Shown here: positions 1-27,331 of the stretch, piece by piece
Position numbering within the stretch: the stretch's first letter is position 1
How the letters are laid out: each line of letters opens with the position of its first letter
Source of the DNA: a virus
Taxonomy: Duplodnaviria > Caudoviricetes
Virus record (IMG/VR): IMGVR_UViG_3300032219_001311
Location: 1-27,331 of that record
Strand: one strand, 5' to 3'
Length of the DNA: 27,331 nucleotides
The notes under the pieces: model-generated
The model's input: only the letters and a program-made list of their open reading frames with translations
Databases searched by the model: none
What the model was told of the DNA's origin: nothing
Position numbers and translations under genes: made by a program

Positions 1-213
1 GATCAAGCCAATGTCGTGGCAACCGAACGCACCAACACCATTCGTGAAATATACAAGACGGCTCCTGCCATTCCTGTTGATTGCGCTGGTTCTGATGCTT
101 TGCGCAGGGTGCTCGAAAGCGGTGTCAGTGACGCCAATGCCGCTGCCACCGGCAAACCTAGCGGCGAAGTGCCCAAATCTTCAGAACCCGCCAGTGGTAA
201 TGATCGACCCTGA
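1..213 (+). CDS. i-spanin (Rz-like), C-terminal part; 5' end outside window
   Basis: Frame 1 is open from base 1 (DQANVVATERTNTIREIYK..VDC..DANAAATG) and overlaps a lipoprotein ORF in another frame, the Rz/Rz1 arrangement. Confidence 0.7.
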   Translation, partial: DQANVVATERTNTIREIYKTAPAIPVDCAGSDALRRVLESGVSDANAAATGKPSGEVPKSSEPASGNDRP

Positions 214-316
214 GCGGGCGCTTTGGGAAGCAGATATACTTGCAAAGTACATAGATTGCGCAACCAAGCATCGCTTGACTGTTCAAGCATGGGTTGACGC
301 AGTAGCTGTAAAGTAA
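44..316 (+). CDS. o-spanin (Rz1-like) lipoprotein
   Basis: Signal peptide (KYTRR + LLPFLLIALVLML), lipobox CAG-C, Pro-rich PMPLPPANLAAKCP and a second downstream Cys (DCATKH). GTG at 44 chosen over ATG at 11. Confidence 0.8.
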   Translation: MKYTRRLLPFLLIALVLMLCAGCSKAVSVTPMPLPPANLAAKCPNLQNPPVVMIDPERALWEADILAKYIDCATKHRLTVQAWVDAVAVK

Positions 317-319
317 CCC

Positions 320-634
320 CTAGCTACCTTCAGGAGTAACAAGTCGGTTCAAATACCAGACCGCTTTGCGGTAATCTTCAGTCGCGTCATTCTTGTGATT
401 GGCGCGGCTGATGTATTTTAGGGCATTGCCCTTGCAGTAGCCTTCAAATTGTTCCGGCGTTAGCTTAGCTTGAATATAGTCGATGGTTTCAACGCCGCCT
501 ACCTTATAGTGCGGGGGATCGTTTACCATGTCAGATATGGGATAACCCACCCTGTTCATTTCCCCATCGCATGCTGAGCAGAGGCTGGAAAGACTGACAC
601 CGTGTTCGCACACATAATCTTTAAGTGATGTCAT
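320..634 (-). CDS. DUF3310 family protein (T7 gp1.7 nucleotide-kinase-like)
   Basis: Signature DMVNDPPHY..GGVETIDYI...GYCKGNALKYISRA.HK....DYRKAVWYL, with an N-terminal Cys/His extension. Confidence 0.85.
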   Translation of the reverse strand: MTSLKDYVCEHGVSLSSLCSACDGEMNRVGYPISDMVNDPPHYKVGGVETIDYIQAKLTPEQFEGYCKGNALKYISRANHKNDATEDYRKAVWYLNRLVTPEGS

Positions 635-876
635 TGCTGAAGGGCCTTTACCTTGCCAATAAACAGGGGATTGAGGGCAATTTTACCAACACTGTAAAAG
701 TTGCCTGATCCCCTAACGGCTTCGTTGTCCTTGTAGATCTCATCGACAATGATAAAATCGGAATCGCTCAATTCGCGGGTTAATGCCTCCAAGCTTTTTG
801 CCGGATGCTCACCAATGATCTGGTGGACTGAATTACCGCTGCGCGATGGCATATTCATTGTGATCTGAAATCTCAT
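631..876 (-). CDS. hypothetical phage protein
   Basis: 81-aa ORF with GAGG RBS and an ATGA overlap with the downstream gene. Confidence 0.7.
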   Translation of the reverse strand: MRFQITMNMPSRSGNSVHQIIGEHPAKSLEALTRELSDSDFIIVDEIYKDNEAVRGSGNFYSVGKIALNPLFIGKVKALQQ

Positions 877-887
877 AATAATACCTC

Positions 888-919
888 AAAAAGATGGGCG
901 GGATATAGCACCCCGCCCA
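888..919 (-). terminator. intrinsic terminator after SSB-like gene
   Basis: Minus strand reads TGGGCGGG-GTGCTATAT-CCCGCCCA-TCTTTTT. Confidence 0.65.
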
Positions 920-931
920 CCCTCTTGTCCA

Positions 932-1618
932 TTAGCCGAAATCGTCTTCCGACGATGCTTCGGCGGCAGGAGCAGACACCTGCGTCGAGCCAGTCGAAGG
1001 CGGCAGTGCAGGGGCTGGTGTAGAAGCTTGCACAGGCGCAGGGGTCACGCCACCACCATTCTTAGGGCTAAACACAAGGTCGGCTGGACGCTCAACCCAG
1101 CTTGCGATCTTAAAGACCGGAGCGTAGTTGGTCGTTTTCACAGGCTCACCCTTATCGTTACGTCCCTGCGTAACAATTGGGATTACGGTTTCAAGGGAAA
1201 CAACAGGAAGCTTGCCTGCATTTGCCTTTACGCCAGCCAAATATTCGTTGTGGCAAGAGTCGAAAGCACCCAGCATGGCCTTAGCCGTAGACGCAATCTC
1301 GCGCACATCGCCACCGCAATCCTTGCCCAGCTTCAGCATCATGCGAATGCCCTGCTTGAAATTAGGACCCGGCTTTTCAGGCATGGGCTGACCAATTGGG
1401 GCAACCCTAAATATAGGCGCTGAGCCAGCGGGGAAATCAATGAAGCCCACCTCAATGTTTTCAAAGTCCATAACGGCCTTGAAAGTCTGGGTGATGTCTA
1501 CAGGGTTATTAACCCCATCGACACGGTCAACACGGGAAAACCGTCCTGCCCGTGCGTCAAACTTAATGATGGGGATGATGTCGCCACCGGATGTTTCGTA
1601 ATTAAAACCAAATGCCAT
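932..1618 (-). CDS. putative single-stranded DNA-binding protein
   Basis: Beta-rich core, Pro/Ala/Ser linker and acidic-aromatic tail (SSEDDFG), directly downstream of the nuclease gene. Confidence 0.55.
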   Translation of the reverse strand: MAFGFNYETSGGDIIPIIKFDARAGRFSRVDRVDGVNNPVDITQTFKAVMDFENIEVGFIDFPAGSAPIFRVAPIGQPMPEKPGPNFKQGIRMMLKLGKDCGGDVREIASTAKAMLGAFDSCHNEYLAGVKANAGKLPVVSLETVIPIVTQGRNDKGEPVKTTNYAPVFKIASWVERPADLVFSPKNGGGVTPAPVQASTPAPALPPSTGSTQVSAPAAEASSEDDFG

Positions 1619-1684
1619 TTTACATTTTCCTTTTATGGCGCTGTTTAGCCAGCACCTTGCTTCCCCGCATTGTGCGGAAACTGG

Positions 1685-2443
1685 TTATATGCCCCAGATC
1701 TCAAACGCCTGCTGGCGCGAAACTGGATCATTGAAATAGAAACTGTCTGTATCTGGAACGACAAATGAAGCCAGTTCCATAGGATCATCGCTAAGCGCCA
1801 AGAAGCGCTGTATGGTAAGTCCAATCTTGCCAAGCGCTTCTACATGCTCACGGGCGTTTTCAAGGGCGTATGTGGCATGTTTCTTGGACGTAATGTATGT
1901 CACCCGCGCAGACAGGTTATCACCCCTTGCAGCGCGATACAGGGCCACCTGACGTGCATGCGGCTGGCTGATCTTGCTAGGCAGCGCGTGTGTGGTCTTT
2001 AGATCGGTCAGCATGCCATGCTGCTCCCACTCAAAGTCGTAATAGCCAATCATGGGGACAAGCAGGCCCTCAATGTCTAAGCTAACGCTACCCTGAGCGG
2101 ATGACGGTGTGCCATAGCCGCGCAATTCGCGCAGACCCATCTCCACCATGTCTGGAATCGCTTTGCGCTCTTTATCGACCTTGTCGCCGCTAATAAACGA
2201 TGCCAGCGTGTTAAACTTGTCCAGTGCGATCTTGGTGCAATCCACTAAGGGGGCGGTAAGATTGAAAAGCCCGTGGGCAACGCCATCTTCAACAGCCGTA
2301 CCGCGATAAGCGCCGGGGCCCACAGATGACGTTTTCTTTAGACACTTATTCATGACGAAGGTGGCCAAAGACGATGTGAACAGGTTGCACGTCGATGGCG
2401 ACAGGTGTTGGATATTATGCACTTCAAACGGATTGCTCATCAT
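1685..2443 (-). CDS. PD-(D/E)XK nuclease (RecB/Cas4-like phage exonuclease)
   Basis: Motifs HLSPS, RGTAVE, GYYDF, TDLKTT, QVALY. Confidence 0.85.
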   Translation of the reverse strand: MMSNPFEVHNIQHLSPSTCNLFTSSLATFVMNKCLKKTSSVGPGAYRGTAVEDGVAHGLFNLTAPLVDCTKIALDKFNTLASFISGDKVDKERKAIPDMVEMGLRELRGYGTPSSAQGSVSLDIEGLLVPMIGYYDFEWEQHGMLTDLKTTHALPSKISQPHARQVALYRAARGDNLSARVTYITSKKHATYALENAREHVEALGKIGLTIQRFLALSDDPMELASFVVPDTDSFYFNDPVSRQQAFEIWGI

Positions 2444-2628
2444 TCTTCCTCAATGGTGATACGATATGACTGACCGTTGCGGTCAACAATCCGCAGCGAT
2501 GAAACCGCTGATTGCAGGTCATTTGTTACCTCCCGTGGCATGGAAAGCAAGCCTTCAGGATCTGCAAAAGAAAACTGCTGTGCGATGCGGTGCGTTATAT
2601 ATTCCTGCATTTTTGAATGTATTTGCAT
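2440..2628 (-). CDS. hypothetical protein, first gene of leftward operon
   Basis: 62-aa ORF with ATGA coupling to the nuclease gene, downstream of the leftward promoter. Confidence 0.6.
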   Translation of the reverse strand: MQIHSKMQEYITHRIAQQFSFADPEGLLSMPREVTNDLQSAVSSLRIVDRNGQSYRITIEEE

Positions 2629-2663
2629 AAGATTTCCATAAATAGATAATTAATTGATGCGCA

Positions 2664-2694
2664 GGACAGTACGCCCGCAGGCAAAATACGTCAA
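2664..2694 (-). promoter_or_regulatory. leftward sigma70-type promoter with operator
   Basis: TTGACG (2694-2689), 17 bp, TACTGT (2671-2666). Degenerate palindrome GGACA-GTA-CGCCC at 2664-2676 overlaps the -10. Confidence 0.65.
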
Positions 2695-2708
2695 CCCACA
2701 AAATAATG

Positions 2709-2738
2709 TTGACATCGCGGGCACACTGCCCGTACCTA
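2709..2738 (+). promoter_or_regulatory. rightward sigma70-type promoter with operator
   Basis: TTGACA (2709), 18 bp, TACCTA. Palindrome GGGCA-CAC-TGCCC at 2719-2731 lies in the spacer. Confidence 0.7.
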
Positions 2739-2776
2739 GACGGCCCTAATAATAATTAAATCAGTGGAGATATTTT

Positions 2777-2983
2777 ATGGATGATACCCAAGTGCTTGAG
2801 ATAATTAAGAGATCACAAAGAGCGTTTAGGCGCGCAGATAAAATAGCGCAGGAAAAGCGCGTAATTGAAAATGAAATTCGGGATTTGTGCCGTGAATATG
2901 CTGAAGCTTGCCGTGTGTGGAACTGGCAACCTCATATGCTGCGTCAGGCAGTCGATGCCCGCATGGGCAAAAAGGCCGCTTGA
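2777..2983 (+). CDS. small coiled-coil protein, possibly divergent GapR/DUF2312-like
   Basis: GGAG RBS. EKRVIENEIRDLCREY..W.PHMLRQAV..R resembles the GapR pattern EKK.I..DIKDVY.EA...FD.K.LR..I..R. Confidence 0.45.
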   Translation: MDDTQVLEIIKRSQRAFRRADKIAQEKRVIENEIRDLCREYAEACRVWNWQPHMLRQAVDARMGKKAA

Positions 2984-3009
2984 CATCATAGGACGTGCCG
3001 CCCTACCTT
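2980..3009 (+). promoter_or_regulatory. second rightward promoter with operator, upstream of HTH gene
   Basis: TTGACA (2980), 18 bp, TACCTT. Degenerate palindrome GGACG-TGC-CGCCC at 2991-3003; same TTGACATC...GCCC..TACCT layout as 2709. Confidence 0.6.
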
Positions 3010-3043
3010 GTATGGCGACACCTAACGAGCAATTGGAGTTAAA

Positions 3044-3253
3044 ATGAAGCAGACCAAAGAAGATTTTGCACTGGCGCGGGGTTCGTTGAAAATGACAACT
3101 ACGCAAATGGCTAGGGCATTGCGCATGGGGATAGGTTCAGACCGAACGATCAGGCGCTATGAAAGTGGCGAGTGCCCTGTGCCGGGACCAACGTCAGTTG
3201 CGGTGGAAGCCCTGCTGACAGGGTTCAGGCCGGAGGGTTTTGAGGAAGGTTAG
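3044..3253 (+). CDS. Cro/CI-type (XRE) HTH regulator
   Basis: MTTTQMARALRMG..SDRTIRRYESGECPVP pattern; GGAG RBS. Confidence 0.8.
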   Translation: MKQTKEDFALARGSLKMTTTQMARALRMGIGSDRTIRRYESGECPVPGPTSVAVEALLTGFRPEGFEEG

Positions 3254-3276
3254 TAAACGCATTTAAGGAGCAAAAA

Positions 3277-3363
3277 ATGTTAGAATTTCAAGATCTGCCG
3301 CAACATTTGCGCGGCAAAACTCGCTTATTCTTTTTACCCATCTTATCCAAAAATCTGGGATGA
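3277..3363 (+). CDS. 28-aa small ORF (not in ORF track)
   Basis: AAGGAG RBS, ATG 3277, MLEFQDLPQHLRGKTRLFFLPILSKNLG, ATGA overlap with the ORF at 3360. Confidence 0.5.
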   Translation: MLEFQDLPQHLRGKTRLFFLPILSKNLG

Positions 3364-3602
3364 CCGACACCCCGCCCGACCACATCGAAACGGTGGAAGA
3401 TCTGGTGACTGAAATGGCGAGGGCGATAAACCCTGCCGCTTTTTCAGATGGCGGTTCAAAAAGCCAGATAGCCCTGTGCCGCTTTGCGGCCAGACGGGCT
3501 TTGACAGTCGTTGCGCCAATAATGGTGCGTGAAGCTGCTGCTTTGGCCGGTGACAACAAAGAGATCGCCGCAAATATCATGCGGCTGAATGAAATTTTTT
3601 GA
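3360..3602 (+). CDS. hypothetical protein
   Basis: 80-aa helical ORF in operon register. Confidence 0.6.
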   Translation: MTDTPPDHIETVEDLVTEMARAINPAAFSDGGSKSQIALCRFAARRALTVVAPIMVREAAALAGDNKEIAANIMRLNEIF

Positions 3603-3618
3603 GGTTAGGGAAATATTT

Positions 3619-3897
3619 ATGAGAGATGACATAGCGCCATTTGATGAACATGGGCTCATTGAAGCCGCTGATAAGGTTCACAAGTTTATGATGGAGGTTT
3701 CGCCAAATCCCGGAGATGCGCTGGGGATAGCTTGCATGCTTATAACCAATTTTCTTGCATCCGGAATAACCTCCGGAATGGCTGGAGAAGAAATTACTGA
3801 CATGGTCTTGAATTCAATCCGCGAGAACGTCAGTGATTCGGTTGCGGCGATTTACGATGGTCTTGCGGCAGACGTTGTGACCGAAACAATTCAGTAA
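3619..3897 (+). CDS. hypothetical acidic protein
   Basis: ORF 3589-3897; ATG 3619 chosen because it follows GAGG/AGGG and avoids overlap. Confidence 0.6.
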   Translation: MRDDIAPFDEHGLIEAADKVHKFMMEVSPNPGDALGIACMLITNFLASGITSGMAGEEITDMVLNSIRENVSDSVAAIYDGLAADVVTETIQ

Positions 3898-3903
3898 AAG
3901 GAA

Positions 3904-4095
3904 ATGAGCATGAAAGATAAGTACGCATATCCAACCATTTCAAACACAGGCCCAAGGCCCGGAATGGAACTTCGCGACTGGTTCGCCGGACAGGCTTTGC
4001 AAGCAATAGGCAGTAAGAATTCGCCGTATGATACGGCACGGGCTGCATATTTGTTCGCTGACGCAATGATGACAGAAAGGGACAAAAGCCTGTGA
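3904..4095 (+). CDS. conserved small phage protein (GM.LRD.FA..A...AY..ADAM type)
   Basis: GMELRDWFAGQAL...AYLFADAMM, a motif I recognise as common in phage early regions. Confidence 0.75.
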   Translation: MSMKDKYAYPTISNTGPRPGMELRDWFAGQALQAIGSKNSPYDTARAAYLFADAMMTERDKSL

Positions 4096-4562
4096 TCATC
4101 CTTGGCATCGATCCCGGATTAAGTGGAGCGCTTGCGTTCTACGATACGGTCGAACAAGCTGTTGAGGTGATCGACATGCCGGTGTTGGAACTTGTCCGTA
4201 ACGGCAAAAAGAAACGGGAGGTCAGCGCGCAATCGCTGGCCAACCACATTGCAGGCAGGAAGATCAGCGGCGCTTTTCTGGAGCGCGTCAATGCAATGAC
4301 CGGACAGGGCGTGACATCTGTTTTCAGCTTTGGTCGATCATTGGGGATTGTCGAAGGCATCCTTGCTGCATATGACATACCAACAACGCTTGTAACGCCT
4401 CAGGCGTGGCAGAAGGCTGTTAATCAGCGCGCAGGTAAAGACGGAAGCCGTGAAAGAGCAATGCAGCTTTTTCCCGCGCAGGTCGATCTGTTCCAGCGCA
4501 AGAAAGACGATGGACGATCTGACGCTTCCCTCATAGCTTATTACGGAGCGAAAACGCTTTAA
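4092..4562 (+). CDS. RuvC-like Holliday junction resolvase
   Basis: ILGIDPGLSGA, LE.V, SVFSFG..G, VTPQAWQK, DGRSDASLIA. Confidence 0.88.
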   Translation: MIILGIDPGLSGALAFYDTVEQAVEVIDMPVLELVRNGKKKREVSAQSLANHIAGRKISGAFLERVNAMTGQGVTSVFSFGRSLGIVEGILAAYDIPTTLVTPQAWQKAVNQRAGKDGSRERAMQLFPAQVDLFQRKKDDGRSDASLIAYYGAKTL

Positions 4563-4586
4563 TTATATATTGATCAGGGGCTGATA

Positions 4587-6713
4587 GTGGAAAATATTCA
4601 ATTCGATTACGATTTTGCAGGTCCTGCTGACTATGCCAAAATGTACCGCCAGTTGGGCATTCAGGTCGTACCGGCCAAGATGCCTCGCGAAGATAAGGCA
4701 TGGAAGCGTCCCGTCATCAAGTGGCGTGATTATGAAGATCACATTGCAGACGATGACACGTTCAACAATTGGTTTGGCGCAAGCGGTGAATTCCGCTCTC
4801 GCCCAAACATGGGCATCATTACAGGCGATGCGTCAGGCGGTACGTTTGTCTTAGACATCGATCTGCACAACCATCCGAAAGCCAAGACGTGGCTGGATGA
4901 CTTGATTGAAAACCATAACCGCAGCATGCCGATCAATGCGCCGACACAGCGCACTGGTGGCGGTGGCTTGCAGTTGCTGTTCAAGTCCCCTGAAGGCTGG
5001 GTGTCGCCCACCAACAAGACAAGCATGGGCGTAGACATCAGGGGACATGGTGGTTTTGCCATGCTGCCACCAAGCCAACATGAAAGCGGTCACGCTTACG
5101 AATGGATCAAGGGCTTTGAACCTTGGAACATAGCCATCCCTGAGGCTCCCACATGGCTTATAGAGGCCATCGATGAACTGCTGGCACAGTTTACCAAGGT
5201 CGAGCGCGGTGAGCGTACAGACAGTCCCGCAGTGGCGACAGATGCCTTCGGCCAGATCGTGGATGGTCGCGAAGATTACATGACGCGCCTGATCTGGGCG
5301 CGGGTCGTGCAATTATATCGTGACGCCCCGTTTATCGTCGATGATATATCGGAACGTGAAATGCGCGAGGCGTTCACAAAGTACGACCAGAACGTCAAAA
5401 GCAGGCTGTTTGAGCCCGGAACCCCAAACCACATGCTATTGGAGCGCGAAGGGCGCGGTGCGTCCCTTTTCCTTCAGAAATGGCAAACTGCCATGGGCCA
5501 GTGGGATGGTCGCGTAAAGGAAGCGGCGGCTGTCTCCGCACCAGAAAAAAAGCCCGATACGGCTTTTCATGAACAGACCGGTGACGGTGGCGATGGTTTG
5601 CATACCTTAACGCAGGCCGACATTGATGTTTATGAAAGGCTGAGCGTCCGCGACATCAAGGCATTGCCAGATCCAAAGTATTTAATTGAAGGCATTGTGA
5701 TCGAAAATTCCCTGATGTTTGTCTACGGGCCTCCGGGTTGCGGTAAGACGTTCATTGGCCTTGGCATGGGCTTATCCATTGCTGCTGCCTTGGATGAATG
5801 GTGGGGCCGCAAGATCAACAAGCATGGCCCTGTTGTGCTTTTGTCGAGCGAAGGTGTCGCAGATCTTAAATTCCGTATCATGGCATGGGAAAAGGAAACG
5901 GGCATCAGCGTTGATGACATTCCGTTTTATCTGATCCGCCAGACCATTAACTTTATGGCTGAGGCAGATGTCGATAAGCTTTTGCGCACCGTACTGGACA
6001 TTACCAACCAGCTTGGTGAGCCTCCAGTCATGATCATGGTCGATACGGTAAGCCGTGTGCTTCCCGGAGCAGACGAAAACCTTCAGAAGGATATGACCCT
6101 GTTTATATCTGCCTGTGATCGCGTCAGGGAGGTCTTTGGGTCAACCGTGGCTGGTTACCACCACACAAGCCGTAATGGCAACCTACGGGGCTCTACGGTC
6201 TTTGACGGGGCTGGTGACGCGCTGTTGTCGATCACCCGCGAAGAGGGCGCTGAAATTGGCGAGATGCTGGCAAAGAAGATTAAGTCTGCACCGGACGGCT
6301 GGAAGCAGAACTTCCGCCTGAAAAAGGTCGAACTGGGCGACATCAAGGGCTCTACCAGCCTGTACGCTGAGCCGACAGACGATAGCGCGGCGGAAGAGCC
6401 AAAGAATGATTGGCCCGCAAAGTCTGTCTGTCAGGAGATCTTATACGCTATGCAGGAGGCTTGGACAGCAAAGCGCCCATGGTCAAACCATTACCATGCC
6501 AAACGCGATGGCCGATATGCTGTCACGATAATGGCAAGCCGTTGGGGTATGTCTCCCCAGACGGCGGAACAGATGTTGGAATCGTGGCTAATCAATGAGG
6601 TAATTGAGGTCAGTACGGCAGACTATAAGACCAAAACTCGCGGTCTGAAGGTTATGCGTACCCTTTATGATGATGCTTCGCCGCCAGCTAACGCAAATTG
6701 GTACGACGAATAA
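4587..6713 (+). CDS. Bifunctional primase-polymerase fused to AAA_25/RepA-type helicase with putative C-terminal winged helix
   Basis: N-term NMGIITG, VLDID, RTGGGG, VDIRG.GG...PPS.H..G..YEW. Walker A GPPGCGKT, SSEG, Walker B MIMVDT, HHT, RGST. Confidence 0.9.
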   Translation: MENIQFDYDFAGPADYAKMYRQLGIQVVPAKMPREDKAWKRPVIKWRDYEDHIADDDTFNNWFGASGEFRSRPNMGIITGDASGGTFVLDIDLHNHPKAKTWLDDLIENHNRSMPINAPTQRTGGGGLQLLFKSPEGWVSPTNKTSMGVDIRGHGGFAMLPPSQHESGHAYEWIKGFEPWNIAIPEAPTWLIEAIDELLAQFTKVERGERTDSPAVATDAFGQIVDGREDYMTRLIWARVVQLYRDAPFIVDDISEREMREAFTKYDQNVKSRLFEPGTPNHMLLEREGRGASLFLQKWQTAMGQWDGRVKEAAAVSAPEKKPDTAFHEQTGDGGDGLHTLTQADIDVYERLSVRDIKALPDPKYLIEGIVIENSLMFVYGPPGCGKTFIGLGMGLSIAAALDEWWGRKINKHGPVVLLSSEGVADLKFRIMAWEKETGISVDDIPFYLIRQTINFMAEADVDKLLRTVLDITNQLGEPPVMIMVDTVSRVLPGADENLQKDMTLFISACDRVREVFGSTVAGYHHTSRNGNLRGSTVFDGAGDALLSITREEGAEIGEMLAKKIKSAPDGWKQNFRLKKVELGDIKGSTSLYAEPTDDSAAEEPKNDWPAKSVCQEILYAMQEAWTAKRPWSNHYHAKRDGRYAVTIMASRWGMSPQTAEQMLESWLINEVIEVSTADYKTKTRGLKVMRTLYDDASPPANANWYDE

Positions 6714-6726
6714 GGAGGAAGGTAAA

Positions 6727-6933
6727 ATGAGCATCGTTAATAAATTAACCGGTCTTTTTACGCGAGAAGATGTCGAAGAGGCCATTAAATTCAGCAAATC
6801 TGAGGTTAAGCGCCTGCGGGAAGAACTTTTTATTTTAAGGCTGCTGCTTTCAAAGGCGCATATGCGTGATCCAAAGACAGGTCGCTTATTAAAAAAGGGC
6901 GTTATGCCAAAAAGGGAAAAGGCGCGTAAATAG
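6727..6933 (+). CDS. small coiled-coil protein with RDPKTGR motif
   Basis: AGGAGGAAGG RBS then ATG 6727. Confidence 0.7.
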   Translation: MSIVNKLTGLFTREDVEEAIKFSKSEVKRLREELFILRLLLSKAHMRDPKTGRLLKKGVMPKREKARK

Positions 6934-7085
6934 TGCCACGATTAGTGTGGACGCCTGAAAAAGATGCGCAGCTTTTGGAATATTACCGGCATGGCATGCG
7001 GCCAGCTTATATGGCTGAACAAATGGGGCTCACCATTTCGTCTGTTGAATGCAGATATAGAAAACTGAAGAAAGGGAAATTGTAA
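6933..7085 (+). CDS. 50-aa GcrA-N/Myb-like HTH protein (not in ORF track)
   Basis: GTG overlapping the upstream TAG. MPRLVWTPEKDAQLLEYYRHGMRPAYMAEQMGLTISSVECRYRKLKKGKL fits WT.E....L......G.....A..LG.T...V......L. Confidence 0.7.
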   Translation: MPRLVWTPEKDAQLLEYYRHGMRPAYMAEQMGLTISSVECRYRKLKKGKL

Positions 7086-7243
7086 TGAACTATTGTGAAG
7101 TCTTAATTGCCATAATGTTTGGTGTACAAATGTTTACCCTGTTCCTGTTATGGGAGGCGGTTAAAGACGCTAATCGCTGGAAGCGTAATGCTATTGTGCG
7201 CGATCCTAAAACAGGCCGCTTTACCAAGCGCAGTAACCGGTAA
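7085..7243 (+). CDS. 52-aa single-TM protein with RDPKTGRF motif (not in ORF track)
   Basis: TAATG coupling; MNYCEVLIAIMFGVQMFTLFLLWEAVKDANRWKRNAIVRDPKTGRFTKRSNR. Confidence 0.65.
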   Translation: MNYCEVLIAIMFGVQMFTLFLLWEAVKDANRWKRNAIVRDPKTGRFTKRSNR

Positions 7244-7255
7244 GGATCGAAGCAT

Positions 7256-7381
7256 ATGCCTGACACGCCGTTATTCATTATCATTGTAGGGCTGCTGATC
7301 GTTACCGCATATTTAATGGCAACAGCGCCAAAGACAACCGCGCAGGAGCGCAAGGAAATGGAAGAGGATTGGTGGGAATGA
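7256..7381 (+). CDS. 41-aa single-TM protein (not in ORF track)
   Basis: AAGGA RBS; MPDTPLFIIIVGLLIVTAYLMATAPKTTAQERKEMEEDWWE; ATGA overlap with the next ORF. Confidence 0.6.
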   Translation: MPDTPLFIIIVGLLIVTAYLMATAPKTTAQERKEMEEDWWE

Positions 7382-7545
7382 TACAGGAAAGAATTGATGC
7401 GCTGCGTAGGCGCGAAGATGTGTGTTGGGAAATGTCGGATGTTTTCCTGCATGCCAAGGACGCTCATGGCCTGCATGACATGGGTGTCGAGATCCAAGGG
7501 CTGCAATGGGCCATCCGCGAACTGGAGCATCTGCTGTGCAAATAA
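7378..7545 (+). CDS. 55-aa hypothetical protein (not in ORF track)
   Basis: ATGA coupling; MIQERIDALRRREDVCWEMSDVFLHAKDAHGLHDMGVEIQGLQWAIRELEHLLCK. Confidence 0.6.
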   Translation: MIQERIDALRRREDVCWEMSDVFLHAKDAHGLHDMGVEIQGLQWAIRELEHLLCK

Positions 7546-7691
7546 AAGCAGTCGGCGCGCTGATGCAGGCAGGCAATTTCACCTTCAAGGAAGCTGCCGT
7601 GATCATAACAAAGTTGGAAGCCCAAGGGCTGGCCATCTACAAAAAGAAGACGCCAAAACTAGCCCGCGCCACCATCCATATGCCATCATAA
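7536..7691 (+). CDS. hypothetical basic protein
   Basis: GGAG at about 7524 then GTG 7536, within track ORF 7506-7691; ends at the start of the repeat cluster. Confidence 0.5.
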   Translation: MQIKAVGALMQAGNFTFKEAAVIITKLEAQGLAIYKKKTPKLARATIHMPS

Positions 7692-7695
7692 AGTT

Positions 7696-7911
7696 GGCGG
7701 AGGTAAGCAAAATCTACTTCCGCCAAATGGCGGAGGTAAGCATAAATCTACTTCCGCTTACTTCCGCTTTCCCAGGATTCTCTAGGCGGAGGTAGGCGGA
7801 GGTAAGTGGCGGAGGTAAATTGGCGGAGGTAAACCAAAGCAACGTGCATTTACTTCCGCCTTTCCAGCTTTCTCTAGGCGGAGGTAGGCGGAAGTAACTT
7901 TGGCGGAAGTA
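7696..7911. repeat. Iteron cluster, 13 copies of GCGGARGTA; putative replication origin
   Basis: Forward GGCGGARGTA at 7696, 7729, 7785, 7795, 7808, 7822, 7877, 7887, 7902; inverted TACTTCCGCY at 7715, 7749, 7759, 7851. Intergenic, about 1 kb downstream of the primase-helicase. Confidence 0.85.
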
Positions 7912-8107
7912 CCCTGATACTAAACGTATACAGAGGGTGGGCGTAATCGCCATCCACCCTTACGGCTTAAGGGTTTCAGGGTTGTTGTTCATATGCGGAA
8001 GCTTGGACCAGCGCGGAAGGTCGCCTCTGGCTCCCATCCGCTCTCCCGTTGGTCGTGGTCAATGCATCCGCTTACGATATGGGAAACATGTTTGAAGGGA
8101 GATTAGC

Positions 8108-8497
8108 ATGGCAAGACGTATGCCAGTGGTTGGTGAGATCGGAATGCGATATGGCAAGAGGAACTATTTGCGGACGCAGAAGCACTTGCTGATGGCCAAG
8201 CGTGGGAAATGGCATTTGGTTATATGTCCGGATAAATGCATGGCCGGTTGGATTAATGTTAAATTGCATCTGGATCAAACGGCCAGCAAGAATGTTTTTG
8301 AGGTCGGGATATTTAATGGGAAGGCATCGCCAAAGGCTGACGTTAAGTTGCTGAATGAAAATCACCCATCGATCATGGCATGGGTGCTGAGCAAGGTTGC
8401 CGCATATGCTGATGGCAAGGTTACGCTGAAGGGTGAGGTCGGTACGCCTGTGGTCTACACAAAGGATCGACGCTGGAAGATTTTATCTAAGGGATGA
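8108..8497 (+). CDS. hypothetical basic protein
   Basis: 129-aa ORF with GGGAG RBS. Confidence 0.7.
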   Translation: MARRMPVVGEIGMRYGKRNYLRTQKHLLMAKRGKWHLVICPDKCMAGWINVKLHLDQTASKNVFEVGIFNGKASPKADVKLLNENHPSIMAWVLSKVAAYADGKVTLKGEVGTPVVYTKDRRWKILSKG

Positions 8498-8501
8498 TAC
8501 T

Positions 8502-9137
8502 ATGGCCAAGGCCGGTACGCAAAAATATAAAGAGCAAAATGACTGGCGCACGATCCTGCCTAAAGAGCGCAGGCGTGATGCATCCCCGTGGCAGGGGACC
8601 TATGCCATGTACATCACCGGACAGGCATGGGTGGATGAGGTAACGCTGTGCGTCGAGCGTATGGAAAAGAAATGGGGCGCAGGCCGGTTGCGGTTGTTGG
8701 TTGGCCCAGAATTGAGGGATAAGTTCGACCGCCAGAGGTACATGACCAATCAGGCGATCTATCATGGTGGTCTGGAGGACCTCAGGGAGCAGTGTAGGCG
8801 CATGATCAATGGCTGGGGTGCTTTGGATAGGGCGGCGGATCAAATGGGCTTAAAACGCTTCCCTGTGGACGCATGGGATGTGGTTGGGGCGTCAGGCACA
8901 GTGCATGTGATCGTCAGGACGTTGGATGATGCGGTTGACTATCGGATGGGGCGTCAGAACGTCTGCGTGTATACGTTGGATGAGATCGCAGTGTTGCTTG
9001 ATGCACAAGGGCTGCTGGGAGCCGCTAAGACTGCGTTTCCGGATGCGGAAATAGTCAAGGTGCGTAGAAGTGTCGGGGACGCCCTCAGTGATATTGATAC
9101 CAGTAAGGACGCCCTAGACGATGAAATACCGTTTTAA
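8502..9137 (+). CDS. hypothetical protein ending in SSB-type tail DDEIPF
   Basis: ATG 8502 after AAGGGA, within track ORF 8433-9137; C-terminus ALDDEIPF. Confidence 0.75.
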   Translation: MAKAGTQKYKEQNDWRTILPKERRRDASPWQGTYAMYITGQAWVDEVTLCVERMEKKWGAGRLRLLVGPELRDKFDRQRYMTNQAIYHGGLEDLREQCRRMINGWGALDRAADQMGLKRFPVDAWDVVGASGTVHVIVRTLDDAVDYRMGRQNVCVYTLDEIAVLLDAQGLLGAAKTAFPDAEIVKVRRSVGDALSDIDTSKDALDDEIPF

Positions 9138-9370
9138 GCACGGTCACCTGATGCATAGGGTGGTGGCAACGGGATTTTTTTCTTTAGCCACCTTGGGGTA
9201 ATCCGGCCTTCCTCAAGGGCCGTTAGTAAAAGGGAAACAGACTGGGGGATTGGTGTGTCGCCATTAGCCCACTTGCGGCCATGGCGATGTGTCACGCCGG
9301 TTATCCATGACACATCCACCTGACGGAGCCCCATGCGTTCAAGCGTGGCGCGATATTCGTCTTTGGTCAC
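9134..9370 (-). CDS. Cro/CI-type HTH regulator
   Basis: MTKDEYRATLERMGLRQVDVSWITGVTHRHGRKWANGDTPIP is an XRE-like HTH. Confidence 0.75.
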   Translation of the reverse strand: MTKDEYRATLERMGLRQVDVSWITGVTHRHGRKWANGDTPIPQSVSLLLTALEEGRITPRWLKKKIPLPPPYASGDRA

Positions 9371-9376
9371 CTATTC

Positions 9377-9457
9377 TCACCAGTCGTGGGGACTTGGCAT
9401 TGTTGCCAGTGCAAGGAGCCCAGAGGCGATCATTAGAACGACGAAAAACTGGTGCAT
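9377..9457 (-). CDS. 26-aa hydrophobic peptide (not in ORF track)
   Basis: AGGAGGA RBS; MHQFFVVLMIASGLLALATMPSPHDW; fills the gap between two co-oriented genes. Confidence 0.5.
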   Translation of the reverse strand: MHQFFVVLMIASGLLALATMPSPHDW

Positions 9458-9461
9458 GGGA

Positions 9462-9695
9462 TTATTCCTCCTTGTTCCTGTCGTAGATTGGGGCGCTTGC
9501 CTCTTCCTCCGTTGGCAAGCACACAATGACATTAGCACTGCCATCGCGCACAGTGATGTACCGGTCCTGATGTATGTCGTGCTTTGTCGTGAGGCGGGTT
9601 GCCTTGCTCATGATGTTCAGGAACGCTTGCGTGTCCGACAGGTCGATCAGGTAGTCGATATATTCGATGCTAACTTTTGCAAATTGCTTGGTCAT
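9462..9695 (-). CDS. hypothetical early protein
   Basis: 77-aa ORF with AAGGA RBS. Confidence 0.65.
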   Translation of the reverse strand: MTKQFAKVSIEYIDYLIDLSDTQAFLNIMSKATRLTTKHDIHQDRYITVRDGSANVIVCLPTEEEASAPIYDRNKEE

Positions 9696-9716
9696 GATAT
9701 TTCCTTCGATTTAAAT

Positions 9717-10067
9717 TTAATCGTTATTGTAAAAGCACAGGTCAAAACTGTAATGCGGCTCTCCAAGGATGTTGCACTGGCATAACGCCTCGCTGGCAAC
9801 GATAGCCCATTCAAAAGGGCCAGCCTCATATGAAACACGCCAGCCGCCACGATCCTTTCGGGCAAAGCATTCGATGTCAGGGCTGTGCCCCGCATCGCTT
9901 GCGCATTCGCGCAGTACTTTAAGCACAGCGTGAGCGCGTCCCTTGGCTGTCTTTCGTGTGACTGCTGCCTTGGCTACTCTTTCAGCCAGATCTGATGCGC
10001 CGTAGCCGTAGTAATGACCTTCCGCTTTACGCGCATATTCAAGGTTCAATGTGATTTGCTGTGTCAT
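9717..10067 (-). CDS. hypothetical early protein
   Basis: 116-aa ORF with GAGGA RBS and ATGA coupling. Confidence 0.7.
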   Translation of the reverse strand: MTQQITLNLEYARKAEGHYYGYGASDLAERVAKAAVTRKTAKGRAHAVLKVLRECASDAGHSPDIECFARKDRGGWRVSYEAGPFEWAIVASEALCQCNILGEPHYSFDLCFYNND

Positions 10068-10246
10068 GATATTGGTCCTCTCTCTGCTACTAAAGCTTCT
10101 GCATACATAAGGTTCATATAACGCGCCTCACTGTATGCATTTGTTCTGGTGGTAGGGCAGCTTGCTAGATCACCCGTATAAGTGTCGATTAAAATCCAAT
10201 AACCTTTGCGAGGCTCTGCTTTGTACCGTTTGATTTGCTGTGCCAT
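10064..10246 (-). CDS. hypothetical early protein
   Basis: 60-aa ORF with GAAGG RBS, in operon register. Confidence 0.6.
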   Translation of the reverse strand: MAQQIKRYKAEPRKGYWILIDTYTGDLASCPTTRTNAYSEARYMNLMYAEALVAERGPIS

Positions 10247-10248
10247 GA

Positions 10249-10569
10249 TTAAGCCTTCCGCGCTGCAAGCTTGAGGGATGTGTAACCAGATGTCTTTTTC
10301 TGGTTTGCCTGTGCGAATGATGCGAAAGCCTTTTCGCCAAGCATTTCGCGCAGCTTCTTTTCGACTGCCTTGGGATCGGTCGAATAACGGTCATCGACCA
10401 CGCAGACGGTTGCCGTGAACAGGTCGCCATCGTGACCGCCTGCGCCAAGGTCTTTGATCTCTGCTGCAAGCTTGTCAGCGACAGAACTAAGGTCGGCAAT
10501 CTGCGCCTTGATCTCGCCAAGCTGGTCGATGTTGCACAGGTTGTGTGCGCGTGAGAAAAGTGTAGCCAT
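10249..10569 (-). CDS. hypothetical early protein, N-terminal coiled coil
   Basis: GGAG RBS; IDQLGEIKAQIADL heptads. Confidence 0.75.
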   Translation of the reverse strand: MATLFSRAHNLCNIDQLGEIKAQIADLSSVADKLAAEIKDLGAGGHDGDLFTATVCVVDDRYSTDPKAVEKKLREMLGEKAFASFAQANQKKTSGYTSLKLAARKA

Positions 10570-10634
10570 ATAAAATCTCCAATAATAAAATAAGATAAGG
10601 TTTACTGCGGTTGTTAAATCGTTGCCGCTTAATT

Positions 10635-10663
10635 GTCGTAGGGCATATTGCCCTATTGGTAAA
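10635..10663 (-). promoter_or_regulatory. leftward promoter with operator
   Basis: TTTACC, 17 bp, TACGAC on the minus strand. Palindrome TAGGGCA-TAT-TGCCCTA with core at 10641-10653. Confidence 0.6.
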
Positions 10664-10766
10664 GCGTTGTTTGATATTTAGGGCGAATAATGTCGATCAA
10701 TGGGCGTCGATTAAGTGGTAAATGCGATTAGCGATTATGCCCCTCTTTCTCCCCCGCTTGCTCTGG

Positions 10767-10967
10767 CTACGGTGCGCATCCTATGGCTTTGGCGATTGCC
10801 TCGCGGACAACCTCAAACGTGCCTATGGGATACGTCGCACCGCTTTCATTCATTGCCCAATCGTCTAACTCTACCAGCGCAGCCAGCAGGTTGGGCGCTG
10901 CGTCACGCAGCTTAGTGATGCGGCGCTTGCGATCTTGCGCGGCGGCTTGGTAATCAAATGCGGTCAC
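10767..10967 (-). CDS. small phage protein with AAP.LL.AL motif
   Basis: LRDAAPNLLAAL...REAIAKA; GTGA coupling and GGAG RBS. Confidence 0.7.
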   Translation of the reverse strand: MTAFDYQAAAQDRKRRITKLRDAAPNLLAALVELDDWAMNESGATYPIGTFEVVREAIAKAIGCAP

Positions 10968-11215
10968 CACATGTCTCCGCCGTTGTCGGCATAGTTGCTG
11001 ACATCGCTAAGCCAGTCGGCATACTCTTCGCGCAGTGATGGGTCGAAAAGCTTGTAGCTGATGCTGTTGCAGTACTTGTACTTGTTGGCGTACTCGCGGA
11101 AGAACAGCGCGAACAGGCTGTCCTTGTCATCTGCCTTGATGATTATGGACTGGTCCGGCAGGGGCCGGAAGCTAAACTGGTCATAGCTTTTCTTGACGAT
11201 GGTTGCGTGTGCCAT
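10964..11215 (-). CDS. hypothetical early protein
   Basis: AAAGGA RBS then ATG 11215 (MAHATIVKK). Confidence 0.65.
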   Translation of the reverse strand: MAHATIVKKSYDQFSFRPLPDQSIIIKADDKDSLFALFFREYANKYKYCNSISYKLFDPSLREEYADWLSDVSNYADNGGDMW

Positions 11216-11247
11216 GTGACTGGTTCCTTTGCTTGGTTGCTGCATTA

Positions 11248-11276
11248 TCACTAGGGCATCTCGCCCGCATGGTCAA
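11248..11276 (-). promoter_or_regulatory. leftward promoter with operator
   Basis: TTGACC, 17 bp, TAGTGA on the minus strand; GGGCA-TCT-CGCCC at 11254-11266. Confidence 0.65.
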
Positions 11277-11331
11277 ACACAACTAGCACCATTATGAATC
11301 TAATTTACAACCATTGCGGTGCATTCTCTTA

Positions 11332-11360
11332 TTTACATACTGGGCAGCTTGCCCTAATGA
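11332..11360 (+). promoter_or_regulatory. rightward promoter with operator
   Basis: TTTACA, 17 bp, TAATGA; GGGCA-GCT-TGCCC at 11342-11354. Confidence 0.65.
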
Positions 11361-11386
11361 TTAGGGGTCAACAAGGAGCAACTGAC

Positions 11387-11587
11387 ATGAACGTGGAACT
11401 TGAAGCTAAATGCACAATCACCCATGAATGGGACACGGTAGCTAAATTCTTTAGCGCCGTCGAAGCTGGCTATGCGGCCCGCGCACTGAGCAAGCTAAGC
11501 AACAGCACATACCGCACCAGCGATTACCGCTGGCCGGAAGAGGGCGTCAACGTCACCGTCTACACCAGCGGGGAGATCGCAGCATGA
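11387..11587 (+). CDS. hypothetical early protein
   Basis: AAGGAG RBS then ATG 11387 (MNVELEAK). Confidence 0.65.
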   Translation: MNVELEAKCTITHEWDTVAKFFSAVEAGYAARALSKLSNSTYRTSDYRWPEEGVNVTVYTSGEIAA

Positions 11588-11883
11588 GCGCCGCCAAAGA
11601 TTATATCGCCATCATCTTAATCGGCGGGGGCTCAAGCTGGGCCCGTGACCCAGACCCTGAGCGCGCCATCGCTAGGGTTGCCAAGATCTTTAAGAGCGAC
11701 TGGAAGAGCCTGTTTAAACTTGATGGCGTCGAGGTGCGCGTAAACCTTTGGGATGTCACCGGCAATGAAAGCGTTCATTGGGATGACTGCGGCATGCATG
11801 GGGACTGCGAGGCAGACCACCCGATCACACGGGTTGAGACACGCAGCGTCACGCTGTCAGGCAAGCGGAGGATGGCGGCATGA
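11584..11883 (+). CDS. hypothetical early protein
   Basis: 99-aa ORF with GGAG RBS and ATGA coupling. Confidence 0.7.
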   Translation: MSAAKDYIAIILIGGGSSWARDPDPERAIARVAKIFKSDWKSLFKLDGVEVRVNLWDVTGNESVHWDDCGMHGDCEADHPITRVETRSVTLSGKRRMAA

Positions 11884-11933
11884 GCGCATACAGGAACGCT
11901 GGCGCGTCGAGTAGCGCGCCCGCACTTGCATGC

Positions 11934-11948
11934 GTTCATGCTTTGTTC
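11934..11948. promoter_or_regulatory. alphaproteobacterial LexA (SOS) box
   Basis: GTTC-ATGCTTT-GTTC fits GTTC-N7-GTTC. Confidence 0.65.
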
Positions 11949-11990
11949 CACTTGTGCGTTCCATCCGCACCCGCGCTAAAGAACATATGC

Positions 11991-12005
11991 GTTCTCGCTT
12001 TGTTC
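11991..12005. promoter_or_regulatory. alphaproteobacterial LexA (SOS) box
   Basis: GTTC-TCGCTTT-GTTC fits GTTC-N7-GTTC. Confidence 0.7.
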
Positions 12006-12059
12006 CACAAATGGAACACCTATCCAAAGGCAGTTCGCTATTTGTGAGGTTGGAAATGT

Positions 12060-12350
12060 GTGCGAAAAAAAGGTGGGGGGTACCCCTCTTTTTTGTAGAT
12101 TTTTGGTACCATGGGGGGTTACTTGCAACGCAATCGGCACACCCCCCAAAACAAACTTGCGCACATTCGCACGTCCCTGTATATATACGGAACACGTTTG
12201 GTTGCTCCTTGCGTTTGTTGACGGCAGCCGGTTAATTGTTTTGCCTCCCCTCAGCAATTAACTGGCTGTTTTCCTTGCACAAAAGCATACCTGCCCCAGT
12301 AAGGGGGTGCCCCTTCGCAAAATAAAAGGGGTGGGGGTATTTTACAAAAT
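12060..12350. other. non-coding G-run/C-run/A-tract region, candidate packaging initiation or genome-end region
   Basis: GGGGGGTACCCC, GGTACCATGGGGGG, CCCCCC, AAGGGGGTGCCCCTT, GGGGGTGGGGG alternating with A/T tracts just upstream of terS. Confidence 0.45.
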
Positions 12351-12417
12351 AGCGATACTTGCTCAAATGCCCGATCCGTATTAGATAGGTGGCATATTCA
12401 ATTCAGTGAGCATATCG

Positions 12418-13020
12418 ATGGCGTCTAAATCCAAAAGCCTTATTATTCAGGACGGTGAACCCACTGACGTTGACGGCATTGATCGGCGCTATACGGTGTC
12501 GCCTATCCGCGCATTGCTCCCAGATGGCGGCGCACGGCGCAAGAGCCCACGGGAACATATCCCAACGGACAAAACGCGCCGGGGTGTGTTGCATGCAGTT
12601 GGCCTTGGCATGAATCAGGAGAACATTGCCAAGGTGATGGGGATTAGCGTCACGGCCCTGACCAATCATTACCGGGATGAACTGGACACTGGCCTGAGCC
12701 TTTTAATGGATGACGTAAAGACCAACCTGTACAATATTGCCCGCGATGAGAACCACAAGGGCACGGTACAGGCCGGGATATATTTGTTGAGCCGGTTAGG
12801 TGGAGATACATTTAAGGACGTTAAGCGCCTTGAGATGACTGGGGCTGATGGCAAGGTGCTAGAGATTAGCCAGAAGACGCAGACTGTTGATCCGCGCTTG
12901 TTGGATGCTGACCAGCGTGAGGCGTTGCGGGATATATTAAATTCGGCTTTGAGGTTGGCAGCGCCTAATGCACAGGCCAATATTATTGACGGTGAGTATA
13001 GGGAAGTTGACGATGCCTGA
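12418..13020 (+). CDS. terS: terminase small subunit
   Basis: HTH GMNQENIAKVMGISVTALTNHYRDELDTG, LEMTGADGK motif, position upstream of terL. Start could be 12406. Confidence 0.75.
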   Translation: MASKSKSLIIQDGEPTDVDGIDRRYTVSPIRALLPDGGARRKSPREHIPTDKTRRGVLHAVGLGMNQENIAKVMGISVTALTNHYRDELDTGLSLLMDDVKTNLYNIARDENHKGTVQAGIYLLSRLGGDTFKDVKRLEMTGADGKVLEISQKTQTVDPRLLDADQREALRDILNSALRLAAPNAQANIIDGEYREVDDA

Positions 13021-13198
13021 TCCGGTAGAGTGGGTTGCAATGACGTTTGACCCAAAGATGAAGGTGGACCCGCATTTCCTTATCCGCGTGATGAAAGGGC
13101 AGGTTAGTACATTGACGGCTGATCAGTGGGAAGATGCCAAGGAATGCTGCGCGGATATGCTTGAGCAGTTTGTGGCTATGCGCGAAGAGCGGGACTAA
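13013..13198 (+). CDS. small hypothetical protein between terS and terL
   Basis: ATG 13013 (MPDPVEW); TAATG coupling to terL. Confidence 0.6.
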   Translation: MPDPVEWVAMTFDPKMKVDPHFLIRVMKGQVSTLTADQWEDAKECCADMLEQFVAMREERD

Positions 13199-14814
13199 TG
13201 ACTTTTGACATTTCGCAGATAAACATCCAGCGCCAGTTAATGGAACTGGACCGGGCTGACTGCGAAGAAAGCCTGTATTACTTCCTGACCAATGCGTGGA
13301 AGTACATTGACGCCAGCACATGGAAAGACGGATGGCCAATTGAAGCTGTGGCCGAGCATTTGCAGGCTGTGGTTGATGGAGACATTAAGCGGCTGATCAT
13401 TAACATCCCGCCGCGTATGGGTAAGAGTACCATTACGTCGGTGGCGTTCCCTGCGTGGACATGGGCGCAGCCTGAGACTTCCGCTACGTCAGGGCCCGGT
13501 GTGCAGTTCCTTATGGCGTCCTATGCCAACCAGTTGGTGCTGCGTGATAGCGTTAAGTGTAGGCGGTTGATTGAATCGCCATGGTATCAAAGCATGTGGG
13601 GTGAGCGCTTTAAGCTGAACTCCGACCAGAACACAAAGTCCCGCTTTTCCAATGACCATGGCGGTGAGCGCCTGATTACGTCCGTTGGTGCGGCGGTGAC
13701 GGGTGAAGGTGGATCGATCATTGTGGTCGATGACCCTAACTCTGCGTCTGAGGCATTTTCGGATGCCAACATTGAAAGCACAATTGATTGGTGGGATGGG
13801 ACGATGTCCACCCGTCTTAATGATTCCAAGACTGGCGCATATGTCATTATTCAGCAGAGACTGGCCGAAAATGATCTGACTGGGCACGTCATTGAAAAAG
13901 ATGTAGGCGAATGGACGCACCTTTGTTTGCCCATGAAGTACGAGCCTGACCGTTCGTTTGTTACTAATATTGGCTGGGAAGATCCGCGCACTGAAGAGGG
14001 CGAATTGCTTTGGCCTGACCGCTTTGGGGTGAAGGAGGTGCTGGGGCTGGAGCGTTCACTGGGGCCATTCATGTCCGCAGGGCAGTTGCAGCAGCGCCCA
14101 GAGCCCGCAGGTGGCGGTGTCATCAAGCGCGAGTGGTGGAAGCTGTGGGAAGAGCAAAGCTATCCGCCCATGGATTATATCATTGCGTCACTGGATACGG
14201 CCTACACCACCAAAACCACCAACGATTATTCCGCAATTTCCATCTGGGGCGTGTTCACGACTGATTCCACAGCCGTTGCTAACCGCATTTTGGACAAAGA
14301 TGGCCGACCAATGTACTTTGACCGGGGCTATGCAGAGACTGCACCGCGTTTGATGCTGATGCATTCATGGCAGGAGCGCCTTGAATTCCATGATCTGGTG
14401 GAGAAAGTGGCCAAGACCTGTAAGTCATTGAAAGTAGACAAGCTTTTGGTGGAGAATAAGGCTGCGGGTATATCCGTATCGCAGGAATTGCGCCGCCTTT
14501 ATGGATCTGAGGGCTTTGCCGTGCAGCTTTGCGACCCTAAAAGTCAGGATAAGCTATCGCGGTTATATTCTGTTCAGCATTTATTTGCTGACGGCATGGT
14601 GTATGCGCCTGATAAGATATGGGCAGAGCAGTTAATTACACAAGTTGGCCAGTTCCCTAAGGGAAAGCATGACGATTTGGTTGACACTGTGTCTATGAGC
14701 ATACGGCATTTGCGTGATATTGGGCTTTTGACCCGGTCACAGGAGCGTATTGAAGAGATTGAAAACATGAAGGTGTATCCGGGCAAGCAGAGTGAGCCTT
14801 TGTACCCAGCGTAA
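13198..14814 (+). CDS. terL: terminase large subunit
   Basis: Walker A PPRMGKST, Walker B IIVVDDP, nuclease motifs SLDTA, ENKAAG, HDDLVD. Confidence 0.95.
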   Translation: MTFDISQINIQRQLMELDRADCEESLYYFLTNAWKYIDASTWKDGWPIEAVAEHLQAVVDGDIKRLIINIPPRMGKSTITSVAFPAWTWAQPETSATSGPGVQFLMASYANQLVLRDSVKCRRLIESPWYQSMWGERFKLNSDQNTKSRFSNDHGGERLITSVGAAVTGEGGSIIVVDDPNSASEAFSDANIESTIDWWDGTMSTRLNDSKTGAYVIIQQRLAENDLTGHVIEKDVGEWTHLCLPMKYEPDRSFVTNIGWEDPRTEEGELLWPDRFGVKEVLGLERSLGPFMSAGQLQQRPEPAGGGVIKREWWKLWEEQSYPPMDYIIASLDTAYTTKTTNDYSAISIWGVFTTDSTAVANRILDKDGRPMYFDRGYAETAPRLMLMHSWQERLEFHDLVEKVAKTCKSLKVDKLLVENKAAGISVSQELRRLYGSEGFAVQLCDPKSQDKLSRLYSVQHLFADGMVYAPDKIWAEQLITQVGQFPKGKHDDLVDTVSMSIRHLRDIGLLTRSQERIEEIENMKVYPGKQSEPLYPA

Positions 14815-14824
14815 TGGAGAATTT

Positions 14825-15037
14825 ATGAGGTATACTGGTCGCGTTAACGCATCTTGCACGGTCGAAGACCTTGGACAGAGGCAATTTGAGGTAGAAGTGT
14901 GGGGCGAAGTACCATTTGACCACAAGCGGACCTATACATTGAACGCTAAAGATGATAATTCGGCAGCAGAAGAAGGCTTGCGTCTTTTTTGCGATGAGAT
15001 GGAATGCTTTAGAAGCGCAGAAGCAAAGGAAGATTGA
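14825..15037 (+). CDS. small acidic hypothetical protein
   Basis: GGAG RBS then ATG 14825 (MRYTGR). Confidence 0.6.
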   Translation: MRYTGRVNASCTVEDLGQRQFEVEVWGEVPFDHKRTYTLNAKDDNSAAEEGLRLFCDEMECFRSAEAKED

Positions 15038-17349
15038 TGGCAACGCAACCGGGCCTCGCTCCAATGAATATTCGTCAGCCTGCTCCAGAAGAGCCGGGTG
15101 CGATTGACACGTCACCAATTCAGATCGACTTTGCTGATGAGAGCGGAGACAATCCTGAGACAGATGCAAACGGGAATATTATTTCCATTGAGCATGATGA
15201 CGGTTCAATCACCGTTTCGCTTGACGGTAACCCGCTTGAGACTGTCGAGAATGGCGATGACGGCGAATGGTTTGGCAATTTGGTCGATAAGATCGATGAA
15301 GCCGAACTTAACGCTATCTCTGGGGATTTGTTCCGGGGCATTGATGACGATTTATTGTCGCGTAAGGACTGGATTGAGACACGGGCGCAGGGAATTAAGC
15401 TTCTTGGCCTGAAAATCGAGATACCGGGGCTTACAGGAGCCACTGACGGCGCACCTGTTGAAGGCATGTCGCGTGTACGCCACCCATTGCTGCTTGAGGC
15501 CGTGCTGCGCTTCCAAGCTAACTCCCGGTCGGAACTTTTGCCGACTGATGGACCCGTTAAGATCCGTAATGACGATAACAACGCGACATTGCAGGAAGAT
15601 CAGATTGCAAACGCACTTGAGCGTGACCTTAACCACTATCTGACATCGACGGCGACGGAATATTATCCCGACACCGACCGCATGCTGCTGATGCTGGGCT
15701 TTGGCGGTACGTCATTTAAGAAAGTTTATTATTGCCCGCTGCGCAACCGCCCAGTTTCGGAGACAGTTGACGCTGATGACCTAATCGTAAGCAATGATGC
15801 AACGGATTTGTCCAATGCGCGTCGCATTACGCACCGGATCATGATGCGCCCGTCGATTGTAAAACGCATGCAGATCCTTGGCGTCTATCGTGACGTTGAT
15901 TTGGGCACACCTAGCATGCGCCGCCTTGATCCATTGCAGCGCGAAGAGCGTGACCAACAGGGTATTTCGTCTGATTCCACCAATCCATTGGATCGTGATC
16001 GCGAGATATACGAATGCTATTGCGAACTGGACATCAAGGGCTTTGAGCATAAGCACAAAGGCAAGATCTCCGGGCTTGAGATCCCATACCGCGTGACCGT
16101 TGACGTTTCCTCAAAGGAAATCCTGTCGATTGTCCGCAACTTTGACGAAGAAACAGCAGACCTGCCAATCGCAAAGCCAAACTTTGTTAAGTTTACGTTC
16201 GTACCGGGCCTTGGGTTCTACGACATTGGCCTCCTGCACATTCTGGGCAACACCACCAACGCCATTACGGCTGCATGGCGCGAGTTGTTGGATGCAGGCA
16301 TGTATTCGAACTTCCCCGGCTTTCTCATGGCTGACACAGGCGCACGGCAGAACACAAACATCTTCCGCGTTCCTCCCGGTGGCGGCGCACTTATCAAGAC
16401 TGGTGGCATGCCAATATCACAAGCCGTTATGCCGCTGCCCTACCAGCCGCCATCACAGGCGCTGATGCAGCTTGTTGGGGATATGGCTAATACAGGCATG
16501 CGTATTGGTGGAACGTCTGAGCAACAGGTTGGTGAAGGCCGCGCTGACGCCCCTGTTGGCACGACCCTTGCTATGATCGAACAGGCTACCAAGGTCATGA
16601 ATGCCGTTCACAAGCGCCTTCATGCTGCTCAGGCTGAAGAGTTCCGATTGCTGTGCGAATGCTTCCGCCAAAACCCTGAAAGCTTCTGGCAGCGCAACGC
16701 TAAGCCAACCATGTCATGGGATCAGGCGACATTCATTCAGGCGCTTAATGACTTTGACCTAACGCCTCAGGCTGACCCCAACACATCGTCGCAGGGCCAG
16801 CGTATTATGAAGATCACTGCCCTGAAGCAACTTCAGCAGGCAAACCCATCGATGTACGATCCTATCGCCATCGACACGGCTGCATTGCAGGCTATCGGCT
16901 GGTCGAACCCATCGCAGTTTATGGCACCGGCAGGCGCACAAGCATCGCCACCACCAGAACTGTTGCAGGCTCAAGCCAAGATGAAGACAGACGAAATCAC
17001 CGCAAATGCGCGGATGATGGAAGCGCAGGCACGGTCGGCAGAAACGCAAGCCAAGATCCAGTCCGGTGCATTTGCGCCAAAGCAAGACGGGCCAGAAATG
17101 GGTCAAGCAGCAATGAATGCCGCGCAGGCAGACTTGATCAACGCCGAAACCAAGCGCAGCGAAATTGGCGTCCGTCATCAAGAGCGTATGGTTGAAGATC
17201 AGAACCGTGATCTAGATCGTCAAAGCCGTGAGCGCGTTGCCATGTTGCAGCTTGCCCGTGACCTTGTGATACATCCGGAGCAGGCTAAACTTATTGAGCC
17301 TTTGGCAAGCCCATCAGAGCGTAAATTTAATAAGGATGAGGGCGAATGA
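15037..17349 (+). CDS. portal protein
   Basis: About 770 aa after terL; HPLLLEAVLRFQA..ELLP..GPVK, G..FKKVYY, PGLGFY..GL.H, PVGTTLAM.E; helical C-terminal extension as in podovirus portals. Confidence 0.88.
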   Translation: MATQPGLAPMNIRQPAPEEPGAIDTSPIQIDFADESGDNPETDANGNIISIEHDDGSITVSLDGNPLETVENGDDGEWFGNLVDKIDEAELNAISGDLFRGIDDDLLSRKDWIETRAQGIKLLGLKIEIPGLTGATDGAPVEGMSRVRHPLLLEAVLRFQANSRSELLPTDGPVKIRNDDNNATLQEDQIANALERDLNHYLTSTATEYYPDTDRMLLMLGFGGTSFKKVYYCPLRNRPVSETVDADDLIVSNDATDLSNARRITHRIMMRPSIVKRMQILGVYRDVDLGTPSMRRLDPLQREERDQQGISSDSTNPLDRDREIYECYCELDIKGFEHKHKGKISGLEIPYRVTVDVSSKEILSIVRNFDEETADLPIAKPNFVKFTFVPGLGFYDIGLLHILGNTTNAITAAWRELLDAGMYSNFPGFLMADTGARQNTNIFRVPPGGGALIKTGGMPISQAVMPLPYQPPSQALMQLVGDMANTGMRIGGTSEQQVGEGRADAPVGTTLAMIEQATKVMNAVHKRLHAAQAEEFRLLCECFRQNPESFWQRNAKPTMSWDQATFIQALNDFDLTPQADPNTSSQGQRIMKITALKQLQQANPSMYDPIAIDTAALQAIGWSNPSQFMAPAGAQASPPPELLQAQAKMKTDEITANARMMEAQARSAETQAKIQSGAFAPKQDGPEMGQAAMNAAQADLINAETKRSEIGVRHQERMVEDQNRDLDRQSRERVAMLQLARDLVIHPEQAKLIEPLASPSERKFNKDEGE

Positions 17350-20300
17350 ACGACCCAAAGGTTATCCGCAAAGCAATCATGACCGCACGAAACATTGCGG
17401 CCATGGTTGATCCAAACTTTGCGCGTGTGCCTTTGCCCCAAATTGGTGAGCCTGATACGGAAGAGGCGCAGCCGCCCCTTGATTTCATGGGTGGTGGCTA
17501 TGCCGCTGGCGGTGAAGTTGAGCAGCCGACCGGATATGCCGCGCCAGATGATATGGGCCTGTACAGCCATGCAGCAGTAACGGCTGCTAATGCCCAACAG
17601 GCAAAAGCGTCACCTGACGAATTCCGCAACATGCTGACCAATCGCGGTGTCAAGCCAAGCGAATTCCAAGCATCTGGCTATGACGAAGCTTTTGCAGGCC
17701 AGCCGCAGGTTACCCGCGAACAGGTCGCAGAGCATTTCCATCAAAACCGTACACCTCTTGAGGAAAAGGGGTTTTATACTGACAACCCCAATATAGAAAC
17801 ACGGGCGGCTCTTCAAAAACAATATGATCAAAAGTACCGTGAATATGTGAATCGCAAGCAAGACGCCATAAGAGCAAACCTTCGTGAAGAATTTGATCCG
17901 GGTGGGGCTGAAGAGGCTGCATTACGCGATGAGCGCAGAAGCACTTTGGCGGCACTTAGAGAACAAGAGCTAAATGTTAATAGCGCCGGAACTCCGCACC
18001 ACGAAGAGTTTATGCTTCCGGGTGGTGAAAACTACCGTGAAATTGCGCTTAAACATGGCGGCGATGACGTTAGGTTTAAGGGTGTTGAAAACCACCTTGG
18101 CGGTGAGCAAAATGTCTTAACGCATCTTTTGATGAAAGATCGCACAGATAATGAGGGTAAGCGCCTTTTGCACCTTGATGAACTGCAAAGCGATTGGGCC
18201 CAAAAGGGACGGGAAAGTGGCTTTGACCAAAATTCTGAAGAAGGTCAAAAAGCTATTTCTGAATTTGAAGATTACAACAAGGATCTTAGGCAACGTGCTT
18301 TTGACGCCATTATGGAGCGGGCAAGGGAGCAGGGCAAAACTAAGGAAGATCTTGAAGTAATTAATGATTTATTCCAATCAGAGCAGTCCCCAGAAATGCT
18401 TGCTTATTATGCTGGTGGTCAAGATGAAGCTGACCGCTTTACAGAAATGCGTCGGCAAGCAGAAAAGGCTCAGAGCGGCATAACGCCAGCAGCTTACGTC
18501 ACAAAGACTGATGACTGGGTCGATTTGGGCCTGAAGCGCGCTATGATGGAAGCTGCCAAAGGTGGACATGATAAGCTTGCATGGTCGCCGGGTGACGTTG
18601 TCGCTGATCGCTATAACCTTAGCAAGCACATCAGGGACATCCATCACGAAAAGAATGATGACGGCACATATAACGTCATGGCGTATAATCATGATGGCGC
18701 AAAGGTTTACGACCAAGACAGCCTTGCCGAAAAGGATGTAGTGAACGCCTTGGGTAAGGATGTTGCTGGTAAAATCTTTTCCGGCGAAGGAACTGGGCGC
18801 GAAGAGGCGCAAGCCAGAGTTGACAGCGCACGAAAGGCTTATGAATCATTTAAAGATAAGCTGGTTGAAACCGATATACAAAGACGCCTTGAGGCTAAGC
18901 GTGAAGAAGACCCCAATTTCAATTGGGATGAGGGCCAAGAGGACCACCTTAGAGAAATTTTAAAAGATGATATAGCAGATAAAAATGCTTACTCTTACGC
19001 CCGCAACATGGGTTTTTCTGACGAACATAATACACTGGATAATGAGTTGCGAAGCGCATATTCCACCATAAGTAAAGCGCCTTATTCCGCATATCGCGAC
19101 TGGCGCACGTTAAGCGGCGTTGATCTTACGATTGGCGGCGAAGGTATGAAGAAGTTTTATAATGATATGGTGCCCAAGCGCTTAATAAAGCTTGCTAAGC
19201 AGCACGATCCTGAAGCCAAATTTTCCGTTTCAACCGTTAAGCACCCTAAGGAATATTATGAATCCGAAGAGGGTGAAAATAGCCACGACTATATTCCCGA
19301 CGTTGAAACCGATCTTCCAACGCTAGAAATTACGCCCAAGATGCGCGAAAGCATTCTGAAAAGGGGTTTTGCTGCCTATGCTGATGGCGGTGAGGTTGAA
19401 GGCTACGCTGAAGGTGGTGACGTTGACCCGGAGCGCGTTCGCGAATACCTGAAGCGCGTCCAAAGCCCGCTCAGCAGTAACCCTGCGTCTGTCCAAAGGG
19501 CATTGCAGATTGCGCAGTCGTATCGCGGCAAAACTGGTGCAGAAACTGGTACAGGCAGCTTTTACAATATCAAGCAATCCATGCCTGTCAGCGATGTCCG
19601 GGCAACGATTGGCGATATACCGGGGATTTCTTTGAAAAAAGAAAATCCGTTGTCATGGGATAAGTTCCACGACATTGCCAAGGGTGGCTCCCTCATTAAC
19701 ATGGGCGGCGATCTGTCAAACTTTGGGCGTTTGACCCACATTAACGACAAAGAACTTTCTTGGCCGGTAGATCTGCATGCTGGCGCTAAGTACATGCGTG
19801 AGCCTAATCCGGGTCAAGTGTGGCGAAATAACAAAAGCCATGCCACCGGATTTATGAACAAAATTAAGGCAGAAGAAGGCGCTGGACGTGATGTCTACGG
19901 CATTTTTTCGCCAATGGGCCCCACCGCTGTAAATTCATCACACAATATGTTTGACGCTTTGATGGCTCAAATCCCAACGGCAAGCATCAAAAAGGCAGAT
20001 CTTGAGGCGTTTGATGAAGCACTTTTAAACGGTGAGCATCTTCCTGCTGACGTGCGTAAAAATCCTGCTCAATTTGCAAGGGCTATGCAGGCGCTCGATC
20101 AGTGGCCGGGGATTGCAAATGCTAAGGCTTCCAGTGAGTATGCCAGACCAAAAGCGGGTAATCTAAGCGGCAGTCACCGTAGCTTAATTGTTGACTTTAT
20201 GGATAAATCCAGATGGCGGGACAAAGGGTTTCCTGAAGTTGGCGTCACCCGCGCTGCCATTACTGACCCAGCGCTAAAAGGCATTTCCGGGAACCTTTTG

Positions 20301-20684
20301 GGGCACCGGGTTGTAAAGCTGTCCTCTAAAGACAGTGAGCAGCCAGAGTTATTTGACCATTCCACTTACGAAAAGCCATCGTTTGGTGAGTATGTTGGCG
20401 ACGTTCCGCTTACACAGCGGCACTATGTGATGCCTGATGTGGTTGAGAGAATGATTGCTAATCCAACCCAGAAGGGTCAGGTTGTTCACCCATATTCAGA
20501 AGATGCCATGGGCCGCAGCACCGCAAGGAAGCTGTTTGAAGAGCAGAAGCAGGTGCAGCCAGTCAACCAGCGCATGCTGGACAGCGTCATGACAGGCATG
20601 GAAAACCAAGAGAAGTATGGCTTCAAAAAGGGCGGTAAAGTTCGTAGCGCCTTGATGATTGCAAAGGGTTTGAAAAAAAGGTAA
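17346..20684 (+). CDS. large multidomain virion-associated (internal/ejected, polyvalent-like) protein
   Basis: 1112 aa, coupled to the portal gene. Blocks LPGGENYRE, LDELQSDW.QKGR, W..LGLKR, GMKKFY..MVP recall large phage polyvalent proteins. Domains are bounded by YAAGGEV, YADGGEV, YAEGGDV and FKKGGKV. Confidence 0.7.
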   Translation: MNDPKVIRKAIMTARNIAAMVDPNFARVPLPQIGEPDTEEAQPPLDFMGGGYAAGGEVEQPTGYAAPDDMGLYSHAAVTAANAQQAKASPDEFRNMLTNRGVKPSEFQASGYDEAFAGQPQVTREQVAEHFHQNRTPLEEKGFYTDNPNIETRAALQKQYDQKYREYVNRKQDAIRANLREEFDPGGAEEAALRDERRSTLAALREQELNVNSAGTPHHEEFMLPGGENYREIALKHGGDDVRFKGVENHLGGEQNVLTHLLMKDRTDNEGKRLLHLDELQSDWAQKGRESGFDQNSEEGQKAISEFEDYNKDLRQRAFDAIMERAREQGKTKEDLEVINDLFQSEQSPEMLAYYAGGQDEADRFTEMRRQAEKAQSGITPAAYVTKTDDWVDLGLKRAMMEAAKGGHDKLAWSPGDVVADRYNLSKHIRDIHHEKNDDGTYNVMAYNHDGAKVYDQDSLAEKDVVNALGKDVAGKIFSGEGTGREEAQARVDSARKAYESFKDKLVETDIQRRLEAKREEDPNFNWDEGQEDHLREILKDDIADKNAYSYARNMGFSDEHNTLDNELRSAYSTISKAPYSAYRDWRTLSGVDLTIGGEGMKKFYNDMVPKRLIKLAKQHDPEAKFSVSTVKHPKEYYESEEGENSHDYIPDVETDLPTLEITPKMRESILKRGFAAYADGGEVEGYAEGGDVDPERVREYLKRVQSPLSSNPASVQRALQIAQSYRGKTGAETGTGSFYNIKQSMPVSDVRATIGDIPGISLKKENPLSWDKFHDIAKGGSLINMGGDLSNFGRLTHINDKELSWPVDLHAGAKYMREPNPGQVWRNNKSHATGFMNKIKAEEGAGRDVYGIFSPMGPTAVNSSHNMFDALMAQIPTASIKKADLEAFDEALLNGEHLPADVRKNPAQFARAMQALDQWPGIANAKASSEYARPKAGNLSGSHRSLIVDFMDKSRWRDKGFPEVGVTRAAITDPALKGISGNLLGHRVVKLSSKDSEQPELFDHSTYEKPSFGEYVGDVPLTQRHYVMPDVVERMIANPTQKGQVVHPYSEDAMGRSTARKLFEEQKQVQPVNQRMLDSVMTGMENQEKYGFKKGGKVRSALMIAKGLKKR

Positions 20685-20750
20685 TGATCTTGCGGCCACA
20701 ATTTTGTGGAAGCTTTTATTCGCCGGTAATTCGGTAAGACAGGAGACTGT

Positions 20751-22436
20751 ATGTCAGAGATGTCCCGCAACGCTCGCCGTGCAATGCGCGCTAAAATTCA
20801 TCGTATAATCGCAGCTAACAATGGCAAGGTTGACGCTTCTGACTACGGTCCTGAAGAAGTTTTGAATTCTGAAGTTAAGACGGGCATGCGCCCAATTTCA
20901 CGTCGCGCTTACAAGAAAGGCGGCAAGGTTGTTGCTGTTGAGGGCGCTGACGCCAAGAAGCATGCGGGCAAGAAGCCACGCGCAGGTAGCAAACATCTTA
21001 CCGTTGACGCACTGGTTAACCGCAATCTGAAAGATGCAAACGAAGCCCGTGAAGGCAAGAAGCACATTGGCGCTTTGAAAACAGGCGGTCGCGCTATGAA
21101 GCAAGACGGCGGTGGCGCATACAACGAGAGCGGTAAGCGCGCAACAATGGCTGAAATTGCTGCTGAAGATCGTCGTATGGGCGGCAAAGATGTTAACAGG
21201 CAAAAAAGGACAATGGCTAACAGCACAGGTCCTTCACCAGTGGCTGTGTCAAAGGTTCTTGATGCCATGCGCAACGGTCGCAAAGATGGCGGCGCTAACC
21301 GTGCTATGAAGAATTCAGAACGGGAAAATTACGGTGGCCAACAAGCAATGCCGCAGGCAATGCAGCGGGCAATGCAGCAGCAGCAAGCAATGCAGCAGCA
21401 ACCAGCAATGCAGCGAGCAATGCAGCAGCAGCAAGCAATGCAGCAGCAACCGGCAATGCAACGAGGCTATGATCAGCAGCAGCCAATGCCTTACAAGCGC
21501 GGTGGCAAATCTTGGGAGGGTTCCGCTAAGGACGAATCGCAGGACAAGAAGCTTGCTAAAAAGTACGGTATGTCGATGGCAGCGTGGGAAAAGTCCAAGA
21601 TGGACAAGAAGCACGACACCCAGCATTCGGCAAAGGGCCTGAATAAGGGCGGTCGCACCGGCAAGAGCCTTGGCGGCGTTCTAAAGGATGTCGGTAAATA
21701 TGCCGCACTTGGCGTTGCCGGTAATGCAATTGCGAAGAACCCATCTTTGCTTATGGGCGGTCTTGGCGCATTGGCATACAAAGCTTTTGGCAAGAAAAAG
21801 GATGGTCCGTCAACAGAGTCATCTCTTCCTGTCGCAGGCAAGAAGAATGGTGGCGGTTTGTACGCAAACATTCACGCCAAGCAAGAGCGCATTGCAAATG
21901 GATCAAAAGAGCGCATGCGCAAGGTTGGCAGCAAAGGCGCTCCAACGGCTGATGCGTTTAAGCAATCTGCGCGTACTGCTAAAGCCCATGGTGGCTACAC
22001 GTCGCTAGATGGCGAAATGCAGACGCAGGAAAAGGTTGGCGGTCGCATTGCTAAGCAATACGGCGGTAGCCTTGGTGCCCTTGAAATGAATAGCGGTGGT
22101 CGTACCAAGAAAAAGAACGGCAAGACCGACATCAATATCACCATTATGACTGGCAAGAGCCAGCCGCAAATGGATCCTAATATGCAGCAGCCACCAATGC
22201 CTCAGGGTATTCCAGTGCAGATGCCGCCTCCGCCACAGCCTCAGGCTGGTCCGCCTATGCAAATGCCTATGCCTCCAATGCCTGCGCCTCCTATGGGCGG
22301 TCCGGGCGCTGGTCCTGCACCAATGCCGCGCAAGGCTGGTGGCCGCACCTACCGTTCTTACAAGGATATGGATGCAGGCGCTGGTAGCGGTCCGGGTCGT
22401 TTGGAAAAGGCGGAGATCCAAAAACGTAAGAAGTAG
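20751..22436 (+). CDS. basic low-complexity protein with repeated xxGG motifs (putative internal head protein)
   Basis: 561 aa, AGGAG RBS; K/R/G/M-rich with about 14 xxGG motifs, Q- and P-rich tracts and one Gly/Ala hydrophobic segment. Confidence 0.75.
   Translation: MSEMSRNARRAMRAKIHRIIAANNGKVDASDYGPEEVLNSEVKTGMRPISRRAYKKGGKVVAVEGADAKKHAGKKPRAGSKHLTVDALVNRNLKDANEAREGKKHIGALKTGGRAMKQDGGGAYNESGKRATMAEIAAEDRRMGGKDVNRQKRTMANSTGPSPVAVSKVLDAMRNGRKDGGANRAMKNSERENYGGQQAMPQAMQRAMQQQQAMQQQPAMQRAMQQQQAMQQQPAMQRGYDQQQPMPYKRGGKSWEGSAKDESQDKKLAKKYGMSMAAWEKSKMDKKHDTQHSAKGLNKGGRTGKSLGGVLKDVGKYAALGVAGNAIAKNPSLLMGGLGALAYKAFGKKKDGPSTESSLPVAGKKNGGGLYANIHAKQERIANGSKERMRKVGSKGAPTADAFKQSARTAKAHGGYTSLDGEMQTQEKVGGRIAKQYGGSLGALEMNSGGRTKKKNGKTDINITIMTGKSQPQMDPNMQQPPMPQGIPVQMPPPPQPQAGPPMQMPMPPMPAPPMGGPGAGPAPMPRKAGGRTYRSYKDMDAGAGSGPGRLEKAEIQKRKK
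21357..21464 (+). repeat. 48-bp coding tandem repeat (2.25 copies)
   Basis: Units start at 21357, 21405 and 21453 and encode AMQRAMQQQQAMQQQP. Confidence 0.9.
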
Positions 22437-22442
22437 TTAAGT

Positions 22443-22486
22443 TTGGGCGGCGTTGGTTGGAAGAACGTCGCCCAATATTTTATTTT
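22443..22486 (+). terminator. intrinsic terminator
   Basis: TTGGGCGGCGTT-9 nt-AACGTCGCCCAA followed by TATTTTATTTT. Confidence 0.75.
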
Positions 22487-22499
22487 ATGGATTATATCG

Positions 22500-22697
22500 A
22501 TGAAATTTAACAATCTATTTGAATTTGAGTTGATGAAACTCATTGAGGCGCGCATCGCCTCCCTTTCAGAAAACATCACAAACGCACACGCAGTCGTTGA
22601 TTATTCCGACTATAAATACCAAGTTGGTAGGATTGCTGGCCTTCGCGAGTTTGAAGACCTGCGTGATGAGGTTAATAAAATTATTTCTGAACGATAA
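22500..22697 (+). CDS. small helical head-module protein
   Basis: ATG 22500; DYSDYKYQVGRIAGL motif, a type I recognise preceding phage GroES genes. Confidence 0.7.
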   Translation: MKFNNLFEFELMKLIEARIASLSENITNAHAVVDYSDYKYQVGRIAGLREFEDLRDEVNKIISER

Positions 22698-22713
22698 TAT
22701 GGAGAAAAATTAA

Positions 22714-23106
22714 ATGCCACATATGATTATGAATCATGAAGAAGACCCAAAAGAAGCAATTATGCGGGAATTGGGTGATATTGAAAAGTTCAAAGTGTTC
22801 CACAATGAGGTGGTTGTCGCTGTGTATTTGCGTCCGGAAAAGACCAAAAGCGGTATATTCTTAACTGATCAGCACCGTGACGAAGACCGCCATCAAAGCA
22901 AGGTTGGCCTTGTCGTTAAGATGGGCTCTGAAGCTTTTGATGATCCCAATGGTAATTGGTTCCGGGGCATGGACGTAAAGCTGCATGATTGGGTTGTTTA
23001 TCGCCCTTCAGACGGCTGGACGATCACTGTCAACAACGTGCTTTGCCGTGCGCTGAAAGATACAAACATCCGGGGCAGTGTCCCACATCCTGATATGATC
23101 TGGTAA
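22714..23106 (+). CDS. groES: GroES/Cpn10-like co-chaperonin
   Basis: Mobile loop EKTKSGIFL, G.VVKMG, VK..DWVVY, final L.D..I.G. Confidence 0.85.
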   Translation: MPHMIMNHEEDPKEAIMRELGDIEKFKVFHNEVVVAVYLRPEKTKSGIFLTDQHRDEDRHQSKVGLVVKMGSEAFDDPNGNWFRGMDVKLHDWVVYRPSDGWTITVNNVLCRALKDTNIRGSVPHPDMIW

Positions 23107-23116
23107 GGAGGCTAAA

Positions 23117-24007
23117 ATGTCTATCGAAGATAACGTAGAAGACCAATTGGAAATTGATCTGGGCGACGATCCACAGCCAGCAGAAGACATTATTGTTGAA
23201 AAATCAGAGGATAAGGCCGTTGAACCCGATCCGGTAGATAACACCCTTGACACCCTGAAGGCGCAGTTAGACGAAGAGCGCAGGGCACGTCAGGAAGCAC
23301 AGCGCCGCGCAAGCGAAGCTGAATATTCGGCGTATGAAGCAAAGGGTGAGGTGCAGGACACAAACTTTCATCTGGTGTCTAATGCCATCGATACAGTCCT
23401 TCAGAACAACAATATCCTCAAGGCAAATTACCGTGACGCAATGGCTATGCAGGATTATGACGCTGCGGCTGACATTCAGTCGGAAATGTCTTCTAACGCA
23501 GCCAAGCTTCTTCAGCTTGAGCAAGGTAAGCAGGCGCTGGAAAATCAACCACGTCAAGCAGCCCCAACACCATATGTCGCTGATCCTGTTGAGGCTCTGG
23601 CATCGCAGCTTTCGCCGCGCTCTGCTGATTGGGTGCGTCGCAATCCGCAATTTGCGACTGACCCGCGCTTGTATCAAAAGATGCTGGCAGCACACAATCT
23701 GGCTATGGCGGATGACATCCCTGCTGATTCCGACGATTATTTTGACGCAATTGAGGACACACTTCGCCTTCGCCGTCAGGATAATAACCGTGATTACGAT
23801 GCCATGGCCGACGCTGCAAAGCCAACGCAGCGCCGTTCGGCACCACCCGCAGCCCCTGTTTCGCGCAGTGGTGGAGGCGGTGGAAGCAAGCCAAATCGTG
23901 TGACACTTACCGCAGCAGAGCGCGATATAGCCGACATGATGGGCATGACGCCTGAGGAATATGGCCGCAACAAGCTTACTCTTCAAAAAGAAGGCAAGAT
24001 GAATTAA
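23117..24007 (+). CDS. putative capsid scaffolding protein
   Basis: Acidic N-terminus, coiled coil, C-terminal VTLT..E..IA..MGMT.EEY. Confidence 0.7.
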   Translation: MSIEDNVEDQLEIDLGDDPQPAEDIIVEKSEDKAVEPDPVDNTLDTLKAQLDEERRARQEAQRRASEAEYSAYEAKGEVQDTNFHLVSNAIDTVLQNNNILKANYRDAMAMQDYDAAADIQSEMSSNAAKLLQLEQGKQALENQPRQAAPTPYVADPVEALASQLSPRSADWVRRNPQFATDPRLYQKMLAAHNLAMADDIPADSDDYFDAIEDTLRLRRQDNNRDYDAMADAAKPTQRRSAPPAAPVSRSGGGGGSKPNRVTLTAAERDIADMMGMTPEEYGRNKLTLQKEGKMN

Positions 24008-24024
24008 ATTCAAGGAGTATTATT

Positions 24025-24690
24025 ATGGAAACTATTGCACCAAAAAAGCGCGGACGCCCACCAAAGGTCAAAGAGGCCCTTGATCATGCAGCCCAAAGTG
24101 CCGCAGAAGCGGTAAACATAGATGCTTTGGAAGAGGCATATGAGCCCCTTGCTGTTGCTCCAGAGGCAACGCATGCGGATATTACGCCAACAATTCGCGA
24201 GGATATTAGAGCCCCTATGCGTGAAGAAGACCCCCGCACTCGCGCTGCGCGCCGTGCAGCAGAACTTCGTGATCACCTTGGCGATCTGGATGAAGGCACT
24301 GATGACTTTTTCATCAACAAGTCCGATATTCCACCGGGCTGGGAATATGAATGGAAGCGTAAGCTTTTGATGGGCGCTGAAGATCCTGCATATCAGGTGG
24401 CACTGGCCCGCGCTGGTTGGGAAGCGGTTCCGACATCGCGTCACCCATCCTACATGCCAAATAGCGGCAATCACCCAACGATTGAGCGCAAGGGTATGGT
24501 CCTTATGGAGCGTCCGTCAGAAATATCTGAAGAGTCCCGTGCAATTGAATTGCGCAAGGCGCGTAATCAGGTCCGGCAGAAGGAAGCCCAGCTAAATTCC
24601 GCAGAAGGCGGTCAGTTTGAGCGGGCAAATAAAGACCAGTCACTGGTTAATATCCGGAAAACTTACGATTCAATTCCGATTCCTTCGTAA
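24025..24690 (+). CDS. conserved head-module protein with N-terminal AT-hook-like KKRGRPPK
   Basis: AAGGAG RBS; IPPGWEYEWKR..GWEAV..IERKGMVLMERP. Confidence 0.7.
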   Translation: METIAPKKRGRPPKVKEALDHAAQSAAEAVNIDALEEAYEPLAVAPEATHADITPTIREDIRAPMREEDPRTRAARRAAELRDHLGDLDEGTDDFFINKSDIPPGWEYEWKRKLLMGAEDPAYQVALARAGWEAVPTSRHPSYMPNSGNHPTIERKGMVLMERPSEISEESRAIELRKARNQVRQKEAQLNSAEGGQFERANKDQSLVNIRKTYDSIPIPS

Positions 24691-24705
24691 AAAAATTGGT
24701 AAATT

Positions 24706-24729
24706 GGGCGGCTATATGTCGCCCTTTTT
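24706..24729 (+). terminator. intrinsic terminator
   Basis: GGGCGGC-TATAT-GTCGCCC-TTTTT. Confidence 0.75.
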
Positions 24730-24738
24730 ATTATAATG

Positions 24739-24850
24739 TTGACAAACTTAAAAAAATAAAAGATTTATCGTACCGCTTCCCCCGGTGCGGAGGTTCAAAA
24801 AACCCAGTCTTAGTCGCCCCGGTGCGCGATGATGGCTTCCTAAAAAGGAG
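24739..24850 (+). promoter_or_regulatory. putative promoter plus structured 5' leader of capsid genes
   Basis: TTGACA at 24739 (weak -10); two hairpins with the identical loop CCCGGTGC; a small hairpin over the AGGAG RBS. Confidence 0.55.
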
Positions 24851-24857
24851 ATCCGTC

Positions 24858-25451
24858 ATGGCAAATACTTTTGCGCCTTTCGGTTTTAGCCAGTTAAGTG
24901 GAACTGGTTCTGCTCCGACTTACGAGCAGGTTGTGGGCTTTTGCGCTTACAATACCGCTGCTATGTATTTCGGTGACCCTGTTTTCCAGAACGCGAACGG
25001 TACGATTTATCCTACCACTCCCGGCGCTGGAATCCTTGCTGGCGTTTTCGTCGGCTGCAAGTATCTTTCAGTTTCACAGAAGCGTACCGTTTGGTCGAAC
25101 TTCTGGGGCGCTGCTGACGTAGCTTCGACAAACACTGTTGAAGTTTATTACGTCAACGATCCGAATGCGAAGTTCTTGGCTCAGGTTGGTGGTTCGTCCT
25201 CAACTGGCCTCGCTGTCACCGACATCGGTGCCAACGTGCAGTTCGCTTACGGAACTCCTAACACGATGAGCGGCCTTTCGGGCGCGTACATCGACATCAC
25301 CGTCACACCGACAACGACATCCACACTGCCCTTCAAGGTAGTTGGCCTCGACACATCGCCTCCGGGTTCGAATGGTACGGAAGCTGGCGCATACAATTAT
25401 GCAATTGTTGCGTTCAACAACGTCACCACTAAAACCCTAACCGGCATTTAA
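24858..25451 (+). CDS. putative capsid decoration/minor capsid protein
   Basis: AGGAG RBS then MANTFAPFGF; FGDPV, GVFVGC.Y, V.DP; immediately upstream of the major capsid gene. Confidence 0.7.
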   Translation: MANTFAPFGFSQLSGTGSAPTYEQVVGFCAYNTAAMYFGDPVFQNANGTIYPTTPGAGILAGVFVGCKYLSVSQKRTVWSNFWGAADVASTNTVEVYYVNDPNAKFLAQVGGSSSTGLAVTDIGANVQFAYGTPNTMSGLSGAYIDITVTPTTTSTLPFKVVGLDTSPPGSNGTEAGAYNYAIVAFNNVTTKTLTGI

Positions 25452-25465
25452 GGGAGTAAGGTACC

Positions 25466-26380
25466 ATGGCTGTTAATTTATCAGCAATTAAAGACCTTCT
25501 GCTCCCCGGCTTGCGGGGTGTAGAAGGCAAGTACGAGATGATCCCATCTCAGTACGACAAGATCTTCACAAAGCATGATTCGAAGCTGGCGTTGGAGCGT
25601 ACCGCTGAAATGCGTTACCTCGGCCTTGCTCAGTTGAAGACTGAAGGCGGTCAAACGTCTTTCGATAACGGCGCTGGTGAGCGTTATGTATACAACCAAG
25701 AGCATAACGAAATTGCTCTCGGCTATGCAATTACGCGCAAAGCCATCGACGATAACCTGTACAAGACACAGTTCCAACCTTCAAACCTCGGCCTGATTGA
25801 GTCATTCCAACAGACCAAGGAAATCTACGGTTCGAACATCTTGAACACGGCAACAACCTACAACGCCAATATTGGTGGTGATGGCGTAGCGCTTTGCTCG
25901 ACTTCTCACCCAATTGATGGTGGTACGGTTGCCAACACGCCGACCACTCAGGTCGATCTGAACGAGTCCACGTTGCTTAACGCAATGATTTCGATCCGGA
26001 CGAACTTCAAGGATCAAGCTGGTCTGAAGGTCTTTGCCCGTGGCCGTAAGCTTATCGTTCCGCCGCAGCTTGAGCCTGTCGCTATTCGCCTTACCAAGAC
26101 GGAACTCCGTCCGGGTACAGCAGATAATGATGTGAACGCTATAATCAGCACAAGTGGTGGCCTTCCAGAAGGCTACATGGTCAACGACTTCTTAACGTCG
26201 GCCTACGCTTGGTTCCTCCTGACCAACATCGACGGTTTGTCGTACATGGAGCGCGTCAAGTTCGAAACCGACATGCAAGTCGATTTCGTAACCGACAACC
26301 TTCTGGTCAAGGGCTATGAGCGTTATAGCTTTGGCTATTACAACTGGCGTTCGATCTTCGGTTCGTTCCCGACTTCGTAA
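25466..26380 (+). CDS. major capsid protein (HK97 fold, Mu gpT-like)
   Basis: 304 aa; LLPGL, K.EG, ALGYAITR.AI.DNLY, KLIVPPQL, AWFL, ERYSFG...WR..FG. Confidence 0.9.
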   Translation: MAVNLSAIKDLLLPGLRGVEGKYEMIPSQYDKIFTKHDSKLALERTAEMRYLGLAQLKTEGGQTSFDNGAGERYVYNQEHNEIALGYAITRKAIDDNLYKTQFQPSNLGLIESFQQTKEIYGSNILNTATTYNANIGGDGVALCSTSHPIDGGTVANTPTTQVDLNESTLLNAMISIRTNFKDQAGLKVFARGRKLIVPPQLEPVAIRLTKTELRPGTADNDVNAIISTSGGLPEGYMVNDFLTSAYAWFLLTNIDGLSYMERVKFETDMQVDFVTDNLLVKGYERYSFGYYNWRSIFGSFPTS

Positions 26381-26405
26381 TTTAGGAATAGAAAGGAGAT
26401 AACTC

Positions 26406-27331
26406 ATGTCTATTTCTGCTTTTGCTGGTCCTCTGGTAAGTTTTGGTCAGTCTCCGTATGAGACAACTGATAACAACCCAGAAATCGGTCCGTCTTTGTT
26501 TTTTGGTGGCGCGGGGATCTTAGATCCTCGCATCCCATTTTCATACGCGCCCGGTCAAGATTTCGGCGCTACTACTGCTGGGTTTCTTGGTATACAGGAC
26601 GTGGTGTCTTTAAACATTGTGCCCTACACGCTTAATACTTCGGCTCTTGCCGCTTCTGCCAACACGACTGCCAACACGGCAATGACCTTGGCATCTTCTT
26701 CTTCGGCCTCAACCGGAGTTGCAGTTGCCCAGAGCATTGTCCGCTCTGACACTGGTGTTGCCGTTACCGGCCTTCTTGGAATTGACGCCTTCACTCAGGT
26801 GACGGGCTATATCTCAAATGGCACAAGCGGAACTGCTGGTAACATCCTGATTGTCTCCGCAGCTTCTGCTGGTCAGTTGACAATCGGCATGGTTATTAGC
26901 GGTACAGGCATTGCTGCTAACACAACGATCACCGGTTACGGCCCGACTGTTAACGCCACAGACGGCGGTTCTGGTGACGGCTATACTGGTTCGTACACAG
27001 TTAGCGGCGATCCTGTTGCTGCTGGTACAAGTGCTTCGCAGCTTACGATCTCTGCCTCTTTGGGCAACTCAACACTGAACGCTATCGCGGCTGAACGTAC
27101 TTCGTTTGGCGCTGCTGGCACCATTCAGCTTTGGAACCCAATGGCTTTGACCGCCCGTGCTGTGTCTATCACTACCAGTGCTGCCACTGTCGGCACCACC
27201 AACGTCTTTACGGTGGCTGGTTACGACATCTACGGTTATCCAATGTCTGAAGCAATTAGTGTTCCAAGCACTACTGTTTCTGGCACGACCACTAACGGCA
27301 AAAAAGCGTTTAAGTTCATCACCTCTGTAAC
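26406..27331 (+). CDS. Ser/Thr/Gly/Ala-rich virion structural protein, truncated by window end (not in ORF track)
   Basis: AAAGGAG RBS then MSISAFAGPLVSFG; open to the window end (..FTVAGYDIYGYPMSEAI..NGKKAFKFITSV). Confidence 0.8.
   Translation, partial: MSISAFAGPLVSFGQSPYETTDNNPEIGPSLFFGGAGILDPRIPFSYAPGQDFGATTAGFLGIQDVVSLNIVPYTLNTSALAASANTTANTAMTLASSSSASTGVAVAQSIVRSDTGVAVTGLLGIDAFTQVTGYISNGTSGTAGNILIVSAASAGQLTIGMVISGTGIAANTTITGYGPTVNATDGGSGDGYTGSYTVSGDPVAAGTSASQLTISASLGNSTLNAIAAERTSFGAAGTIQLWNPMALTARAVSITTSAATVGTTNVFTVAGYDIYGYPMSEAISVPSTTVSGTTTNGKKAFKFITSV

What the first reader, a model, noticed from the sequence alone, without database searches (positions are those of the whole stretch)
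17346..22436. Two adjacent head-module proteins punctuated by a shared xxGG motif: candidate polyprotein-processing or capsid-cargo tagging system
Seen: the 1112-aa protein has YAAGGEV (17499), YADGGEV (19377), YAEGGDV (19404) and FKKGGKV (20622), at its ends and at the junction between its two halves. The next protein has about 14 related motifs (YKKGGKV, LKTGGRA, KQDGG, RKDGG, YKRGGKS, LNKGGRT, KSLGG, KKNGG, KAHGG, EKVGGRI, KQYGG, MNSGGRT, RKAGGRT). The two proteins otherwise look unrelated. Known: Gly-Gly is the cleavage determinant of adenovirus and ASFV maturation proteases and of C39 peptidases, and T4 internal proteins use a short capsid-targeting sequence. Inference: the motif is either a maturation cleavage site that frees modules inside the head, or a repeated handle that docks cargo on capsid, scaffold or portal. 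No protease gene is recognisable in this window.
Basis: partly seen in the sequence, partly recalled or inferred. Interest (0 to 1): 0.85.

Follow-up and report, generated by a model that had tools for sequence, protein, structure and literature searches.

The report
Cut-site code in phage cargo polyproteins
Two proteins beside this phage's portal gene are strings of swappable modules joined by one short peptide that matches the mapped maturation cut of phage T5's tape measure, so they are likely polyproteins cut into pieces inside the particle by a protease not yet identified.

Summary
The motif is real and sits at the stated coordinates. The window is the head module of an HTVC023P-like podophage. 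In relatives, protein A is a leader, shuffled cassettes (ART-PolyVal, InPase, LPD23, PBECR5, wall hydrolase) and a tail helix. The motif fences the cassettes: 51 of 54 C-edges and 35 of 47 N-edges of A's first cassette, but 3 copies in 27,998 interior residues. It also marks ejection proteins. The one mapped cut at such a site is T5 pb2, R1127|AEGG, so Gly-Gly lies after the cut, unlike adenovirus, ASFV or C39. crAss001 cargo gp45 carries seven copies; its portal-bound density starts at a motif alanine, and my re-analysis of published MALDI lists finds no full-length gp45 (motif-free gp46 is unseen too). Best reading (0.65): a maturation cut, with a terminal helix as the likely loading tag. 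No cut is shown for this phage and no protease is identified; a conserved 191-aa GE-Y-V protein of relatives is a weak candidate. It predicts the unmapped lambda gpH cut at F733|A734. This scan noted the motif and the T5 match before, on other genomes.

The parts
17346..20684 (+). Protein A, 1112 aa: cargo polyprotein (leader | cassette M2 | 9-aa spacer | cassette M1 | tail helix)
17346..17501 (+). Leader, residues 1-52, kept in 6 other orthologs whose cassettes differ
   Evidence: cluster M3, 7 members; 56-84% identity in L005-L011
17364..17390 (+). N-terminal helix tag IRKAIMTAR, predicted loading signal
   Evidence: tag in 20 of 24 cargo ORFs, 1.6% of random internal windows; function inferred
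17499..17519 (+). Motif 1 YAAGGEV, predicted cut Y52|A53
   Evidence: register by analogy to T5
17502..19379 (+). Cassette M2 (626 aa, acidic, no Pfam family), shuffled among relatives
19377..19424 (+). Motifs 2 and 3 (YADGGEV, YAEGGDV), nine residues apart, at the M2/M1 joint
19407..20624 (+). Cassette M1 (406 aa, no Pfam family); begins its own ORF in L056
20622..20666 (+). Motif 4 FKKGGKV followed by the C-terminal helix tag VRSALMIAK
20751..22436 (+). Protein B, 561 aa: basic, low-complexity, 13-14 motif copies separating 8-81-aa pieces, mostly basic
   Evidence: 17 B proteins (window included) of 345-695 aa carry 6-11 strict motifs each
20910..20930 (+). B motif YKKGGKV; GG kept in 16 of 16 orthologs (so are the sites at 21075, 22086 and 22329)
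21855..21986 (+). B module 369-412 between two GG sites; a small family of its own elsewhere (phrog_16028), also inserted between motifs in the GE-Y-V protein of G005
15034..17349 (+). Portal (SU10-type), upstream context
22714..23106 (+). GroES-like co-chaperonin, conserved downstream context
25466..26380 (+). Major capsid protein (42% identical to HTVC023P capsid); no motif

Best explanation
Proteins A and B are strings of swappable modules joined by one conserved peptide, [Y/F/R/K/L/M]-[A/K]-x-G-G-x-[V/A/T/I], and that peptide is likely a maturation cleavage site cut after its first residue, as in T5 pb2 (R|AEGG). Shown: the motif is a protein-level signal, fences exchanged cassettes, is kept out of cassette interiors, and is concentrated in head-internal and ejection genes. 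Inferred: a terminal amphipathic helix loads the precursor into the prohead; cutting then frees the leader, the tail and each cassette, giving injectable anti-host enzymes from A and short basic peptides from B. A cuttable seam would explain why any cassette can be dropped in anywhere. The protease is unknown. The best candidate is a conserved 191-aa protein beside the ejection genes of relatives, whose GE-Y-V element resembles the one that follows the motif in tape measures; this last step is weak (about 0.3).
For: (1) Homology breaks among 24 non-redundant cargo ORFs fall within 15 aa of a motif in 210 of 513 cases (shifted-motif null mean 50, maximum 90 in 1000); 54 of 191 unique breakpoints against 18.6. 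(2) In 71 independent database homologs of cassette M2, a motif lies at 35 of 47 internal N-edges and 51 of 54 C-edges, chance about 0.17, with 3 motifs in 27,998 interior residues. (3) Cassette order varies, and cassettes that start an ORF lack the upstream motif; so does the B module in S-RIP2. (4) In 7 relative genomes: 126 motifs in 34,038 aa of 48 internal-class ORFs against 17 in 96,585 aa of 508 others (class chosen). (5) T5 pb2 is cut 'after R1127' by intact-mass MS (PMC10038345 passage); that site reads R|AEGGMM and leaves 92 residues, the fragment size given in PMC12617516. (6) crAss001 gp45 has seven motif-like sites. Both resolved segments, 214-245 and 425-552, lie between sites, 420 A apart, and the second starts at the Ala of N-A-F-G-G (PMC10172136 passages). 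(7) In published MALDI lists gp45 matches 0 of 15 Arg-ending peptides in bands 5-8, where portal gives 4 of 9, gp22 11 of 13, gp25 10 of 15 and gp26 10 of 13. (8) Lambda gpH, cut near its C-end at an unknown site, has FATGG at 733, giving 79.8 + 12.5 kDa. (9) RIO-1, where semi-tryptic MS found no clear processing, has only 3 loose matches in 6,296 aa.
Against: No cut has been measured in this phage family, and the window is a 27-kb fragment that lacks the tail and ejection genes. No prohead protease family was hit (only 23 of 72 G002 ORFs were scanned besides the window's). The first residue is very variable, and the second is mostly Lys in B (64%) but Ala in A-type cargo (63%) and in T5. T5 pb2 has a second loose match (RALGGTS, GG at 141) with no cut reported in the passages read. 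The predicted lambda fragment is 12.5 kDa against a reported ~14 kDa. Motif-free gp46 is also not identified in the MALDI lists, so the absence of gp45 may be technical. The crAss001 authors model gp45 as one intact chain threaded through the portal. 137 of 191 unique breakpoints are not at a motif, and 26 of 72 internal motifs have no break nearby. Relatives are not independent samples.
Confidence: 0.65

Rival explanations
1. The motif is an uncut, repeated docking handle that binds portal, scaffold, capsid or an adaptor; B is a multivalent hub and cargo is loaded by its motifs.
For: Both sides of GG are conserved, with a hydrophobic residue at +2. B has 13-14 copies in a disordered chain, some only 8 residues apart. 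In crAss001 the A-F-G-G-W stretch is ordered in the portal-bound domain. No protease was found.
Against: A handle need not sit exactly at cassette edges and be missing where a cassette starts an ORF. A separate terminal helix is shared by 20 of 24 cargo ORFs, including one with no motif. The same peptide is the mapped cut in T5.
Confidence: 0.2
2. The motif is a flexible linker or a short DNA homology at which modules recombine, with no reader at all.
For: It lies at recombination joints. Glycine pairs are common in linkers, and GGC/GGT codons dominate.
Against: Third codon positions vary much as in other glycines (12 and 10 different GG hexamers). Aromatic or basic, Ala/Lys and Val positions are conserved. 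Four B sites are kept in 16 of 16 orthologs with no module swap needed. The motif also sits near the ends of ejection proteins.
Confidence: 0.07
3. The motif is cut, but by a host protease or a phage zincin, possibly only after injection, not by a dedicated virion enzyme during assembly.
For: The reference list of PMC12617516 cites selective host involvement in T5 tail-protein cleavage (title only). G002 codes an ArdC-MPTase zincin and MW202675 a SprT-like protein. Iyer 2017 proposes zincin processing of polyvalent proteins.
Against: T5 and lambda tape measures are cut during tail assembly. The motif occurs in phages of E. coli, Bacteroides, Pelagibacter and Mycobacterium. No MPTase was found in 28 cargo ORFs.
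Confidence: 0.08

Closest known systems
Maturation cleavage of T5 tape measure pb2 (after R1127; Linares 2023, PMC10038345) and lambda gpH to gpH* + gpHC (site and catalyst unknown, PMC12617516)
   Same: Same peptide at the T5 cut (R|AEGG); DT57C keeps it; lambda has FATGG and YATGG in the cut region; all are proteins carried inside the virion and ejected.
   Different: One cut near the end of a tail ruler, against 4-14 sites per chain in head cargo of a podophage; here the motif works as a cassette boundary.
Phage-type polyvalent proteins (Iyer et al. 2017, PMC5512222)
   Same: Orthologs of A carry ART-PolyVal, InPase, LPD23, PBECR5 and a SpoIID-like or Hydrolase_2 wall hydrolase, in mosaic order, beside head genes.
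   Different: No MPTase in the 28 ORFs scanned; the passages read describe no junction motif; the window's own two cassettes match no Pfam family.
crAss001 cargo protein C1/gp45 (Bayfield 2023, PMC10172136; PF25725)
   Same: Internal cargo with seven motif-like sites and small basic modules between them; its portal-bound domain starts at a motif.
   Different: Published as an uncut chain; homology of its domain to the 191-aa protein is only a lead (Atlas 0.84, hhalign probability 0.5%).
T4 capsid-targeting sequence with gp21, and phiKZ/SPN3US prohead protease processing (recalled; search listings only)
   Same: A short terminal targeting peptide is removed and internal proteins are processed during head maturation.
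   Different: Different consensus, no such protease found, and a P22/SU10-like head whose capsid protein carries no motif.
Adenovirus adenain, ASFV pS273R and C39 double-glycine peptidases (recalled)
   Same: Gly-Gly signal; B resembles a precursor of short basic core peptides.
   Different: They cut after the glycines; the mapped phage site is cut two residues before them.

Membership tests
T5/lambda tape-measure-type maturation site | Peptide X|A-x-G-G-x-hydrophobic at the cut | tested here: met
   T5 R|AEGGMM; window Y|AAGGEV, Y|ADGGEV, Y|AEGGDV; B and A's last site have Lys in place of Ala
T5/lambda tape-measure-type maturation site | Chain is actually cut during assembly | not testable with these tools
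   No virion proteomics for this family; only indirect crAss001 data
T5/lambda tape-measure-type maturation site | GE-containing element just after the motif | tested here: inconclusive
   No significant match in A or B; present as a separate gene in 7 of 7 relatives. HTVC023P gp79 matches the Douge tape measure at E=2e-6, but the 191-aa protein matches gp79 and gpH only weakly
Phage-type polyvalent proteins (Iyer 2017) | Several conflict domains in one mosaic polypeptide | tested here: met
   17 of 28 cargo ORFs of relatives have a Pfam hit at E<=0.01, among them ART-PolyVal, InPase, LPD23, PBECR5; window A itself has none
Phage-type polyvalent proteins (Iyer 2017) | Zincin MPTase in the polypeptide as the proposed processing enzyme | tested here: not met
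   0 of 28 cargo ORFs and not in A
Phage-type polyvalent proteins (Iyer 2017) | Packaged and delivered with the DNA | not testable with these tools
   Inferred from the position between portal and capsid genes and from the motif shared with ejection genes
Adenain/ASFV/C39 double-glycine processing | Cut after Gly-Gly (feature recalled) | tested here: inconclusive
   The only mapped site of this motif is cut before A-x-G-G; not measured for this phage
Adenain/ASFV/C39 double-glycine processing | Ulp1-like or C39 cysteine protease gene | tested here: inconclusive
   None among 17 window ORFs and 23 of 72 G002 ORFs; the rest were not scanned
T4 CTS/gp21-type head processing | Prohead protease of the HK97/T4 type in the head module | tested here: not met
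   No Pfam or PHROG protease hit among the ORFs from terminase to the gene after the capsid gene
T4 CTS/gp21-type head processing | Short terminal targeting peptide split from cargo by a site | tested here: inconclusive
   The layout is present in 20 of 24 ORFs; targeting is untested
crAss cargo protein 1 domain (PF25725) | Sequence or fold match of the 191-aa protein | tested here: inconclusive
   Atlas 0.84 with 110 of 256 features; no Pfam hit; hhalign E=0.13

The most novel reading that the evidence does not exclude
One undescribed processing system spans tailed phages: the small GE-containing domain is a new protease that cuts tape measures in cis at X|A-x-G-G and, as a free-standing tandem protein, cuts podophage and crAss cargo polyproteins in trans. 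That would settle the lambda gpH cut (F733|A734) and make crAss gp45 a set of separate pieces, not one chain threaded through the portal.
Probability: 0.25. Interest if true: 0.93.

Novelty: new variant of a known kind. Interest (0 to 1): 0.76.

Why it matters
The site and catalyst of lambda gpH cleavage, first reported in 1974, were still called unknown in 2025 (PMC12617516). This motif gives an exact prediction and a candidate enzyme. It offers another reading of the crAss001 ejection model, in which one protein spans 420 A. It would also explain how a very common freshwater podophage group (about 1,200 stored stretches with a portal match in IMG/VR) swaps anti-host enzymes as plug-in cassettes. 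A loading helix plus a cut site would be a compact tool for packing proteins into phage heads.

Tried and rejected
DNA-level repeat: codons at the motif vary much as background; the only tandem repeat in A or B is a Gln-rich stretch at 21342-21489. Family scans: no Pfam or PHROG match for A; only phrog_16028 for B; for cassette M2, no usable Atlas hit and a marginal PHROG hit (E=0.025). Structure of the 191-aa protein: two AlphaFold2 models (pLDDT 68 and 71) gave no Foldseek PDB match at E<=0.001 and no VIA match that stands out (best Z 5.5 on the leader helices, 3.2 on the domain). The BFVD hits were uncharacterised phage proteins. The model did not order the protein's own motifs. This neither shows nor excludes a protease. 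Co-folding that domain with A residues 660-700 gave no verdict (score 0.02) and is not used. Profile links to crAss C1, lambda gpH and HTVC023P gp79 were not significant. The PDB sequence search with alignment A1 found nothing useful. The phi24B, JBD30, Douge and DT57C papers gave no mapped cut at the motif in the passages read. only showed that gpH relatives are common. A motif-string paper search was swamped by unrelated words. Motif neo-N-terminal peptides of gp45 fall outside the MALDI mass range by my estimate, so they were not tested.
Full report
1. Setting. The window is a 27,331-base virus record and is its own whole assembly. It holds small and large terminase, an SU10-type portal (15034-17349), ORF A, ORF B, a 65-aa ORF, a GroES-like gene, an acidic probable scaffold, two unknown ORFs and the major capsid protein. 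The capsid protein is 91% identical to that of MW202675 and 42% to HTVC023P. Close relatives in IMG/VR are 53-61 kb. The window's own tail and ejection genes are not in the record, so statements about them rest on relatives.

2. Observation. All four A motifs and all 13 listed B motifs are present at the given places. They are enriched over shuffles (A 5 against 0.63, B 9 against 1.07). Fourteen of the 16 other ORFs tested have none, and two have one match each in glycine runs. The signal is at protein level: GG is coded by 12 different hexamers in A-type cargo and 10 in B, with glycine codon use near background.

3. The motif fences cassettes. The portal search matched 600 stretches, confirmed 599 and kept 80 loci. 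Twenty of the 80 passed my filter for portal plus a B ortholog; with the window's A they gave 26 cargo ORFs, 24 non-redundant, of 260-1984 aa with 88 motifs. Internal BLAST ends lie within 15 aa of a motif in 210 of 513 cases (null mean 50, maximum 90). For unique breakpoints the figure is 54 of 191 (null 18.6, maximum 33), so 137 lie elsewhere; 46 of 72 internal motifs have a break beside them. Cutting at motifs gave 77 pieces of 40 aa or more in 35 clusters, arranged in different orders. A is leader, M2, M1, tail. In a separate set of 71 database homologs of M2, a motif lies at 35 of 47 internal N-edges and 51 of 54 C-edges, and only 3 lie in 27,998 interior residues. Cassettes that begin an ORF have no upstream motif. 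The B module 369-412, a 50-position PHROG family with matches in many cyanophages and pelagiphages, starts its ORF without a motif in S-RIP2 and sits between two motifs in another protein of G005. Of 28 cargo ORFs scanned, 17 had Pfam hits, including ART-PolyVal, InPase, LPD23, PBECR5, Hydrolase_2, ParB_N and GP88. These are domains typical of polyvalent proteins (Iyer 2017, passages).

4. Where else it occurs. In six IMG/VR genomes (G008 lacks its last 223 bases) and MW202675, the motif marks A, B, the two large ejection-type ORFs and the ORF after them, a 191-aa-type ORF before the acetyltransferase gene and, in most, a small basic ORF after the capsid gene. Density is 3.7 per 1000 aa in 48 such ORFs (43 carry it) against 0.18 in 508 others (15 carry it). 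I chose the class, the third ORF of the ejection cluster has tail-fibre PHROG hits in G002, and 'others' include spurious ORFs, so the ratio is inflated. B is conserved in all 17 complete copies, with 6-11 strict motifs; four sites are kept in 16 of 16 orthologs and the weakest listed site in 6 of 16. A second signal emerged: a helix such as IRKAIMTAR or VRSALMIAK at one or both ends of 20 of 24 cargo ORFs, against 1.6% of random internal windows (pattern built from these data). It is usually parted from the cargo by a motif.

5. Evidence on cutting from cultured phages. T5 pb2 is cut 'after R1127', localised by proteomics and intact-mass MS (PMC10038345, passages; supplement not readable). 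The T5 record reads FVPR|AEGGMM there and leaves 92 residues, matching the 92-residue pb2C in PMC12617516 (passages). RAEGG and RADGG are common forms in this family. The glycines thus lie after the cut. pb2 has one other loose match with no cut reported in what I read. Lambda gpH is cut near its C-end; the 2025 paper says the site and the catalyst are unknown and gives ~14 kDa. FATGG at 733 would give 79.8 and 12.5 kDa. crAss001 gp45 has motif-like sites with predicted new starts at 207, 261, 330, 371, 425, 560 and 826; my pattern caught four and I read three by eye. Cryo-EM resolved 214-245 in the tail and 425-552 on the portal, 420 A apart, and the authors assume one chain (PMC10172136, passages; Extended Data Fig. 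3 and Table 3 are images I could not see; the peer-review file has no mention of cleavage). Residue 425 is the motif alanine. I re-matched the 13 published MALDI peak lists of crAss001 gel bands (PMC6235969, section 7 and supplement file 8 parts 70-74 and 173) against 30 of its proteins. Portal, gp22, gp23, gp25, gp26, gp44, gp47, gp49, gp50, capsid and gp36 were found in order of size, and gp29 by two peaks; gp45 never exceeded chance. It matched 0 of 15 Arg-ending peptides in bands 5-8, which I infer to be 77-100 kDa. Motif-free gp46 was also not identified (band 10 has a poor spectrum), so this is suggestive only. As a negative control, RIO-1 showed no clear processing under a semi-tryptic search (PMC4819975, passages) and has 3 loose matches in 19 virion-region ORFs.

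6. The protease. None was recognised in the window. Among 23 of 72 G002 ORFs, Pfam found two Peptidase_S74 domains in an ejection protein, an M15 endolysin and an ArdC-MPTase. The 191-aa ORF is present in 7 of 7 relatives, with 3,397 database homologs and 2,838 clusters at 50% identity. It has a leader, a motif, then two copies of a short beta-beta-alpha-alpha element with a further motif between them. It often carries cassettes, including M2, after its leader; 97 of 106 long forms have a motif just before the domain. Across 150 representatives it keeps R20, T21, D22, H23, D38, N47, E102, H122, D126 and R133 at 93-100%, a set that would suit a catalytic site. The gene at the same position in HTVC023P matches an element that follows Y-A-x-G-G twice in the Douge tape measure (E=2e-6). 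But the 191-aa protein links only weakly to gp79, gpH and crAss C1 (Atlas 0.84), and earlier notes of this scan judged it a carrier. I rate it 0.3 as the enzyme.

7. Mechanism. Shown: a conserved peptide at cassette joints of head-internal proteins, of the same form as a mapped virion maturation cut. Inferred: a terminal helix loads the precursor, and cutting before the Ala or Lys frees A's 71- and 45-kDa cassettes and B's mostly basic 1-8.5-kDa pieces, the first for injection and the second perhaps for DNA packing. I put this at 0.65, an uncut handle at 0.2, host or post-injection cutting at 0.08 and a bare linker at 0.07.

8. Novelty. Maturation cleavage of internal proteins and polyvalent proteins are known kinds. 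I found no paper describing this motif as a shared code (searches; one search was uninformative and the library lacks most subscription papers). The DT57C paper reports no conserved motif among tape-measure C-terminal fragments (passages). Earlier AI notes of this scan saw the motif on other genomes and one saw the T5 match (read after my); they are not independent support. The T4, phiKZ, adenovirus, ASFV and C39 features quoted are recalled or seen only in search listings. Verdict: real, a new variant of a known kind, interest 0.76.

Noticed in passing
L089:3-4904 (G002), L084:9649-14103 (G001): The first ejection-type protein holds two internal Peptidase_S74 self-cleaving chaperone domains, each followed by GG motifs: a second possible cutting system in the same chain.
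   Followed up: partly
window 22714-23106: A GroES-like gene lies just after B and a 65-aa ORF in the relatives shown and in HTVC023P; its role in head assembly or processing is untested.
   Followed up: no
window 21342-21489: A 48-bp tandem repeat (2.8 copies) codes a Gln/Met/Ala stretch in B that most orthologs lack.
   Followed up: partly
L091:3255-6902 (G004), L093:15853-18510 (G005): Large terminases of 1215 and 885 aa against 538 aa in the window, which suggests inteins (inferred from length only).
   Followed up: no
L012:12310-12387 (G004): This complete relative has no A-type gene between portal and B, so A is dispensable while B is core.
   Followed up: partly
L103:30388-32916 (crAss001 gp45, residues 282-313): A stretch between two motifs matches a 69-position small-protein family (phrog_16160, E=7e-4), like B's inserted module.
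   Followed up: partly
L087:3957-4814 (G002): An ArdC-N plus MPTase-PolyVal anti-restriction-type gene in the early region.
   Followed up: no
window 24025-24690 and 22500-22697: Two conserved head-module ORFs (221 and 65 aa) with no family; both have counterparts at the same place in HTVC023P.
   Followed up: no
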